From positions 1,538-65,537 of the IMG/VR virus record IMGVR_UViG_3300012231_000010: a DNA stretch of 64,000 nt; one strand, given 5' to 3'. The notes under the pieces are model-generated. The model saw only the letters and a list, made by a program, of their open reading frames with translations, made no database searches and was not told where the DNA came from. This DNA comes from a virus. Taxonomy: Duplodnaviria; Caudoviricetes. Below are positions 1 through 64,000 of the stretch, piece by piece; within the stretch, counting starts at the first letter, position 1, and each line of letters starts with the position of its first letter. The position numbers were made by a program, and so were the translations under genes.

Positions 1-1
1 C

Positions 2-607
2 GCCCAATACAAGCGCGCTAAAGCCGAAGTGCTCGCGCTTGGATATGGGTGTGGCGCTAAGAAATACGTCGAAGCCGCTTGGACCCTGGCGGCCTATAAA
101 GTGGATCCAGCGGATGCTCAGAAGCAGGTGACCGAGTTTCGGGCGGCGAACCCCAAGACGGTTGCCTTGTGGAAGCACCTGGACCAGGAATTTCGGAATT
201 CCTGCGGCGGGACCTTCGAAATGGGGTTGCCATCGGGCCGGGTTATGCGATACCCGAGTATTCGGCGGGAGTTGCGCCGCTTCCTGGACCCGGAAACAGA
301 GAAGCGAGTGAGCAAGGTTGTTTTTACTGCGGACGTTGGGGGCGTTCACAAGCCCCACTATGGAGGTCTCCTAACTGAGAACCTCGTTCAAGCTGCATCC
401 CGGGATGTTTTTTGTGAGCATTTGGTGGCTCTGGACAAAACCCCGGGCATTAAAACACTGTTCACCGTCCATGATGAAGCGGTCTTGGAATGCGACATGG
501 ACGTTACAGCCAAACAGGTTGAGGGGATTATGTCCCAAACTCCGGATTGGCTTGAGGGCTGCCCCGTCGGAGCTGAAGCCCAAGAGATCCCGCACTATCT
601 GAAATAG
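2..607 (+). CDS. Family A DNA polymerase, C-terminal part (5' truncated by window)
   Basis: Frame is open from base 2: KRAKAEVLALGYGCG (motif B-like), TENLVQAASRD and TVHDEAV (motif C). Confidence 0.9.
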   Translation, partial: AQYKRAKAEVLALGYGCGAKKYVEAAWTLAAYKVDPADAQKQVTEFRAANPKTVALWKHLDQEFRNSCGGTFEMGLPSGRVMRYPSIRRELRRFLDPETEKRVSKVVFTADVGGVHKPHYGGLLTENLVQAASRDVFCEHLVALDKTPGIKTLFTVHDEAVLECDMDVTAKQVEGIMSQTPDWLEGCPVGAEAQEIPHYLK

Positions 608-609
608 GT

Positions 610-637
610 TTGACGGGGTGGAAAATCATGAGATATT
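610..637 (+). promoter_or_regulatory. Sigma70-type promoter for the primase-helicase
   Basis: TTGACG(610-615)-N16-GATATT(632-637), ATG 9 nt later. Confidence 0.55.
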
Positions 638-646
638 AAGGGACGC

Positions 647-2848
647 ATGTTTTTTCTTAAAAACCTCTCCAGTTCTGAGGTCTTTGCGGGTAATCCTTGG
701 GAAGTCAAGGTAACCATTCCAAAGAAATGCCGGGAGGATAAGGGAGCCCGCGACGCCTGGATCAACCTCCCCACAACCAAGCATTGTTGCTACTCGGGCT
801 GGGAGGGCCTGAATCCGGCTTCCCGTATCACCGCCCGGAAGGACGCGGAGAACCCGCCGCACAAGCTTCACGCTCTCGTAATGGACTTTGATGCGACCGC
901 GACCGATGAACAAGTTGTATCCTACTGTGAACGTCTGCCCTGGACCCCGTCATATCTTGAGAGGACCCTGACGCCGGGACACTGGCGCTTGATCTTCCTG
1001 CTTGAGGAGCCCTTGATGTTTGCTTCGGTGGACAGCGCCGAATACTTCCTGGACTACCTGGAGAAAGACCTTAAGCTGCGCAACATCCCCGGCTTCGATT
1101 CGGCCGCGTTTAATAAACCCGGATTGTATTACACTTCTTCTGGTGATTTGTCTCCATCTGATCCCCCCGCGCGGATCCCCCAGGCGGAGATACGGGGCAA
1201 GTTCATGCTGGCGTTTGAGAAGTATTCCTTCGCGGAATTCAAGACCGAGTGGAATATCCCCGTGGAGGTTATCCAGGCGCGTCTGGTGGAGCGATACCCG
1301 GAGTTTACATCCCGTTGGGATGCCGATTTTGCCATCGGTGCCCAGGGGCCATCCTTCTGGATCCCCGAGTCAGTATCCCCCAAGTCCGCCATCATCAAGG
1401 AGGGCGGCATCTACACGTTCTCGTCGCACGCCACGCAACCCTTCTATTCCTGGGCCGAGTTGCTGGGTGCGGACTTCGTGAAAAAATATCAGGAAACTTC
1501 TTTGGGGAAGGCTTCTGATGGGATCTACAGGGCGGACAACAATTACTGGCGGAAGTTACCGGATGGAACGTGGAAGCCGCATCGCCAGGACGACATAACT
1601 CGCGCACTGCGCAAGGCGGGGGTATCTGAGAAGCGTGAGGGAGGAGCGGCTTCACCAATGGACCTTGTGTTGGATTACATTACTGAATCCAACCGCGTGG
1701 AAGGCGTGGGAAATTTTGTTTTCCAGCCAGACGGTCCGATCATCCGTGACGGTAAGCGCTACCTGAATGTTTGCACAACTAGCGTCTTGCCGCCCGCTCC
1801 GGAACTGTCCCCCTGGGGTGCCGAAGGCAACTTTCCGTGGCTGTCGCGCTTCTTTGATACGTTCTTTGATCCGGCGGAACAGCTCACCCCATTTCTGTGC
1901 TGGGTTGCATGGGCCTACCAAGGCTTCTTCAACCGAAAACCGCGTAACGGTCAAATCCTGCAAATCTTCGGCGAAGCCGGGGTCGGTAAAACGCTGATCA
2001 ATCAGGGCATACTCCCCACGCTGTTTGGCGGGAGCCGGGAGTGCAAAGAATTTCTGACTGGGCAAGACCAGTTTAACGCGGAGCTGTTCGAGGTCGGATA
2101 CTGGACGATTGATGATGGCAGCATTAGCTCGGACTATCGCACTCACCGGAAGTTTTCTGAAATGGCGAAGAAGACCGCCGCCAATCAGATGTTCCGCTGC
2201 CGCATGATGCACCAGTGCGCGGTGACCGTGACTTGGCAGGGCCGGATCGGGATCACCGCCAATGTGGATCCTGAATCACTGCGTAGCCAACTGCTCGAAG
2301 TCGATATTTCGCTGCTAGACAAACTTATGTTATTCCGGTCGGTGCGCACTCCCCAGGTGGATTTCAAGGGGGTTGAAGAGGCCCTCGAACGCGAGCTGCC
2401 CCACTTCGCGCGCTGGATCTTAAACTATAGCATACCCCCCGAATGGCAACCGGAGCATTCTCGATTCGGGGTCCGCGCTTACCATGAGGAATCTCTTTTG
2501 CAGATTGCCAGACAGGCCAGCGCCACAAGTTCCTTCGGGGAACTTATTGGAGCCTGGAGAACCCGGTATTTCAAGGAGCATCGGGACCTGCAATACTGGG
2601 AGGGGAATGCGTTCGATTTATTCACTTTGCTGAACGACGAGCCCGCCACAATGCTGGCCATGAAAGATTTTTCTCTGCGTCGTCTTCCGGTGGAGCTGGA
2701 AAAATTGGAACTGTCGGACCCGTCGGTCGAGTCGCTTTGCTCCAGCGAAGGCCGGGTGTGGCGCATCCAGCGCGCCGATTCGAGCGCCGAAAGGAAGCCG
2801 GTAATTCTGGATAAGCCAACCCAAAAAAGCAAGTTCGCCCGTGATTAA
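647..2848 (+). CDS. Primase-helicase (N-terminal primase/polymerase-like domain, C-terminal SF3/D5-like P-loop helicase)
   Basis: 733 aa; LVMDFD acidic motif and HWRLIF in N-terminal part; Walker A GEAGVGKT; Walker B-like WTIDDG; follows DNA polymerase. Confidence 0.8.
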   Translation: MFFLKNLSSSEVFAGNPWEVKVTIPKKCREDKGARDAWINLPTTKHCCYSGWEGLNPASRITARKDAENPPHKLHALVMDFDATATDEQVVSYCERLPWTPSYLERTLTPGHWRLIFLLEEPLMFASVDSAEYFLDYLEKDLKLRNIPGFDSAAFNKPGLYYTSSGDLSPSDPPARIPQAEIRGKFMLAFEKYSFAEFKTEWNIPVEVIQARLVERYPEFTSRWDADFAIGAQGPSFWIPESVSPKSAIIKEGGIYTFSSHATQPFYSWAELLGADFVKKYQETSLGKASDGIYRADNNYWRKLPDGTWKPHRQDDITRALRKAGVSEKREGGAASPMDLVLDYITESNRVEGVGNFVFQPDGPIIRDGKRYLNVCTTSVLPPAPELSPWGAEGNFPWLSRFFDTFFDPAEQLTPFLCWVAWAYQGFFNRKPRNGQILQIFGEAGVGKTLINQGILPTLFGGSRECKEFLTGQDQFNAELFEVGYWTIDDGSISSDYRTHRKFSEMAKKTAANQMFRCRMMHQCAVTVTWQGRIGITANVDPESLRSQLLEVDISLLDKLMLFRSVRTPQVDFKGVEEALERELPHFARWILNYSIPPEWQPEHSRFGVRAYHEESLLQIARQASATSSFGELIGAWRTRYFKEHRDLQYWEGNAFDLFTLLNDEPATMLAMKDFSLRRLPVELEKLELSDPSVESLCSSEGRVWRIQRADSSAERKPVILDKPTQKSKFARD

Positions 2849-3548
2849 AAAAACGAAAACTACCGGCATCGGTTACTACTCGGTCCGCGATGATATCTCT
2901 TTCGTCAGCTTGACAGTCGAGGAAGAGCGAGCACTATTTATTAAGTGGCGCGAAGAGAAAAATTACGCGGCGCGGGACGAGATTATCGCCCGGCACCTGC
3001 TTTATGCGGCTTGCGAGGCGGGCAAGCGCGCGCCGGACTGGATCGAGAAGGACGAGGCAATCAGCGCCGCAAATGCAGCTCTGATGAAGGCCGTTGCCCG
3101 GTTCAACCCCAACTATGGATCCCGCTTTTCAGCTTACGTTCGCAAGTTCATTCGGGGCGAGATCGTGGCTCTCTGTCGGAGCAAGAACCCGGTCAAAGTT
3201 CCGGCCGAGTGGCAGGCTGAGCATGCAATCCCCCTGGATAACATGGACCCCAATATGGTGACCCCCGATTTTCAGCTCAGCGAGGAGCACCCAGTGGAGG
3301 GCGACGACCACAAGGCCAACCAGTTGGTAAAGCTTCGTCTTGCCCTGCGGCGCAAGTGGATCACACCCATCGAACGCCACGTTATAATGGAGCACAACTT
3401 CAACGGCAAGGATTATCAAACCATCGCCGATGAAATGCCAAAGAGCCTCGTGCCGCGCGCGTCCCGGCAGCGGGTGGGCCAGATCCACAAGAAAGCATGT
3501 GCCAAGCTGAAGACTCTGCTGGCCCAGTATGGGGTTGATGGGTTATGA
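2841..3548 (+). CDS. Phage-encoded RNA polymerase sigma-70 family factor
   Basis: Region 2 (DEAISAANAALMKAVARFNPNYGSRFSAYVRKFIRGEI) and region 4 HTH (DYQTIADEM...SRQRVGQIHKKACAKLK). Confidence 0.85.
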   Translation: MIKKTKTTGIGYYSVRDDISFVSLTVEEERALFIKWREEKNYAARDEIIARHLLYAACEAGKRAPDWIEKDEAISAANAALMKAVARFNPNYGSRFSAYVRKFIRGEIVALCRSKNPVKVPAEWQAEHAIPLDNMDPNMVTPDFQLSEEHPVEGDDHKANQLVKLRLALRRKWITPIERHVIMEHNFNGKDYQTIADEMPKSLVPRASRQRVGQIHKKACAKLKTLLAQYGVDGL

Positions 3549-4030
3549 TTATCCTGGGATTAGATTTGGGGACACATACAGGATGGGCCGAAAGCATAGC
3601 CGGGATGCGAAAGGTTACGAGCGGCACTTGGACACTTGCGACCCCCAAAGAAATCAAGAAACAGGGAGAGAATCGGGGTGACCGGGATTTTGATATCCGG
3701 GTCAAGCGCCTTGCCGACAATCTTCGGAAGAATTATATTTACGATTTGATCGTTTTTGAGGATGTGGAGTTCGTGAAGTTTCGCCTTCAAGCCCAGTTGT
3801 GGGCCAGCTTTCGCGCGGCTGCCTGGCTAGCCCCCGCGACCAAGTTTTTGTCTGTCCCGGTTGGGACCTTGAAGAAGTTTGCGACTGGGTGGCATTCTGC
3901 CACAAAAGAACAAATGGCGGAGGCTTTGATGCGCCGGTATCCGTCGCTGGTTAAACCCGGCCAAGGGGACGACGAGGTTGACGCTTTGTGGCTGATGTTG
4001 TATAGTTTGAACGTCTACAAAAAATTATGA
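3545..4030 (+). CDS. RuvC-like Holliday junction resolvase
   Basis: MIILGLDLGTHTGW, IVFEDV, ATKEQM, DDEVDALWL: RuvC/RNase H fold catalytic pattern. Confidence 0.8.
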   Translation: MIILGLDLGTHTGWAESIAGMRKVTSGTWTLATPKEIKKQGENRGDRDFDIRVKRLADNLRKNYIYDLIVFEDVEFVKFRLQAQLWASFRAAAWLAPATKFLSVPVGTLKKFATGWHSATKEQMAEALMRRYPSLVKPGQGDDEVDALWLMLYSLNVYKKL

Positions 4031-4548
4031 GCCAGCAAACAACTACTACGCTTCCTTCGGCTTATGCGATGACCCAAATCCAGGTTGGCACTTTGCTGGG
4101 CATCATAGCCCAGCTCGGGCAGCCTCAACACACTTGGGGCGGCGTAGTGCCTACTGACGACGTTCCCCTGGGCGGGTCCCGGGATGGCGGGGTGCGGGCT
4201 GCAATGGACGCCACCGCTATCAAAGCCTGTGATGTCCTGGACCAGTTGATATCCGATCCGGGTCGGTGGGATTTGTCGCGCGTAACCCGCATCGAGGACG
4301 CCATTGTTTCACTTTATGCGGCCCAGCAAAAGATGGTGGAGTCGCAACTGAACCCCCGCCCGTGCGTCCTGCTACGCCCCCATTTGTTTTACAGCTCGGG
4401 GCTGTGGTGGGCCGTCTATGGTGAGGCCGTCGAGAATCGGCTGGTGGGGACTGGCTCCACACCCGAAGCAGCGCTTCAAAACTTCGATTTGCAATTCGGA
4501 AAAACCACACCACATGAAATCACGATCTCCAATGAAACAAAAGAATAA
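4027..4548 (+). CDS. Hypothetical protein
   Basis: 173-aa ORF, 4-nt overlap with upstream gene. Confidence 0.6.
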   Translation: MSQQTTTTLPSAYAMTQIQVGTLLGIIAQLGQPQHTWGGVVPTDDVPLGGSRDGGVRAAMDATAIKACDVLDQLISDPGRWDLSRVTRIEDAIVSLYAAQQKMVESQLNPRPCVLLRPHLFYSSGLWWAVYGEAVENRLVGTGSTPEAALQNFDLQFGKTTPHEITISNETKE

Positions 4549-5800
4549 GCCCTGGACAAAAGAAGAGCTGGCAGTTTTGGCTGACGGTTCGCTGACCCTC
4601 CGCGAAATTGCGAATCGTCTTGGCCGATCAGTGTGCGCCGTCGCGCGCGCCCGGGACCGGCTGGTGAAATCTGTGCCCAGACCCGCCGCCCAAGAGCCGC
4701 TTTCCTACAGCGAGGATAAAGCCAAGGCGCACGAAGGGCATTGGCGCGCGCGGCACGATTCACTCCATGTGAAATACAAGGAAGCCCTGAAGGATGCTGT
4801 CCTGGTGGACAAGCTGGTGGGCGAGATCAAGTCCATGGCCCCGCTGTCATACAACCCGGCTCCCCCGGTCACGGCGGCACGCAAGGTGAGTAAATCTTCG
4901 CCTCAGTCTGCCATCCTCCTGTTGAGCGATACCCACGTTGGCAAGGTTGTTCTGCCTTCCCAGACACTCAATTTTGGCGGCTACAACTTCGAGCTGTTTC
5001 TGGCCCGGCTGAAATATGTGGAAGAGAGCGTCATTTCGATCATGAGGGACCACATCAATACGGCCATCCCGGAGCTGGTTGTCGCGCTCCTCGGCGATAT
5101 GTTGGATGGGAACCTCGCCCATGGGGCAGAGGGCGGCCTGCGCAATACCGTGTTCTCCCAGTTCTACGGGGCGGGTCACGCGCTCGCGCAGTTCCTACGG
5201 AATGTTGCCCGGCATGTCCCGCAGATCCGGATGGAAACCGTAGTGGGGAATCACACGCGCTGGAACGACCAGAAGAAAATGCCCACTGAGAACCGATTTT
5301 CGAATTTCGACATGGTTCTCTACGCCTTTGTGGAAGCGCTCACCAAGGACATAAAGAATATCAAGTGGAATCTCAACCAGCAACCGTTCCAAATCTTCGA
5401 TGTCCAGGGGTTCTGCTTCTATGCGTGCCACGGGGACCATTGGAAGGGCGGAGATAAGGCGCTGGGGATCCCGAACCACGCAATTGGCCGACAAGTAAGC
5501 ACAACTACCCAACTCTTTCACAAGCACGGCGCGGCGGTCCCGAACTACTACATATCTGGACACCTTCACCGTTCGATAACACTCCCACATGCAACGGGGG
5601 AGATAATTGTCAACGGCGGGTTCCCCGGGCTTGACGGGTATGCGCTTACCGGCAACTTCAACCCAGTTGATCCCATCCAACGTTTCTTTTTCTGCCACCC
5701 CAAATACGGGCGGACAGCCACCTATGATCTTTCGTTGAAATGCGCGAAGGTTGAGGAAGCCCGTCCCTATGTCATCCCCAGTGGTTTCGAAGTCGAATAG
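4532..5800 (+). CDS. Calcineurin-like metallophosphoesterase with N-terminal HTH
   Basis: SDTHVG, GDMLDG, VGNHTR, CHGDH, SGHLH motifs; N-terminal WTKEE...LREIANRLGRS; start re-called to ATG 4532. Confidence 0.85.
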   Translation: MKQKNKPWTKEELAVLADGSLTLREIANRLGRSVCAVARARDRLVKSVPRPAAQEPLSYSEDKAKAHEGHWRARHDSLHVKYKEALKDAVLVDKLVGEIKSMAPLSYNPAPPVTAARKVSKSSPQSAILLLSDTHVGKVVLPSQTLNFGGYNFELFLARLKYVEESVISIMRDHINTAIPELVVALLGDMLDGNLAHGAEGGLRNTVFSQFYGAGHALAQFLRNVARHVPQIRMETVVGNHTRWNDQKKMPTENRFSNFDMVLYAFVEALTKDIKNIKWNLNQQPFQIFDVQGFCFYACHGDHWKGGDKALGIPNHAIGRQVSTTTQLFHKHGAAVPNYYISGHLHRSITLPHATGEIIVNGGFPGLDGYALTGNFNPVDPIQRFFFCHPKYGRTATYDLSLKCAKVEEARPYVIPSGFEVE

Positions 5801-5804
5801 CAGA

Positions 5805-6440
5805 TTAGAAAAGCCCGGCAATTGGCGGACGTTGCACTTGTCCGATGACTGAGGCGCGCCGTTCAATACCGCCAAATAAATTCTTTTGCATGTCCTCCCG
5901 TAACCGGGCTTGATTTTTCTGGGCTTGCCCCAGGAGAGACTGAGTTTGAGAGGACAAATTCAAGATTGGCAATCCAAGGCGATTCTTTTGCGTGGCCATG
6001 CCGGGAAGCACACCACGATTAAGGGACTCGCGGATCTTCAAGTCGGCCGCAGTCTGCTCCTGCGCGATTTTCTCATTCTGTAGCCTTAAGTTTTCCACAT
6101 CCTCGGCCATGTCCCGGTCACCCAAAGTAAAGGCAGTAGCGGGTCCCTGAGAAGTTTGCATTGTTGGATTAAACCCCGGGGTCAGCAATTGATTAAAGTC
6201 GAACGCGGGAATTTTTGGTGTCGGCGCGGTGACAAACGAAGACGGGGCCGCCGTCTTGATGCCCGACAGAAAAGATTGAACCTGGCCAGGGCCGCCGCTG
6301 GCGAAGACGTTCGCGAGCTGCTGCTGCGCCGGGCTAAGAGTCCCGCCGGACGCCACAAGATCCATGGTGGAATTGAGGGTATCCGAGTCGGTATTTTGTA
6401 TCCCGGTCCCCGGGGCGATTAGGATGATGTCATCGGCCAT
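5805..6440 (-). CDS. Hypothetical protein (last gene of structural arm)
   Basis: 211-aa ORF converging on the + strand replication arm. Confidence 0.65.
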   Translation of the reverse strand: MADDIILIAPGTGIQNTDSDTLNSTMDLVASGGTLSPAQQQLANVFASGGPGQVQSFLSGIKTAAPSSFVTAPTPKIPAFDFNQLLTPGFNPTMQTSQGPATAFTLGDRDMAEDVENLRLQNEKIAQEQTAADLKIRESLNRGVLPGMATQKNRLGLPILNLSSQTQSLLGQAQKNQARLREDMQKNLFGGIERRASVIGQVQRPPIAGLF

Positions 6441-6441
6441 A

Positions 6442-6996
6442 TTAAATCGCGGGTTTCAGAAGGTCATTGAGGAGTCCCTGGCCCGGCTTTGCACCCTGGG
6501 TGGGGGCGGCGGGGGCGAGATTCTTCAACCGGGCAGTGTTGATCTTCTGGTTAGTCTTGGGGCTGGGGGCGGGAACGCCAGCGGTTCCGGCGGGGGCCGC
6601 TTCGGGGGCGGCTTGTCCACCCTGGATCTCCGCCACGGCACCTTCAAACATGTCGATAGACACCGCAATCTTGTCCAGGTTGCCATCCCGGACCGCCTGG
6701 GCGATCTGCTGCGCGGAGATAAGCTTCGGATTGAACAAGACCCCCACCTTCTTGTTAGAAAACAGTCCTAACCCCGCCTGGGGCAGCGCGGGGGCCGCTT
6801 TAGCCAGCAAGGCGATGCTGGGTGACTTGTCCTCGGCGGTGGCAAAGATAGCCGGGGGTTGCCCGGTGGCAACGGCCTGGACGACAGGCAGGCTTTCCAC
6901 TTCGGGCGGGAGAAGATCCTCGGGGGTGGCGGTTTCGGGTTGCGCGGGCTCCATAGGTTCCGCCGCAAGGGGTTCAATTTCGTTGATGCTAGCCAT
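6442..6996 (-). CDS. Hypothetical Pro/Ala-rich protein
   Basis: Start re-called to ATG 6996, 5 nt after a class II promoter. Confidence 0.65.
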   Translation of the reverse strand: MASINEIEPLAAEPMEPAQPETATPEDLLPPEVESLPVVQAVATGQPPAIFATAEDKSPSIALLAKAAPALPQAGLGLFSNKKVGVLFNPKLISAQQIAQAVRDGNLDKIAVSIDMFEGAVAEIQGGQAAPEAAPAGTAGVPAPSPKTNQKINTARLKNLAPAAPTQGAKPGQGLLNDLLKPAI

Positions 6997-7029
6997 ACTA
7001 TTAAGTGCTCGATTTTTCGCCGGAGTCAA
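6997..7029 (-). promoter_or_regulatory. Class II (putative late) promoter
   Basis: TTGACT-N16-CACTTA-N5-ATG. Confidence 0.6.
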
Positions 7030-7143
7030 CGGCCAGCCGGTTAAATTCGTCAATGACGGATTCCACGAATTCGTCAACCCTGGGCAGGGGCGGGTTCACA
7101 ATGCGAACCGCCGCGTTTAAAGCCTCGATCTCTTTGTCGGTCA

Positions 7144-10100
7144 TTAGAATAGCTCCTGTTGCGCCTCGCGCAGTTCGATGTCTTTTAGCTCTTGCCGGTA
7201 GTCCCCGAGATTCAGCTCGGACCACCCTTTCTTCGCCCAGTTCATTTTTTCGATGAACCAAAGGGCCCCTTGAAGCTGGTGTGCTTTCAGACCCAACCGC
7301 TTGGCGGCGGCTGAAAAAGCTTTCTGAGAAAAAGCAAAGTCGGCGTCAGACACAGCCTTGGCGTGCTGCGGCAACACGCGCCAGCGGTCTTGGAAGCCCT
7401 TGTAACCGGCTTCTCGCATTGTCCGCGCCGCCCATAGGTCGATGGTGGCTTCATCAGACTCGCCAAGCAGGTTCATCACGAAATTTTGAGTCTTGGGACC
7501 CTGGGTCTGCTTCAACCAGCGCCGGGTGATGACTTTCAAGACCGCCTCAGAGTGCATGCCGAACTTCGGAGCGATCTTGCCGTCCTTGGTCATGCGTTCC
7601 ACTTGTCGCGGAAGCAAATCATGCTTCTGGATCCACCAGCCCATCAGAGCGGCGTCTGAAATCGTCTGTGGCCTTTGTGCCGCAGGCACGGAGCGTTTGT
7701 ATTGCTTCACTAACGACCCGTCCGCCAGCTTTGATAACCCCTCTTCGTATTTCGTGATAAGGGCGTCAAAATCACCGTTCTTCCAGCGCTTGAAAGCAGC
7801 CTCGGCGAATCCGTAGTTGACCTTCGGTGTGGTGTTGGGGCTTGTGGCGGCTAACAGCTCCGCAAAGATGGGGGCGTCCTCCCCGTAGCGCGCCTTCAGC
7901 AGCGGAGTGAAATCGTCATACCATCGCTCTCCGAGTTTCGTGCTAGGGTCGTCCTTGTGCGCTTTATATTTCTCTTCCAATTTGGCGGCGAACGCTTCAA
8001 CAGCGGCGTCTTCGTTGCCCGCCTGCTTATAGAGGGGAGATTCCTTGATGGCGTAATCCACCGTGGTATCCTTCTCCCGGGGGACAACCGCCTCGGGATA
8101 CTGCTTGCGGAGCTGGGGGAGCGTCAACTCGGCCCGTTCGCGTTTTGACAGCACTGCTGGGGAAATTTCTTGCGCACCGAGATCAAACTCCAGTTCTTTA
8201 CCCTTCGGGAGAAATGAAATCGTGGTAGACTTAGTGGCTTTGACTGGGGCGACGTTCAGATCATCAACCGCGCGCGGTTCAACGTCTGCCAGCCCGCCGG
8301 GAAACTTCACCGGCTCACCCTTGACGAGATTCTCGATTGCGGCGGCGATATCCGCCGGGTCTTTCAGCACGGTATTGCCATCGCCCCCGCTGGGGACCAC
8401 TTCCAGCTTCTTCAGGTCAAAGAACGATTCCTGGTTATTCGCCTCAGCAAATTTTTGGGTATTGGCCCGGTGGGTCTGGTCAACAACCACATTAAGATCC
8501 ACGCTAACCAGTTGCTTGTCGCCCTCACCTTTTCGGGAGATTCGGAAGAGTCCGGCTTTTGCGGCCTCATTATCCAGGATATCCGCGAACTGGGCGAGCG
8601 CTTCCCGTGCATTATCTGGGGTAAGATCCTCGGCCGGGATATCCCGGCTGGCCAGTGTAACGACATCTAGGGAACGGTCACCGGGAACAAATATCGTTCC
8701 GTCCGCATTAAAGGTTTCGCCCTCTTTATCGCCCTTGGCAATCCTGGACAGTTCATCCGGGAATTCAGCGGCAGAAAAAATGTTGGCGGTAGGCAGAAAA
8801 GCCCCGCGTTGCCCAGTGCCCTCCTCAGTTACAAACGGAATCGACTCCAGCTTTTGAGCGTCATCGTCCATCTGGAAAAATTGTCGGGTGGCAGTGCGCT
8901 TCGTGTTGCCTTGGTTGTCCACAAGGGAGACAGTCAGATTGTCGATGCCGTCCAGGTTGTCAGTGATGTATTCCTGCACCTTGTCGCGTTGGGCCTTGCC
9001 GAATTTGGCCTCGTTGGCTTCAATCACCAGCCGCCCGTTGTTGGGGGTATACGAAATACGGATGAAGCCGGACGACAGCGCGCCGATGCGAACGTCCTCC
9101 TTGCCCTGCGTGGCTGGGATGGCGGTCTTGAATTGCTTGTTCAGGGACTCGCTATTCTCGATCAAGTATTGGTCATGGGTGGCGCGATTGACTTCTCGGA
9201 ATGAACCGTCCGGCAGTATGAAGGACTTGGCGACCAGCGGGAGTTTTTCGTCTTTGCGTTTCTTGGGCAGAAATTGCGCGTCGGGATCAATATCAGAATG
9301 AGCGACTATCGAGCCGCCGTCTTCCACTTCTGCGGCCGCTTGCTCGGGGCTAATGTCAATGGGTTCACTTCCCCCAAAAGAAGTTTTCCCCGGCCCGAAA
9401 ACGCGTTCCCGAATTTGAACTGGGCCCTCCCCTACGATATTACCAGACAAACCAGTAACTCCCCGAATTTGAAGTTCAGTTGCGGCCTCTCGCAGCATCG
9501 CCTCGGCGATACCCCGGCGTCGAAATTTTTCAGAAACATCTATCGCCCCGATAGTGGCGAGTTTAGCAGAATCAGTTATCCCTAGGATGATCTTGCCGAC
9601 CTTCTTACGATTTTTTACTACTGTAAATTTAAGTAACCCCGGGGAAGCCTCTCGAAGAAATTCAAAATCCTTTTCTACTAGCGCTTTTCCTTTTTCGGTA
9701 ACTGGTTCGTGGGGCAGAAATTGCGCGTCGGGCGAAATCTCGTTTGTCGCCTCGAAGAAGTCGGCGGTGCGGTTGCCCGTTTCCCGCATCCGGCGCAGCG
9801 TGCCAGCAGCTTCTTCCGCCGCAACCTTGTCGCCCAGAGCACTGGTCAAGTCGATAAAATCGCCAAAGACAGACTGCCGGATTTCGAGGGGCCCCTCGGC
9901 GACAATGAATCCAGACAATCGCTTCGCGCCATCTTCCTGGAGCAAGGATCCCAGTTCGCGGTAAAGCGCCTCACCCAAACCCTGCTTGCGCAACTTGGGG
10001 TCCACAATCACATTGTCCACCATGGCCAGCTCAGGAGAAGGCTGGTGAGAATAAATCTGGCCGACAACCTCGTCGCCCTTGATGATCTGCACTGACCGGG

Positions 10101-13100
10101 TTCCCGGGAAGCCTAGATGTTTAAATTCATAGCCCTTGCCTTCCAGCTCCACGCCCTTCGTGGTGCGCGGAAGAAACTTAGCCGGGGGCGGGACAAGAAA
10201 ATCTTCACCGCGTTCCGCCAAGGCTTTGCCCATGCTGCCCGTTTTAGTCGCGGCTTCCATGGATTCCCGGAAGAATTGAGTGCGAGTAGCCTCGGTCATC
10301 GCGGCATCAAAATCCCCGGCTTGCATCGCTTTCTTGGAGGCCGCAGAAGACGCCTCTTGAAGCTTGACAAGATTATTGACCGCCTCAGGTGTCCGGGATA
10401 GCTTACCTAACTCCACTGCTTTGCCCGTTATACCAGACGGTAGCGTCTTGGCGAATTCCACAAATTCTTCAGTGGACATCTTGGCCACTTCACCGGGGAA
10501 CCCGGCGGCGGTGTCAGCGGTCAGCTCGGCGGGTAAGAATTTTGCCCCCTCTAATGCGATTGAGCGCGCGCGCTCAATTAACTCGGGGGCTACAAGGGAC
10601 GCTTTTTGCTGCGCGAATGGGCGCTCAGCCAACGATAGGAATCCTTCATCACCTTTTTTAATCAGCTCTCCCTTAGCGTTTCGCATGTGCGGGCCGTAAT
10701 TAGTCCAAGCTGTTTGCGCGATGGACTCACTGGCTAATGCCCCTTGGGCGGCGGGAGTGAACATTTCAGAGTGCGCGCGCCAAGCGTTGAATTCGCCTTG
10801 CGGACCAAATTGGTATCCTTCCTTGGCGTGCCCGAAATAGTCATGGACGGCGCGAAAAAGGTCATTGACCGGGACCGATATGCCGTCAATAACCACACCA
10901 GAGTCCGCCAGCATCGGGTGATTTTCCGGCTTGCCCCCATTGCCCCCGTATTCTTTAACCGTCTGGAGGACTTTGAGACGTTTGTTAATTCGCACGTCCG
11001 CGACCATATCCGAACTGGATTTGTAGGGTTCCCCGGTCTCGTCGAATAATTCGATTTTTACCCCAGCATCTTTTAAAGCATTGTATTGTGAAAATATTTC
11101 ATCGCTGAATGCTTTATACCCCGCCTGGATTTCTGCGTCTGTTGGGTTGTGCGTCGCGGATTGCCACGCGTCGGCAAATTCCATGCCCATCTGAACCGGC
11201 AATTTAGAATTTACAGAGGACGGGGAATAGGGTATGCCCGCAGCTTCCGCATAAGCGCGCGCTACAGTGCGCGCGTCCTCGTTTGGTTCCAATTTTGCGG
11301 GCTTCTTGTCTGGTAGCAAACCAGTGCGCAGGGCTTTATCCCGCTCCTCGGGAAGAAACTTTGCGGCCCCCGCGAATTCCCTAGACTCAAGCCCGCCTAT
11401 GCGCCCGGTTGATTCGCGCATCTGTTTTTCATCCACTTGCTTGATTTCAACAGCGCGTTGAAAAGCCTCGTCCCGTGAAAGGAAATTCCCGGCACCGTCA
11501 ATAAAGCCGTCTTCGAGAGTGTCAGTCTCCAGAATTTGGCCCGCGTCCAGACCATTAATAAACGCGTCGGGGTGTGTCCGCCCGGTGACAATCTCCCCGC
11601 GTGGGGTGCGTAGGGCGGCGGAAACAACACGGCGCTCTTCCAGTTCGCGGGGCAAGAAACCGGCGCGGACAACGTCAGTGACAGGAGCCTTGAATTGAAG
11701 ATCCGGCCGGGGCTTGACCGATTTGATCCGGTCCACCCGCAACCGCTCAGTGACTTCGTGCAAATCGCGAATTTCGACCCCTTGCCGCGCTAGTTCATTG
11801 CGCAGCGGGTTGACTTCGCCGACCGTTTCCCCAGTGGGGAAGGTTTGCTTGCCAGTGGCTCCCGGTTCAATGCGCGCGGGAGTTTCAACGGAGCGCAAGT
11901 TTATCTCGGCGATTTTACGGGCCTTAACATTGCCTGGCACCCCTGGACCGGTTACCCGGGAGGTCTTGGGGGGTGCCAAGCCCTGAAGCAAGTTCAGGTA
12001 ATTCCCCACATCCTCGGGAAGCAACGTTGGCCGGTAAGATGGGTTCTCAGGCGGGATAGACGCGCCCAGCTCGGGGGCGGGGCGGACAAGTTTTTGACCG
12101 TCACCCCGGAAACCATTCTGCTGGTTCTCGGTATACGCCACCAAATCTTTTTGTAAACGACGCCAAGAGGCTTCTGTAAGGTGCCCATTGGCGACTTCAT
12201 AAGGAAGAACGTTCTTCAGGCCCTTAGCCGTGACGGCTTTATTAACGATATTGACGTTGGCCAGGACTTTATCCAGAGACATCCCAAGGATCTCAAGCTT
12301 CTGCCCGGCCCCTTTGCCCACCGTCTCGAATCGGACGGGGACGAAACCTTTTTGGAAGAGGTCCCGCACGTCCCGGGGTGCTGTCCCAGCGGCTTCGGCG
12401 GCATCAGCCTTGATACGCTCCTCCAGTCGGACAAGGCGGCCCTGGGGCTTCCCAGGCTCGAATTCTTTGGCCCCCATTACTTCCAGCTCAACGGGGGTAA
12501 CTTGGCCGGGTTTGCGTTCGAAACCGGCGGCAAGATCATCAACCACCTTGATAAGGTTAGGATCCCCTACCTTGGCGGCAAAGGTGCGGCCGACATCAAT
12601 CCGGGCAGATTCAAGCGCCCCGGCGGCAGTTCCCTGTTGTTCCGGGGTAGTAATGCGAACATTACGTAGTCGCTCGCCAAGGGATGTTGGGGCGGGTCGG
12701 CCGGGTTGCGGGGTGACTGGCGGGGTCACTTCCGGGGTGACTGGCGGGGTAGCCGGGCTGGGTTGCGGCTTAGAAAAATCAACGGTCGGCGCGGGGGCGG
12801 CCTGGGGCTCAACCCGGGTAATCCGCTCCCGAACAGCGTTCTCAAGCATCCCCTGAACGCTAAAGGACGGCTTTACAGGGAGGTTGGGGGTAGTTCGACC
12901 GCCCGTCAGGTCAATGCCAGCTTTCTCGGCGACCCGTGCGGCAGCCGCAACCAGACGATCAACCAAGGGCCGGGGAGTCCCCAGCGTCTCAATTGGCGCA
13001 TTGGCCATCAAGCCGGAGAAATTCTCAGCAATGATCTCGCTTGCCAGTCCCTCAGGGGAGAGTTCCCGCGCGGGCTGGCCCGAGAGCAAGCTTTGATTCA

Positions 13101-15120
13101 TCCGGTCTTCGTAAACTTGTTTAAATGCCTCCAATTGCTCAGGGGTATACCGTTTTAAAACCTCCGCCTGCAAAGCGTCCCGCGTGGGTTCATCGAGGAT
13201 AGCTTCCAGCATGTGTCCGGCATCATGCGGCAAGCCAGTCGCATCCCTGTTTAAGAAAACCACTTTCTTTGGCCCGGAGGAAGTGTTAAAGGAACCTGAA
13301 AAAACAGCGTGGCTATTAGCGAACGATTCGGCGGCGGATAACTCCTCGGCGGTAAGCGGCGCGCCCTTCTCGGTCTCCATCACTTCCAGCACGCGCTGGC
13401 GGTAGTTATCCGAGTCTTGCAAATAGATTTCACCGTCACCCCGAAAAAGTTCCCGGAAGCCATTAACGGTGGCCTGTGTGGGTGCGTCAAGCGCGGCAAA
13501 TTGAGCCTCATGAACCTGATCCAGGGCTGGAACGAGTCCATACGCGGGGGAGTCAATGACGACTGGTGGGGTAGTCTTGTCGAAAGGATCAAGCAGGCGG
13601 CCGCCAACAACGCGCTCGCGCAATGCTGTAACGCCCTTATATGCTCCAATTGCCGCTCCGCCGATACCGCCCAAAGCCAAACCGCCAGCCAATAGGGCAG
13701 CAGCCTGTTCATCAGTATCAGCGGCGGCCGCCAATGGAGCGGCGGCAACAGCGCCAACAGCGGCACCCTTTGCGACAGGCGCAACGGGGGTAGAGACGGC
13801 CTGAACCGCCCGGAGCAAGCGCCCAGGTTGGGCCTCCCCGGTCAGCTCACGCCCGAAAGCAACGATCTTTTGGCCAGCGCGCTGGGCGGCTTGACCAGTT
13901 TTGACAATACCCGTGGCAACCCGGCCCGCTGCCGCTGCCGCAGCAGTAGCACCAACAGCCGCGCCCGGGAGCCCAGCGAATTCCGCACCCTTGACAGCGC
14001 CAGCGACACCGGCGGCGAGTTTCATTGGGGCTCGGCCCACTTCTCCGATCTTCTCAACCGCTTTTCCCCCAAGTTCAGCAGCTTTCCCAGCAACTTTAAC
14101 GGCGGTCCCCGGAGCGGCTTTCACCGCATCGACAACCGGCGCGCCAATTCGCTTAGCGACTTGCATGGCTTTCGCGGCATTGGGGGCAAGGCCGATGACT
14201 TGTCCAGCTTTATTGACCATCACAACGCCGGATGCAACTGAAGCGGCTTTGGCCAGTTTGCCAAGGAGCTGTGCCCCCTTAACAGGGACGATAATTTGAA
14301 TGGGATCTGCCAGAGAAAGACTTTCGACCACATCCGGGTCGATCTCGACACCTTCTTTGGCCAACGTGTCCGCATCCAGGCCCAGCGCCTTTACTGCGAC
14401 ACCTTTACCAGCGCGCGCGTTCTCCGTCGCATTCAAGAAGTCGATATCGTCCTGCAACGCGGCTTCAAGTTCCGCCGGTGTAGCCTTGGCCCAATCCTCG
14501 GCGGACATCTTAAGCTTTCGGATGCCCGTCCGCCCAAGGTCAACGATCCCCGTAGCGGCCAGCTCAGATCCAGCCGCCATTTCGGCGATGGCTTGCTTCT
14601 GATTCTTCTTCGTCTCAGCAATGATGCTCTTGATCTGTGTGGGATTTGTGATGGCCCCGGCAACCAAATTGACAGTTGGTTGCACACCTGCCTCGATGGC
14701 CCGCTCCAAGTAATCCCGGAACCCCTTGGCGACATCCGCGATCAATCCGGGAGCGGCAGGGACGGCCTTGGAAACCACTTTGGCCAAATCAATACCACGA
14801 ATCCGGCGAGCGCGGGAAGCCTCCAAAAGCTTATTAAACTGTTCCGGATCCCGTCGCACATCGGGGTTGTCCCGGACATACTGGGCGAGATTGAATTTCT
14901 CGGAGTCCGACAACTCTTCGTCAGAGAGATACTCAGTGGGCTTGGCCGCTTGAAAAGCAGAAAATTCATCCCCGGCAACTTCAAAGCCCGCAAATTCATC
15001 CCCGGCGGATTCAAACCCGGCGAATTCGTCCAGTTTAACAGACGGAGGGAGTGGCTGTGGGCCAGTAACGGACCCAGGCGCTAACAGGCTGTCAGCGTTT
15101 TGTGGGATGATAGTTGCCAT
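7144..15120 (-). CDS. Giant polyvalent / ejected virion protein (2658 aa) with zincin-like motifs, two GNAT domains and a C-terminal HhH/glycosylase-like domain
   Basis: PHDAGH...EIIAENF and FRAVHDYFGH motifs; two GNAT motif A segments (VDPKLRKQGLGEALY, VSEKFRRRGIAEAML); C-terminal WYD...LLAATSP...TIDLWAAR...QLQGALW; located after ejection/pilot genes. Confidence 0.8.
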   Translation of the reverse strand: MATIIPQNADSLLAPGSVTGPQPLPPSVKLDEFAGFESAGDEFAGFEVAGDEFSAFQAAKPTEYLSDEELSDSEKFNLAQYVRDNPDVRRDPEQFNKLLEASRARRIRGIDLAKVVSKAVPAAPGLIADVAKGFRDYLERAIEAGVQPTVNLVAGAITNPTQIKSIIAETKKNQKQAIAEMAAGSELAATGIVDLGRTGIRKLKMSAEDWAKATPAELEAALQDDIDFLNATENARAGKGVAVKALGLDADTLAKEGVEIDPDVVESLSLADPIQIIVPVKGAQLLGKLAKAASVASGVVMVNKAGQVIGLAPNAAKAMQVAKRIGAPVVDAVKAAPGTAVKVAGKAAELGGKAVEKIGEVGRAPMKLAAGVAGAVKGAEFAGLPGAAVGATAAAAAAGRVATGIVKTGQAAQRAGQKIVAFGRELTGEAQPGRLLRAVQAVSTPVAPVAKGAAVGAVAAAPLAAAADTDEQAAALLAGGLALGGIGGAAIGAYKGVTALRERVVGGRLLDPFDKTTPPVVIDSPAYGLVPALDQVHEAQFAALDAPTQATVNGFRELFRGDGEIYLQDSDNYRQRVLEVMETEKGAPLTAEELSAAESFANSHAVFSGSFNTSSGPKKVVFLNRDATGLPHDAGHMLEAILDEPTRDALQAEVLKRYTPEQLEAFKQVYEDRMNQSLLSGQPARELSPEGLASEIIAENFSGLMANAPIETLGTPRPLVDRLVAAAARVAEKAGIDLTGGRTTPNLPVKPSFSVQGMLENAVRERITRVEPQAAPAPTVDFSKPQPSPATPPVTPEVTPPVTPQPGRPAPTSLGERLRNVRITTPEQQGTAAGALESARIDVGRTFAAKVGDPNLIKVVDDLAAGFERKPGQVTPVELEVMGAKEFEPGKPQGRLVRLEERIKADAAEAAGTAPRDVRDLFQKGFVPVRFETVGKGAGQKLEILGMSLDKVLANVNIVNKAVTAKGLKNVLPYEVANGHLTEASWRRLQKDLVAYTENQQNGFRGDGQKLVRPAPELGASIPPENPSYRPTLLPEDVGNYLNLLQGLAPPKTSRVTGPGVPGNVKARKIAEINLRSVETPARIEPGATGKQTFPTGETVGEVNPLRNELARQGVEIRDLHEVTERLRVDRIKSVKPRPDLQFKAPVTDVVRAGFLPRELEERRVVSAALRTPRGEIVTGRTHPDAFINGLDAGQILETDTLEDGFIDGAGNFLSRDEAFQRAVEIKQVDEKQMRESTGRIGGLESREFAGAAKFLPEERDKALRTGLLPDKKPAKLEPNEDARTVARAYAEAAGIPYSPSSVNSKLPVQMGMEFADAWQSATHNPTDAEIQAGYKAFSDEIFSQYNALKDAGVKIELFDETGEPYKSSSDMVADVRINKRLKVLQTVKEYGGNGGKPENHPMLADSGVVIDGISVPVNDLFRAVHDYFGHAKEGYQFGPQGEFNAWRAHSEMFTPAAQGALASESIAQTAWTNYGPHMRNAKGELIKKGDEGFLSLAERPFAQQKASLVAPELIERARSIALEGAKFLPAELTADTAAGFPGEVAKMSTEEFVEFAKTLPSGITGKAVELGKLSRTPEAVNNLVKLQEASSAASKKAMQAGDFDAAMTEATRTQFFRESMEAATKTGSMGKALAERGEDFLVPPPAKFLPRTTKGVELEGKGYEFKHLGFPGTRSVQIIKGDEVVGQIYSHQPSPELAMVDNVIVDPKLRKQGLGEALYRELGSLLQEDGAKRLSGFIVAEGPLEIRQSVFGDFIDLTSALGDKVAAEEAAGTLRRMRETGNRTADFFEATNEISPDAQFLPHEPVTEKGKALVEKDFEFLREASPGLLKFTVVKNRKKVGKIILGITDSAKLATIGAIDVSEKFRRRGIAEAMLREAATELQIRGVTGLSGNIVGEGPVQIRERVFGPGKTSFGGSEPIDISPEQAAAEVEDGGSIVAHSDIDPDAQFLPKKRKDEKLPLVAKSFILPDGSFREVNRATHDQYLIENSESLNKQFKTAIPATQGKEDVRIGALSSGFIRISYTPNNGRLVIEANEAKFGKAQRDKVQEYITDNLDGIDNLTVSLVDNQGNTKRTATRQFFQMDDDAQKLESIPFVTEEGTGQRGAFLPTANIFSAAEFPDELSRIAKGDKEGETFNADGTIFVPGDRSLDVVTLASRDIPAEDLTPDNAREALAQFADILDNEAAKAGLFRISRKGEGDKQLVSVDLNVVVDQTHRANTQKFAEANNQESFFDLKKLEVVPSGGDGNTVLKDPADIAAAIENLVKGEPVKFPGGLADVEPRAVDDLNVAPVKATKSTTISFLPKGKELEFDLGAQEISPAVLSKRERAELTLPQLRKQYPEAVVPREKDTTVDYAIKESPLYKQAGNEDAAVEAFAAKLEEKYKAHKDDPSTKLGERWYDDFTPLLKARYGEDAPIFAELLAATSPNTTPKVNYGFAEAAFKRWKNGDFDALITKYEEGLSKLADGSLVKQYKRSVPAAQRPQTISDAALMGWWIQKHDLLPRQVERMTKDGKIAPKFGMHSEAVLKVITRRWLKQTQGPKTQNFVMNLLGESDEATIDLWAARTMREAGYKGFQDRWRVLPQHAKAVSDADFAFSQKAFSAAAKRLGLKAHQLQGALWFIEKMNWAKKGWSELNLGDYRQELKDIELREAQQELF

Positions 15121-16379
15121 TACTTACTGGTTTGGAAATTGGGGTTTTTTAGAGTCCGGCCGTCCGGGGTCTTGAAAAATTGAACTGTGGCGGGAAGCGC
15201 GCGCGCCTCGGCCGCTGTCTGCACGGTGGGGATCTGCGCGGGGGCCGCTGCGGGGGTGGCAATCGTCAAAGGCAATGGCTCCTCGACAGGCGCGGGGGCC
15301 GCCGGTTGAGTGGCAGCCTGCGCCGGAGGACGGCCAACTTCAGAAATCTTTTGCATATTCTGCTCCGCGAGTTGCCGTAAACGCGCCTTCTGCGCAACGG
15401 TTCCAGGCTTGTCCCCAAACTGGGGGAAGTATTGAAAGTCCGCACCGCGAAACTCAGACGGAGTAATCGTGGCCCCTGATTCTTGGCGGAGCGCGGCGGA
15501 GATCCAGTTTGCTTTAGCGGCCTCATATTGCTGCGACTCTTCCGGGGCAAGGGCGGCAAGACCATGCTTGCTGGCCTTCTGGCCGATGGCCGCCGAAAAT
15601 GTGGTGGGATCATACCCGCCAGTCGCCAGGGCGTCAATCACGCCACGCGCTTCCTCCATGCGGGACGCATACTGCGAGGTCTTCGCCTGATTTTCGGTCA
15701 GCGGTTTCTCGCCGGACTCCACGAGTCCGAGTTCCGTTTTGGACGTGACGTTTCCCTGGGCGTCCAACGTAAGGCGATACCGCTTCTTGTCGAACGTCAC
15801 GGGGTCCTGCAAGATAACCTCTTCGGTCCGGGGCTTCTGAATGGCGCTCATGTCCATCCGGAATTTCTGGATGGCTTTAAAAGTGTCGATGTTCGCCGCC
15901 GCGAGTTTCTTTGGATCCTCCGGGATTTTCTCACCCGGATGCGTGGAGGCGAAAAAAGACTGGGCGTTTTCTGGGGACGCAAAAGGCTGCGAACCTAGCA
16001 ACCCCTGGAGTTGATTCACGTCATCCTGGGTGCGAAGTTCTTGGATCTGGAGTTGCTGCGGCAACGTCCGCAAACCCTGCTCGGCCACTGCGGCCTGCCC
16101 CTGGAGCTGCATGGCGGCAAGATCCGACTGTGCGGGCTGTAGGGCGGCCTGCGATTGAAGCGTCCCCTGGGCGACTTGCTGCTGGAGCGGCAAAAGTTCC
16201 AGCGCGGCGATGTTCTGCGCGTTCTGCAATTGGCGGCCGCTTTGTCCCGTGGTGAGCGCCGTGGCGATTTCTTCGGCGGACAGCACACCCTGCTTGAAGG
16301 CAAGCTGCAAATTTTGGATGCCCGCGCCCATATTATTGGGCTCTCGAACGTTCGCGATACCTGACGTATTGACAGCCAT
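15120..16379 (-). CDS. Probable internal virion/ejection protein
   Basis: 419 aa, Gln/Ala-rich helical; position between pilot-like gene and giant protein. Confidence 0.55.
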   Translation of the reverse strand: MAVNTSGIANVREPNNMGAGIQNLQLAFKQGVLSAEEIATALTTGQSGRQLQNAQNIAALELLPLQQQVAQGTLQSQAALQPAQSDLAAMQLQGQAAVAEQGLRTLPQQLQIQELRTQDDVNQLQGLLGSQPFASPENAQSFFASTHPGEKIPEDPKKLAAANIDTFKAIQKFRMDMSAIQKPRTEEVILQDPVTFDKKRYRLTLDAQGNVTSKTELGLVESGEKPLTENQAKTSQYASRMEEARGVIDALATGGYDPTTFSAAIGQKASKHGLAALAPEESQQYEAAKANWISAALRQESGATITPSEFRGADFQYFPQFGDKPGTVAQKARLRQLAEQNMQKISEVGRPPAQAATQPAAPAPVEEPLPLTIATPAAAPAQIPTVQTAAEARALPATVQFFKTPDGRTLKNPNFQTSK

Positions 16380-16382
16380 AAA

Positions 16383-17327
16383 TTACATTCGGGGTTCAGC
16401 CAGCGGGAGGCCGCCCGTAGAAGACCTGGGCTTATTGAGGGCCCCAATCGTAGACGTAGCCAAGGAAGTCCCGGTCCCAATAAGCTGGTTCAGAAACGCA
16501 CCCTGAGCGAGCGCGCCCTGCGCGCGCACATCCCCACCCTGGCTGGTAAGCTGATTCTGCGCCCCCAGCTTGGTCAGCCCAATATTGACCACATCCTCGC
16601 CGGTAATGCCAACCCGTGGAACAGTGGATTCTCCGATGGCAAGCACCCCCTGCTGCTTCGCAAGATTCGCGGTCTGCAAATCTTTCAATTTCGGGAAAAT
16701 CCCGGCCAGGATGTTGACGCGCGCATTCTCGATATCCTGCGCCGCACCCGCCAACCCGATGGCCTGTTGCTGGCGTTGCTGCTGGAGCTGAATCGCGCCG
16801 CTCCCGATAAGTTTTCGGATCTGATTACCAGCCGCACCCTGCCCCCGTGCGCCAAAGCCCGTGGTTCCACCGCGTTCGAGCCCGGTCCGGACCAATTCCG
16901 CCTGGAAATCAGGGGGGAGTGTGGCCCCGGCGTCCAGTTCCGCTTTCGCGGCATCCAGCAATTGCTGCTTGAGCGCCGCCAGCTTGGGATCTTGAGTCCG
17001 GGTTTCCTGAAAAAGCTGATCAGCAAGCGTGTCGCCCTGACCGGGGCCCTGCTGGGCCTCTCGCAGCACGCCCTCCGCGCCTACCTGCCGGATTGCAGCG
17101 AGTGCTGGATCCACCTGTCGCTGCGCCAAAAGTTCGTTCGCCCGCTTGGCAATGTCCTGGACTGCCGCGCGCGCCGCCAGCTCGTCGGGGTTAATCGACT
17201 CAAGGCGCGCCTCCTGCCGCTTCAAAGCCTTTTCCTGCGCCTTGAGCGCGTCTTCCTGCGCGCCTTTTTGAATGAACGCACCCGCGACGGAACCCGCCGC
17301 GCCAATTACTGCTCCTGCCCATCCCAT
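16383..17327 (-). CDS. DNA pilot/ejection-like protein
   Basis: Gly/Ala-rich N-terminus MGWAGAVIGAAGSVAGAFI followed by Gln-rich coiled coil; directly after GNAT gene, a common podovirus arrangement. Confidence 0.6.
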   Translation of the reverse strand: MGWAGAVIGAAGSVAGAFIQKGAQEDALKAQEKALKRQEARLESINPDELAARAAVQDIAKRANELLAQRQVDPALAAIRQVGAEGVLREAQQGPGQGDTLADQLFQETRTQDPKLAALKQQLLDAAKAELDAGATLPPDFQAELVRTGLERGGTTGFGARGQGAAGNQIRKLIGSGAIQLQQQRQQQAIGLAGAAQDIENARVNILAGIFPKLKDLQTANLAKQQGVLAIGESTVPRVGITGEDVVNIGLTKLGAQNQLTSQGGDVRAQGALAQGAFLNQLIGTGTSLATSTIGALNKPRSSTGGLPLAEPRM

Positions 17328-17779
17328 AAATCTTTGATGTAAACTGTTTCCAACGGCTTGAAGCCTTCTCGCAACCATAAACGCTCCAGCGCTTGGGACC
17401 CATCGCCACCATCACACAACTTTGACACAACCAGCGCCCGGGTGCCGCGCCGGATGGCTTCATCCGCGAATTCTCGATACAACCGGGTTCCGATTCCCCG
17501 CCCCCGGTGCCCCGGGTGGACATAATAAAGCAACTCAGCGGCTTTCTTCATCCCAGTAGCGGGATCCGTAAAATACAAGGCCCCCAGAACACCGCCGATA
17601 CCCTCAGAAACCCGGGAGTCCATAAAAAGTATCCCAGATCCACTCTCGTAGTATGCGCGCCAGGTATCAATCCAGCGGGGCATATCAACAACCCCAGGAT
17701 GCCCAGACTGTTTCATCAAATCTTCAGAACAGTAGGCCAGGGCTTCCGGGATCTCGTTTGGGAATGCTCTGCACACCAT
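17306..17779 (-). CDS. GNAT-family acetyltransferase
   Basis: ELLYYVHPGHRGRGIGTRLYREF acetyl-CoA binding motif; LWLREGFKPLE. Confidence 0.85.
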   Translation of the reverse strand: MVCRAFPNEIPEALAYCSEDLMKQSGHPGVVDMPRWIDTWRAYYESGSGILFMDSRVSEGIGGVLGALYFTDPATGMKKAAELLYYVHPGHRGRGIGTRLYREFADEAIRRGTRALVVSKLCDGGDGSQALERLWLREGFKPLETVYIKDLWDGQEQ

Positions 17780-17812
17780 CAATTAAAGTCTAGCCTTTTG
17801 AGTCTGTGTCAA
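17780..17812 (-). promoter_or_regulatory. Class II (putative late) promoter
   Basis: TTGACA-N16-GACTTT-N5-ATG. Confidence 0.55.
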
Positions 17813-18883
17813 TTACACCTTCACGAGGCACCAGAAAGCAACCGTGGGTTGAATCGTGTTATGTCCAACAGCGACGGCGGTATACGCAGCGGCCGATGCT
17901 TGCGGCAACTGCACGGACGTAATCAACCCTGTCCCAGCAGGGCCCGTCCCGATACTGCCAGACGTAGTTCCGTTGGGAGACCCATCGCCCTCCACCGTAA
18001 ACCCGTTGGGCGGGACCGGCAGGGGAATCGAGAGAGTGTCCGCCGACTCGACCCGGAACAACTGGATGTTGTTGTCCGAATTCAGCAGGGTGGCATGCCC
18101 CATCAAGTGGGTGTGCTGTTCGTGCTCTTCGGACGTAAGGATGTGAGTCTCTTCGCCGAACAAATCACCGGTTGCCCGAGAAGTAATCCCAGCGTCAACC
18201 GCCAGATCCGCCGCTGGCGCGCCCCCAGCATCCTTGTTTGCGGACGCGATAACCTTGCCACGCAAACTTTGGTTGGTGTCACCGATCTCCTGCCATCCAG
18301 GATTTGCAGCCAGCGCGGCGGATAACGTCGGATAAGCAACATGCTTGATGTCGCCCACAACGCCGGACACAGTCCGCCATGCGCCGCGCTCCCACCAGAT
18401 ATGAACCGAAATCGTGGTGTCATAATACTGCTGGAGTTCGATGGGATTGGCCGGACGAGACGCAGTTGGTCCGCTTTGGACAATCGTGCTGGATGGTTTC
18501 CAGACAGTGCCATTGAAAAAATACCAGTCAATAAATTCGATAACGCCAGAAATTGTTTGCGTCCGCGCCCAAATCGGCGGAGTTCCCTGCGATGGGGTAG
18601 CGTCGCCAACCTGGAAAACGACCGTTTCCGAATCGAAGATATCCAGCGGCACATAACGTCCCAGGTCTTCATCGAAGACATACCACTTCGTCCCATTCTT
18701 CAACCACGGGCCCTGGTTGGAAATGGGCTCGGTGTCACCAATGACGAAAAAGGTTCCGCCAAATGGAGACACGATCCGCATGCGCCGGACCATGGCGTCA
18801 AAGTATTCCTGGAGGCTGCCCTTAAAATTTGGGGGCAGCGCCGAAGCTTGGATTTGCAGTTGCGTTTGTTCTGTTGCGGCCAT
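17813..18883 (-). CDS. Tail fibre / tail-collar-like structural protein
   Basis: C-terminal GEETHILTSEEHEQHTH...HNTIQPTVAFWCLVKV resembles tail-collar fibre termini; lies in tail module. Confidence 0.6.
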   Translation of the reverse strand: MAATEQTQLQIQASALPPNFKGSLQEYFDAMVRRMRIVSPFGGTFFVIGDTEPISNQGPWLKNGTKWYVFDEDLGRYVPLDIFDSETVVFQVGDATPSQGTPPIWARTQTISGVIEFIDWYFFNGTVWKPSSTIVQSGPTASRPANPIELQQYYDTTISVHIWWERGAWRTVSGVVGDIKHVAYPTLSAALAANPGWQEIGDTNQSLRGKVIASANKDAGGAPAADLAVDAGITSRATGDLFGEETHILTSEEHEQHTHLMGHATLLNSDNNIQLFRVESADTLSIPLPVPPNGFTVEGDGSPNGTTSGSIGTGPAGTGLITSVQLPQASAAAYTAVAVGHNTIQPTVAFWCLVKV

Positions 18884-18885
18884 AA

Positions 18886-20127
18886 TTAAAACTCCTCGAT
18901 GATTAGACACTCAGGGCCCGTAAAGCACCCGCCGTCTCGGTAATACCTGCCGGTGGGGACATCGTCAATTCCCTTGATACCAGTCCAACCGATGACAAAA
19001 TCCACACCGTCAAAAAAGATGATATCTAACCGCCAGCCAAACCCGCTTGCATTTGTGGGGTGGTCTGTGATATAGTAGACATCCGCTGAATTGATTTGGA
19101 TCCCATTGATGGTGGCCGCCGAAGCAATCGCCCAATCTGCGAAACTTGGAAGCCCAAGCAAACGGTCCGTGAACGCGCCATCCCATTCGGGGTCCGCGCT
19201 TCCATTGGCTGTGCATGTCCCAACCCATATGCTTGGATTGTAGTCTTGAATTCTGACTTGAAGCGGGAACACTGGAAAAGAACCGGTCCGCTTCAACTGG
19301 AATGTAGGGTTGGGAGCCCCCGCAACGGGATTAGTAGCCACACCAAATCGGCCAAAAGAGACTGAAATGTCCCCCGCAGTTGTATGATAGAATTCATGCT
19401 CAAGCCCGGTGGGGACGAGGGCTTCGACTGCGGCCTGTGACGCGCCGAACTTACCAACCCCGCCATCCGGATCAAAGCTGGATGCGCCGTTATCCCAAAA
19501 CCAATCGTAGCTATTAAATTTCCAGTCACCGGGATTAGGATTATCGTCTTCCTTATACGCGCCGCCAGTGTAAATGATCTTGAACCGGCCGATGGCAAAC
19601 GACCCAAAATCGTCTGTGTGCGATGCGACAAACGGATCGGGCGTGAGCGAACCTAAGTCAGTATCCTCGGGGGTCAACAGCCCGTCCTGGGTATCCGTCC
19701 CGGACTCACTCGGACAATCTCCGGGATCCACCGGTGGTTCTCCGGGATTCGTTGCAGTCACTTCGGGAGACAACGGAGTTTCCCCCTCAGGAGTAATGGC
19801 GGACACCCGATAATAGAAAGTCCCTGCGCCGGGGTTATCCGAGTAAGACCGGCCTGCCTGACAAGTGGAAATCAATTGATATGGTCCGCCTGGAGCCAGT
19901 GCGCGATACACATTATAGCAGATGGCGCGGCGGACCGCATTCCAGCGCAACGAAAACGTCCCGGTCCCCTCGACCAGCAAACCGGTGGGATACGTAAGTT
20001 CATCAAAGGGGAGAATGCTAATTTCCACGTCGCCCGAAGCGGACGCGATCTCATGGCACACGAGCGGGGAGATATAGTCGATGACAAACTCTCGGCGCGT
20101 GATCGGGCGTGAAACGTCTAAAGGCAT
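18886..20127 (-). CDS. Structural protein with FN3-like domain
   Basis: FSLRWNAVRRAICYNVYR...YYRVSAITPEGETPLSPEV is an FN3 pattern; lies in tail module. Confidence 0.6.
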   Translation of the reverse strand: MPLDVSRPITRREFVIDYISPLVCHEIASASGDVEISILPFDELTYPTGLLVEGTGTFSLRWNAVRRAICYNVYRALAPGGPYQLISTCQAGRSYSDNPGAGTFYYRVSAITPEGETPLSPEVTATNPGEPPVDPGDCPSESGTDTQDGLLTPEDTDLGSLTPDPFVASHTDDFGSFAIGRFKIIYTGGAYKEDDNPNPGDWKFNSYDWFWDNGASSFDPDGGVGKFGASQAAVEALVPTGLEHEFYHTTAGDISVSFGRFGVATNPVAGAPNPTFQLKRTGSFPVFPLQVRIQDYNPSIWVGTCTANGSADPEWDGAFTDRLLGLPSFADWAIASAATINGIQINSADVYYITDHPTNASGFGWRLDIIFFDGVDFVIGWTGIKGIDDVPTGRYYRDGGCFTGPECLIIEEF

Positions 20128-22097
20128 GCCGCATCAACTCCTCCCAGAACTGGCGGAACATCACGCTCCAGCTCATGCGCGATTCGGGCGCGGGCAATCG
20201 CATCCGCGATTTTATCAGCGTCCTTTTGGCTGATTACTGACTGCGCATCCCCCGTTTGCACGCTGAATATCCCCTTAACCGAATCCGCGACGGAAACATT
20301 CGCCGTGAACTTGTCCACGGGCGCAGCCAACGTGTCATAAATCGCGTCTAGCGTCCCTTCCTCGGAAACGCCGTCGAACCGAACCGCGTTCTCTTCGGTC
20401 TCGTCAACCTCACACTTGCCGCTCAAGATGTCATTGACCGGATCCAGGAACATCCGGATTCCGCGAACCGCTCCAGGACCGCTCCCAACAATGAAAAGTT
20501 GAAACGCATCATCGAGGGTTTCCTTGAGGGAGTATTCCACGCCACACGAGCTATCCTGGGACTCGGGCATCGTTCGAACATCCTGCGTTCGAATCCGGCG
20601 AGACTGCTTCTTGAACGAAAAAACGTCCTCGTCCATCGTCAACTCCCGATCAAACCTCATGGACCCCTCGGCCGCCCGGATGCGCTTGGCCAGAATCTTT
20701 TTGTAGGCCCCCCGGGACGCGCCCGCCCAGAACACGGCAACATCGACATCGCCCTGTAGTTCCGACAGGAACACATCGGCGTATCGAAATTCTTTGTCCT
20801 GTAGGGGGCCCTTCGCAAAATAGCCACGAGTCTCCAGGGTCCAGGTGATGGGGCATCCTTCGTCCTTCCGCTCGGGCAAGAACGCTTCCCACATACGATT
20901 CACTCCATCATAATCGGTGGAGCTGTAAAAAGCGCGCTCGATGTCCAGGACGCTGCCAACTGCCCACTCCACCGGCCGGGTTCCTGTCCAGTAAGTATTC
21001 CACGCTACGGGGGCGCGCCCGCTAAGCGTGTCCGCAATGGAATTGTCCAGGACCCAGGTATGCCGATTGTAAGTGTCCCCATAGGGAACGCTGACCAGCA
21101 AATAATTCTCGTAAGCGGCAATAACGATTCCAGACAAGTCTCCTCGGAGATAGCCCTTGCTCACCGACATTTCATTATCAACGTAAGGAAGCCGGGAGGT
21201 TTGCTGCGCCAATGAGGCGGCGTCAAACGACGTAAGACCGAAGTTAGAAAACCACCAAAGCAAGCCATAGTGAGCCCGGATGGACTTAGGGGCGCGGCAC
21301 CCGATCTCGGGCAGCACAACCCGCTGAAAATCCGGGGTGTTTGCCCACTCGTCACGCGAGCGAATGCTGGCCTTGAACAGGCTGGTAGTGTTCGTAGTGA
21401 AGACGAGCAACTGCTGGAATTCCAAGCTGGGCGTAATGGCCATGCCGGTCACTTCCTCAGACAGGATGAAGAACGGATTGCCGCCCAAGTAAGTGTCCTC
21501 GGTAAAGCTGAAAGGATCTGCGATATCTGACGCAAAAACCTTGGACCCACGGGCCACCCAGAGACGATCCCCAACCCAAGCCATCGGCCCGCCAATCGGG
21601 GTCAAACTATTTTGGATCGGATTAGTATTTCGAAGATGATCCGAGTTGGAACCGTCAAAATACACTGGAGGCGAGACTCCATCCTGTAGAATGAGAATCG
21701 AGCGAGGCTCCACCACAGTCAGCGATCCATCCGCATTACGCTCAACGGACTTCTCCGCGATGACCCAATGCACGCGGTCCGCCGTTTCGGCAAGGAGAAC
21801 GTTGTCCAATCGGCGGTAGCTGTCGAACGGAAGATTGCTGACGTAAACGCGGCCGTCAACAACGAAAATAATCTGCTCAGGGGATTCCTTGGGCCGGAAC
21901 AACAGCGACGCCTGGATCTTCCCGGCGGGCATCGCGAACAGGCAACGATACCCGGGACGGCACTGCACGATTCCACCACGGTTCAGTGTATTCATCGACT
22001 GCGCAAAAAACCCTGGGTCGATCTGCGCCGGGTCGAACAGACTGTTCATCCCCAGCGCGAACGTTGTATCCCCATCGACTTGGCGCTGCGTAGACAT
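20118..22097 (-). CDS. Tail tube B / packaged-DNA stabilisation-like (beta-propeller) protein
   Basis: 659 aa, beta-rich (GDRLWVARGSKVFASDI...); position after adaptor gene in a podovirus-like module. Confidence 0.6.
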   Translation of the reverse strand: MSTQRQVDGDTTFALGMNSLFDPAQIDPGFFAQSMNTLNRGGIVQCRPGYRCLFAMPAGKIQASLLFRPKESPEQIIFVVDGRVYVSNLPFDSYRRLDNVLLAETADRVHWVIAEKSVERNADGSLTVVEPRSILILQDGVSPPVYFDGSNSDHLRNTNPIQNSLTPIGGPMAWVGDRLWVARGSKVFASDIADPFSFTEDTYLGGNPFFILSEEVTGMAITPSLEFQQLLVFTTNTTSLFKASIRSRDEWANTPDFQRVVLPEIGCRAPKSIRAHYGLLWWFSNFGLTSFDAASLAQQTSRLPYVDNEMSVSKGYLRGDLSGIVIAAYENYLLVSVPYGDTYNRHTWVLDNSIADTLSGRAPVAWNTYWTGTRPVEWAVGSVLDIERAFYSSTDYDGVNRMWEAFLPERKDEGCPITWTLETRGYFAKGPLQDKEFRYADVFLSELQGDVDVAVFWAGASRGAYKKILAKRIRAAEGSMRFDRELTMDEDVFSFKKQSRRIRTQDVRTMPESQDSSCGVEYSLKETLDDAFQLFIVGSGPGAVRGIRMFLDPVNDILSGKCEVDETEENAVRFDGVSEEGTLDAIYDTLAAPVDKFTANVSVADSVKGIFSVQTGDAQSVISQKDADKIADAIARARIAHELERDVPPVLGGVDAACL

Positions 22098-23047
22098 TAT
22101 TCGACATCATCCCGCTTGTCCTGAACCGCAACGTTGTCGTTGACCTGAATTGGGGACTGCGCGGGGGGATTCCCGGTGAGTTGCTTCTGGGCCATGAAGC
22201 GGGCCGCCGTCGCCTCGAAACTCTCGGCGTTAGCGATGTCCACTTCGTCGTAAAATTTCAGCGCGCGCAGCATCATCAAGACGGCGGAACGCGAGTTGAT
22301 CGGAATGAAGTCTTGTTGGCTCCGAATTTTGAACAACCGCTTTCGGTAGAACATCCGAATCCACCCGCCACAATTCCGAGAAAGCTTGATCCGGCGGTAG
22401 AGGGATTCATTATCGTCCCAGTCCATGATGGCCAGAAGCGTGCCCGTGAAAGTGGAGTTGTCGAAGGATGAAATGCGAATCACCCCAAGGGTATCATCTT
22501 TGCGAATCGCGGTAACCCGGGAAAAAGTGGGGGCATCAGACGCGGGGAGCGCATACCCAAAAATCGTTGGGACAAGGTAACCTCGCTTCCACTCGCTACC
22601 GACAAGCGTGCGAATCTCCCGGCCCTGCTCGTCTAGGCCGTAGACCCATACTTCCTTCCCGGCGTCGTCCGCCTTGTCAACGAAGGCGACAATCTTAGAT
22701 GGGCACTTGATATCCCTGAAGGTAGGATAGCTGCCCAGGTCATTCCAGGACAGATTGCAGTCCGAAGTCCAGCCGCAGTCCCCCGGGCCATTGTAGTGAT
22801 ACGTGAAAAGCTGATCCCGGGCGATGGAGGGTTTTCCTCCAATGTTGAGCGCCAGAATCGTCTCCACGTCTCGGGGCAGACTAACAAATTCCCCGTCTGT
22901 GCAGATATCCACTTGCCCAAGCTGCGGATCAAAGTCGCCATGCGTGGAAAGAATGTCAATGGCCTCCGTAATCTGGCTAAAGATTGTGGCCTCGGCACAT
23001 GTGCCGAGAATCTTGACCGCGTCCTCGTAAATATCAGCGACAATCAT
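22097..23047 (-). CDS. Head-tail adaptor / tail tube A-like protein
   Basis: 316 aa, VSLPRDVETILAL segment; synteny with the tail tube B-like gene. Confidence 0.5.
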   Translation of the reverse strand: MIVADIYEDAVKILGTCAEATIFSQITEAIDILSTHGDFDPQLGQVDICTDGEFVSLPRDVETILALNIGGKPSIARDQLFTYHYNGPGDCGWTSDCNLSWNDLGSYPTFRDIKCPSKIVAFVDKADDAGKEVWVYGLDEQGREIRTLVGSEWKRGYLVPTIFGYALPASDAPTFSRVTAIRKDDTLGVIRISSFDNSTFTGTLLAIMDWDDNESLYRRIKLSRNCGGWIRMFYRKRLFKIRSQQDFIPINSRSAVLMMLRALKFYDEVDIANAESFEATAARFMAQKQLTGNPPAQSPIQVNDNVAVQDKRDDVE

Positions 23048-23098
23048 GCTTAGTTTTCTCCCGATAGTTAAAGCATGGCTTTATCTATCGCGCCGAAA

Positions 23099-23410
23099 TT
23101 AATCTTCGTCGCGTTCTGCGAGAAGTTCCTTCAGCTTATCCAGCTCTGCACCCCGGTCAGAGTAGGCTTCGACCTTCTTGTAATTGCCGATCTCCCGGAT
23201 CTCCAGGACCAGTTCGTGCTTGCCGGTCTTCATGTCCTTAGTATCGCGGACCATCTTGAACTTGATAACAGCCTCCCCCTCCTCGGGAAGTTCAAGGTCA
23301 CCCACCCCGTCAATGTAGATCGTGGGGTAGTATTTCTCACCCTTTTCGGGCATCTTTTCAGGCCCACAACAAGGGGATCCCATTTCTTTACCAAGGTCGA
23401 TCATCGGCAT
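23099..23410 (-). CDS. Hypothetical protein
   Basis: 103-aa ORF headed by a class II promoter. Confidence 0.65.
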   Translation of the reverse strand: MPMIDLGKEMGSPCCGPEKMPEKGEKYYPTIYIDGVGDLELPEEGEAVIKFKMVRDTKDMKTGKHELVLEIREIGNYKKVEAYSDRGAELDKLKELLAERDED

Positions 23411-23443
23411 AACTTAAGGTGTTGGATTTTGGGCGGATGTAAA
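23411..23443 (-). promoter_or_regulatory. Class II (putative late) promoter
   Basis: TTTACA-N16-CACCTT-N5-ATG. Confidence 0.55.
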
Positions 23444-24495
23444 CTTAACGGTATCCCATCCTTGGTCCCACAAAAGGTTCAATCGGTCGAAATATTTCTG
23501 GTAAGCATGCTTCAGGTTGTGCAAGGAATATTTGCTAACGGCCCGCTTCCGTATGTATTTGCAATCCAAGGAAGCAGCGCGGCGCATCGCCTCAGCAAAC
23601 TCCCCAAGATAATTGCAACGGAAACCAGTCTTTCCGTGCTCCACGGTCTCGACAAAACCACCCCAGTCCGAACTGATTACGGGAGTTCCGCACAACTGCG
23701 CCTCTACTGCGACGCTGCCAAACGGCTCAATATAGAGCGTGGGGCACAGCAGCATGCTTGCGCGGCTCATATACTCGTTCCGGGTGGCCATGTCTACGGC
23801 TCCAACATACTCCGCGCCATGCGTGACCAAAGACAGATCACCGTGCCCGATCACCTTTAACGGTATGCCCGCCGCCTGGGCCGCCTGACAAGCGATTGTC
23901 ACTCCCTTCTTCTGAGTAAGCCGCCCAACATACAGGGCGAATGGGTCTTTATTTCGGCGAAACTCGAATTCGTCCTCGTCAAAAAACAAGGGAATCACGT
24001 CATCAAAAAACCGCCCATCAACCTGCCCTTGGGCACCCGAACTCCAGGCGCGCCAACTGTGAGACTCGTAAACACGATACTTGGCAAATGAGGAAACGTA
24101 GCCGATGGAATACTCCACGGTCATCAAATCGGGATGTGCATTAGCGATACACTCCTGGGACGTTCCGCCAATCGTGAGTATAAAATCGCGCGGCTGTTTA
24201 CGCTTCCCAATCTCCAACGCGGCGCGAGTATTGGCCAAGGACCACAACGGATATCCCGAATTGAACAGCGCGGCATACTGGTAATCACACCCGTTGAGTA
24301 TTGTGGTTTGTTCCTCTTTCGTGATTACCGTAACCAGCTCGTCGCAGAGGGCCTCGTTCTCCTCAGACGCATAAAGAATAACAGTGTGCCCCAGGTCTTT
24401 CAACAATTTGGCCATGCGAATCGTGGCCATGCAAAAACCGTCAAGTGAATACTCGCGGGTTGTCTGAACATTTGGAAGAGCCAAAAGATGAAATC

Positions 24496-24499
<4 letters not shown>
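23414..24499 (-). CDS. Glycosyltransferase, GT-B fold (family 4-like)
   Basis: [11 protein letters not shown] and [36 protein letters not shown] (EX7E motif); ATGA overlap with collagen gene. Confidence 0.9.
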
Positions 24500-26497
<1,998 letters not shown>

Positions 26498-26505
<8 letters not shown>

Positions 26506-27355
26506 ATCCACCTCCGAGATCCGTCCGGAGTTGCTGGACGGCATCAAAAAAATCGCTGCTCTGGCCTGAAGTAAGATGCGTGTGGAGCGCCATAAAGGAT
26601 AGACGACGCGAGCATGGGAAAGCTAATGTCCCAACATTGTTGGAGCCATGCACATAAAACGGGCGAACTGCCGGAAGGGTGCCCACTTTTGCACCCGAGT
26701 AGGAACCAAGTAGCGCATGTGCGGTCCCCGAGTTTGCCCGGTATACTTCCAGGTCAGTAGAGCTAACGCGCATCATGCAGACATACCCGGCGAAAAGATT
26801 ATTGGCAATAGAAACAACATTCGTCCCACTGGGGGTGCTATAATTAAGCAAAGTGGACGACAAGGCCAAATGATGTAATTGCTCGACTCCACCGCTATCG
26901 GTCGCCCCGCCATCTCGTTTGTCTTGGTTCAACGCATCGAACGTATAAAGTGTATACCCATGGCTGTTCGATGGCGCGGGAAATTCAGTTTCGAGGAGCA
27001 CCCCGGTATTCCAAGCCATTGATGTCCCGTTGCCCTTAAGGCCGTCCACCGTCAGCTCGGACGAAGTAAAAGGGCCAATGTTCGTCCAGGGATCGCTTCC
27101 GGTCCCCACAAGATAGGGCGTGCTGCACGCGATCAAACTATCGGGGGCGTAAATGTTGACGACCTTCATCTTTGAATCAATCCCGGCGGCTACCAGGGCG
27201 TCCCAAAAAACATCGAGAGCATTCAGAGTTGTTTCAGATGGCGCAGCGCCGCCATTGGCGACGACACGCGCCGCCCAAGACAGCGTGCCCGAACCGTGGC
27301 TTTCAGTGGCACGTGCCAGGAACGCCGGATCGTGGATGGAGAATGGACGGATCAT
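26498..27355 (-). CDS. Hypothetical structural protein (beta-sandwich/lectin-like)
   Basis: Start re-called to ATG 27355 ([13 protein letters not shown]); lies in fibre cluster. Confidence 0.6.
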
Positions 27356-27474
27356 GGTTTCGGGGGTTTTGGTGGTTTCGGGAGTTTCGGGAGTTTCGGG
27401 GGTTTTTTCGTGACCACTGGCTGGGCTGAGCACGAAAGAAACGCTGGATCATGGATGGTTAGCGGCCGGTTCAT
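27352..27474 (-). CDS. 40-aa micro-[43 protein letters not shown]
   Basis: ATGA overlaps at both ends; N-terminus paralogous to that of the downstream gene; below ORF-track length cutoff. Confidence 0.6.
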
Positions 27475-28241
27475 GGTTGCTCCGCATACGCAGCAACAAT
27501 ACTAGCATCCGTTGTGCTTGAGCAATACAAAGTCAGCACGGCTTTTTTACTCGCGGCTACCCCCGTGGGGGCGGCTGCGCCAACAAACACCCAGGCCGGG
27601 AAAACGAAAGTGCGCGGCGTCCCGTCACAGGTGATGATGACCGTCACCTGACGGCCCGCCGCCTTATTAGACGTAGTGAACTCAATATTGCCGGTCAGCG
27701 AAATAGTCTTCACTGCATCCCCCGAGAAATCAACGTCAGTTGTGGCCGCATAGGTGAGCGTGGATTGCACAACGTCAATGTTCTTGGCCGTAGTGTGCCC
27801 ATTAGCCTCGCTGTAGATCAAATTTGCGCTCCCATTGAACGCACCACCGTCATTATACTGAACATGCGTATCCGACCCACCCGCCGCGCCAGCGGACCCA
27901 GTCGGGCCGGTTGGACCCGTGGGGCCAGTGGGACCCGAACCAGTGGGGCCGGTCGGTCCAGTGGGGCCGCTGGGGCCGGTCGGTCCAGTGGCACCCGCGC
28001 CGGTTGGGCCCGTCGGACCAGTAGGACCAGTTGGCCCTGCCAGACCGTCGGGACCCGTGGGGCCGGTAGGCCCTGTTGGGCCCGCTACAATGGAGTCCGC
28101 TCCAGTGGGGCCCCGCAAAAGTGAGGCGCGCGCGACGCGATCACGCAAAACACCGCCACCGATGTCTGTCGTGATAAGAAGCAGGGCATCGTCCTCGATT
28201 ACTCCGACTTCCGGGATTGTTCCGTCACCAAGTGTTGCCAT
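27471..28241 (-). CDS. Collagen-like fibre protein with C-terminal domain paralogous to that of 28448..29533
   Basis: (GPT)n tract, then [13 protein letters not shown]...AAYAEQP. Confidence 0.8.
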
Positions 28242-28244
28242 ATT

Positions 28245-28451
28245 TCAAAGCCTGAGATTTACCTGTGCGAGAATTCCGTCCATAAGCAAAACTTCAACGT
28301 TGCCGTCGGAGTTCACTTCGAGAATTGTGGGGCTCGCCAGATTTGTAACTTCGGGACCCACCACCGTTCGAAAAAACTTGTTATCGGGGCGCGCCCTTGG
28401 GATAGTCTGATCATCCAGTGTCTCAACGATCATTCGGGGTTGCGTGATCAT
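28245..28451 (-). CDS. Small hypothetical protein (68 aa)
   Basis: MITQPRMIVETL...; ATGA-coupled to upstream gene. Confidence 0.55.
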   Translation of the reverse strand: MITQPRMIVETLDDQTIPRARPDNKFFRTVVGPEVTNLASPTILEVNSDGNVEVLLMDGILAQVNLRL

Positions 28452-29533
28452 GGCTCTTCGGCGTAGGCAGCCCGTATATCTGTATCGTTGGCACCCGTGC
28501 AGTAGAGCGTCAAAACTGCGATCTTGCTGGCGGCAATCCCGGTGGGGGCCGCAGCGCCGACAAACTTCCAAGCAGGGAAAATGAAAGTGCGGGGAGTAGC
28601 GTCACATGTGATGTCAATCGTCAACTGCCGCCCGGCCGCCTTATTGGACGTGGTAAACTCAACGTTCCCAGTGAGGGCAATTTGCTTCACCCCGTCCCCG
28701 GCAAGATCAAGATTGGTAGTGGCCGCGTAGGTAAGCGCAGACAGGTTAATGACAACGTTCTTGGCGGATGTCAGGCCGGTGGCTTCGCTGTATGTGAGGT
28801 TTGCGCTCGCGTTGAGCACGCCGCCATCGTTATATTGCACTTGGGTATCTGCCCCGCCAATGGCGGCCGGATCTCCCTGCGGACCCGGATCTCCCTGCGG
28901 ACCCGGATCTCCCTGCGGACCCGGATCTCCTTGCGCGGCGGCGGAACCCGAAAGTCCGCGCGGCCCAGAAACAGTGACAAGCGCGCCAAGTGCGACTATT
29001 GTCCCCTCAGATATGGTCCCCTCGATCAATGTTAGGGATAGCGTTCCCCCACTGACAAGCTGGATTTCACTCCACCCAGACCCATTGATATAGACAACCT
29101 GCCCGGCTTCCAAAATTGGATTGGCCAAAACTTCGACCGTGAAATTGCCGCTTGGAGCTGGCTGGGTAAACTGGCAAAGGGTCACCGTGAAAGCATTGTG
29201 CCCATCCACACCATCCGGGCCAGCGGCACCCTGTGGCCCAGTAAGGCCCGTAATACCATTTGCGAACAGGCGGAGAAAATAGCACGCGAGACCTTCGTCG
29301 GGAACCCGGGGGTTGTTCGCGAGGCCGACCGCCAAGTCGCATGGAAGCGTCCACACAACACGGCCGTCAACAACCGATTTCTCCACGCCCCCAAAAAAAT
29401 GGGTGATAAAATTCTCAAGCGCTGACGGGAGAGTTTCGCACGCCGCCGACTCCGTGGGGCAGGGCGCACAGGGGTTATCGCGGCAGCATCCGCCGCACGT
29501 CGAACCGGTAGAGGGATCACATCCGCAGCTCAT
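28448..29533 (-). CDS. Fibre-like protein: Cys-rich N-terminus, short collagen tracts, shared C-terminal domain
   Basis: MSCGCDPSTGSTCGGCC...; (QGDPGP)x3; GGADTQVQYNDGG...AAYAEEP. Confidence 0.75.
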   Translation of the reverse strand: MSCGCDPSTGSTCGGCCRDNPCAPCPTESAACETLPSALENFITHFFGGVEKSVVDGRVVWTLPCDLAVGLANNPRVPDEGLACYFLRLFANGITGLTGPQGAAGPDGVDGHNAFTVTLCQFTQPAPSGNFTVEVLANPILEAGQVVYINGSGWSEIQLVSGGTLSLTLIEGTISEGTIVALGALVTVSGPRGLSGSAAAQGDPGPQGDPGPQGDPGPQGDPAAIGGADTQVQYNDGGVLNASANLTYSEATGLTSAKNVVINLSALTYAATTNLDLAGDGVKQIALTGNVEFTTSNKAAGRQLTIDITCDATPRTFIFPAWKFVGAAAPTGIAASKIAVLTLYCTGANDTDIRAAYAEEP

Positions 29534-29536
29534 AAA

Positions 29537-29722
29537 TTACTTCCGGCCTTTCCACATCTTCCAAACCTTGGTCCCGATATACAGGACAGTGACCAGCGCC
29601 ACAAGACACTGGAGCAAAAGCAAAACGACGCTAATGTCGGCCGAATGGTCTTGCAGCCATCCCCGAAACCCCGCCAACCCCAGATTGGCCCCCACTACAC
29701 CCACAATTTTCATGTCGTCCAT
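29537..29722 (-). CDS. Small membrane protein, holin-like
   Basis: 61 aa, hydrophobic segment(s), basic C-terminus KVWKMWKGRK. Confidence 0.5.
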   Translation of the reverse strand: MDDMKIVGVVGANLGLAGFRGWLQDHSADISVVLLLLQCLVALVTVLYIGTKVWKMWKGRK

Positions 29723-29753
29723 GTTAAGGTCCTCGCTTTTTGGTTCTGGTCAA
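29723..29753 (-). promoter_or_regulatory. Class II (putative late) promoter
   Basis: TTGACC-N16-GACCTT-N3-ATG. Confidence 0.55.
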
Positions 29754-31313
29754 TTAGGGAATCTGCGCTGTCGTAAGAGTCCCCACGATAGTATGCCCCG
29801 CAGCCGTTAGATGGGTCCCGTCAACATAATAAGTCAAATTGAGATTGGCGTTTGCGGCCCCCAGGGTGGCATCAGCGGCCACATCGACAAGCGCGTCAGC
29901 AAAACTAGTCCAATGCGCCCGGATTAGCGCATTGAGGGATGACCGCTGAGTCTCGGCCGAACCCGAAATTGCAGTGCGCGGGAGGATTGTATAAACTAGG
30001 ACGTAGAACCCACGCGAACGGCAAGCCGCGCAATACGCCGCTAATTTTTGAAAGACGGTTTGCCCGGAATCTCCGTTCACAAGATCATTGGATCCCGCCC
30101 ACACAGTAAGGATATTCTGGGTAACCCGCCGGTCATAATAACGATTGGTAATACCCTGTCGGCGGTTAATCAAGTCCTGGACAACAGACCCACCAACAGC
30201 CAGATTATTGTAACCCCAAAGCGTCGGGGCCTTAGCAACGACAACCTTATGCGGGAATACTGCGGTGAGCGCAAGTCCCGCCCCGGTGGTAAGACTATCC
30301 CCCTCACAAGTAATCTGCCGAACAGTAAAGCCAGCGCGCGAAGCAAGGTAGATGTAGTGCCGCCAAGTCATAAGCTTGTCATCAACACCCGAACGGAAAA
30401 TAACTTCAACGATCTCAAAGTTACCGACCCCGCCGCCAGAGCTATTAGCGCACATCTTAAGTCCCGTCAACCCCGCCGCGCCTGGATCCCCGCCCACTTC
30501 AGACTGCTGATGGAACCGGGCTTTGGTGTTTGATCCAGACCATTTAGCGTCCAGGATACCATAACTCCCAACTGTCCAGGCGGTAAAAGTCGGTCCAGTG
30601 GTAACTCCTGTGCGCATACTAACGTTGGGGGCAACCACATTAGACTGGTGCATGAAAGCGTCACCAGCATCCGCGCCCTGGAAGAGGCGCTCAAATTGCG
30701 TGTATGTCACCTGCTTGGCAAGAAAATAACATGTGAATGGCTGGTCCAAAGTGAACGCGGCCGTTTGCAGATAATCGTCCCCGCCGTCAAACAGGACAGC
30801 GGGCAACCCGTTGAGCGCCCCGGCCTGAAGCGTAGGCCGATTCGTGGCCGCTGCGGGGGTCAAGTGCCGGGCGTTACCAGACCGGTCATTCCATTGGGTG
30901 ACCTCCGCCCCAGAAAGTGAAACACCAACATCCGAAGAATACCACGCTGCAAGATTTGTAGGATCATCTAACGGAACAAAAAGATCCTCCGACTCGACCG
31001 CTAGCCACTGGGCGACTAGCGAATTCTCGCCATCACCAGAATGTGGCATACCGCCGCGAAGGAGAACAATATTCGTCAGCAGCCGATTCTTTAGATCCAT
31101 TCCATGATAGTTCCCGCCAAGCGCCAAGATTATCTTGCGGAGAAGGTGAATATCATTGTCGTAGGGGGTAGCAGATCCGCCCTCCAACTCCAGGATCTTT
31201 CGGAGCAGATCCCGCTCCCGATCCCAGGGCGTCGCCTCTCCGCCTTTCGTCCAAACGATTTTTTGATACAGGGCACGAATGCCATCACCTGGACTTGCGA
31301 AGAATTGACTCAT
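29754..31313 (-). CDS. LamG/ConA-like domain plus SGNH/GDSL hydrolase, probable virion-associated esterase
   Basis: LAAWYSSD...VTQWNDRSGNARH lectin-like start; CEGDSLT, NLAVGG, WAGSNDL, VDGTHLTAAGH SGNH blocks. Confidence 0.8.
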   Translation of the reverse strand: MSQFFASPGDGIRALYQKIVWTKGGEATPWDRERDLLRKILELEGGSATPYDNDIHLLRKIILALGGNYHGMDLKNRLLTNIVLLRGGMPHSGDGENSLVAQWLAVESEDLFVPLDDPTNLAAWYSSDVGVSLSGAEVTQWNDRSGNARHLTPAAATNRPTLQAGALNGLPAVLFDGGDDYLQTAAFTLDQPFTCYFLAKQVTYTQFERLFQGADAGDAFMHQSNVVAPNVSMRTGVTTGPTFTAWTVGSYGILDAKWSGSNTKARFHQQSEVGGDPGAAGLTGLKMCANSSGGGVGNFEIVEVIFRSGVDDKLMTWRHYIYLASRAGFTVRQITCEGDSLTTGAGLALTAVFPHKVVVAKAPTLWGYNNLAVGGSVVQDLINRRQGITNRYYDRRVTQNILTVWAGSNDLVNGDSGQTVFQKLAAYCAACRSRGFYVLVYTILPRTAISGSAETQRSSLNALIRAHWTSFADALVDVAADATLGAANANLNLTYYVDGTHLTAAGHTIVGTLTTAQIP

Positions 31314-31325
31314 AAAAATATGATA

Positions 31326-31366
31326 GGAAAAACGGCCGCTTGCACTCTGCCATGCAAGCGGCCGTT
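31326..31366 (-). terminator. Intrinsic terminator after major capsid gene
   Basis: 14-bp perfect stem AACGGCCGCTTGCA/TGCAAGCGGCCGTT, 8-nt loop, U-run on - strand. Confidence 0.8.
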
Positions 31367-31387
31367 GACCATTTCTGAACCCGCCAA

Positions 31388-32671
31388 TTACAGTTGGCAG
31401 CCAACACCGACAGTCACGTCAGCACCGCTGAAGGAGACCAGGGAGTCATCCTCGCAGGCAACCAAGCCCAGATCCGTAGCGCAGCGCTTGTAAAGCAGCG
31501 GCACAACGTGCTGCGGCCGCAAGGGCTCATAGGCACGGGTGATCTGATACTTGTGATGACCGAAATCACCCCAGACATTGCAGTCGTTGTCGATCTCATA
31601 GTGCCAGTCCAGCTCGCCCATGTGAAGCTGCGGGGCGAACTTGAAGGAACCCTCACCGACATACCGCTCGGGGCTGAGGCGTTTGAAAGAACCTTCCGCA
31701 ATGAGGAAGGCAACTTCGTAGGGGGCCGCGATCCAGGCCGGATTGGCCTTGGCATACGCGCGGTTATTGACCGCGTCGGTGACCACAACCACCGGGTCAA
31801 CCAGCGCCAGGGTGCCATTCGCATTGAAACCAGTAGCCCGCAAAGGCCGTTGGTCGGTGGCGAAAGCGATCCCGCGATACGCCGGACTGGACTCGAACGA
31901 GAACGCCGTCAAAGCGGTCTCCCCGAGTTTGAAGGAGCCCTTAGTCAAGGCGATCAAGACATTCTGCACGCCGATCTCGGCGCGGAAGGTCTCGATGATG
32001 TCCGAAGAACCGATGAAACGGAAGTGCATCTGAGCCTTTCCGGAGGCAGGGAACATTTCCGCAAACAGCACATCCTTCAGATAGCGAGCAATGGCATGCA
32101 CCGCCTTGAAAGTAATCGCGCCGGTCGGGAGCAAAGTCCCGTTACCCGCGAAAATCACGCCCACATCGGTTTCAGATCCGCCGGTGAACAAGCTGTTGAA
32201 ATCCAAGCCAGCGACGGCATTGAACTTCGAGGCCGAACGCAGGTAGAGCTGCGCGCGCACATCAGAATTGATGTATTGCGTGATCAGTTTCCGGAGGGAG
32301 TCTTCCGCCATCAGATAAGAACCCCGGAAAGCGGAGTAGCCTTTCTTCACGCAGATGCGAGGACCAAAACCACGCTTGGATTCCAAGCGGATATTGAACT
32401 CGGTGACACCCGTCAGGTCTTGCAAGCCTTGCTGGCCGCAAATTTCGGTGTCGCAAACAAACGTCGGGATGGCGAGAGAATCGCCAGGAGCCGCCTGTTG
32501 CTGAACCACGGTTTTTTGTTCATCCGAAATACCGGAGGCGAACACGCCACCTTGGAGAACGTTGAGAAACGGAGAGTTGGCAGCGAGGGTTTTCGCAATC
32601 GAACCAACCAAACGGCTGGTATCCTTCGACGCGATATCACTCAAGTCTGCCGGTGTAATACAGTCACCCAT
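31388..32671 (-). CDS. Major capsid protein
   Basis: ~427 aa; downstream of portal/scaffold; own promoter and strong terminator. Call rests mainly on synteny and expression signals. Confidence 0.7.
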   Translation of the reverse strand: MGDCITPADLSDIASKDTSRLVGSIAKTLAANSPFLNVLQGGVFASGISDEQKTVVQQQAAPGDSLAIPTFVCDTEICGQQGLQDLTGVTEFNIRLESKRGFGPRICVKKGYSAFRGSYLMAEDSLRKLITQYINSDVRAQLYLRSASKFNAVAGLDFNSLFTGGSETDVGVIFAGNGTLLPTGAITFKAVHAIARYLKDVLFAEMFPASGKAQMHFRFIGSSDIIETFRAEIGVQNVLIALTKGSFKLGETALTAFSFESSPAYRGIAFATDQRPLRATGFNANGTLALVDPVVVVTDAVNNRAYAKANPAWIAAPYEVAFLIAEGSFKRLSPERYVGEGSFKFAPQLHMGELDWHYEIDNDCNVWGDFGHHKYQITRAYEPLRPQHVVPLLYKRCATDLGLVACEDDSLVSFSGADVTVGVGCQL

Positions 32672-32785
32672 AAAAAAATCTTTCTTCCCCACATGGGGAT
32701 ACGGTTGAGTTTAGTGCGCCCGAAGCCAGCGGGATAGGCCGTTCCCGGCGAGAGCGGACCGGGCGGGATTTTAGCTCTCAATGAA

Positions 32786-32813
32786 GAAGTGCGCGAAAAA
32801 TGCGTTTTGTCAA
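32786..32813 (-). promoter_or_regulatory. Class II promoter upstream of capsid gene
   Basis: TTGACA-N16-CACTTC, followed by a ~100-nt leader. Confidence 0.5.
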
Positions 32814-33541
32814 ACTTTGACAGGGGACGCTTGGGGCAACCAGCGCGCGCGGACGAGTCTCTGAAGCGAATTATTTTTCAAGCCGTGATGAAACACCAGT
32901 CCAGCGTCAAGCTGGTCTTCATACTCTTTGGTGGTGAATGACACGCTGCGCGCCCACTCGGACCGCATCAAGGGAGTATTGAACCATCCGGCGCGCTTAA
33001 ATAGCGGAGCCATAAGGTAATCCCAACCACCTGTTGGGGCGCAACCGATGATCTTATTGGCGATCTTCCACAAAAAATCCATATCGCCCGAGAAAAAAGC
33101 ATTTCCGTTAATATGCTCGCCGGGAGATTGTAGGAGACTGCCCATAATCTTCACCTTGGCCCTAAACCAGTCCGCCGCAAGAAGTTCCAGCCATCCAGGA
33201 CGCAGGGGGGAGCAATCGGCCTCAAAGGTCAAAATAGCGTCATACTGGGGGAGTTTTTTGGCCTTGCAAAGTTCGTAAACGCGCGTCATGGTGTCAAACC
33301 ACGTATCATTACAGCCAGCGGGCCATCCGGTCCCCCGCCGCCGCCCCATGTGTGTGTATACGTCAAACTTCCGCGACAGATGCTCAACGGTCTTCTTGTC
33401 CTGGGAGGAGTCCATCCGGGCGGAAAGCATGAAATCAAAATCCGGATTCTTTCGGGGCTCAAGATCCGCAACCAAGCGCGCAGTATCCAAAGCCTGTTGA
33501 CGATCCCCGTCCCAGTATTGAAGAGCCAGCAAAAATTTCAT
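32810..33541 (-). CDS. Glycosyltransferase-like protein (GT-A-like)
   Basis: ILTFEADCSPLRPGWL (ExD acidic motif), HINGNAFF, GGWDY; adjacent to another GT. Confidence 0.5.
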   Translation of the reverse strand: MKFLLALQYWDGDRQQALDTARLVADLEPRKNPDFDFMLSARMDSSQDKKTVEHLSRKFDVYTHMGRRRGTGWPAGCNDTWFDTMTRVYELCKAKKLPQYDAILTFEADCSPLRPGWLELLAADWFRAKVKIMGSLLQSPGEHINGNAFFSGDMDFLWKIANKIIGCAPTGGWDYLMAPLFKRAGWFNTPLMRSEWARSVSFTTKEYEDQLDAGLVFHHGLKNNSLQRLVRARWLPQASPVKV

Positions 33542-34551
33542 GTGTTGGGCCCGTAAATTGCGAATCCTTCATGCCCGCACACCAGCCCGAGATCCACATA
33601 GGGCTGGTGCCCCGCTTGCGCGGCGCGAATGCAGCATGTAACGTCCTCGCCCTGCCCCAGGCGCGAAGTCCCCTTAGCGCGATGCTGCCCCTCGTGCAAA
33701 ATCTCCTTGACCTTAGCAACGCGCGCCTCAGGCGTGGCTGCTGGATCATTTAAAATTTCGAGAGATTGCGACGCCGCTTTTAAAAGATTGTGCTCGGACG
33801 GAGAAAACCAATTTCCGGGCTTGTCCTCACGCCGGGCCAGCTCCGGGAATACCCGCTCGATGTCCAGCAACACATCTTTGTGCATCAGCATGCAACCCGT
33901 GCCCACCCAACGAGTGGGCTTGATCAGATCATAGGGCCCGCGCCGACAATAGCTGGCTTCCTCCTTGGAGGAGGCACCCTCAGCATACACAGGCCACCCA
34001 CCTGGCTGGCGGCCGTAGTAAGTTGCGCCCACGAGCGTCTTCTTGTGGCTCATTAACCGATTGAGAGTGTGCATCCCGGCAAATTTCTCGGGGAGATTAA
34101 ACCGAGAATAGGCGTTAAACCACTTGGAATTACCAAACGGCAAAACCATATCCGCGTCAACCCACAGGCAGTAGTCGATGCCCGTCTTGAGAAACTGCGT
34201 GGCCAAATGATTCCGGCTATGGATGATGAATGCGTCGCCAAAACTCATTATCACGGCGACCTTGGCGCGGTCGATCAAGCCCATGACTGAAAAGGCGGTG
34301 AGTGGCGAGACTTCCCGATACCACGGAAGTAGGAGGACGACGCGGCGGCCATCGAATTGGATCTCCTCTGTGGCCGTGAGCGGGGGGAGTCCGGGATCTA
34401 CGAAGACTTTCTCCACCGCCGCGAGTGAAATGGGCTTGCTGCGCGCCGCCCACTGCTTGATAAGCGTAACGTCAACCTCAAAAAAACTTGCAGATGCCGG
34501 GAAACCCAGCTCAGCAATCTTCCGCAAGACCATGTCTGTTAAAACACTCAC
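33538..34551 (-). CDS. Glycosyltransferase (GT-A / family 2-like) with N-terminal HTH-like segment
   Basis: IIHSRNHLATQFL, CLWVDADMVLP (DxD), VGTGCMLMHKDV, GEDVTCC...DLGLVCGHEG; start re-called to GTG 34551 (or ATG 34533). Confidence 0.8.
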   Translation of the reverse strand: MSVLTDMVLRKIAELGFPASASFFEVDVTLIKQWAARSKPISLAAVEKVFVDPGLPPLTATEEIQFDGRRVVLLLPWYREVSPLTAFSVMGLIDRAKVAVIMSFGDAFIIHSRNHLATQFLKTGIDYCLWVDADMVLPFGNSKWFNAYSRFNLPEKFAGMHTLNRLMSHKKTLVGATYYGRQPGGWPVYAEGASSKEEASYCRRGPYDLIKPTRWVGTGCMLMHKDVLLDIERVFPELARREDKPGNWFSPSEHNLLKAASQSLEILNDPAATPEARVAKVKEILHEGQHRAKGTSRLGQGEDVTCCIRAAQAGHQPYVDLGLVCGHEGFAIYGPNT

Positions 34552-34561
34552 GGCAAGCGTT

Positions 34562-35938
34562 TTAATTGGCTTCGGCCAGCTTTTGATCCCGGAGCGCGTC
34601 AAGCGCGTTGCCGCCGTGCGTCCCGAAAATGTCCGTGACCGGCTTAACCGAAGACGACACCGGGGCGTTGCTGCGGCGCGTAGAGCCACTCGACCGCTTG
34701 ACCTTATCCAGCTTCTCTGTCAGCTCCTTGTTCGAAGCACGAAGTTGCTCGATCTCTTTGGACGCTGAATCCAGATCCCGCTTGAATTTGAACGCCTGGA
34801 TGGTTCCAATGGCCAGCATCGCGTGCGTGTCCGCCGAACGATCTGTAAGCAAACTTTTGAGTTTGTCCACCTGCTCCTTGGCGAAGGCATTATCCGCCTC
34901 CAGAAGCGCTTTCTTGTCCGCCGGAGTGGCCGCATCAATCGTCTGCTCCGCAACCCAGGGTAGCTGACCCAACAGCTCGTTGGCAGTCGTCTCGATGATC
35001 TTGGATTCCGCCTCAACAGACAGCCGGGAATTCTTATCCCGCTCCTGGAGATACTTATCAACATTCTCCTTTGCGGACTTGATCTTCACGTCACGCTCGC
35101 GAACCAAGTTCTCGCTGTCATTCAACTTGGCATCAACAACGCGCTTCTGGCTCGGCGACAGGTGGGAGTAAACATCATCCCAGTTCGCCAGCTTGAGCGG
35201 GCCGCCCATTTTCCGGATCTTGTCGATCTGGTCCTTGGTCATGCCCGCCTCGGTAAGCTTGCCATAAATCGCTTCATCATTCTCGACAAGGCGATCCTGA
35301 AAAGCTTTCTTGAATTCGGGGTCGTTCTCGATCTCCGCAGACGCGCGGAACTTTCGAAGCGCCTCCAGTTCGGCCTTCTCTTCGGCCGATGCGGACACCT
35401 TCGTCTTGCTCTCCAGCTCTTTCAGCTTCAGTCGTGCATCCGCAAGTTCCTTGTCTCGGGCTTCGATCTCCGCCTTGGCTTTGACTTTGATGGCGTTGAA
35501 AGAGTCGGCCGCTTTTGGGGACGTGTGGGGCGGGAGTTGGATTTCTTTGAAGGGGTCTTCAGGAGCAGCTTGCCCTTCCACAGGGTCCCCAACCTTTCGT
35601 CCTCCTCCGCTGTCCGCTTGTAAAGAATCGGAACCACTTGCCGGTTGTCCACTGGCAGGAGTCCCATCGCTGCCTCCGCCTTTAGCATCATCGGCGGCTG
35701 GCTCTTCCTTCGCCGCAGCGCCTTCCGGATTGGGTTTTGCCCCATCAGCACCAGCGCCGCCAGCGCCACTACCATCAGTATTATTGTTTCCATCATCAGC
35801 CTTTTCTGTCTTCGCTTTCAGGAGACTGTCCAATGCGTCACCAGCCTCCGGGTCAGCCACCGGTTGCATGTTGGGACGTTGGTCAGCTCCGCTGTCGCGG
35901 AGGGTTTGTTGAGTTTGCAGATCCAGTTCGTCAGCCAT
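34562..35938 (-). CDS. Capsid scaffolding-like protein
   Basis: Acidic low-complexity N-terminus, long coiled coil; lies between portal and capsid. Confidence 0.6.
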   Translation of the reverse strand: MADELDLQTQQTLRDSGADQRPNMQPVADPEAGDALDSLLKAKTEKADDGNNNTDGSGAGGAGADGAKPNPEGAAAKEEPAADDAKGGGSDGTPASGQPASGSDSLQADSGGGRKVGDPVEGQAAPEDPFKEIQLPPHTSPKAADSFNAIKVKAKAEIEARDKELADARLKLKELESKTKVSASAEEKAELEALRKFRASAEIENDPEFKKAFQDRLVENDEAIYGKLTEAGMTKDQIDKIRKMGGPLKLANWDDVYSHLSPSQKRVVDAKLNDSENLVRERDVKIKSAKENVDKYLQERDKNSRLSVEAESKIIETTANELLGQLPWVAEQTIDAATPADKKALLEADNAFAKEQVDKLKSLLTDRSADTHAMLAIGTIQAFKFKRDLDSASKEIEQLRASNKELTEKLDKVKRSSGSTRRSNAPVSSSVKPVTDIFGTHGGNALDALRDQKLAEAN

Positions 35939-35944
35939 AGGTTT

Positions 35945-36232
35945 TTATTGTTTCCACTTCGAATCATCATCCAGGTCCGGATAATTCTCGTCGGCGGGTT
36001 GCGGTTGTTTCAGAAATTCGGGGGAGAGTATCAAATCAAAATAGGAAAGGCACAATTCATAGCCGCGCACTTCCCCGTTGCGAACTAACGTTTTATTTGG
36101 ATGCCCACCATCTAAAAGCTGCGGGCGCAACGCGGTGAGTAACGGCACCAGCATCTTGCCGGACTCGGTGCGCAGAAAAGCGCGCAAGTTATCGGCATGT
36201 ATTGAATTCCACTCGGTCAGTTCTTTAGACAT
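35945..36232 (-). CDS. Hypothetical protein
   Basis: 95-aa ORF between portal and scaffold. Confidence 0.6.
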   Translation of the reverse strand: MSKELTEWNSIHADNLRAFLRTESGKMLVPLLTALRPQLLDGGHPNKTLVRNGEVRGYELCLSYFDLILSPEFLKQPQPADENYPDLDDDSKWKQ

Positions 36233-38255
36233 TAGGCAATGGCAGGTTGCCAAGCTGTTCAGCTTGAGTTTGGATCTCGGCTTGTGCTTGGTCCAGCGCG
36301 GCTAGCTGCTGGATGGCGGCGTTCAGTTGCTCGACCATGGCGACATCTTCAGCGAATTCCTCTTCGCTCGCACCCTGCTCCTGGGCCCGGGAAATGTGCT
36401 GGCTCGCATGGTCAACGAGCGCTTGTAAAAGCGGAGTAACAGCGGGATTGCCCGCGACCTCCATGCCTGCCTGCTCCATGGCGGGCTTCAACACGTCCAG
36501 GTGGACTCGGTGATTGTCGCGCGGAGAAACGGGCACCGGCTGTCCTTGAGTAAGCACCAACAACTCCAATTGCTGCAAGCGCTGTTGCTCGGCGGTAACA
36601 GTCGGATCATTATCGGGAATCAAGACCGCATTTGCGAATTCCTCGTTGATCTGAGCGGTAAGCTGCCGCCGCTTCAACTCCTTCTGGTCGATCAACGGAT
36701 TGCCAGCGTTCTCCGCGCCGACAAGCGCGATCTGCTGCCGCTCACGTTCCGAGTAATCGGCGACGGTAGACGCAACCGGGCTATTAGCCAGCATGTCCAG
36801 CTCTTCCCGGGTCATAAATTTCAACATGCGCTCCTGAAAAGCTTTGGCATCCTCCTCAGAAGATTCCGGATCCACAAGCCGCTTCTGCAATGTAGACATG
36901 AGATCCGCCCACTGGGTCAAAAAGCGTTCGATGATAACATCCCGACTCTCCTCTTCGCGGCCCGCGACAAGATTGACCTGAGCGGCGGTCACGCGCTCAC
37001 CTTCGAGCTGCTTAGGCGACGCCGCGCCCGCGATTTGGTCAAGGATGGCCGTCAGATAGTTATCCAGCGCCATGAATGGTTCAACATCGCCGTCAATACG
37101 CGCCTGGGACACCGTGTAGGCGCTGCCGATCAAGATTGCATTGCCAACAAGAGACATCCGGAAGCGCTTCAATAAGCGCTCTTCACCCTGGATGATGACC
37201 TTACCTGCCAACAGAAGACGGTCAACGACATCATTCCGCGACCGGTCAAGAATCCCCGCCATCGCATACAATTCGCGGCCGATGCCCTTGGACCCGTGCA
37301 TAGTGCCGTTGCCCTGCTGAAACGAAAAGAAAGCAAGCGCTGAAGCCATGCTCTCAAAGCGATCTTCCCGGCTGAATAGCTCCTTCCAGGCGCGGTCTTC
37401 GAGCCGGTAATGGGAAACTTTGCCAGTCATTTCCACCACGAGCAAGTTGTAGACTGTAACCACCTTAGACTCAAGCAGATGTGACGCCCCAACAGACGCC
37501 TCGCGAATGAGATCCTGGTGGACGCGCTCCAGATCCCCGGTGTTCGAACTCCTCCGGTCCTGGGGCATCGCGTTGTTTATGGCGTCAACCGTGTTTTCGA
37601 GGTTCCAACCGGCCGTGTCGGCGGCTTCCTTGTCCTCAATCTTCTCGAACAGCTCATGCAGCAAGAAATCCTCCTTAAGGACAACAACTTGCGCCGAATC
37701 AACATCCTGCTTTGTTCCAGAGGGAACAAAAAACTCGTCCTGCCGGAAAAACTTCGGAAACCAAGTATATTCATCAAGCCAAGACGCGGCGGCATACCCA
37801 AACAGCGCATTTTCTTGGGCAATCTGGCTAATCAGGTTCTTCCATCCCCGGCGCGCGCGGCAGGTATCCGTGACGCCTTTTCGGAAAATCTCGGTCTTGC
37901 GCGCGGCACCCGGATGATCCTCGGGGAGTGAGGAATTCGTGAGATATTTCACTGTATCCAGCGCCGTCCGGAACCGGGGAGCCACCTTCTCAATCATCAG
38001 GGGCAGCGGTTTTGTAGAGAAATTTGACTTCCACCCCAGCCCTTCATTGTCTAGGGCGGCCTGGGCGTGTGGCTTCTCAGAGTTGTATTTCGCCATGATT
38101 CTGGCGTTCTTCCGGTTCCGCTCCCGGTTGGCCTCAACAAGACACTGAATAAGCTTGGCGGCGTCTCCGGCGTCCCGAACAGATCGAGTGCGGACTTTTA
38201 AGGCAGGTGTTAGGTCGGGGTTATTAACCCCCTGACCCGTGCTATTGTCGGGCAT
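36225..38255 (-). CDS. Portal protein
   Basis: ~676 aa, helical, Gln-rich C-terminal barrel-like tail; downstream of terminase; start re-called to ATG 38255. Confidence 0.7.
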   Translation of the reverse strand: MPDNSTGQGVNNPDLTPALKVRTRSVRDAGDAAKLIQCLVEANRERNRKNARIMAKYNSEKPHAQAALDNEGLGWKSNFSTKPLPLMIEKVAPRFRTALDTVKYLTNSSLPEDHPGAARKTEIFRKGVTDTCRARRGWKNLISQIAQENALFGYAAASWLDEYTWFPKFFRQDEFFVPSGTKQDVDSAQVVVLKEDFLLHELFEKIEDKEAADTAGWNLENTVDAINNAMPQDRRSSNTGDLERVHQDLIREASVGASHLLESKVVTVYNLLVVEMTGKVSHYRLEDRAWKELFSREDRFESMASALAFFSFQQGNGTMHGSKGIGRELYAMAGILDRSRNDVVDRLLLAGKVIIQGEERLLKRFRMSLVGNAILIGSAYTVSQARIDGDVEPFMALDNYLTAILDQIAGAASPKQLEGERVTAAQVNLVAGREEESRDVIIERFLTQWADLMSTLQKRLVDPESSEEDAKAFQERMLKFMTREELDMLANSPVASTVADYSERERQQIALVGAENAGNPLIDQKELKRRQLTAQINEEFANAVLIPDNDPTVTAEQQRLQQLELLVLTQGQPVPVSPRDNHRVHLDVLKPAMEQAGMEVAGNPAVTPLLQALVDHASQHISRAQEQGASEEEFAEDVAMVEQLNAAIQQLAALDQAQAEIQTQAEQLGNLPLPNV

Positions 38256-38290
38256 ACAAGAAGAGATGCAAGATTCCAGGTGTTTGTCAA
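38256..38290 (-). promoter_or_regulatory. Class II promoter upstream of portal
   Basis: TTGACA-N16-CATCTC-N7-ATG. Confidence 0.5.
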
Positions 38291-38545
38291 TTATTGCCAC
38301 CAAAAAATAATCCACCGCCGCCAGCGTTTCCAGCGGCCATACGGGCACTCCTCAGTCGGCAACTTGATCTTAAGGGGGACAAAACACCCGCAGACCTCAC
38401 ACTGCTTGACCCGGGCGTCATAAAATTCGCACGTCCTGCATTTGGCGTAACGGGCTTTTTCTACCCGCTCGGGAACAATTCCGGCCCCCTCGCGCAACCA
38501 CCGCCGCATCGCCGCCACGAACTTAAACGGATTTGGGAACGTCAT
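38291..38545 (-). CDS. Small Cys-rich (zinc-binding) protein
   Basis: RYAKCRTC...QCEVCGCFVPLKIKLPTEECPYGRW. Confidence 0.7.
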   Translation of the reverse strand: MTFPNPFKFVAAMRRWLREGAGIVPERVEKARYAKCRTCEFYDARVKQCEVCGCFVPLKIKLPTEECPYGRWKRWRRWIIFWWQ

Positions 38546-39111
38546 TTTTTCTTCCTCCAACAATGCGCTGGGAGTTTCTCGTCAGCTACTTGCTCCTCGT
38601 TCAGGTGAACTGAAATTGCGGTATTCTCTGACAGCGGAAGGCACCCAAGCAATCCCCGCCCAAAGTCTTCCCGGCCCTCCAATATCTGCCGCTGGACTGC
38701 TTTGGACGAATCCCGGCAGGTGGAGCAATCCTTCTCCCAACCGTGCTGGAACGGGCACTGGCGGCAGATTTCAGCGCGTTCCCTGGCCACAAGACCATCC
38801 ACAAAGGGGATTGCACCGCGCCGCCGGGCCTCAACGAGGCGAAGCATCCAGTTGAGGACCCGCAAGTAAAAAGCATCCCGGTCGGCGCGTATCAGCGGAT
38901 CCCGGCCTCCGCGCAAACAGAGCGAGGGGTTATTAGCGCACACGATGGCTGTTATCTCCCGCGCGGGGTCCCCCGGGGGTTTTCCGTTCAGAGCCCGATA
39001 CTGCGCCACAACTCGGACCAAGTGCGGCCAGGATTTCGCTGTGTGCGTAACCCCATCCGAGTCAGTAAAGTTAAATCCATTAGGAGGCCGCAGATGAAAA
39101 TTCAAAATCAT
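38542..39111 (-). CDS. Cys-rich hypothetical protein
   Basis: RAEICRQCP...CSTC...GC...HCW pattern, similar to neighbour. Confidence 0.65.
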   Translation of the reverse strand: MILNFHLRPPNGFNFTDSDGVTHTAKSWPHLVRVVAQYRALNGKPPGDPAREITAIVCANNPSLCLRGGRDPLIRADRDAFYLRVLNWMLRLVEARRRGAIPFVDGLVARERAEICRQCPFQHGWEKDCSTCRDSSKAVQRQILEGREDFGRGLLGCLPLSENTAISVHLNEEQVADEKLPAHCWRKKK

Positions 39112-41063
39112 ACGTCGTTATCATAGGTATCAGTAACGCTGACAAAATAGTAAGGAGTGCCGTTGCCGTCTGATTCGGCAGCGGCCACCGCTAAATCCCC
39201 CTTCGCGGGGGCCATAGATAGCGAGTCGCTTTCCATACGCACCGCGTGAACCAAAAGGGTCACCGCATCCGCTTCGTTGGGGGACTTGTTCCCCCGGCCT
39301 TCGTAATCCTTCTTTGACTCCACTTTTGACTTCGCGCCAGGGCGGAATAACCGGCCGGACAGTTGCGGGAACAAGCTGGTTGTGTCCACAGATGGCGAAA
39401 CCACAAAATACCGAAACTCAATCCACTTGGCGAGCGCAAACCACAGCTCTGACTGCATGCGGTCCATTGTTTCTTTTGGGGTCTCCTTATCTTCATCCAT
39501 GATCTTGCGCTCGGTGGCGGACTCGTAGTAGTTTACGCCCTTTGTCGCGGGGGACCAATATTCCTTGAGATTATCATGCACCCCCGCCCCATTGCCTGTG
39601 CGATCAACGCACAAGTGCTCGGGCCGTATTCCTATCTGCTGGCACAACTCCTTAAGCCGCCTGGAAATCTCAACAGTGTTCCCCTTGGGAATAGGATAGA
39701 GCTGCGTCAACTGTATCACAGGATGGAACGCAGGTTTAGTATTCGCCAGAAAAAGTATCTCCCGGCCATTGGGATGCTCAAGCGTCGGGGGCTCCCTCAA
39801 GCCGCGCGCCAACCCATACTCCCCGCGCGCGAACACCGCAGTATCTCCTCCCTCCAGGGCAAGATCCGCGCCCGCGAATGGACGGGTAGCAGCGGCCCAC
39901 AAGACTTCAAACTTCAGCGAATGTAAAGCCGATTGCGGTATGATTGAAAAATCGGATCCCTTTGGGGGGAACGCGGCGCGCACCATGGAGTAGTAGCCTG
40001 GGGAAGACGTGCCGCCCGCATTCTGGATGGCCGTCTGCATGCCCTCGATGGTCTGCAACCCGGGGTAGACCTCACGCTTCTCTGTCACGTTCTCACACTG
40101 CATGGCGTCAAGCCGCAGAACATTCCACCCGCGCTTAGACTTCCACTTGAAGTGCTTGTCCATGTCGAACTCTTTCCAGCCCCACTCGGGTTCGCACCGC
40201 ACGCCGACATTGTCGGTTTCGTCATGCGGGTTAAACGCGCCGCCGATCTTGAAACCCCCATCCTTGGTGGACGCAGCCAGGACGTTATCAACGTCCTTCC
40301 AGATCCCGGGCGGGATCTGATTCATTTCATCCATGAACACAATGAAGCGCGAAAGCTGACCAAACTTTGGATGCTTCTTCGCGCGCGGAAACCGTTTAGT
40401 GCCCTGGATCTTAGCCGCTGATTTCTTACCGAGAGAAACAACAACTCCAATAATTGCACCGCGCCGCGAGCGCTCGTCCATGCCGATGAAAAACCGTCCA
40501 ATGATCCCGGGTAGCTTCACCGCAGAGTTGCGGTGCATATCTACCAGATGCGAAAACAAGTTGTCCTGTAGATGGTCCTCGGAGGGCCCCAAAACTTTGA
40601 TCGTCGTGTAGACCGGATCCCGGACCCACTCCAAGATCAGCCGCGCGCCAATCGAATAGGACTTGCCCATCGACGCCGCGCCCATTAACATAAACTGGCT
40701 GGACTTCTCGTAAGTTTCCCAAATGTCCCGGGCGGATTTGGGCTCCGGGTTGAAGATCGTTTTTGGCCAGCACAACGCGGCGGCGTCAATGTAACGATCC
40801 TGGTCCAGGCACCACTGCAAGAGCGAAAAATTCAACTGCTCAACTTGCGCCTCTTTTATGCAGACCGCCTGTTGCCCGGAGAACTCAGCGATAGCTAGCG
40901 CAGCAGACATCTTGCGATCATTGTGGAGACAGTCAACACAGAAGGCAATCAGCTCGTCATGGTCCTTGAACCGTTTGGCGGGAGCCAGAGGGGGGACCTC
41001 TGGGACGGCCGGGGGGACCTCAGGGGCCGCGCGGGAGAAAAGCATTTCGTTAGTAGAAGCCAT
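39108..41063 (-). CDS. terL: Terminase large subunit
   Basis: Walker A MGAASMGKS, Walker B IVFMDE, nuclease motifs GADLALEGGD, CVDRTGNGAGV, SPNEADAV. Confidence 0.9.
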   Translation of the reverse strand: MASTNEMLFSRAAPEVPPAVPEVPPLAPAKRFKDHDELIAFCVDCLHNDRKMSAALAIAEFSGQQAVCIKEAQVEQLNFSLLQWCLDQDRYIDAAALCWPKTIFNPEPKSARDIWETYEKSSQFMLMGAASMGKSYSIGARLILEWVRDPVYTTIKVLGPSEDHLQDNLFSHLVDMHRNSAVKLPGIIGRFFIGMDERSRRGAIIGVVVSLGKKSAAKIQGTKRFPRAKKHPKFGQLSRFIVFMDEMNQIPPGIWKDVDNVLAASTKDGGFKIGGAFNPHDETDNVGVRCEPEWGWKEFDMDKHFKWKSKRGWNVLRLDAMQCENVTEKREVYPGLQTIEGMQTAIQNAGGTSSPGYYSMVRAAFPPKGSDFSIIPQSALHSLKFEVLWAAATRPFAGADLALEGGDTAVFARGEYGLARGLREPPTLEHPNGREILFLANTKPAFHPVIQLTQLYPIPKGNTVEISRRLKELCQQIGIRPEHLCVDRTGNGAGVHDNLKEYWSPATKGVNYYESATERKIMDEDKETPKETMDRMQSELWFALAKWIEFRYFVVSPSVDTTSLFPQLSGRLFRPGAKSKVESKKDYEGRGNKSPNEADAVTLLVHAVRMESDSLSMAPAKGDLAVAAAESDGNGTPYYFVSVTDTYDNDV

Positions 41064-41097
41064 CCTATTAAGATGCTGGCCAATGCTCTAGCGTCAA
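41064..41097 (-). promoter_or_regulatory. Class II promoter upstream of terminase
   Basis: TTGACG-N16-CATCTT-N6-ATG. Confidence 0.55.
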
Positions 41098-41168
41098 GAA
41101 AAAGCGCTTAGTAAATGGGACCTGGAAACTGAGCGTAGGCGTCTTTCCGTCCCGAGATATTAAGCGCT
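41098..41168 (-). terminator. Long interrupted hairpin plus U-run closing the tRNA array (terminator or small structured RNA)
   Basis: Nested stems AGCGCTTA/TAAGCGCT, GGGAC/GTCCC, GGAAA/TTTCC followed by TTTTT on - strand. Confidence 0.5.
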
Positions 41169-41172
41169 AAAT

Positions 41173-41248
41173 TGGGGTGACCGGCGGGATTCGAACCCGC
41201 GCAATCTGGGTTCACAACCCAGTGTTCTTCCGCTGAACTACAGACACC
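41173..41248 (-). tRNA. trnH: tRNA-His(GTG)
   Basis: Cloverleaf with G-1:C73, anticodon arm CTGGG-TTGTGAA-CCCAG, T-loop TTCGAAT, encoded CCA. Confidence 0.92.
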
Positions 41249-41254
41249 ATAAAT

Positions 41255-41329
41255 TGGTGGGCCGGGCAGGTGTTTCACCTACATCCTCCCGGACATCCCG
41301 GGTTCTCTATTTGATTAAGCTACCGGCCC
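41255..41329 (-). ncRNA. Non-canonical tRNA-like RNA A (75 nt, no readable anticodon)
   Basis: Acceptor GGGCCGG/CCGGCCC-A-CCA; D-loop AATCAAATA without GG; CCCGG-GATGT-CCGGG (5-nt loop); T-arm GTAGG-TGAAACA-CCTGC. Confidence 0.8.
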
Positions 41330-41335
41330 ATAAAT

Positions 41336-41440
41336 TGGTCGGGGCGGGTGGGCCTTTCACCCCTCCAGCGTGGCCGATATACCGGATATCGGCGCGACGG
41401 CGGCTTGTTTCCCGCTGCGTTTATCTTTCGCCACGCCCCG
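41336..41440 (-). ncRNA. Non-canonical class II-like tRNA-like RNA B (105 nt, long variable arm)
   Basis: Acceptor CGGGGCG/CGCCCCG-A-CCA; D-arm GCG-AAAGATAAA-CGC; GCGG-GAAACAAG-CCGC; variable stem GCCGATAT/ATATCGGC; T-loop TGAAAGG. Confidence 0.8.
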
Positions 41441-41446
41441 TAAAAT

Positions 41447-41521
41447 TGGTCAGTGAGAGAGGATTCGAACCTCTAATCTCCCGGTTCCAGGCCGGGCACG
41501 ATGCCATTACGCCACCCACTG
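41447..41521 (-). tRNA. trnP: tRNA-Pro(TGG) with atypical C33 and A37
   Basis: C1-G72, A73, CCA; anticodon arm CCCGG-CCTGGAA-CCGGG; T-loop TTCGAAT. Confidence 0.85.
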
Positions 41522-41523
41522 AT

Positions 41524-41597
41524 TGGTTGCAGAACCAGGAATCGAACCTGGGGCTCCAGCTTATGAGACTGGCGAGTTACCACTACTCTATCCCGCA
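41524..41597 (-). tRNA. trnM: tRNA-Met(CAT), initiator-like body; Met versus Ile2 identity not certain
   Basis: TGCGGGA...TTCTGCA-A-CCA, A11-U24, loop CTCATAA; lacks the 3 G-C anticodon-stem pairs of canonical fMet. Confidence 0.85.
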
Positions 41598-41779
41598 AAG
41601 TATTTCCCGGATTCCGTTCCGGGAGCACCCCGAGTCGGCTCACCGCTCGGAGCATGGGATGTATTGCTTCGTCCTCCATCCTGAGGATGCCGGGGGCTTC
41701 CCCAGCCTATTATTCAGGACTCACGCCGGTCTGGATGGACGCAAATTGCCACCCGGATGCAGCAAGCCTGATAAATCAC

Positions 41780-42211
41780 TTACTGCGCCGCATCCGCACC
41801 GCCCCCGAAGTCAATTCCCTTCGGAGTTTGTTCTTCTGTTCCGGCGTCAACGGCGTTCCCTTGCTCAGGAGATACCGGACTTGCTTCTGCGATTTGTTTT
41901 TCATTGGGGGCATCCTCCAAAAAAATCACTTTCTTGTTCGCGTGATCCACCCGGCACTTCTCAGCCGGAAAAATCTTCAGGTTCAGTCCGGAAGTCCCGG
42001 GCGTCTGTGTCAAGATCCCTACGATAGGGGATCCAACCGACAGAATGATCTTGTGGTCTTCCGTCAGGGCACCATACAAAGAAATGATGGCTTTCGAGAG
42101 ATTGTCAAGTTCTGGCTCGGGTGGGTGGACCGGCTGGCCATTGGGTTTCAGGATTTCCGCAGAACCGTCCCCCTGGACTGGCCGCCCGTTTGTGTTCAGA
42201 ATTTCGCTCAT
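41780..42211 (-). CDS. Hypothetical protein
   Basis: 143 aa; short N-terminal duplication SEILNTNGRPV / AEILKPNGQPV. Confidence 0.6.
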   Translation of the reverse strand: MSEILNTNGRPVQGDGSAEILKPNGQPVHPPEPELDNLSKAIISLYGALTEDHKIILSVGSPIVGILTQTPGTSGLNLKIFPAEKCRVDHANKKVIFLEDAPNEKQIAEASPVSPEQGNAVDAGTEEQTPKGIDFGGGADAAQ

Positions 42212-42870
42212 AAGTTGTGTGCTTTAATTAACCGCCTGATAGTGGAGGCGTGCCACTTTTTACCATCCCGAGATTTATGTCCGTTGCGATTGAAAGCATC
42301 AGCGATATACTGGACAGAAAAATGATTCCGTCTATACGCCCTTACCTTCTCAATAAGAGTAACTTCATATTCAGTCTGCCCGTAAGGTTTACGGCCTTCG
42401 CACCGGCCGGTTTCCCGCCGCACCCTGGCGCGACCCGAGGCGAGTTTCTTCACAATGACCGACTTCTCCCACTCGGCGAGCGCGCCGAGAATCTGCCGAA
42501 TCAACTTACGGCTGGGATCCGCGTCATTGAGGGCCAGCTCCTCGCCAGTATCGGCGGCGTAAACCTCGATTCCTCTGGCGCGGCACTCACGAAAAAATAT
42601 CTCGGACACGATCAAGTCGCGCGCGATCCGGTCGGCGCGCTCAACAATGATGCACCCGCCCTCGCGCTCCGCCCTGACAATGCACTCCGACAACTCCGGG
42701 CGGTCAAGCGAATCTATCGTGCCGCTGACCCCCTCGTCTTTAAAGGTATCCACAAGATCAAAGGCCATAGTCCGGGCAAATGCGATGCAGGTTTGCGCCT
42801 GCCGCTCCAGACCGTCCCCCTCAACCTGAGACTTACCGGATACCCGCAAATAAGCGTATGCTTGTTTCAT
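42208..42870 (-). CDS. Serine recombinase (resolvase/invertase family)
   Basis: YAYLRVSGKSQ, GLERQ, DEGVSG...RPEL, IVERADRIARD; C-terminal IADAFN...GKKWHASTIRRLI. Confidence 0.92.
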   Translation of the reverse strand: MKQAYAYLRVSGKSQVEGDGLERQAQTCIAFARTMAFDLVDTFKDEGVSGTIDSLDRPELSECIVRAEREGGCIIVERADRIARDLIVSEIFFRECRARGIEVYAADTGEELALNDADPSRKLIRQILGALAEWEKSVIVKKLASGRARVRRETGRCEGRKPYGQTEYEVTLIEKVRAYRRNHFSVQYIADAFNRNGHKSRDGKKWHASTIRRLIKAHNL

Positions 42871-42904
42871 ACCCTACACTACCTCAAGTCCGGGTGCAGG
42901 TCAA
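42871..42904 (-). promoter_or_regulatory. Class I promoter (leaderless) for recombinase
   Basis: TTGACC-N17-TAGTGT-N5-ATG. Confidence 0.55.
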
Positions 42905-43118
42905 GTTTTTTATCAAACTCCAGATCCTCGTTAATACGGCGGCATATTTCAGCCGGGGCCTGGTCAGCAAACAAGGGTTCCTTGCGCCCCCGGAAGTATA
43001 TTTCACTTTGCACGCCCGGGCATCCAGCGTGCTCCAGACACTCATGCGCTGGCAGAACCGCAACAACCTCCTTGGTTGCGATATACCCAGCCCTCCCATA
43101 CTGTGAAATCTTAGTCAT
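42879..43118 (-). CDS. Hypothetical protein
   Basis: 79-aa ORF, 4-nt overlap with upstream gene. Confidence 0.55.
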   Translation of the reverse strand: MTKISQYGRAGYIATKEVVAVLPAHECLEHAGCPGVQSEIYFRGRKEPLFADQAPAEICRRINEDLEFDKKLDLHPDLR

Positions 43119-43807
43119 ACCTCGGGATCCAGGGTTGCGTGCTGCGGCGGCAGGTGAAAAATGTGCTCGGGATCCTCCTGGGGATCCACTTCAAAGAGCC
43201 GCTCCTGGATGGTGGCTAGCGATAAGGTCCGTTCCCCAATCAGCCGGGAGATCACTTTTGCCAGCGAGTCCAACGGAATCCGGTAACCCTTCTGGTAATA
43301 CTTCAGCACGCGCAGCAAGCTTCCCCCGGGGGCCTCGTCGCGGACTGGGGCGCGATAAACCAACCGCTTCGCGGCCACGTCCTCATAAAAGGTGTCCAGG
43401 CAAACCGACTGCCAGTGAACACCGTCAAAATAAACGGCCGCCCCACAGCAAGTGAAATCAAAACTCTCCACTAGTTCAACGGGATTGGTGAACTTCCAGC
43501 GGTGAATGATCTGGATGGTGGGCTCTGGGCCGATGATGGTGTAGGCATTATCCGTCTCGTGCAACCGGGTATTCACACGGGCTTCCAAAAACAGCGCGCG
43601 CAAATTTCCCATGAGAACATGAGCCAATTCCTTGGAGTCAGTGAACAAATCAATGTCATTGACTTCGTCACCCGCCACGATGGACCGGATGAAGCCGCCA
43701 CCGGCAAACACCCTGCCGGGCCACCCTTTGGACTTCATCAGTTCCCGGACGACTTTCGGAATTCGCCGAACCGCCGTTTGCAGATCCCAGTTATTCAATT
43801 GTTTCAT
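43115..43807 (-). CDS. Class II nucleotidyltransferase head domain (CCA-adding / poly(A) polymerase-like)
   Basis: VFAGGGFIRS...NDIDLF (DxD) and SFDFTCC (RRDFT-like). Confidence 0.8.
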   Translation of the reverse strand: MKQLNNWDLQTAVRRIPKVVRELMKSKGWPGRVFAGGGFIRSIVAGDEVNDIDLFTDSKELAHVLMGNLRALFLEARVNTRLHETDNAYTIIGPEPTIQIIHRWKFTNPVELVESFDFTCCGAAVYFDGVHWQSVCLDTFYEDVAAKRLVYRAPVRDEAPGGSLLRVLKYYQKGYRIPLDSLAKVISRLIGERTLSLATIQERLFEVDPQEDPEHIFHLPPQHATLDPEV

Positions 43808-43844
43808 ACTTTTATTTAATACAACCGAGTTTGTGTTAAGTCAA
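43808..43844 (-). promoter_or_regulatory. Class I-like promoter
   Basis: TTGACT-N17-TATTAA-N8-ATG. Confidence 0.45.
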
Positions 43845-43845
43845 A

Positions 43846-44043
43846 TTAAAACGACGACTGGCACATTTCACGGACAACCTCTATGGGCTCAATCACGACG
43901 ACATACCCAGCGAGATCAGCCCCAAAAATCTGTGTCCCGTTGGGGTCCCCGTTCGCCGAAACATTAACCGCCAAAGCCCCGATCTTCCATTTCGGAATGT
44001 AGACCGGGTAACCTAAAGCATCCGTAAGTTTGATAAACGCCAT
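43846..44043 (-). CDS. Hypothetical protein
   Basis: 65-aa ORF in operon. Confidence 0.6.
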   Translation of the reverse strand: MAFIKLTDALGYPVYIPKWKIGALAVNVSANGDPNGTQIFGADLAGYVVVIEPIEVVREMCQSSF

Positions 44044-44828
44044 TATATTACTCCTAGTTTTGTTGCAACCTCGCGCATTGAATACCCCGCCATCACGCCG
44101 CCCAGCATTTTAAAATCAACCCCGGCAGGGCCGTGAAAACCGGCGCTCAGATCCCAATCTGTAGCCTGCTCCCAGTTCACAAATTCAATATCATGCCCAT
44201 TAATATCCGCGACAAATCCCAACGTGTTAAACTCAGCGAAAGTCTGGGGGAAAGTGCTCTTGCAAGAAAACACATAGCTGGAAAAAGCCTTCTTGTGCTT
44301 GCGCTCGATGATCGTCCGTGCGTCCTTGTAAACCGGAGCGGGTATCACAATGGGAAACTTGCGCATATACTCGCGTAGCGGGCGCGCGCCGATGGCCTCC
44401 TTCACTGCCTCCTGCCAGTTGCGAAGCGGCCAATTCTGGGGCGTTATCAGCTTTGAATACTCGCCATAATACCAAATCGAGCGGCCCGGGCGCTTGAACA
44501 GCCGCGCCACATTAAACGGTTTCAGGATCAGGCAATCCGAATCAATGTGGATGTAGTGCGAAAACCCCGGGGCGTATTTGTCAGCCTCGCACTTTACGCA
44601 CTGCTGCGCGTTGAATCCGGCTCCCGCCGGTTCATCAAAATAAAAATAGCGCGCGCGCGCGCCCGCATCGGGGAGCGGGAGCCTCTCCTGGAAAAACTCC
44701 CGGTCGCAATTCGGGATGCCCACCGCGATATGATACTCACCTTGGGCAAACTTGACAATTGACCGGACGCACCACTTGAACATTTCCCAATCGCGCCGGA
44801 ACGAGACAATATAAAAACAGGGGTTCAT
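44043..44828 (-). CDS. GT-A-like protein (paralogue 1)
   Basis: HYIHIDSDCLI DxD motif, FAEFNTLG; clear paralogue of neighbour. Confidence 0.6.
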   Translation of the reverse strand: MNPCFYIVSFRRDWEMFKWCVRSIVKFAQGEYHIAVGIPNCDREFFQERLPLPDAGARARYFYFDEPAGAGFNAQQCVKCEADKYAPGFSHYIHIDSDCLILKPFNVARLFKRPGRSIWYYGEYSKLITPQNWPLRNWQEAVKEAIGARPLREYMRKFPIVIPAPVYKDARTIIERKHKKAFSSYVFSCKSTFPQTFAEFNTLGFVADINGHDIEFVNWEQATDWDLSAGFHGPAGVDFKMLGGVMAGYSMREVATKLGVI

Positions 44829-45619
44829 TCAATGCCCAGCTCCTTGGCCACCCCGCGCGCTGACAACCCTGCTGAGGGGCCGTCCGGCATCACAAAATCC
44901 GGCCCGCCATGCGTCCAAAACTGCGCGAACGTCCCCTTGCCCCAAGCTGGAGTCTCCCGAACAAACCGCTTCCAGGCAATCGGATGGTTCTTCACATTGG
45001 CGCAAAATCCCAGGGTGTTATACTCAGCGAAGGTCTGGGGATACGCGTTCTCACAGTTAATAACGTATTCCCCGAAGTCCTGCTTCGTGTGCCGCTCCAC
45101 CATGCCTCGCGTGGCAGCGTAGGTATCGTGCGGGATGACAATGGGGAAGCACCGCATATACTCCTTGCGGGGGTTGAGCCCGGTGGCCAGCTTCACCGCG
45201 TGTTGCCAGCACTTCAGATTCGCGTTCTGCGACATGATCTCCGCGTAGTAATCGTAATACCAGATCCCCCGGCCGTTCTCGAAAAAGATGGAAACATCCA
45301 GCGGCTTGCGGAGCAGGCAGTCCGAATCCACATGAATATAGTGGCTAAAACCAGGGGCCTCCAGATCCGCGCGGCACTCAATCTTCTGGTGGGTGTTGAA
45401 CCCCTTGCCCGCCGGTTCCTCAAACGAAAAGATCCGCATGCGGCCCCCAAGTATTTCACGCTCGCGGCCAAATAGCGCCGTCGCAAGCGCCAGATCCGAA
45501 TCGGGGACCCCAACAGTGAGATCCCAGTCCCCGCGCATGTTGAGAATCAGGGAGCGAACAGCCCAGACCGCCATGAGCAAATCCCGGCGGAAGGTGACAA
45601 GATAAAAACAGGGGTTCAT
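44825..45619 (-). CDS. GT-A-like protein (paralogue 2)
   Basis: Same MNPCFY start, HYIHVDSDCLL, FAEYNTLG. Confidence 0.6.
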   Translation of the reverse strand: MNPCFYLVTFRRDLLMAVWAVRSLILNMRGDWDLTVGVPDSDLALATALFGREREILGGRMRIFSFEEPAGKGFNTHQKIECRADLEAPGFSHYIHVDSDCLLRKPLDVSIFFENGRGIWYYDYYAEIMSQNANLKCWQHAVKLATGLNPRKEYMRCFPIVIPHDTYAATRGMVERHTKQDFGEYVINCENAYPQTFAEYNTLGFCANVKNHPIAWKRFVRETPAWGKGTFAQFWTHGGPDFVMPDGPSAGLSARGVAKELGIE

Positions 45620-45915
45620 TCGCGGGGGTAGTTCAGGCCCAGCTTAACCCAATTTGCCATCTTGGACTTGATATAGCCCACGCCGGACGCCACTTGCTGT
45701 ATGTGCGTCTCCAGTGAAGCGGTGTGCTGGCCACTGTCCCAGTCATTCTGCCGCCCAGCATACGAAATCAGTAGCAGCCGCGCGGAATTTGAAAGATCAT
45801 CTGGCCACTTACCGGCATCATTAATTGCAGCAGCCAGCCTTTCACGTCCTAACCGGGTTTGTTCGTCTAATTCGCCTACAAGTTTTCCCAGCTCACAAAA
45901 AGATTCAGGTTTCAT
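45616..45915 (-). CDS. Hypothetical protein
   Basis: 99-aa ORF, coupled overlaps. Confidence 0.55.
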   Translation of the reverse strand: MKPESFCELGKLVGELDEQTRLGRERLAAAINDAGKWPDDLSNSARLLLISYAGRQNDWDSGQHTASLETHIQQVASGVGYIKSKMANWVKLGLNYPRE

Positions 45916-46094
45916 ATTGGTAACAATTCTTGGTCTCGGGAGTCAATGTCATGGACGTAATCTTTGCACACCTGGCAAATGTGGTCCTCGCCGGGGATCG
46001 AGTCATAGGTGCGCTTCCACATGGCGGGGGCGCGCCAACAGTAGCAGCACATTTCCCGGCCCTGTTCGTCGCAGTTATGTGCTTCGGCGCTCAT
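45912..46094 (-). CDS. Small Cys-rich protein
   Basis: CCYC...CQVC. Confidence 0.55.
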   Translation of the reverse strand: MSAEAHNCDEQGREMCCYCWRAPAMWKRTYDSIPGEDHICQVCKDYVHDIDSRDQELLPI

Positions 46095-46654
46095 TAGTGG
46101 CTCCCCTTGGGAATACCATCGTTCTCAAGCAGCACCTTGTAAAGGTGACTGCTGCGGCAGTGGAAAACAATGATCCCCTCCGGTTTGGAATACCCAGGGG
46201 CGGCGACGCTGCCCCCGTGGCGAAGGCTCTCCAGGGCCGCCTCGATGCGCTTAGTGTCAAACCTGGGGACAACTTCCAGCGTCGGGACCACGCGACAGCA
46301 CTTGGGCCGCACTGCGTCATCGGTCCACTTGTGGACGTTGAACAGCGAGAACCGGCGCTCATGCAAATCATAAGCCCGGTTGATGCCACAGCCCCACCAC
46401 TCGCCGAAGTGCCGTCCGGGGCCCAGCTTGAGCAGCTCTTCGCGGTTCTGCTCGACCCAAAGGGCAAACCCATAATTGTCCCCTTTACCGGGGGTAAGCC
46501 ATCGAGTGCGGGACCCGGCGAGTATTGGGCCCCCGTCGTAGGCGATAAAAATTTGCGCGTTTGTGCCGTCAATTTTCTCCGTGATGATCACCGCGTCGTT
46601 GAAAAGGCGGGGGATCTTCGCGAACGCCTCGAATTTTAGTAATGGTTCATTCAT
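46094..46654 (-). CDS. RNA ligase (Rnl2-like adenylyltransferase domain)
   Basis: ITEKIDGTNA (motif I), GSRTRW, FGEWWG, FSLFN, EGIIV, KVLL. Confidence 0.88.
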   Translation of the reverse strand: MNEPLLKFEAFAKIPRLFNDAVIITEKIDGTNAQIFIAYDGGPILAGSRTRWLTPGKGDNYGFALWVEQNREELLKLGPGRHFGEWWGCGINRAYDLHERRFSLFNVHKWTDDAVRPKCCRVVPTLEVVPRFDTKRIEAALESLRHGGSVAAPGYSKPEGIIVFHCRSSHLYKVLLENDGIPKGSH

Positions 46655-46660
46655 AAGTTT

Positions 46661-47008
46661 TCAAAACAACACTCTGATAAAAACGAACGCGACCGCAAAA
46701 GCCAGCGCATAGAAAAACAAAGCAACAAAAATCGGGCGCGCATCCCGCCACCAAAGGGCCCTCAGTTGGCAGCTAGCGCGCTGCTCCCCGTCCCGCTGGA
46801 TCAGGAGACGCCCGAGATACCGCTCAGCGTGGGCGTCAAAAGCATCCGGCGCAAAATCCTGCTGGCGCAACCTGCAATATTTCTTGGGCTCCGTGGTTGT
46901 CCAGATACGCCACGCGCTGCCCGTAGGGACAAACCGCTTCACGATGGTCCGGATTTTAATTCCCGAAAACCGGGCATCAGAGCAGGAATGTCTGGGCAAT
47001 TCGCTCAT
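46661..47008 (-). CDS. Hypothetical protein with C-terminal transmembrane segment
   Basis: 115 aa, hydrophobic C-terminus. Confidence 0.5.
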   Translation of the reverse strand: MSELPRHSCSDARFSGIKIRTIVKRFVPTGSAWRIWTTTEPKKYCRLRQQDFAPDAFDAHAERYLGRLLIQRDGEQRASCQLRALWWRDARPIFVALFFYALAFAVAFVFIRVLF

Positions 47009-47226
47009 AAATTTTCAAAATACCAAGCCAACAGGAACCACGGAGGCACCATCATCAGCCAGGTTATAGAAAAAATCAGGCAGGGCTCTGCTACAGGCGG
47101 CATTTTGTCTTGGGACCAGTTCAGAAATCTCCGCCAGCACGCAGGCGGGCGCTCCATACACGCGGCAAACACTAAGGTTTCCAGCGTGCAGATCCCCGCC
47201 CAGGCGCTAAACATGCAGAGGATCAT
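47005..47226 (-). CDS. Small membrane protein
   Basis: 73 aa, two hydrophobic segments. Confidence 0.5.
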   Translation of the reverse strand: MILCMFSAWAGICTLETLVFAACMERPPACWRRFLNWSQDKMPPVAEPCLIFSITWLMMVPPWFLLAWYFENL

Positions 47227-47357
47227 ACATCAAAAAGCAGGATCCGCGCGGCCAGCGAGACAAAGGCGAAAATGATCCAGACCATGACCGCGAGGCCCGA
47301 TAGCACAATCAGCGTGACCACCAGTGAAACCAACGTTTGTATGAATTTATCGTTCAT
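47223..47357 (-). CDS. Small membrane protein (44 aa, MNDKFIQTLVSLVV...)
   Basis: Read manually; overlaps both neighbours; single hydrophobic helix. Confidence 0.5.
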   Translation of the reverse strand: MNDKFIQTLVSLVVTLIVLSGLAVMVWIIFAFVSLAARILLFDV

Positions 47358-47589
47358 GATTCTTACAGTTGCCTTTGTGCGTCCATTCGGTCAGGACGCA
47401 GATATACTCGCACCCGTCATAGGTGCCGACCCGGACATTTTGCAGCTCTCGCGGCGGGGGCGCTGTGTGATCCTCTTTTGGGCAAAAGGCGCTCAATAGG
47501 ATACCAATTCCGATTGCCGCGCCAGCCAGGGTCAATACGACCACTGAACTAGCAACAATTTTTTCGAAAGTCTCGGATGGGTTATTCAT
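47347..47589 (-). CDS. Membrane-anchored small protein with GCEY...THKGNCKNH motif (paralogue 1)
   Basis: N-terminal TM, YDGCEYI...THKGNCKNHER; start re-called. Confidence 0.7.
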   Translation of the reverse strand: MNNPSETFEKIVASSVVVLTLAGAAIGIGILLSAFCPKEDHTAPPPRELQNVRVGTYDGCEYICVLTEWTHKGNCKNHER

Positions 47590-47797
47590 GATTTTTGCAG
47601 TTGCCTTTGTGGGTGAGCACGGGATATCCGTAATAAGTTTCCCAATGAAAATACTCGCAGCCCTCGATCTCGACCACCTGCGGGCTGGCAACCCGTTTCT
47701 CCTGGGCCCTATCCAGAGTCACTCCCAACCAAATGGCAAGGCCCAATACACCACCAATTGCAGTCACAATAAAAATATTTTCGTTGCTTGATTTCAC
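47582..47797 (-). CDS. Membrane-anchored small protein with GCEY...THKGNCKNH motif (paralogue 2)
   Basis: N-terminal TM, IEGCEYF...THKGNCKNHE. Confidence 0.7.
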   Translation of the reverse strand: MKSSNENIFIVTAIGGVLGLAIWLGVTLDRAQEKRVASPQVVEIEGCEYFHWETYYGYPVLTHKGNCKNHE

Positions 47798-48081
47798 GAC
47801 TTCACCCCGCGCCGGTTAAGGTCCGCCACCAGCCAGAAGATAGCCTCCTGGATCTTGGTGATGGCTAACGCTCGCTCGCGGGAGGCGGACGAATTCTGGA
47901 AACGATGAAGCGTAACCTCCAGGTCGAACAAACCCCGCCGGGTTTGGCTCAGCTCAAATTGAATCAGCGCATCGCCGGGCGGATCACAAGTGGGGATCCC
48001 CTTGAACGCCTGGGGCGCGGCAGTTGAATTGCATGATTCATGGGCGAGAATATTTTTGCTACTGTGGGTATCTTCACTCAT
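47794..48081 (-). CDS. Acb2/Tad1-like helical hairpin protein (candidate signalling-nucleotide sponge)
   Basis: LHRFQ...SRERALAITKIQEAIFWL...RRGV matches my recollection of the Acb2/Tad1 hairpin consensus; not searched. Confidence 0.6.
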   Translation of the reverse strand: MSEDTHSSKNILAHESCNSTAAPQAFKGIPTCDPPGDALIQFELSQTRRGLFDLEVTLHRFQNSSASRERALAITKIQEAIFWLVADLNRRGVKS

Positions 48082-48097
48082 AATAGTATCGTGCCAT

Positions 48098-48126
48098 TAA
48101 GGTGCCATGAAAAAGTTTTGTGTCAA
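48098..48126 (-). promoter_or_regulatory. Class II promoter
   Basis: TTGACA-N16-CACCTT(AAT), ATG 16 nt later. Confidence 0.5.
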
Positions 48127-48458
48127 ACATAGGGGGCCAGGACGTGGACAATCTTTTTATCCTGCCCCAGTCGAAGTGGAAATGACTCGTTCCGGAAGCG
48201 AACCGGAACGTCAAACAAATCTTTGATTTCATCGCGGAGCCGCTTCACCGTCATCGTCTTTCTGTTCCTAACCACTGGCAACACTCCATCAGGCATAACG
48301 AAAAAATGAATCTCATAGGGGGCGTTCTCCCAGGCAGGATTCTTGATCCAGCATTTCGGTATGCCATGTAGTTTTGGCGACTGAATACCCACAGCGCGCG
48401 CGGCGGACATCGCTGCCACACCGATTGCCACTGATCGAAGAAAAGTTCGCCTATTCAT
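48123..48458 (-). CDS. Protein with twin-arginine-like N-terminus
   Basis: MNRRTFLRSVAIGVAAMSAARA; ATGA overlap with upstream gene. Confidence 0.6.
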   Translation of the reverse strand: MNRRTFLRSVAIGVAAMSAARAVGIQSPKLHGIPKCWIKNPAWENAPYEIHFFVMPDGVLPVVRNRKTMTVKRLRDEIKDLFDVPVRFRNESFPLRLGQDKKIVHVLAPYV

Positions 48459-48745
48459 GAAATCGTTCTGTATACTGGTTCCTGCAAGTCGGGGGCGGAC
48501 GGGGGGCCGTAAATCGTCCACACTCGGGAATACGGGCTGACTAGGCCGCTTTTGCCGACTGCTTTCATCCGAAACTGATACTGACCTTCATCCGGGATTT
48601 TGCGCGTGTGTGAACAATCACCGCGACCCACCGATGCAATTGTCTCCCAGATGTGGTTGTTCCTCGGCCCGTTCATTTCGATCCGATATTCAATGATCTC
48701 TTCGCACACTGGATTCGAATCCCATTTCAATGTGACTTCTCGCAT
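48455..48745 (-). CDS. Stand-alone FN3-domain protein
   Basis: VTLKWDSNP...IIEYRI...YQFRMKAVGKSGLVSPYS. Confidence 0.75.
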   Translation of the reverse strand: MREVTLKWDSNPVCEEIIEYRIEMNGPRNNHIWETIASVGRGDCSHTRKIPDEGQYQFRMKAVGKSGLVSPYSRVWTIYGPPSAPDLQEPVYRTIS

Positions 48746-48784
48746 AACTTTCGGTAATTTAACACACCCGCTTCCTGTTGTCAA
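48746..48784 (-). promoter_or_regulatory. Class I promoter (copy 1 of duplicated cassette)
   Basis: TTGACA-N17-TAAATT-accgaaagtt-ATG; near-identical to 49132..49170. Confidence 0.75.
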
Positions 48785-48813
48785 CCCCGCGAAGCTTCCG
48801 GGGGTGTTTTTTT
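48782..48813 (+). terminator. Terminator-like hairpin oriented against the local genes
   Basis: CAACCCCG/CGGGGGTG stem followed by T7 on + strand. Confidence 0.45.
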
Positions 48814-48897
48814 GGCGGCCCAGTGAACTTTAACCCCCTGGGAACTTTACCAAAAAAGGCGTAGGCAACCGAATAGGGGGCACTAACCCAATTGGGG

Positions 48898-49131
48898 TTA
48901 GTATTCTTCATTTTTTCTATACTCCCATGATCGACTGTCCTGTCGAAGGGACTTCACCGCTTGGTGAAGCAGCGACAAACAGGCGTCCCGATCAGGTGTC
49001 GGGAAAGACCGCCCAACAGCGGTCATCAAATCATACGTCTGTTTAAGCAGCAGATTGTTCCGATGCTGATTGTATTCGCACCGCCCTTTTACAGTTAGGT
49101 CTGCTTCATCTCGTCTGGAAATGTCTGGCAT
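48898..49131 (-). CDS. Hypothetical protein
   Basis: Start re-called to ATG 49131 after promoter. Confidence 0.6.
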   Translation of the reverse strand: MPDISRRDEADLTVKGRCEYNQHRNNLLLKQTYDLMTAVGRSFPTPDRDACLSLLHQAVKSLRQDSRSWEYRKNEEY

Positions 49132-49170
49132 AACTTTCGGTAATCTAACACACCTGTTTCCTGATGTCAA
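49132..49170 (-). promoter_or_regulatory. Class I promoter (copy 2 of duplicated cassette)
   Basis: TTGACA-N17-TAGATT-accgaaagtt-ATG. Confidence 0.75.
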
Positions 49171-49171
49171 T

Positions 49172-49399
49172 CTATCTCCCGCCGAATATCCCGATTTCAT
49201 TCTCACTGAGGTAACCCAGAACTGCCCTATCTGCACTCCTGCGGCTGTCAGCCCAGAGATAGGCTATGGACTCGCACAGCACTTCTTGTTCCACATCCAG
49301 CTTTTTTGCCCACTTTTTTATGATGGGATCCAGGTCATCCAGAATGGCCTGCTCATTTTTGTATCCCAGCCCAGTCAAATTCACGTTTCGCCGTGGCAT
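49172..49399 (-). CDS. Hypothetical protein
   Basis: Start re-called to ATG 49399 after promoter. Confidence 0.6.
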   Translation of the reverse strand: MPRRNVNLTGLGYKNEQAILDDLDPIIKKWAKKLDVEQEVLCESIAYLWADSRRSADRAVLGYLSENEIGIFGGR

Positions 49400-49434
49400 G
49401 GTGGAACAGTAGCACAAAGAAAAAGACCGGTCAA
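49400..49434 (-). promoter_or_regulatory. Class I promoter (leaderless)
   Basis: TTGACC-N17-TACTGT-N6-ATG. Confidence 0.7.
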
Positions 49435-49450
49435 ATAAAAGACCGGTCTT
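49416..49450 (-). terminator. Intrinsic terminator after FN3 gene, overlapping the next -35 box
   Basis: AAGACCGGTC/GACCGGTCTT 10-bp stem plus U-rich tail. Confidence 0.7.
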
Positions 49451-49469
49451 GGTGATTGGTGGACGGTGC

Positions 49470-49736
49470 TTAGAGCACAGTGACCGTAATGGTCCCTGGG
49501 GCGCTGGGAAGCGTCGGTCCAGGGGTCACCGGGCTTTGGGGCCCGTAGCCGATCAGGTTGTGCGCCCGAACCGTCCAGGCGTAGGCCGCCGGAGTGGGGT
49601 TGGGGATGTCCAGTTGATTGGCGGTAACCACCGTGAGGGGCTGCGAGGAGCCCCCATTGGTAGATTGCCACACTTCATACCCGTCCACCAGCTCGGAAGC
49701 CGGATTGGCGGGCCACGTCAGTCGAATAGTTGCCAT
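49470..49736 (-). CDS. Stand-alone FN3-domain protein
   Basis: IRLTWPANP...VDGYEVW...YAWTVRAHNLIGYGPQS. Confidence 0.8.
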   Translation of the reverse strand: MATIRLTWPANPASELVDGYEVWQSTNGGSSQPLTVVTANQLDIPNPTPAAYAWTVRAHNLIGYGPQSPVTPGPTLPSAPGTITVTVL

Positions 49737-49739
49737 TGT

Positions 49740-50247
49740 AGTGCCTTTGGTTGAGTTTTATACTGCCTGCATGATAAAGTCGCCGAAATTAAGGGGCGCG
49801 AAAGCCGATTTTTCGTCATTTATGGCGAAGAAAGCGCCAACTTCCTGGTTGTTTCGTCACTTCTGGTGTATCTAAGCGTCCCACGAGGCATTTTTTTCTC
49901 ATATACCGACCATCACTAAGCCAAATCCTGCCGTGCGCGCGCCCCCCGTGGGGTGGGTGTCCCATTCCTGTGCCCAGGACATACATAAGTGCCTCAAAAG
50001 ACATCATTTCAGGCGGTCCTGACGGCCTCGGACCACATTCTACGGATTGTGCGCCGACCCACAGCCAGGCAAATCCTGCCGCATGCCGCCCAGGTCGCCG
50101 AGATGCGTGAAACTCACGCAAAACCCCGCGCATACGTGCAAAAATTGCACCGCGCGCCCTACTTTCGCTTACCTAAGCATATCACTCAGGATAGTAATGA
50201 TCATAAGTGCTTGATACTCAATATAAGCTTAATCCTAAGTGATTTGC
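49740..50247. other. ~500-bp probable non-coding region; candidate packaging/terminus site
   Basis: No convincing ORF; short direct repeats (aaatcctgccg x2, cataagtgc x2), hairpins, GC-rich ccccccgtggggtggg tract; next to small-terminase-like gene. Confidence 0.35.
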
Positions 50248-50859
50248 TTAGGATTTGGGCTTCTCGATGGCCTTACGAACGGACTCCAGAGCCACCAGCT
50301 CGGAGGAGCCTGCAATGGCCGGGATATTGCTGAGGCCCTGCAACACTCGCGCGCCCATCGCTAGGGCATCGTCTTGACGCTCCATTGAGCCCTCCAGGCG
50401 CTTCAAGCGCTCACCGGCCGTATCCGCCATTGCCGAAAAAGCCACGGTGGAAAGCTTCTGTGCGGATGATGCCAGCTCGGCCAGGGGCTTAAGGTCGATG
50501 CGCCGATTGCCCTCCTTGTCCGTGTAGGTGAACGCCTCAAGGACCGTTGTGTCCCGCGAGTCAACCATGCGCTTCTCCAGCTCGTTCAGGACAACATCAA
50601 TCACCCGGCGGATTCGCATTGCTTGGACGTAGGTGCCCGCGCGGTTCAACAGCCGCTCAATCTCGGCAGGCCCACGCGAATCACCGGCCAAGCGCTTCGT
50701 GGTCTCCAGGCGCGCGCGCCAGTCCTCCCGCTTCGCGTATTCCTCAACAACATCCTCAGGCACATCACAAGCCACCGAGGTCTTGTTTACGTCGCCCTCC
50801 AGGACGATGAAGGTGAGATACAGTTTAGTTGCCAGCGAGTCGCTTAATTGCGTCGGCAT
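50248..50859 (-). CDS. Probable terminase small subunit (N-terminal HTH plus helical region)
   Basis: VNKTSVACDVPEDVVEEYAKREDW HTH-like pattern, then coiled coil; inferred, not adjacent to terL. Confidence 0.45.
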   Translation of the reverse strand: MPTQLSDSLATKLYLTFIVLEGDVNKTSVACDVPEDVVEEYAKREDWRARLETTKRLAGDSRGPAEIERLLNRAGTYVQAMRIRRVIDVVLNELEKRMVDSRDTTVLEAFTYTDKEGNRRIDLKPLAELASSAQKLSTVAFSAMADTAGERLKRLEGSMERQDDALAMGARVLQGLSNIPAIAGSSELVALESVRKAIEKPKS

Positions 50860-50956
50860 AGATTTTGCGGTCTTTGGTTCTGGTTTTTTGTTTGGCGGAC
50901 TTCCGAATGTCTTGAATGGACTTCGGCATCACGGCGAAAAGTTTCTTGTCAGACAT
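50825..50956 (-). CDS. Small basic hypothetical protein (43 aa)
   Basis: MSDKKLFAVMPK...; CACTCT-N5-ATG resembles class II -10 but -35 is weak. Confidence 0.3.
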   Translation of the reverse strand: MSDKKLFAVMPKSIQDIRKSAKQKTRTKDRKIYADAIKRLAGN

Positions 50957-51009
50957 GATTAAGAGTGCGAGAATCCAGCCGGACCGAAAATCAGTGGGCC
51001 GGAACATAC

Positions 51010-51289
51010 CAAACGGGGTCCAGATGGGAAATGTATAGAATCTTGTGATAATAAAAGACCCGCGAATACTGGCCCCTCCCGAGTTTGTATGTATTCTACT
51101 ATACTCTAATTTTCACATGGGAAATATATTAATACAACCTGATATATTCATGGAAAGTATATCTTTGTATTTTGCCTATATTTTTCCAAGAGAACATTTG
51201 GCACCTGACCAGTTGTATCCTAACTCGACTCAGACCAATAACCACGCACCTTTCACCGCACACCAATTTCTTTATACCGCACACGAAGT
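51010..51289. other. AT-rich strand-switch region; candidate replication origin or divergent control region
   Basis: Markedly AT-rich; three GGAAA(T/G)(G/A/T)ATA-like repeats (gggaaatgtata, gggaaatatatt, ggaaagtatatc). Confidence 0.4.
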
Positions 51290-51324
51290 TTGACACACCA
51301 AAAACCATGCACTACTTTCCTCGC
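51290..51324 (+). promoter_or_regulatory. Class I promoter (leaderless)
   Basis: TTGACA-N17-TACTTT-N6-ATG. Confidence 0.75.
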
Positions 51325-51768
51325 ATGAGATCAATATTCTACGGGGTCACCAAGTTGAAGAGCGGAGCTTATGTAGTCCATATTCACCTGCTCGGCCGCC
51401 TGTGGCATGTGAAGTCTTGCTCCACCGCTGAGGAGGCTGCCCTGTGGTGGGACATAGCCACGATGCGCTTGAATGTCTTCCGAAAAAATAAGACTGCTTC
51501 TCGCGCCCACCTGAACTTCCCGGACAAGATCGAGGAACACATGGGGAACTTCGAGGACGACAAATACCCAGGCATGCGAGCCCGCATTGGTGCCCTATGG
51601 CATCGCTTGACTGAAATTAAAATCTCGGCCACTGAAAAACAGAAGCACGAGAAACTTCACTGGGACCGCGTTCTTGAAGTCATAGCCCGTCTTGAACAAC
51701 AGTTGACTGATCACGAAGCCCGCCTTGCGGTGGTAGAGAACAAAATACTTCAAAACAAAAACTTGTGA
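51325..51768 (+). CDS. AP2-domain DNA-binding protein with C-terminal coiled coil
   Basis: SIFYGV...STAEEAALWWDIA...AHLNFP is the AP2/ERF pattern; no HNH domain. Confidence 0.7.
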   Translation: MRSIFYGVTKLKSGAYVVHIHLLGRLWHVKSCSTAEEAALWWDIATMRLNVFRKNKTASRAHLNFPDKIEEHMGNFEDDKYPGMRARIGALWHRLTEIKISATEKQKHEKLHWDRVLEVIARLEQQLTDHEARLAVVENKILQNKNL

Positions 51769-51917
51769 GATCAAAACCAGAGCCCGTTGACTTCACCCTG
51801 TGGCACAAGAAGCGCGTGGCCTTAGACAAGCTGCTCGAACGTCAGCGGCGTGAGCGGGATCAGCTAACGGCTAAACACCAGCGAGCCCGCAAAGCATTTT
51901 TCTCACGCATAAAATAA
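51765..51917 (+). CDS. Small basic protein (50 aa)
   Basis: GTG start overlapping upstream TGA; read manually. Confidence 0.45.
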   Translation: MRSKPEPVDFTLWHKKRVALDKLLERQRRERDQLTAKHQRARKAFFSRIK

Positions 51918-51929
51918 TACATCCAACCT

Positions 51930-52325
51930 ATGAGCAACCCTTACGAGAGATTTATTTGCATAAACCATCTTATCTCAGACCCAGGCCACACCAGCTATGA
52001 TTTTTGCCCGATGGGTGAAAATGACTTTGAGCGCATACAGAGCATGCCAATCTTTGAGCGCATCGCCCGCTGTGTTTACTGGTATGCGGTCGGGTCCTGG
52101 GAGGGCACGGGAGATGCAATCATCCAAGCCACGACCGGAGAATGGTATTTGGTGGATCTAAACCATTGCTCGTGCTACGGGCCGGACGAGGGTTTTCTGG
52201 GGCTGGACTCCACATGTTTTTTTTCATCACGGGAAGCACTCGCGGAAAAACAAGCCGGTGAGTCCTCAAATGTTTTAACCCTGATCAAATACATCCAAGA
52301 CAATCCACTTAAGACAACCTTATGA
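51930..52325 (+). CDS. Hypothetical protein
   Basis: 131-aa ORF; YAVGSWEG...HCSCYGP. Confidence 0.65.
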   Translation: MSNPYERFICINHLISDPGHTSYDFCPMGENDFERIQSMPIFERIARCVYWYAVGSWEGTGDAIIQATTGEWYLVDLNHCSCYGPDEGFLGLDSTCFFSSREALAEKQAGESSNVLTLIKYIQDNPLKTTL

Positions 52326-53050
52326 GCGAAATTAAACATGTTGACATCAGCAGCGATGAATCTTTGGGCTACGGACTGGAACAAGCGTTTGTGGACTGCG
52401 ATGGCAACGTCCATCAATGTTGGAATGCAGTCGCCCGGCGAGCCCGAGAGCTGCTGCAACCCGGCCGCGATTATGCGAATGAGAAGATCAAAACTCTAAC
52501 CGACACACTCACGCATGAACGGCTGGGGGAGGATGTGAACATGCTGAAACGCAATGTTGCCGCGCTGCGCAACGCTTCATCCATTGACTCCGAAAAAAAG
52601 GCGCAGAGCGATCAAGACCTTTCGGACCGGCTGGTTGCGCTGGAGGAAAAAATTATGGGGCATTCAGTAATTGATGACTGTATTGAAGACGTGGTCCGAC
52701 ATGAGGCGCAGATTGCAAATCTGGATAATAAAGTCAAGATGTTGGAGGCAGGCCGGATCACGTCCGGAAGTTGCTACAGACAAAACACGCGCAGTCTCAT
52801 TGACAGCACAACTAAATTGGAGAAGCAGATCAATGGCCGCCTGGCCGTGCTGGAGAATCAGCTCGCAGTAGTTGAAAAATTCACACACCAAAACCTTGGT
52901 TCCATCTTTTCGGAGCTGCGTGTGCTGCACCAGGGTCAGAAGGATCTGAAGAGCCGGATAATCAAAAATAACATCCAGGTGGATCCCTTTTTCGAGGCCA
53001 AGCCAAGCATACCCCAACCCAAATCAAAGAACCAACAGGAGATTAAATGA
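52322..53050 (+). CDS. Coiled-coil hypothetical protein
   Basis: 242 aa, heptad pattern. Confidence 0.65.
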   Translation: MSEIKHVDISSDESLGYGLEQAFVDCDGNVHQCWNAVARRARELLQPGRDYANEKIKTLTDTLTHERLGEDVNMLKRNVAALRNASSIDSEKKAQSDQDLSDRLVALEEKIMGHSVIDDCIEDVVRHEAQIANLDNKVKMLEAGRITSGSCYRQNTRSLIDSTTKLEKQINGRLAVLENQLAVVEKFTHQNLGSIFSELRVLHQGQKDLKSRIIKNNIQVDPFFEAKPSIPQPKSKNQQEIK

Positions 53051-53658
53051 GCGCGTGCGAATTCTACAACAATCTAGGGGTTCCGCTGGACCGATGGTAT
53101 TGCGACGAGTGCGGGACTCTTTGGCCAAACAAGGAGAGCGGTGATAGGTGCTGCGACCGGCGATGCGAGGATTGCAAAGACCCGTTGCCGTCAATCAAGA
53201 AGTATTGCTGGTCGGTGTGCAACCCGTGCCGTGAGGCGCGCGAGGACGAGCGCGAGCTGGGGCGATTCACGAAGGCGGAGAAGATCCATCACCAGGATTG
53301 GGCCGGGTGGGTATATTACAACGATCATTACTACAGCAGCACTGAAGACCTTTTCGACTCGCTTTTCCACTATGACGATGAAGAAACTGGCCGTCCCGAT
53401 TATGTCTGGGCCTGCAAGACAAATAAATTTGTGGACCAGGACTTCCTAGGCCGCGTCTTGAGTGACATTCAGGACGAAGCTTATGAGGACTTTGAAACAG
53501 ATGACCTGGACGGCGTGCCCGAGTTGAAAGCGGCCTTGGAAGCGTTTGTGAACATCAATCATACTAAGGTGGCTTACGCGGTTGACTACACCAAAGCCAT
53601 CCTTCTAGGGGAATCCCCTACGCATCGGCCCGTAGAAATCATCGAAACTAATTCTTGA
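53047..53658 (+). CDS. Cys-rich (Zn-finger) hypothetical protein
   Basis: CDECG, CC, CEDC, CNPC motifs. Confidence 0.65.
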   Translation: MSACEFYNNLGVPLDRWYCDECGTLWPNKESGDRCCDRRCEDCKDPLPSIKKYCWSVCNPCREAREDERELGRFTKAEKIHHQDWAGWVYYNDHYYSSTEDLFDSLFHYDDEETGRPDYVWACKTNKFVDQDFLGRVLSDIQDEAYEDFETDDLDGVPELKAALEAFVNINHTKVAYAVDYTKAILLGESPTHRPVEIIETNS

Positions 53659-53683
53659 TCTTTTTCCCAGGCTGGACGATAGT
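53655..53683 (+). promoter_or_regulatory. Class I promoter heading a non-coding RNA
   Basis: TTGATC-N17-GATAGT; spacer end (ctggac) as in 56997 promoter; the only ORF downstream is MSER*. Confidence 0.6.
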
Positions 53684-53687
53684 TTAA

Positions 53688-53884
53688 ATGTCAGAGCGGT
53701 AACTGAGATGCCGCGAGCAGTCCCCGGAAGGGTGACATTAGACTGAGATGGGCGCAGTGAACCTCTGACACTTGTGGCGGCAGCAAGAGCCGCGCGGGGG
53801 ATCGACTGGCAAGATGTAGCTTGCCGATCCAAGCAGATAAGCCAGCCCCGCGCGTCCGGGTGCAAGTCCCGGGTGCCGCATCCA
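53688..53884 (+). ncRNA. Candidate ~195-nt structured RNA ending in a tRNA-like domain
   Basis: 5' stem TGTCAGAG/CTCTGACA; 3' domain: acceptor GCGGCA/TGCCGC, stem GCGCGGGG/CCCCGCGC, T-arm CCGGG-TGCAAGT-CCCGG, terminal CCA, then T-run. Confidence 0.65.
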
Positions 53885-53890
53885 ATTTTT

Positions 53891-53936
53891 GAAAATACTT
53901 TTTGACAACTCACCAATCACCAATTATATTACACCA
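53891..53936 (+). promoter_or_regulatory. Class I promoter (leaderless)
   Basis: gaaaatactt-t-TTGACA-N17-TATATT-N6-ATG. Confidence 0.85.
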
Positions 53937-54266
53937 ATGACAACGCAACCAATCACCAACGACGAGATCACCGCATTCTGCGCAAACCTTCAGTCCAAGA
54001 TTATAACATCCATGGTCGAGCGGGGTTTCACCTGCCCCACCACACTGGAAGTCACGATCCGCTTCACCGAAGGCGGCCGGTTCTTCCGCGTTCTTCGTTG
54101 TGACCCGGGCAGCAAATCCATTTACTGCCTTGTGGACAAGAACACCGGCGATATTTACAAGCCCACCAGCTACGCCGGGGGACCGGCCAAGCATGTCCGG
54201 GGCAGTATCCGGACCGACTGGTGGCAGTATCCCTGCGGCCCCTATGGAATAGTCAACCTGAGGTAA
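53937..54266 (+). CDS. Conserved phage hypothetical protein
   Basis: SIYCLVDKNTGDIYKP...PAKHVRGSI motif, widespread in phages from recollection. Confidence 0.7.
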   Translation: MTTQPITNDEITAFCANLQSKIITSMVERGFTCPTTLEVTIRFTEGGRFFRVLRCDPGSKSIYCLVDKNTGDIYKPTSYAGGPAKHVRGSIRTDWWQYPCGPYGIVNLR

Positions 54267-54270
54267 TCTT

Positions 54271-54519
54271 ATGGACCTATCTAACGGAACCGATCTTAAC
54301 CAAGCGCTCGTTAGTGCGCTTAAACTCGGGATAATGCATGCTTGTTATGGCGACCGTCCCGCTACTGCTAGCGCTTTGATTCAGCTCATAGCCAAGGGGG
54401 AGCCCATTTATTACTGCAACGGGCATGCTCGGCTTTTGCGCACTGCTTACGGGTCCGGGTTTAACGCGGTCAAATTTAACATTCGCGTTCATAAAACGCG
54501 TCAAGCTGCCAAAGTATAA
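54271..54519 (+). CDS. Hypothetical protein
   Basis: 82-aa ORF in operon. Confidence 0.55.
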   Translation: MDLSNGTDLNQALVSALKLGIMHACYGDRPATASALIQLIAKGEPIYYCNGHARLLRTAYGSGFNAVKFNIRVHKTRQAAKV

Positions 54520-54521
54520 TT

Positions 54522-54908
54522 ATGACTATTGAACTTGCACCCGCCCAAGTGCTGTATCGGGAGATTGCCCTCCTTGAGCGCGCCCTTGAATCGCTGAAGC
54601 GCAACCATCACGCCCAGCCGCCTGATCCGGAGTTGTATCATGTTCCAAGCCCGGCCGAGTGGACTCGCCGCCTGGAGCAGCTCCAATCTGAGATCCGGAG
54701 TCTGAAGCGGGTGCATGCCCGGCTATCTCCGCGATTGATACCAGGATGCGGTGGCACCGAGGTCCCCATCCTCGCGCGCAATGGCCGCAAGTATCTTTGG
54801 TGTTGGGACTGCAATGCCACTGGCACATGGCCCGGGGATCATGTCTACGTGGATTGCGCCACCGACATGCCGATAACCCCGGAAGAGCACCGGGAAATTT
54901 TTGGGTGA
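54522..54908 (+). CDS. Hypothetical protein
   Basis: 128 aa; CGGTEVP...YLWCW...HVYVD. Confidence 0.65.
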   Translation: MTIELAPAQVLYREIALLERALESLKRNHHAQPPDPELYHVPSPAEWTRRLEQLQSEIRSLKRVHARLSPRLIPGCGGTEVPILARNGRKYLWCWDCNATGTWPGDHVYVDCATDMPITPEEHREIFG

Positions 54909-55128
54909 CCAAATGAACGCTTGCAAGGATAACATCAAGCTGGTGCGCGTTTGGCTGCGCGCGCTACGGCCGCACCGTGAGCATTCGGCGGTCCGGCGTA
55001 TGCGCGACCGGTTGGCCAAGCTGATCTGGGAAGACCGGGTCACCGTGTATGAGCTGGAGAGCATCGCCCAGGAGATCGGGATCCTGAGACGCGACGGAAA
55101 CCATCCACACTTTTTCAAATTGATATGA
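54901..55128 (+). CDS. Hypothetical protein
   Basis: 75-aa ORF, overlapping neighbours. Confidence 0.55.
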   Translation: MGDQMNACKDNIKLVRVWLRALRPHREHSAVRRMRDRLAKLIWEDRVTVYELESIAQEIGILRRDGNHPHFFKLI

Positions 55129-55322
55129 AAGTCAACGAGCTGATTAAGAAGCTGGAGCGGTGCGACCCAGAAGCGGAGGTCTTTGTATCTGCCAGCCGCC
55201 CTCCCTGGAGACATGACAACTCGGGGCCATCCGAATTGGTTTGGGAGTTTCCGCTATTTGAGCTGGCCACGGACAAACTTTTACCCCATCCGTGTGTCAT
55301 GATTTTTCGTGAGCAACCATGA
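55125..55322 (+). CDS. Hypothetical protein
   Basis: MKVNELIKKLERCDPEAEV is a common phage N-terminal pattern. Confidence 0.65.
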   Translation: MKVNELIKKLERCDPEAEVFVSASRPPWRHDNSGPSELVWEFPLFELATDKLLPHPCVMIFREQP

Positions 55323-55465
55323 AACAAGTTCCACTTCGCTGCGGCGCGTGCAATAAGACGTTCTTGGTGCCCCAGGATGCCAAGGAAGCCCGTTGCGCCC
55401 ACTGCGGCCACCGGCACACCCGCTCGCGGCTCAAAGCCGACTGGCGTGCTTCCAGGCGATGCTGA
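55319..55465 (+). CDS. Zn-ribbon mini-protein (48 aa)
   Basis: CGAC...CAHC; ATGA-coupled; read manually. Confidence 0.6.
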   Translation: MKQVPLRCGACNKTFLVPQDAKEARCAHCGHRHTRSRLKADWRASRRC

Positions 55466-55540
55466 GGAGCGAAGCAATAGGCTGCCCCGTGCGGGCAGAT
55501 ATCATGCCAACGTGATAAATCTCCGCTATTACGTCCACAT

Positions 55541-55592
55541 TATTTTCTAGGGGATTTACCTGACCGTAGGAAGGGGATTCCCCTAGAAAATA
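55541..55592. repeat. 14-bp perfect inverted repeat upstream of a promoter
   Basis: TATTTTCTAGGGGA (55541-55554) / TCCCCTAGAAAATA (55579-55592). Confidence 0.7.
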
Positions 55593-55593
55593 G

Positions 55594-55641
55594 TTGAAAA
55601 TAATTTTTGACTTCTGCTTCCGGGCGGACGATATTAACACC
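55594..55641 (+). promoter_or_regulatory. Class I promoter (leaderless)
   Basis: ttgaaaataattt-TTGACT-N17-GATATT-N6-ATG. Confidence 0.85.
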
Positions 55642-55935
55642 ATGAAAGACAATACATTCTCGCCCGCTCAATTGGACCAGCTTCGTGAGGGGATGGCCAA
55701 GGTCACCCACGTTGACCCGGACAGCTCAACCCTGGCCAGCTTGCGGCTTAGTGTTGTATCCTGGAACCGCGCCATGATTCAGCAAGTCGCCGGGGCGGGT
55801 ATCAAATGGCTTTCCTACCTGGCCAAGAAACAATTGGAGAACCTCGATTCTCAGGAGTGGCGCGCTTTTCGGGACACCCCCGAGGGTAAAACATTCCTGG
55901 TCGCCCGGGAACACGCCAAAGATTTTGGAAAATAA
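55642..55935 (+). CDS. Hypothetical protein
   Basis: Start re-called after promoter. Confidence 0.65.
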   Translation: MKDNTFSPAQLDQLREGMAKVTHVDPDSSTLASLRLSVVSWNRAMIQQVAGAGIKWLSYLAKKQLENLDSQEWRAFRDTPEGKTFLVAREHAKDFGK

Positions 55936-55973
55936 TTTTTGACAACCACTGACACCTGAACTATATTCTTATC
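55931..55973 (+). promoter_or_regulatory. Class I promoter (leaderless)
   Basis: aataattt-TTGACA-N17-TATATT-N6-ATG. Confidence 0.85.
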
Positions 55974-56156
55974 ATGAAAACAAAACCTTACGACGTGACG
56001 GGCAACATCATCGCCTTCGAGTCCGGCGAGTTGGACCAGGAGGCGACCGTTGAACTTTTCCAACATCTGGTCAAGACTGGCCTGGCCTGGTCCCTTCAGG
56101 GAAGCTATGGCCGCACCGCCAGAGCGTTGATCAAGGCCGGTGAAATCTCAGCCTAA
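55974..56156 (+). CDS. Conserved small phage protein
   Basis: AFESGEL...LFQHLV..GLAWSLQGSYGRTA motif. Confidence 0.75.
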   Translation: MKTKPYDVTGNIIAFESGELDQEATVELFQHLVKTGLAWSLQGSYGRTARALIKAGEISA

Positions 56157-56162
56157 GGCACC

Positions 56163-56417
56163 ATGAGCACAATTTATCTCAAGACTGACGGCACCCCGCG
56201 CGGCTGGTTTGAGCTGCGCAAAATCAAGCGCTACGCCAAGCTGGTCCGGCTGCCCTGGCGGTTCTTCGCCGCCCGGCCGGTCGAAGCTGACAAGCTGATT
56301 GAAGACGGCGACAACGACAATCTGAAGGGGATTTACGCTCGCGACAAAGAATGTGCAGAGGGCAAGCTGGAATATGTGCGCGCTCTGCTAAAGATCGGCA
56401 CGCTTAGATTGAAATGA
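56163..56417 (+). CDS. Hypothetical protein
   Basis: 84-aa ORF. Confidence 0.6.
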   Translation: MSTIYLKTDGTPRGWFELRKIKRYAKLVRLPWRFFAARPVEADKLIEDGDNDNLKGIYARDKECAEGKLEYVRALLKIGTLRLK

Positions 56418-56818
56418 GCCTGGAGGAATCTATGGAAATTAGATACAAACGCTGTGACGCGGGCCGCAAGTCCGATGGATTTGGAACCGAGATTCGGGAC
56501 TGCGCGGTGCGCGCAATCGCCCTATTACTCCAGACGAATTATGCCACCGCTCACGAGGACTTGCGCGCGCTTGGCCGCAAAGCCCAGCGCAAGTTTAAGT
56601 GGGACCTAGCTGTCAAACACTATGATCTGGAAAAAATGACTTTTTCGCCTGGACCGACAGTGGCCGCTGTGCTGGAGGACATTCCTTGCGGCTGTTTTGC
56701 GATTACCGTTCGAGGGCACGTTTTCGCGGTGATTGACGGGGTCATACATGACACAGCGAAAAAAGGATGGCATTCAAGAAAGCGTGTCCAGGGACTCTAC
56801 TGGGTGAAAGCATCATGA
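56414..56818 (+). CDS. Conserved phage hypothetical protein
   Basis: RDCAVRAIA...GHVFAVIDGVIHDT motif. Confidence 0.7.
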   Translation: MSLEESMEIRYKRCDAGRKSDGFGTEIRDCAVRAIALLLQTNYATAHEDLRALGRKAQRKFKWDLAVKHYDLEKMTFSPGPTVAAVLEDIPCGCFAITVRGHVFAVIDGVIHDTAKKGWHSRKRVQGLYWVKAS

Positions 56819-56973
56819 GTCTGGAGAAAGCCATCAAGCACGGCAAGGAGCATCGTCGCCCGTATCGTGGATCCAGGGCTCATGATCGGACCTGCCGCAA
56901 CCATGGCGGGTGCCCATACTGCGCGGCCGGGAGGAAGCACAAACAGAAGCGGCAAACCCCGGCTCTGGAGTAG
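56815..56973 (+). CDS. Small basic Cys/His protein
   Basis: MSLEKAIKHGKEHRRPY...CRNHGGCPYC. Confidence 0.7.
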   Translation: MSLEKAIKHGKEHRRPYRGSRAHDRTCRNHGGCPYCAAGRKHKQKRQTPALE

Positions 56974-56985
56974 TAGTTTTACCTA

Positions 56986-57031
56986 GAAAATAATTTTTGA
57001 CTTTCCTTCGGTTCTGGACGATATTTTAATC
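56986..57031 (+). promoter_or_regulatory. Class I promoter (leaderless)
   Basis: gaaaataattt-TTGACT-N17-GATATT-N6-ATG. Confidence 0.85.
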
Positions 57032-57334
57032 ATGAAAACAACAATTAAGATTACAACAATCCATCCTGAAATCGGGTATACGTGCAATCTCGAAATTATC
57101 GAGCGAGCGCTTCGAGATCATTTTGGTTTTGACGATCACAGCTTTATGTTGCGCGCCGTCTCTGCTAGTATTTGGTCCCGGGTATGCGGCCAAGCTTGCG
57201 GGGACGTAGTATGGGGGTCACCTGAGGTCATACTGGCGCTTACTGAATGCCAAGCGCGATTGAATAAACTAGTGGAAGGCATGAAATGCACTCGTCCAGG
57301 TTGCGGGGTGTCGTATCCGCACACGCGGCATTGA
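57032..57334 (+). CDS. Hypothetical protein
   Basis: 100-aa ORF after promoter. Confidence 0.65.
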   Translation: MKTTIKITTIHPEIGYTCNLEIIERALRDHFGFDDHSFMLRAVSASIWSRVCGQACGDVVWGSPEVILALTECQARLNKLVEGMKCTRPGCGVSYPHTRH

Positions 57335-57340
57335 CCGGGG

Positions 57341-57405
57341 AATCCCCTAGAAAATAGTTGAAAATAATTTTTGACTTTACACCTGAACCAGACGATAATT
57401 TAAGC
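57341..57405 (+). promoter_or_regulatory. Class I promoter (leaderless) with upstream block shared with 55594 promoter
   Basis: tcccctagaaaatagttgaaaataattt-TTGACT-N17-GATAAT-N6-ATG. Confidence 0.85.
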
Positions 57406-58584
57406 ATGAATAAGACATTCAAGATATCGCCGGACCTGCTGGGGAAAGTCAAAGCCACCGTTGCCCGCTTAAACAAGCGCGCCGTCAAGCTGGGGGTGCC
57501 GCTGGTGTCGATGATCATTGGACCGTCCTCCCTGGTGCCCCAGGACAACGGCGGGGCGGTGTTGATGCACGAGGTCACTGTTGACCTGGAAGTCCCCAAG
57601 CTGCCGGATTGGCGCTTCCTGGCGACGCTGGAGCACACTGGCGAGGGTAACATTATCCGGGTGTTCCCTGGGGCCGGTGAAGTCTATCTCTCCGCATATC
57701 GCACCTGTGCCCCGAAGTGCGACCATTGCAACATCGACCGCAACCGCAAGGATACCTTCGTTGTGGAGCATATCAGCGGCGAGCGCAAGCAGGTCGGCCG
57801 GGACTGCCTGACGGACTTCCTGGGCCTGGGCAAGTCCGCCGCCGATGCTGCTGCTTATGCCGAGTATCTTTCTCAGCTCTCCGACTTCTCCGCGTTCCTG
57901 GAGGATCCTTCGGCCATTGGTGGCGACGGGGGCGGGTTTGGCGGCCGGGGTGATGGTGTCGGGACTCTTAATTTTCTTGGCTATGTCGCGGAGTGCGCGC
58001 GCCGCTGGGGCTTCAGGACGCGCAAGCAGGCTGAGGAGTCCATGACTACCAGCACCACGGAAGAGGCCCTCAGCGCCATGTTCCCGCCCAAGAATCGCCC
58101 CCGTAGTGAGTGCGTGGACCCTTCCGAGGAAGCCAAAGTAGAGGCCCAAGCCGCTCTTGCTTGGGCCCAGGCCATCGAGGTCAAGACTGATTTTGACCAC
58201 AACTTGCGGACTGTTGCCAAGGCGGAGTGCATTACTTTTCGGGATTGCGGCATCGCTGCTTACATCATCCAAGCCCATCGCCGCGCCCTGGAGATCCAAG
58301 TTGAACGCGCCGCCCGGCCGGTCTCGAAACACTTTGGAACGGTCGGCGTCCGCGTTAAGAAAGCCACGCTGGTTTACAAGGGATCGGCTTCCTTTGACTC
58401 CGCCTATGGCATCACGTTCATTCACCGCCTTCTGACCCCCGAAGGCGATCAAGCCATCTGGAAAACCGGCAACGGCTTGAATGTTGACGCCGGGACTGAG
58501 TTGACGGTTGACTACACGGTCAAAGAGCACGGCGAATGGAAGGGCAACCTTCAGACCGCCATAACCCGGGTGAAAGTATTATGA
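57406..58584 (+). CDS. Conserved phage protein with Zn-finger and C-terminal OB-like domain
   Basis: CDHC...RKDTFVV...QVGRDCLTDF; C-terminal HFGTVG...WKTG...VKEHGEWKG..QT.ITRVK. Confidence 0.65.
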   Translation: MNKTFKISPDLLGKVKATVARLNKRAVKLGVPLVSMIIGPSSLVPQDNGGAVLMHEVTVDLEVPKLPDWRFLATLEHTGEGNIIRVFPGAGEVYLSAYRTCAPKCDHCNIDRNRKDTFVVEHISGERKQVGRDCLTDFLGLGKSAADAAAYAEYLSQLSDFSAFLEDPSAIGGDGGGFGGRGDGVGTLNFLGYVAECARRWGFRTRKQAEESMTTSTTEEALSAMFPPKNRPRSECVDPSEEAKVEAQAALAWAQAIEVKTDFDHNLRTVAKAECITFRDCGIAAYIIQAHRRALEIQVERAARPVSKHFGTVGVRVKKATLVYKGSASFDSAYGITFIHRLLTPEGDQAIWKTGNGLNVDAGTELTVDYTVKEHGEWKGNLQTAITRVKVL

Positions 58585-58760
58585 GCGAACCATCCTTTGA
58601 GATTTGGAAAAAACAGGCGGTGCGATTGACGGATTTGCAACTTGAGCGCCATTGCCGTGTGGCCCGCCTGGAAGGCGCGGAGCGGTGCAAGTCTTGTTTT
58701 TGCTGCGCCGCCGAGGAAGTCTTGAATGAAAGAAAGGGCAAAAGTAATGAACGACCTTAA
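58581..58760 (+). CDS. Small hypothetical protein
   Basis: CKSCFCC motif, coupled overlap. Confidence 0.55.
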   Translation: MSEPSFEIWKKQAVRLTDLQLERHCRVARLEGAERCKSCFCCAAEEVLNERKGKSNERP

Positions 58761-59205
58761 CGAAATGATTAAACAGAATGGTGCTGACCCCAAAGCGGGA
58801 ACCCACATCGAGTGCCCTGGTGACCGCCATGCACGGCTTTTCTATCTGAGTGTGCGGTCCTTCCCGGCGGTGTGGCAAGGGCGCGATGGGCCCATCCCGT
58901 ATGGGACGCCGGGCCGCTGCCGCCCCATTTGCTGGGGTGGGGGCGCGGAGGAATTTTTTCTATTTCATGAGGGCCCGGATACTGTTTTCCTGGGCGGAAT
59001 TTTCGTAGGCCCCCGCCTTCATGAAAGGGTTTTTGTCCCCGCGTGGGGTCGAACGCTGCATGATATGCTGGCGCTGGATCCGGAACCCGTGCCATGCGAC
59101 TCGGACCCAATCACCAATTACCAATTACCGTCCGCCGAGGACCTTGTGCAGTTGGCCCACGTATTTGGCAACCGCCCAACTAACACCCATCCACCGTCCT
59201 GCTAA
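58747..59205 (+). CDS. Hypothetical protein
   Basis: 152-aa ORF. Confidence 0.5.
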   Translation: MNDLNEMIKQNGADPKAGTHIECPGDRHARLFYLSVRSFPAVWQGRDGPIPYGTPGRCRPICWGGGAEEFFLFHEGPDTVFLGGIFVGPRLHERVFVPAWGRTLHDMLALDPEPVPCDSDPITNYQLPSAEDLVQLAHVFGNRPTNTHPPSC

Positions 59206-59226
59206 CATTCAACCCATAAATAATTT

Positions 59227-59313
59227 ATGACTGGAATCGAACTTCTCTTAATCTTTGTCGCCGCCGGGGTCGGTTGTCTTATCGTCCGGGATGTGATTGA
59301 CAGGCTGTTTTAA
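59227..59313 (+). CDS. Small hydrophobic peptide (28 aa)
   Basis: MTGIELLLIFVAAGVGCLIVRDVIDRLF; read manually. Confidence 0.35.
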   Translation: MTGIELLLIFVAAGVGCLIVRDVIDRLF

Positions 59314-59324
59314 TGGTGCATATT
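59297..59324 (+). promoter_or_regulatory. Class II-like promoter heading the lipoprotein-FN3 block
   Basis: TTGACA-N16-CATATT. Confidence 0.5.
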
Positions 59325-59367
59325 ACCTCGAACGGTAAATATCAACCAACAACGAAAGAAAACACCC

Positions 59368-59802
59368 ATGAAAAAAATCCTCCCCATCCTCCTTGCCGCC
59401 GTGCTGCTTGCCACCGGCTGCGCCACATCGGACCCCAACGCCCCGCGCGATCCCGTTAAGATCGAGCAAGTCAAGGCCGCTGTGACTCCGCTCGTGTCCG
59501 CCGGAATCCGTCGCGTGCTTGTGGAGCGCCCCAACCTGGAGCCGTATTTCGTCCAGGTCCAAGGCGTGTTCGAAACGATTCGCGACACCGGTCAATTCGA
59601 CCCGTCGTTTCTGGTGGCCCAGTTGAACCTGATCCCGCTGGACGACGAAATCGCTATTGACGTGAAGAACCTGGTGATTGCGCTGTATTCGATTTACTAC
59701 GCCGACCGGGCCAGGATCGAAGTGGGCAGCTTCGCCGATGTTGCCGATGTGTTTGCGCGCGGTATCGCCCAGGCAATCGTGGATTATCACGCCACCCGAT
59801 GA
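59368..59802 (+). CDS. Lipoprotein
   Basis: MKKILPILLAAVLLATGC lipobox. Confidence 0.75.
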   Translation: MKKILPILLAAVLLATGCATSDPNAPRDPVKIEQVKAAVTPLVSAGIRRVLVERPNLEPYFVQVQGVFETIRDTGQFDPSFLVAQLNLIPLDDEIAIDVKNLVIALYSIYYADRARIEVGSFADVADVFARGIAQAIVDYHATR

Positions 59803-60020
59803 AACTCAAAAGATTCCCGGAGTGCAACTACCCGAGAAGCGGCAGAGAAGGGACACCGGCGTATGTTGATGATGCAAACGAGGTTGTCATTATTCGGTGG
59901 TCTTTGTCCTGGTGGGAGCGATTGCTTGCCCTATTCACGGGCTCAGTATGGCATCGGCTTGAGGGCCGGGGCTATCCGCTCGGCAACATCAGCATGACCG
60001 TAAAGAAGCCCATATTGTGA
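59799..60020 (+). CDS. Hypothetical protein
   Basis: 73 aa; WSLSWWERL...GSVW motif. Confidence 0.6.
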   Translation: MKLKRFPECNYPRSGREGTPAYVDDANEVVIIRWSLSWWERLLALFTGSVWHRLEGRGYPLGNISMTVKKPIL

Positions 60021-60298
60021 GACGCTTCTTGCCCATAATCCTCGCGCTGTTTGTCTTCTGGCAGTATGAAGAAAACTGCCAGGACCGGCTCGAAATCAAA
60101 ACCGATTTGAACAAGGGGCCTTGGATAAAAGTCCAGGGTCCCTATTCAATCCGCAACGGTCAATACGTTGTGGAAATTCCAAACCAAACCGTGGCTGGTT
60201 CCCCTCGCTTTTTCTTTCGCGTAGTGCGAGAGTGGGGTGACCCCTGGACTCCGCTTGGGGACTGGCCAGACCTAAAGAAAGCTGAACCAATACCATGA
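60017..60298 (+). CDS. Secreted/membrane small protein
   Basis: Signal-like N-terminus MRRFLPIILALFVF. Confidence 0.55.
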   Translation: MRRFLPIILALFVFWQYEENCQDRLEIKTDLNKGPWIKVQGPYSIRNGQYVVEIPNQTVAGSPRFFFRVVREWGDPWTPLGDWPDLKKAEPIP

Positions 60299-60645
60299 CA
60301 AAGTTCTTATCCATACTCGCCCTGCTTGTGCTCACCGTTACCGCTAACGCGGTCACCGCTCGACTCGCCTGGGATGCCAACCCGCCCGAGGATAACGTTA
60401 TCGGCTATCGGCTGTATACGTCCACCGTGGACGGCGATTACACAAACGCCCAGGTGATACAGCTTGGCAATGTCACTACTGGCGTTGTCACTGATCTGTT
60501 GCCGGGCAACACATATCACTTCGTTGTCACCGCTTACAATTCGGTCGGCGAAAGTGGGTTCTCCTCCCAGGCGTCCTTGTCCCTGCCGCTGAAGCCGGGT
60601 CCGCCGGTTCAATTGCGGATCGGCACCTTCACACCGCTTCCGTAA
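60295..60645 (+). CDS. Secreted FN3-domain protein
   Basis: Signal peptide; ARLAWDANP...VIGYRLY...YHFVVTAYNSVGESGFS. Confidence 0.85.
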   Translation: MTKFLSILALLVLTVTANAVTARLAWDANPPEDNVIGYRLYTSTVDGDYTNAQVIQLGNVTTGVVTDLLPGNTYHFVVTAYNSVGESGFSSQASLSLPLKPGPPVQLRIGTFTPLP

Positions 60646-60667
60646 AACGCCGAGGGGCGCTAGGTAT

Positions 60668-60696
60668 ATCCCCGGGCAGGACACCGGGGATTTTTT
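60668..60696 (+). terminator. Intrinsic terminator
   Basis: ATCCCCGG/CCGGGGAT stem plus T-run. Confidence 0.8.
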
Positions 60697-60700
60697 CTAA

Positions 60701-60744
60701 AAATAGTTTTTGACTTTTGAATCTGCGTGAACGATATTAATGGC
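60701..60744 (+). promoter_or_regulatory. Class I promoter (leaderless)
   Basis: aaatagttt-TTGACT-N17-GATATT-N6-ATG. Confidence 0.85.
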
Positions 60745-61020
60745 ATGAATAACATTGAAAAATTCAAATTGGAATACGCGAAGCAGCTTGCGGCGGCACT
60801 GGCCGCTTACCCCGGGGATTACGGTTTCAACCCTGAGGGTTTGCCAAGTGTTACTGCGCGCATGCACGCGGCCATTGACCAGGGCACCTATAACCACGAT
60901 GGCCGGGCCTTCAAGGGCACCTGCAAGGCGCTTGGCATCAAGCATACCAGGAAAGCCATTGAGCAGTTCATCCGGGACCCGCTCGCGAGCCACTACGAAA
61001 ACCGCCCTCAGGAACTTTAA
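60745..61020 (+). CDS. Hypothetical protein
   Basis: Start re-called after promoter. Confidence 0.7.
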   Translation: MNNIEKFKLEYAKQLAAALAAYPGDYGFNPEGLPSVTARMHAAIDQGTYNHDGRAFKGTCKALGIKHTRKAIEQFIRDPLASHYENRPQEL

Positions 61021-61022
61021 TT

Positions 61023-61448
61023 ATGGCTTGCCTAAAAAATAACGGGACTGAACTTCTCCGCATCGAGCGTTTCGGCGACCGGATCTCCGTCAGGAGCAAC
61101 GGGAAACTGCTGCGGGATATCGGGCAGGGCTGGAAGCGGTGGCGCTTGATTCCCCTTGGGACTAGCGCCCGGGACTGGGCTGCCGGGATGGCTAAACACA
61201 GGGATGAAGTCGATGCTCGGGGCGGCCCCCGTGTGGAGTTCCGGGACAAGATGATCAGTCTGTTTCCGCGCCTTAAGCAGCGCAACCGGGTTTGCCGCGC
61301 GCTGGAGCGGTGCGCGCGCAGCGGGGTTGATGCCGTGCTAGCCGATATTTTTTGGGACCGCCCGCCCAGGACCATGATTGAAATTTTGGTGCCGCTCTAC
61401 CTCAAGGCGGCCGCAACAGAACACAACTGCCCGCATGACAAGGAATAA
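61023..61448 (+). CDS. Hypothetical protein
   Basis: 141-aa ORF. Confidence 0.6.
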   Translation: MACLKNNGTELLRIERFGDRISVRSNGKLLRDIGQGWKRWRLIPLGTSARDWAAGMAKHRDEVDARGGPRVEFRDKMISLFPRLKQRNRVCRALERCARSGVDAVLADIFWDRPPRTMIEILVPLYLKAAATEHNCPHDKE

Positions 61449-61452
61449 TACA

Positions 61453-61686
61453 ATGAGACACCACGAAATACTAGATTCACAATTCAACTTGCGCGGGCAA
61501 GCCCTGCGTCACTATCAAAATTGGTTGTCGGGCTTCGAGGGCCACGATAAACGGATTCGCCGGGACCAGTTCAGGGGATCTGCCCTGAAGGGTTGGGATG
61601 CCTCTGCACTGGTCAGCCGCTTGAAGGAGGCTTATCCTCGCGTCGCCCTGTCTAACCGGCTCCCGTTCAAGTTTTCCACCCCCTAA
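61453..61686 (+). CDS. Hypothetical protein
   Basis: 77-aa ORF. Confidence 0.5.
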   Translation: MRHHEILDSQFNLRGQALRHYQNWLSGFEGHDKRIRRDQFRGSALKGWDASALVSRLKEAYPRVALSNRLPFKFSTP

Positions 61687-61707
61687 AAATCGCGCACCTT
61701 AATGGGT
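61673..61707 (+). promoter_or_regulatory. Class II promoter
   Basis: TTTCCA-N16-CACCTT-N7-ATG. Confidence 0.45.
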
Positions 61708-61941
61708 ATGAATACACGCGATCTTGGCATTGGGACATACGGAAAAGATGGACGCCCCCGGGTATCCGTGGGCAAGGGGTCCGCCCCGAGGAGTTGCTTC
61801 TCGCGGGAATATCGGGCGAACTTCGACAAGATCAACTGGGGAAAGAAAAAGCATCATGAACAGGTGGAAAACAGCGGCATTGTGGACGGGGGCGGCACTT
61901 CTGGGGTGGTTTGCGCCGGATCTACTGGGGTTACGGAATAA
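61708..61941 (+). CDS. Small phage protein
   Basis: GKGSAPR...YRANFDKINW motif common in phages. Confidence 0.55.
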   Translation: MNTRDLGIGTYGKDGRPRVSVGKGSAPRSCFSREYRANFDKINWGKKKHHEQVENSGIVDGGGTSGVVCAGSTGVTE

Positions 61942-62629
61942 TTCTAGACCGGAAACTTTCGCGTCAGCACCGGCGGTTGTCGATGTGTATACGGCCGCGC
62001 GGAGCTGCACCGTGCTGATCGACACAGAGACGAGCCAAGGCAGCGCCGTGCTGGTCCGCAAGACGGATTCCAAGGGTCGGGTTCATGTCTTTGCCTGGAC
62101 GGCATACCACGTTGTGGAAGGCGTGGAGAGCATCAAGGTCATCCAGGGGGAATATCTGGAGGGCTACCGAGTCGCTGAGTATTCCGCCCCGGCTTTTCTT
62201 CTAGCTTTTTCGGCGGAGGAGGACTTGGCTTTGCTGCTGGTTAATTACCCGGTTGCCCCGTGGAACGGATACGCTGACTTCATCCCCTGGCAGGAGTGCG
62301 CCATCGGAGACCCGGTCTTCCATGTGGGGAACCTGCGCGGGGACACCTATCCGGACTCCCTTACCTCCGGGATCCTGTCCCGGCTCAACGCGCACCCCAA
62401 CTTAGTGGACTGGCCCTGGCCATATCCGCTGGACCAGACGAGTTTGATTGCATACCCGGGCAGCTCGGGGGGCGGCATATTTAACGCGCAAGGCAAGTGC
62501 ATCGGCTTGCTCGTTGGGTCCGGCGGCCCCGGCATTTCATTCTTCGTCCCATCCCGGCGCATCCATGCCTGGGCGCGGAGTATCGGGATCGAATGGGCGG
62601 CCATTGGAAACTACTGTCCGGTTTTGTAA
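61856..62629 (+). CDS. Trypsin-like serine protease with N-terminal membrane anchor/signal
   Basis: AWTAYHVV (His), EDLALL (Asp), PGSSGGGIFN (Ser). Confidence 0.88.
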   Translation: MNRWKTAALWTGAALLGWFAPDLLGLRNNSRPETFASAPAVVDVYTAARSCTVLIDTETSQGSAVLVRKTDSKGRVHVFAWTAYHVVEGVESIKVIQGEYLEGYRVAEYSAPAFLLAFSAEEDLALLLVNYPVAPWNGYADFIPWQECAIGDPVFHVGNLRGDTYPDSLTSGILSRLNAHPNLVDWPWPYPLDQTSLIAYPGSSGGGIFNAQGKCIGLLVGSGGPGISFFVPSRRIHAWARSIGIEWAAIGNYCPVL

Positions 62630-62641
62630 TGCGAACACGTC

Positions 62642-62929
62642 ATGAAGCTGCGGGTTACAGAAAAAGTGTATCCGAGGTATCACAAACGGCGCGACCGTTT
62701 GGGCCGCAAGCTTCCTATCTTTTTCGGCGAGTGCGTGAAGGCCGAGGGGCGGATCTGGATACACAAGAATCTGCCGCAACGGTCCAGGCTTAATACTTTG
62801 CTGCATGAGGCGCTCCATTGTCTGGAGCCAGAATGGAGCGAAACCAAGGTGGATAAGCGGGCAAGCCAGCTCTGCAAGCTGCTGTGGAAACAGGGCTACA
62901 GAAGGTTTGACCGAAAAAAGAACAAGTGA
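62642..62929 (+). CDS. Small zincin-like metallopeptidase
   Basis: GRIWIHKNL...LNTLLHEALHC (HExxH). Confidence 0.7.
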   Translation: MKLRVTEKVYPRYHKRRDRLGRKLPIFFGECVKAEGRIWIHKNLPQRSRLNTLLHEALHCLEPEWSETKVDKRASQLCKLLWKQGYRRFDRKKNK

Positions 62930-62962
62930 TAAACTGAATCATGAAACTGAAAGAAAAGAAAT

Positions 62963-63250
62963 ATGAATGCTGCATCTGAACTGTTTGACATTGGTGCCCG
63001 GACTCGAACAGCCCCGAAATCGTCCGAGGAATACGCGGCGCGCAAGATCCGGGGGATGAATGTCCACCAGCTCGCTAAGCTGGCGCGCCGGTTGCCCCGC
63101 CGGGCCCGGAAGGTGTCCTCCCTGCTCGGGGCTCTTCACAAGGAAAGCAAGTTCCGATCCCCACTGGCCGCCCAGGCTTTCGCGCTGAACGTGAAGCAAA
63201 GCATTCTGACTGAGGAAGGAATCCGACGTAATGCGCTCGCCCTTGACTAG
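62963..63250 (+). CDS. Hypothetical basic protein
   Basis: 95-aa ORF. Confidence 0.5.
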   Translation: MNAASELFDIGARTRTAPKSSEEYAARKIRGMNVHQLAKLARRLPRRARKVSSLLGALHKESKFRSPLAAQAFALNVKQSILTEEGIRRNALALD

Positions 63251-63419
63251 CTACCGGCTCGCGTTCTTCGAGTATCTGCGGCAGGCCCGGGAGGTTGAAT
63301 CCTATCGGGATAATGTCCGCGTGCTGCCCCGGGGTCGTTCCTGGAAGCCGCACCGGCCCACGCCACGTCCTAATCCCCCCCGCCTTCGGCTGGGCTATGG
63401 AGATACATGGCTAGCTTGA
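63231..63419 (+). CDS. Hypothetical protein
   Basis: 62-aa ORF bridging neighbours. Confidence 0.4.
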   Translation: MRSPLTSYRLAFFEYLRQAREVESYRDNVRVLPRGRSWKPHRPTPRPNPPRLRLGYGDTWLA

Positions 63420-63586
63420 CATGTGAGGAATGTGGTGTAGTCTTGAATGAGGGAAACGCTGGGAAGTGTTTCCTGTGTCAGCAAGTTGAGGATCGTTTAA
63501 AACCGTTTGTGTTTTTCGAAAATGAAGAATGGTATGTCTTATGGGAACAAACTTTGATACCCCGCCAGAAATCCCCAAGCTTTTGA
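63407..63586 (+). CDS. Small Zn-finger protein (59 aa)
   Basis: MASLTCEECG...KCFLCQ; read manually. Confidence 0.55.
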   Translation: MASLTCEECGVVLNEGNAGKCFLCQQVEDRLKPFVFFENEEWYVLWEQTLIPRQKSPSF

Positions 63587-64000
63587 TCGTTGGCTACGGT
63601 CGGCATGGGAAAGATTACGCCGCCGAATGTCTCTCTAGGATAACCCACCTGCGATATGGTGGGTCCACGTCCTGGGCAGCGCTGCCAGACATTGCCGAAG
63701 CCCAGGGAGTGCATCCCCAGGTGGCTTGGGAGCGGCGGCACCAGCATCGCACGTTTTGGTATGATATGTGCAACATCCTGCGGAGGGATGATCCGCTTAT
63801 TCTTGTCAAGCGGGTTCTCCGGAATGCCGACATGGTAGTCGGGATCCGGGACATTGCGGAGATCCAAGCTTGTCGGGCCAGCGGGATCTTCAAGCACATC
63901 CTCTGGGTTGATGCCTCTGAGAGGTTGGGCCCCGTGGTGGACAGCACTGTGACCTTCGGGCCGGAACACTGTGACGCCATCTTGAATAATAACAGCACCA
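63541..64000 (+). CDS. Deoxynucleoside monophosphate kinase-like P-loop protein (3' truncated)
   Basis: Manual translation from ATG 63541: LLIVGYGRHGKDYAAE...VVGIRD..E...ILWVDAS; no stop before window end, so absent from ORF track. Confidence 0.75.
   Translation, partial: MGTNFDTPPEIPKLLIVGYGRHGKDYAAECLSRITHLRYGGSTSWAALPDIAEAQGVHPQVAWERRHQHRTFWYDMCNILRRDDPLILVKRVLRNADMVVGIRDIAEIQACRASGIFKHILWVDASERLGPVVDSTVTFGPEHCDAILNNNST

Follow-up and report, generated by a model that had tools for sequence, protein, structure and literature searches.

The locus studied here raises the question of why one short linker peptide should recur between the domains of a giant phage protein, and of what reads it. 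The window, i.e., the whole stretch of 64,000 nucleotides that was analyzed, belongs to a virus of the Caudoviricetes (IMG/VR record IMGVR_UViG_3300012231_000010), and the giant gene is the final one of a minus-strand block that also contains fibre and virion structural genes (Table 1). As expected for a polyvalent protein, several unrelated effector-type domains are joined in one chain (two GNATs, a PHROG 3170 module, HhH-GPD-like, zincin-like and other folded modules), the architecture is mosaic and varies fast across homologues, and the gene is set in a phage late/virion neighbourhood. The 2,658-aa protein contains no Cys, against 26 expected, and its two upstream neighbours likewise lack this residue, which fits an unfolded passage through a channel. 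Regarding its N-terminal half, hydropathy singles out two Gly/Ala-rich segments that are possibly membrane-inserting.

Table 1. Features of the giant gene, in window coordinates.
Feature	Position	Strand	Basis or remark
Giant ORF, 2,658 aa	7144..15120	(-)	translated
Two Gly/Ala-rich hydrophobic segments, aa 446-494	13639..13785	(-)	hydropathy only
Zincin-like domain, aa 521-745	12886..13560	(-)	alignment, model and fold comparison
HDAGH motif, H632-H636	13213..13227	(-)	alignment; HExxH here in most homologues
Conserved domain 2, aa 830-1154, with Sm/WYL-like beta-barrel	11659..12633	(-)	model and fold comparison
FLP junction 1, aa 1155-1157, F codon first base 11658	11650..11658	(-)	homologous across all family members
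Module S1, about 100 aa, PHROG 839	11359..11649	(-)	PHROG match
FLP junction 2, aa 1255, F codon first base 11358	11350..11358	(-)	exact tripeptide
LLP, aa 1268, apparent degenerate second motif copy in S2 leader	11311..11319	(-)	relatives compared
Module S2, HDYFGH module, PHROG 3170	10540..11349	(-)	PHROG match
FLP junction 3, aa 1528, F codon first base 10539	10531..10539	(-)	exact tripeptide
Module S3, 121 aa	10177..10530	(-)	without family match
FLP junction 4, aa 1649, F codon first base 10176	10168..10176	(-)	exact tripeptide
Module S4, GNAT acetyltransferase	9721..10167	(-)	Pfam
FLP junction 5, aa 1801, F codon first base 9720	9712..9720	(-)	exact tripeptide
Module S5, second GNAT	9274..9711	(-)	Pfam
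FLP junction 6, aa 1950, F codon first base 9273	9265..9273	(-)	exact tripeptide; disordered linker in model
Module S6, single alpha/beta domain, confidently folded	8800..9264	(-)	AlphaFold model
FLP junction 7, aa 2108, F codon first base 8799	8791..8799	(-)	exact tripeptide; disordered linker in model
Module S7, single alpha/beta domain, confidently folded	8215..8790	(-)	AlphaFold model
FLP junction 8, aa 2303, F codon first base 8214	8206..8214	(-)	exact tripeptide; disordered linker in model
Module S8, DUF7178, putative HhH-GPD glycosylase-like fold	7147..8205	(-)	Pfam and fold comparison

A Recurring Tripeptide at Module Borders

A preliminary description of this DNA had counted about nine FLP-like linkers in the C-terminal half of the protein. 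The recurrence is real: eight exact copies are present, against 0.57 expected from composition and a maximum of five in 2,000 shuffles, all of them within the C-terminal half and each a few bases from the position first assigned to it. The ninth linker, GLLP at about 11315, has to be set apart, as it reads LLP (aa 1268) and not FLP. Located in the S2 leader, 13 residues past FLP-1255, it looks like a degenerate second copy of the motif, because one relative has FIP at this place and some other homologues carry the motif twice in tandem. Within the phage, FLP is essentially confined to the giant gene. Indeed, a six-frame scan of the window found no FLP enrichment in other proteins of the phage; a single copy occurs among the long gene-like frames outside the giant gene (659-aa ORF, 20118-22097), the remaining FLP, FQP and FMP matches falling in short frames or in frames overlapping those genes.

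The proposal that the motif delimits modules is supported by both homology and structure prediction. When the protein was compared with 83 homologues by BLAST, 71% of the HSP ends were located within 20 aa of an FLP (22% expected). AlphaFold, applied to aa 1935-2658, left only three stretches at low confidence (aa 1935-1956, 2101-2110 and 2277-2317), each with one FLP, unpacked between confidently folded domains. Moreover, alignment of homologues shows that the junctions are the exact points at which modules enter, leave or change order: the N-terminal half and S8, which is C-terminal throughout the family, are fixed, while S1 to S7 are reordered, duplicated or absent.

The identities first given to the modules largely hold, with two GNATs recognized by Pfam, the HDYFGH module by PHROG 3170 and the C-terminus, tentatively, by an HhH-GPD glycosylase-like fold. 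The GNATs, 36% identical to each other, match Acetyltransf_1 and Acetyltransf_7 with 44.3 bits (cut-off 20.7) and 35.4 bits (cut-off 27) at aa 1672-1735 and 1833-1887, and modules of the S2 type are also found as stand-alone phage proteins. The only Pfam match of S8 is DUF7178. Its best structural match is the Tm1821 8-oxoG glycosylase (Z 9.8, rmsd 4.2, 185 of 209 residues aligned), followed by ROS1, OGG1, EndoIII, MagIII, MutY and AlkA, to be read with the caution that all-helical folds require at Z below 13. HhH-GPD glycosylases carry a catalytic Asp about 18-20 residues past the hairpin, and a Lys in bifunctional enzymes. In the homologue alignment of S8, K2543 (in G-P-K-T) and D2561 are invariant and 18 residues apart, and they may be the counterparts of K120 and D138 of EndoIII.

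A Junction Code that Changes in Step

The junction peptide was surveyed across about 150 giant homologues and takes the form [small]-F-x-P, in which x is constant inside one protein and varies by lineage (L, Q, M, K, S, E, R, A). Alternative codes, namely FSV, [F/Y]LT and FQAP, occur in some lineages, F-S-[V/I/A] being the code of the HELYH lineage. Among 97 further full-length relatives, F-x-P is the top enriched tripeptide in 25. The first junction (...RAG-FxP, aa 1155), universal in the family, directly follows conserved domain 2, which ends in ...VVRAG in this protein, and its x is also the dominant downstream x in 41 of 47 proteins; lineages without Pro (FSV and [F/Y]LT codes) show an equal concordance between first and downstream sites. 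On the tree, x has switched at least 12 times, including between sister pairs (FKP/FQP and FKP/FLP). Independent-pair tests are concordant, with too few pairs for significance. At homologous junctions x changes in step between lineages and the flanking residues diverge freely, while F-x-P inside folded domains does not switch. FLP is also encoded differently among its eight sites, which have no DNA word in common, so selection acts on the linker peptide and not on the DNA.

A Zincin-Like Domain as Candidate Reader

The preliminary description had proposed the phage proteases at 61856 and 62642 as processors. Both are poor candidates: ORF 61724-62629, a trypsin-like peptidase, occurs in six related phage genomes out of 30 and in no FLP-type genome searched, and the ORF at 62642 encodes 95 aa without family match. 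From its fold and alignment, the zincin-like domain of the giant protein itself (aa 521-745) is a better protease candidate.

This domain is modelled with a pLDDT of about 85-95; an edge strand is followed by the helix that bears H632-D-A-G-H636, and the long helix that comes next contains E695/E699. Across 18 aligned homologues the two His of H-[E/D]-x-x-H never vary, nor does a Glu located 59-63 residues further on, and this Glu is also invariant in a 45-sequence alignment of the domain. The gluzincin/M34 signature (HExxH plus downstream Glu) is altered in the giant protein, which has Asp for Glu in HDAGH, together with E695/E699. Among the 97 further relatives, 87 have HExxH, six HDxxH and four neither. 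VIA-align gives, as nearest structures and with modest Z, the catalytic domain of anthrax lethal factor (Z 6.7, rmsd 4.0, 154 aligned), PPEP-2 (Z 6.1, rmsd 3.5, 154 aligned) and PPEP-3 (Z 5.9, rmsd 3.8, 159 aligned), and Foldseek matches it to proteases modestly, with E of about 0.07. At the sequence level, the domain has no match in Pfam or NCBIfam, no lethal factor or PPEP chain was retrieved when its profile was searched against PDB sequences with hmmsearch (E<=10), and the Pfam MPTase-PolyVal and LPD models do not match the giant protein (E<=5); the profile finds giant proteins only, at about aa 390-930.

Nearly all FxP-enriched giants possess either this domain or, at the equivalent place, an HExxH, an association confounded by shared ancestry, and about 40% of the zincin-bearing relatives lack a strong single motif. 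The HDxxH proteins (the giant protein and its close relatives) still keep five to nine FLP. Either Asp serves as the base, or the domain binds the motif without cutting it, or the motif has another reader. A search for an N-terminal column cleanly tracking x found none, a sister pair with K and Q codes is identical around the active-site helix, and in the model the first FLP lies undocked, outside the active site.

Proposed Mechanism and Alternatives

We give a probability of roughly one half to the following reading, namely that the polyprotein is ejected and that its zincin-like domain recognizes, and probably cuts, the junctions of the chain to which it belongs. The giant protein would be a virion-carried, ejected polyvalent polyprotein composed of a fixed N-terminal half (aa 1-1154, with the hydrophobic segments, a putative metallopeptidase of the zincin type and the Sm/WYL-like domain), a series of self-contained effector modules that varies among homologues and a fixed HhH-GPD-like domain at the C-terminal end. 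Each joint would be a linear motif in a disordered linker, made of a small residue, an invariant Phe and a two-residue lineage code (Leu-Pro here), and most likely read by a single co-evolving partner, for which the zincin-like domain in cis is the best candidate. By cutting the chain at or next to Phe, this domain would free the modules, either before the protein leaves the capsid or once it has entered the host. Uniform sites separate the functional units, as in a processed polyprotein. The processing site put forward in the preliminary description is still the best reading of the motif, strengthened by its coordinated, lineage-specific change; we infer the ejection of the protein, cleavage at the motif, the role of the cis domain as protease and the bond that is cut.

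Several alternatives have to be weighed. The motif might remain uncut and serve as a docking peptide for one partner (the zincin acting as a non-catalytic clamp, the Sm/WYL-like barrel, the inside of the capsid or portal, or a chaperone) during packing, threading or refolding. A coordinated lineage change requires a common reader, protease or not; the Glu-to-Asp change would suit a pseudo-enzyme that only binds, and an Sm/SH3-like barrel immediately precedes junction 1. However, the prevalence of intact HExxH among the relatives and the invariant downstream Glu argue for catalysis, and modules of unrelated activity that are also known as stand-alone phage proteins fit release, making docking a rather unlikely explanation. 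Slightly less probable is cleavage in trans, by another phage protease (e.g., an unrecognizable head-maturation protease) or a host protease whose specificity the lineage code would follow. HDxxH casts doubt on catalysis in cis, the cis domain has no covarying column, and several structural genes without family match leave room for an unrecognized protease. Against this, the sole recognizable separate protease, the trypsin-like one, is missing from 24 of the 30 related genomes, all the FLP-type ones searched included, no member of a prohead protease family was detected among the structural genes, and the other phage proteins show no FLP enrichment.

It is improbable that the motif is a mere structural linker (an aromatic residue plus a Pro cap) or a leftover of duplicated modules, read by nothing: the junctions at aa 1801 and 1950 do belong to the duplicated GNATs, whose tails share a block of 21 identical nucleotides, but the identical tripeptide also accompanies the remaining modules, whose folds are unrelated, the model has it in linker of low confidence without packing against a domain, and x switches in step at homologous junctions as flanks diverge. 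Finally, a DNA-level recombination junction for module shuffling, the other cause advanced in the preliminary description, would agree with module changes precisely at the junctions but is very improbable given the varying FLP codons and a direct-repeat search that yielded only the GNAT-tail pair.

Within the preferred reading of junctions recognized by the cis domain, a more precise version, which we regard as speculative, is self-processing with an evolvable code: an LF/PPEP-like zincin would cut just before Phe, and every junction of the chain would have been re-coded, repeatedly and together with the prime-side pockets of this zincin (LP, QP, MP, KP, SP, SV, LT...), possibly as a way to evade inhibitors made by the host or cross-cleavage from rival phages. 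If cut before Phe, each freed effector would carry an N-terminal Phe, i.e., a bacterial N-degron, and would have a short lifetime in the host. Should processing by the cis domain be true, sequence alone could reveal the module borders in thousands of giant phage proteins that lack annotation, the freed modules (acetyltransferases, glycosylase-like domain, unknown folds) would form a catalogue of early anti-host effectors, and the protease and site pairs would provide orthogonal cleavage tools.

Comparison with Known Systems

T4 internal proteins, Alt and phiKZ-type inner-body proteins are packaged, injected and cut by the prohead protease at short consensus sites. In contrast to the giant protein, they are separate small proteins served by a dedicated trans protease, none such having been found in this phage. 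Viral polyproteins and MARTX-type toxins share the layout, with many units, short uniform sites, a built-in protease and a site consensus that varies by lineage; they differ in that cleavage is established there and proposed here, in a DNA phage virion protein and with another protease class.

Among peptidases, those of family M34 (anthrax lethal factor, PPEP-1, -2 and -3) have the closest solved folds to aa 521-735, but with Z of only about 6-7, no sequence-level kinship found, HDxxH in the giant protein, a longer spacing to the Glu ligand and a domain embedded in a giant chain instead of a secreted enzyme. PPEPs read six residues (P3-P3') with Pro, and their P2 preference varies by family member (PMC12828418). 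In the present family, relatives have equivalent joints as FLP, FQP, FMP, FKP, FSV and [F/Y]LT, a natural specificity series.

A further precedent is the polyvalent proteins of Iyer, Burroughs, Anand, de Souza and Aravind (2017), for which MPTase-mediated autoprocessing was predicted with no site named; the word "linker" is absent from that text and no junction or cleavage motif is given (PMC5512222). These are likewise giant phage late proteins with unrelated enzyme domains in a mosaic and an HExxH-type domain proposed as processor, although the Pfam MPTase and LPD models miss the giant protein. An explicit, lineage-variable junction code is what is new here: the family supplies residue-level candidate sites, left undefined in the 2017 prediction, together with a candidate protease carried by the chain itself.

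Motif recurrence and modular architecture

The recurrence of FLP in the giant polyvalent protein is real and strongly non-random, with eight copies (Phe at residues 1155, 1255, 1528, 1649, 1801, 1950, 2108 and 2303) against 0.57 expected from composition and a maximum of five in 2,000 shuffles. The preliminary description had placed each of them correctly to within a few bases; its ninth item, GLLP, does lie near a junction but reads LLP, 13 residues past FLP-1255. This LLP is probably a degenerate second copy of the motif, since a relative carries FIP at the same position and tandem double motifs occur elsewhere. Among the long open frames read as genes outside the giant gene, FLP occurs once, in a 659-residue protein of the structural block (...MWEA-FLP-ERKDEG), possibly by chance. 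Regarding [S/T]-P-E, which is enriched in many homologues, it was rejected as a junction motif, as it falls within domains at helix starts and reads as a helix cap.

The FLP sites coincide with module borders. Indeed, when the C-terminal half was compared by BLAST with 83 giant homologues, 71% of the HSP ends fell within 20 residues of FLP, versus 22% expected. The homologues carry the same modules in other orders, numbers and combinations, with breaks at their own junction motifs, while the N-terminal 1,154 residues always come first and S8, the module following the eighth junction, always comes last. The AlphaFold model of residues 1935-2658 (mean pLDDT 86) contains three confident domains, and its only low-confidence stretches (residues 1935-1956, 2101-2110 and 2277-2317) hold one FLP each, nearer to the following domain; in the model of residues 521-1175, confidence drops sharply directly after FLP-1155. 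At junctions 6, 7 and 8 the motifs are predicted to sit in disordered linkers, a line of evidence for the borders that is independent of the BLAST comparison; fragment alignments (MAFFT) spanning junctions 2-5 were unreliable. The modular reading of the protein, with xFLP as the delimiter, is right.

Among the modules S1-S8, numbered after the junction that precedes them, S4 and S5 are GNAT acetyltransferases (36% mutual identity), S1 matches PHROG 839 and S2 matches PHROG 3170, which is present in many phages, also as stand-alone proteins of ~270-320 residues. S3, S6 and S7 had no family match, S6 and S7 being each modelled as one single folded domain. Profile searches of Pfam, NCBIfam and PDB sequences gave no match for S1, S3, S6, S7 or the zincin-like domain of the N-terminal half, and Foldseek against the PDB (E<=0.001) none for either AlphaFold model. 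S8 corresponds to Pfam DUF7178, with a probable HhH-GPD glycosylase-like fold. Its best structure match is the Thermotoga 8-oxoguanine glycosylase Tm1821 (Z 9.8, rmsd 4.2, 185 of 209 residues aligned); ROS1, OGG1, endonuclease III, MutY and AlkA come next. S8 contains an invariant Lys (G-P-K-T) and an invariant Asp 18 residues apart, a spacing like that of endonuclease III. The conserved domain before the first junction holds an Sm/WYL-like beta-barrel, whose nearest structures (Z 7-9) are PafBC, BrxR, CapW and DriD, in which such domains serve defence regulators as sensors of ligands or ssDNA.

Features of the giant gene and of other loci considered in the analysis (window positions)
Feature	Position	Strand	Description
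Giant ORF	7144-15120	-	2,658 residues
Invariant domain of S8	7198-8001	-	aa 2374-2641; DUF7178
GNAT-tail direct repeat	9258-9294 / 9705-9741		37 nt, 81% identical, 21-nt identical core
Sm/WYL-like region	11659-12633	-	aa 830-1154
HDAGH motif	13213-13227	-	aa 632-636
Acidic tandem repeats	14953-15030	-	aa 31-56
First upstream ORF	15120-16379	-	419 aa, Cys-free
Second upstream ORF	16383-17378	-	331 aa, Cys-free
FLP in ORF 20118-22097	20874-20882	-	659-aa structural-block protein
Trypsin-like serine peptidase	61724-62629	+	Pfam Trypsin_2

Peptide rather than DNA signal

The preliminary description had proposed FLP either as a recombination junction or as a processing site. The former reading is not supported. 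The eight FLP codon sets differ (TTC/TTT, TTG/CTT/TTA/CTG/CTC and CCC/CCG/CCT) and the sites have a single DNA block in common, located where the two duplicated GNAT modules end; there, a direct repeat spans the ...PDAQFLP tails of S4 and S5. Selection therefore acts on the peptide, and a repeat or recombination signal at the DNA level was rejected. As the two GNAT modules are otherwise only 36% identical in protein, their shared tail points to gene conversion acting locally or to strong constraint.

A lineage-specific junction code

The first search yielded 84 giant proteins (that of the window and 83 homologues), in which FLP is present in 5-9 copies in some and absent from many. The FLP-less proteins have FQP, FMP, FKP, FSP, FEP, FAP/FTP or FQAP among their most enriched tripeptides, and IMG/VR loci added FRP along with further cases of each type. 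Across 342 sites, the junction logo reads [A/R/G]-[Q/G/K]-F-x-P-[K/A/G/R/S]-x-E, in polar and otherwise unconserved surroundings. The first junction (...TD..RAG-F-x-P), directly C-terminal of the conserved N-terminal half, is homologous in all proteins. In 41 of 47 proteins, its middle residue x is also the prevailing one at the downstream junctions, which are non-homologous. On the tree of the N-terminal region, x switched at least 12 times: FKP and FMP proteins are nested within the FLP clade and well-supported sister pairs differ in x (for example FKP in L037 and FQP in L039, two related phage loci). In such pairs, the aligned junctions differ at x while F-x-P inside folded domains is unchanged. 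An independent-pair test compared x at the first site with x downstream and found every informative pair to agree, though the 2-4 pairs per letter do not reach significance by themselves.

Some lineages lack the Pro. Two groups of giants (L003, L067, L051, L014, L016, L046 and L074) use other codes: RAG-FSV first and FS[V/I/A] at the junctions that follow, or AG-[F/Y]LT in both places. Since these Pro-less lineages obey the same concordance rule, the invariant feature is a small residue followed by an aromatic one, the next two positions forming the lineage code. Such uniformity within a chain together with divergence between chains calls for one reader co-evolving with all sites.

Candidate readers of the junctions

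Head-maturation protease families were not detected among the structural genes of the phage. The preliminary description had also suggested the protease at 61856, a trypsin-like serine peptidase, as a partner, which is not borne out. Only six of 30 related genomes (28 of them at least 90% complete) have the gene, the other 24 lack it, and no FLP-type genome searched carries it; the loci that have it (L007, L008, L023, L034, L040 and L045) encode giants that are FQP-type or have few Gln-type sites. It was thus rejected as the general junction reader.

A candidate in cis lies in the conserved N-terminal half of the giant protein itself, which holds an H-[E/D]-x-x-H motif at residues 632-636 and, 59-63 residues downstream, E695/E699. 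An 18-homologue alignment shows no variation at either His or at Glu 695; in alignments of 34 and 45 sequences this still holds for His 636 and Glu 695, with His 632 conserved in at least 90%. In the model, the His motif lies on a helix after the edge strand of a beta-sheet and the Glu on the next long helix, as in zincins. Structure matches are modest and include the catalytic domain of anthrax lethal factor (Z 6.7), the lethal-factor-like N-terminal domain of Certhrax, and the Pro-Pro endopeptidases PPEP-2 and PPEP-3 (Z 6.1 and 5.9, ~155 residues aligned). A profile search for the domain returned 398 clusters in 1.84 billion proteins; among the 150 matches listed, it is always a single domain of the N-terminal half, mostly at ~aa 390-930 of proteins of ~1,200-3,400 residues, the few shorter ones looking like partial proteins. 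Nearly all FxP-enriched giants have this domain or HExxH at the same place, an association confounded by common descent.

The motif of the window protein requires caution. In this protein and its near relatives, which carry HDxxH, Asp replaces the catalytic Glu and 5-9 FLP are retained; HDAGH is shared by the window protein and an FLP-type clade, and a second group (L018/L021) has HDALH. Active HDxxH zincins are not known to have been described, and no HDxxH metalloprotease came up in a literature search. Possibly Asp serves as a slower base, the domain binds without cutting, or a different reader exists. Moreover, mutual information, dominated by phylogeny, revealed no residue of the N-terminal half that tracks x, nor do residues around the active-site helix track it, a K/Q sister pair being identical there.

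Genomic setting and delivery

The window comprises nearly all of the 65.5-kb virus record, and the giant gene closes a long minus-strand block in which collagen-like tail fibre genes and virion structural genes are found as well. Cysteine is absent from the 2,658-residue giant protein, versus ~26 expected from the other ORFs, as it is from 108 of 147 giant homologues. The protein also bears two Gly/Ala-rich hydrophobic segments (residues 446-494). Cysteine absence, hydrophobic segments and gene position fit an internal virion protein, which would exit via the tail like the ejection proteins of podoviruses. The two Cys-free ORFs directly upstream may form with it an ejection-protein set. At its N-terminus, three tandem acidic DEF(A/S)(G/A)F(E/Q) repeats are a possible targeting or docking signal. 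In deposited phage genomes, no close relative was found, S2 alone being matched.

Relation to known systems

The reading of the FLP junctions as processing sites is the best-supported interpretation of these sequences, strengthened by the lineage-coordinated change of x; cleavage itself is inferred. By analogy with zincins, whose S1' pocket is dominant, a cut N-terminal of the invariant Phe would be favoured, while the analogy with lethal factor and PPEPs would also allow a cut after Pro. PPEPs recognise a six-residue stretch at a site with Pro, with a P2 preference that varies by family member (PMC12828418), and are for this reason a useful functional analogue of the zincin-like domain.

The giant protein is a polyvalent protein, a kind already known in the literature. 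Processing of such proteins by zincin-like MPTase domains was proposed by Iyer et al., who gave no site; neither the junction code nor its coordinated re-coding appears in their 2017 paper (PMC5512222). The present analysis adds the breadth of the code, non-Pro variants included, and the concordance test for the homologous first site. It also excludes the trypsin-like protease, assigns a zincin-like fold, with the HDxxH caveat, and places the motifs in linkers modelled as disordered.
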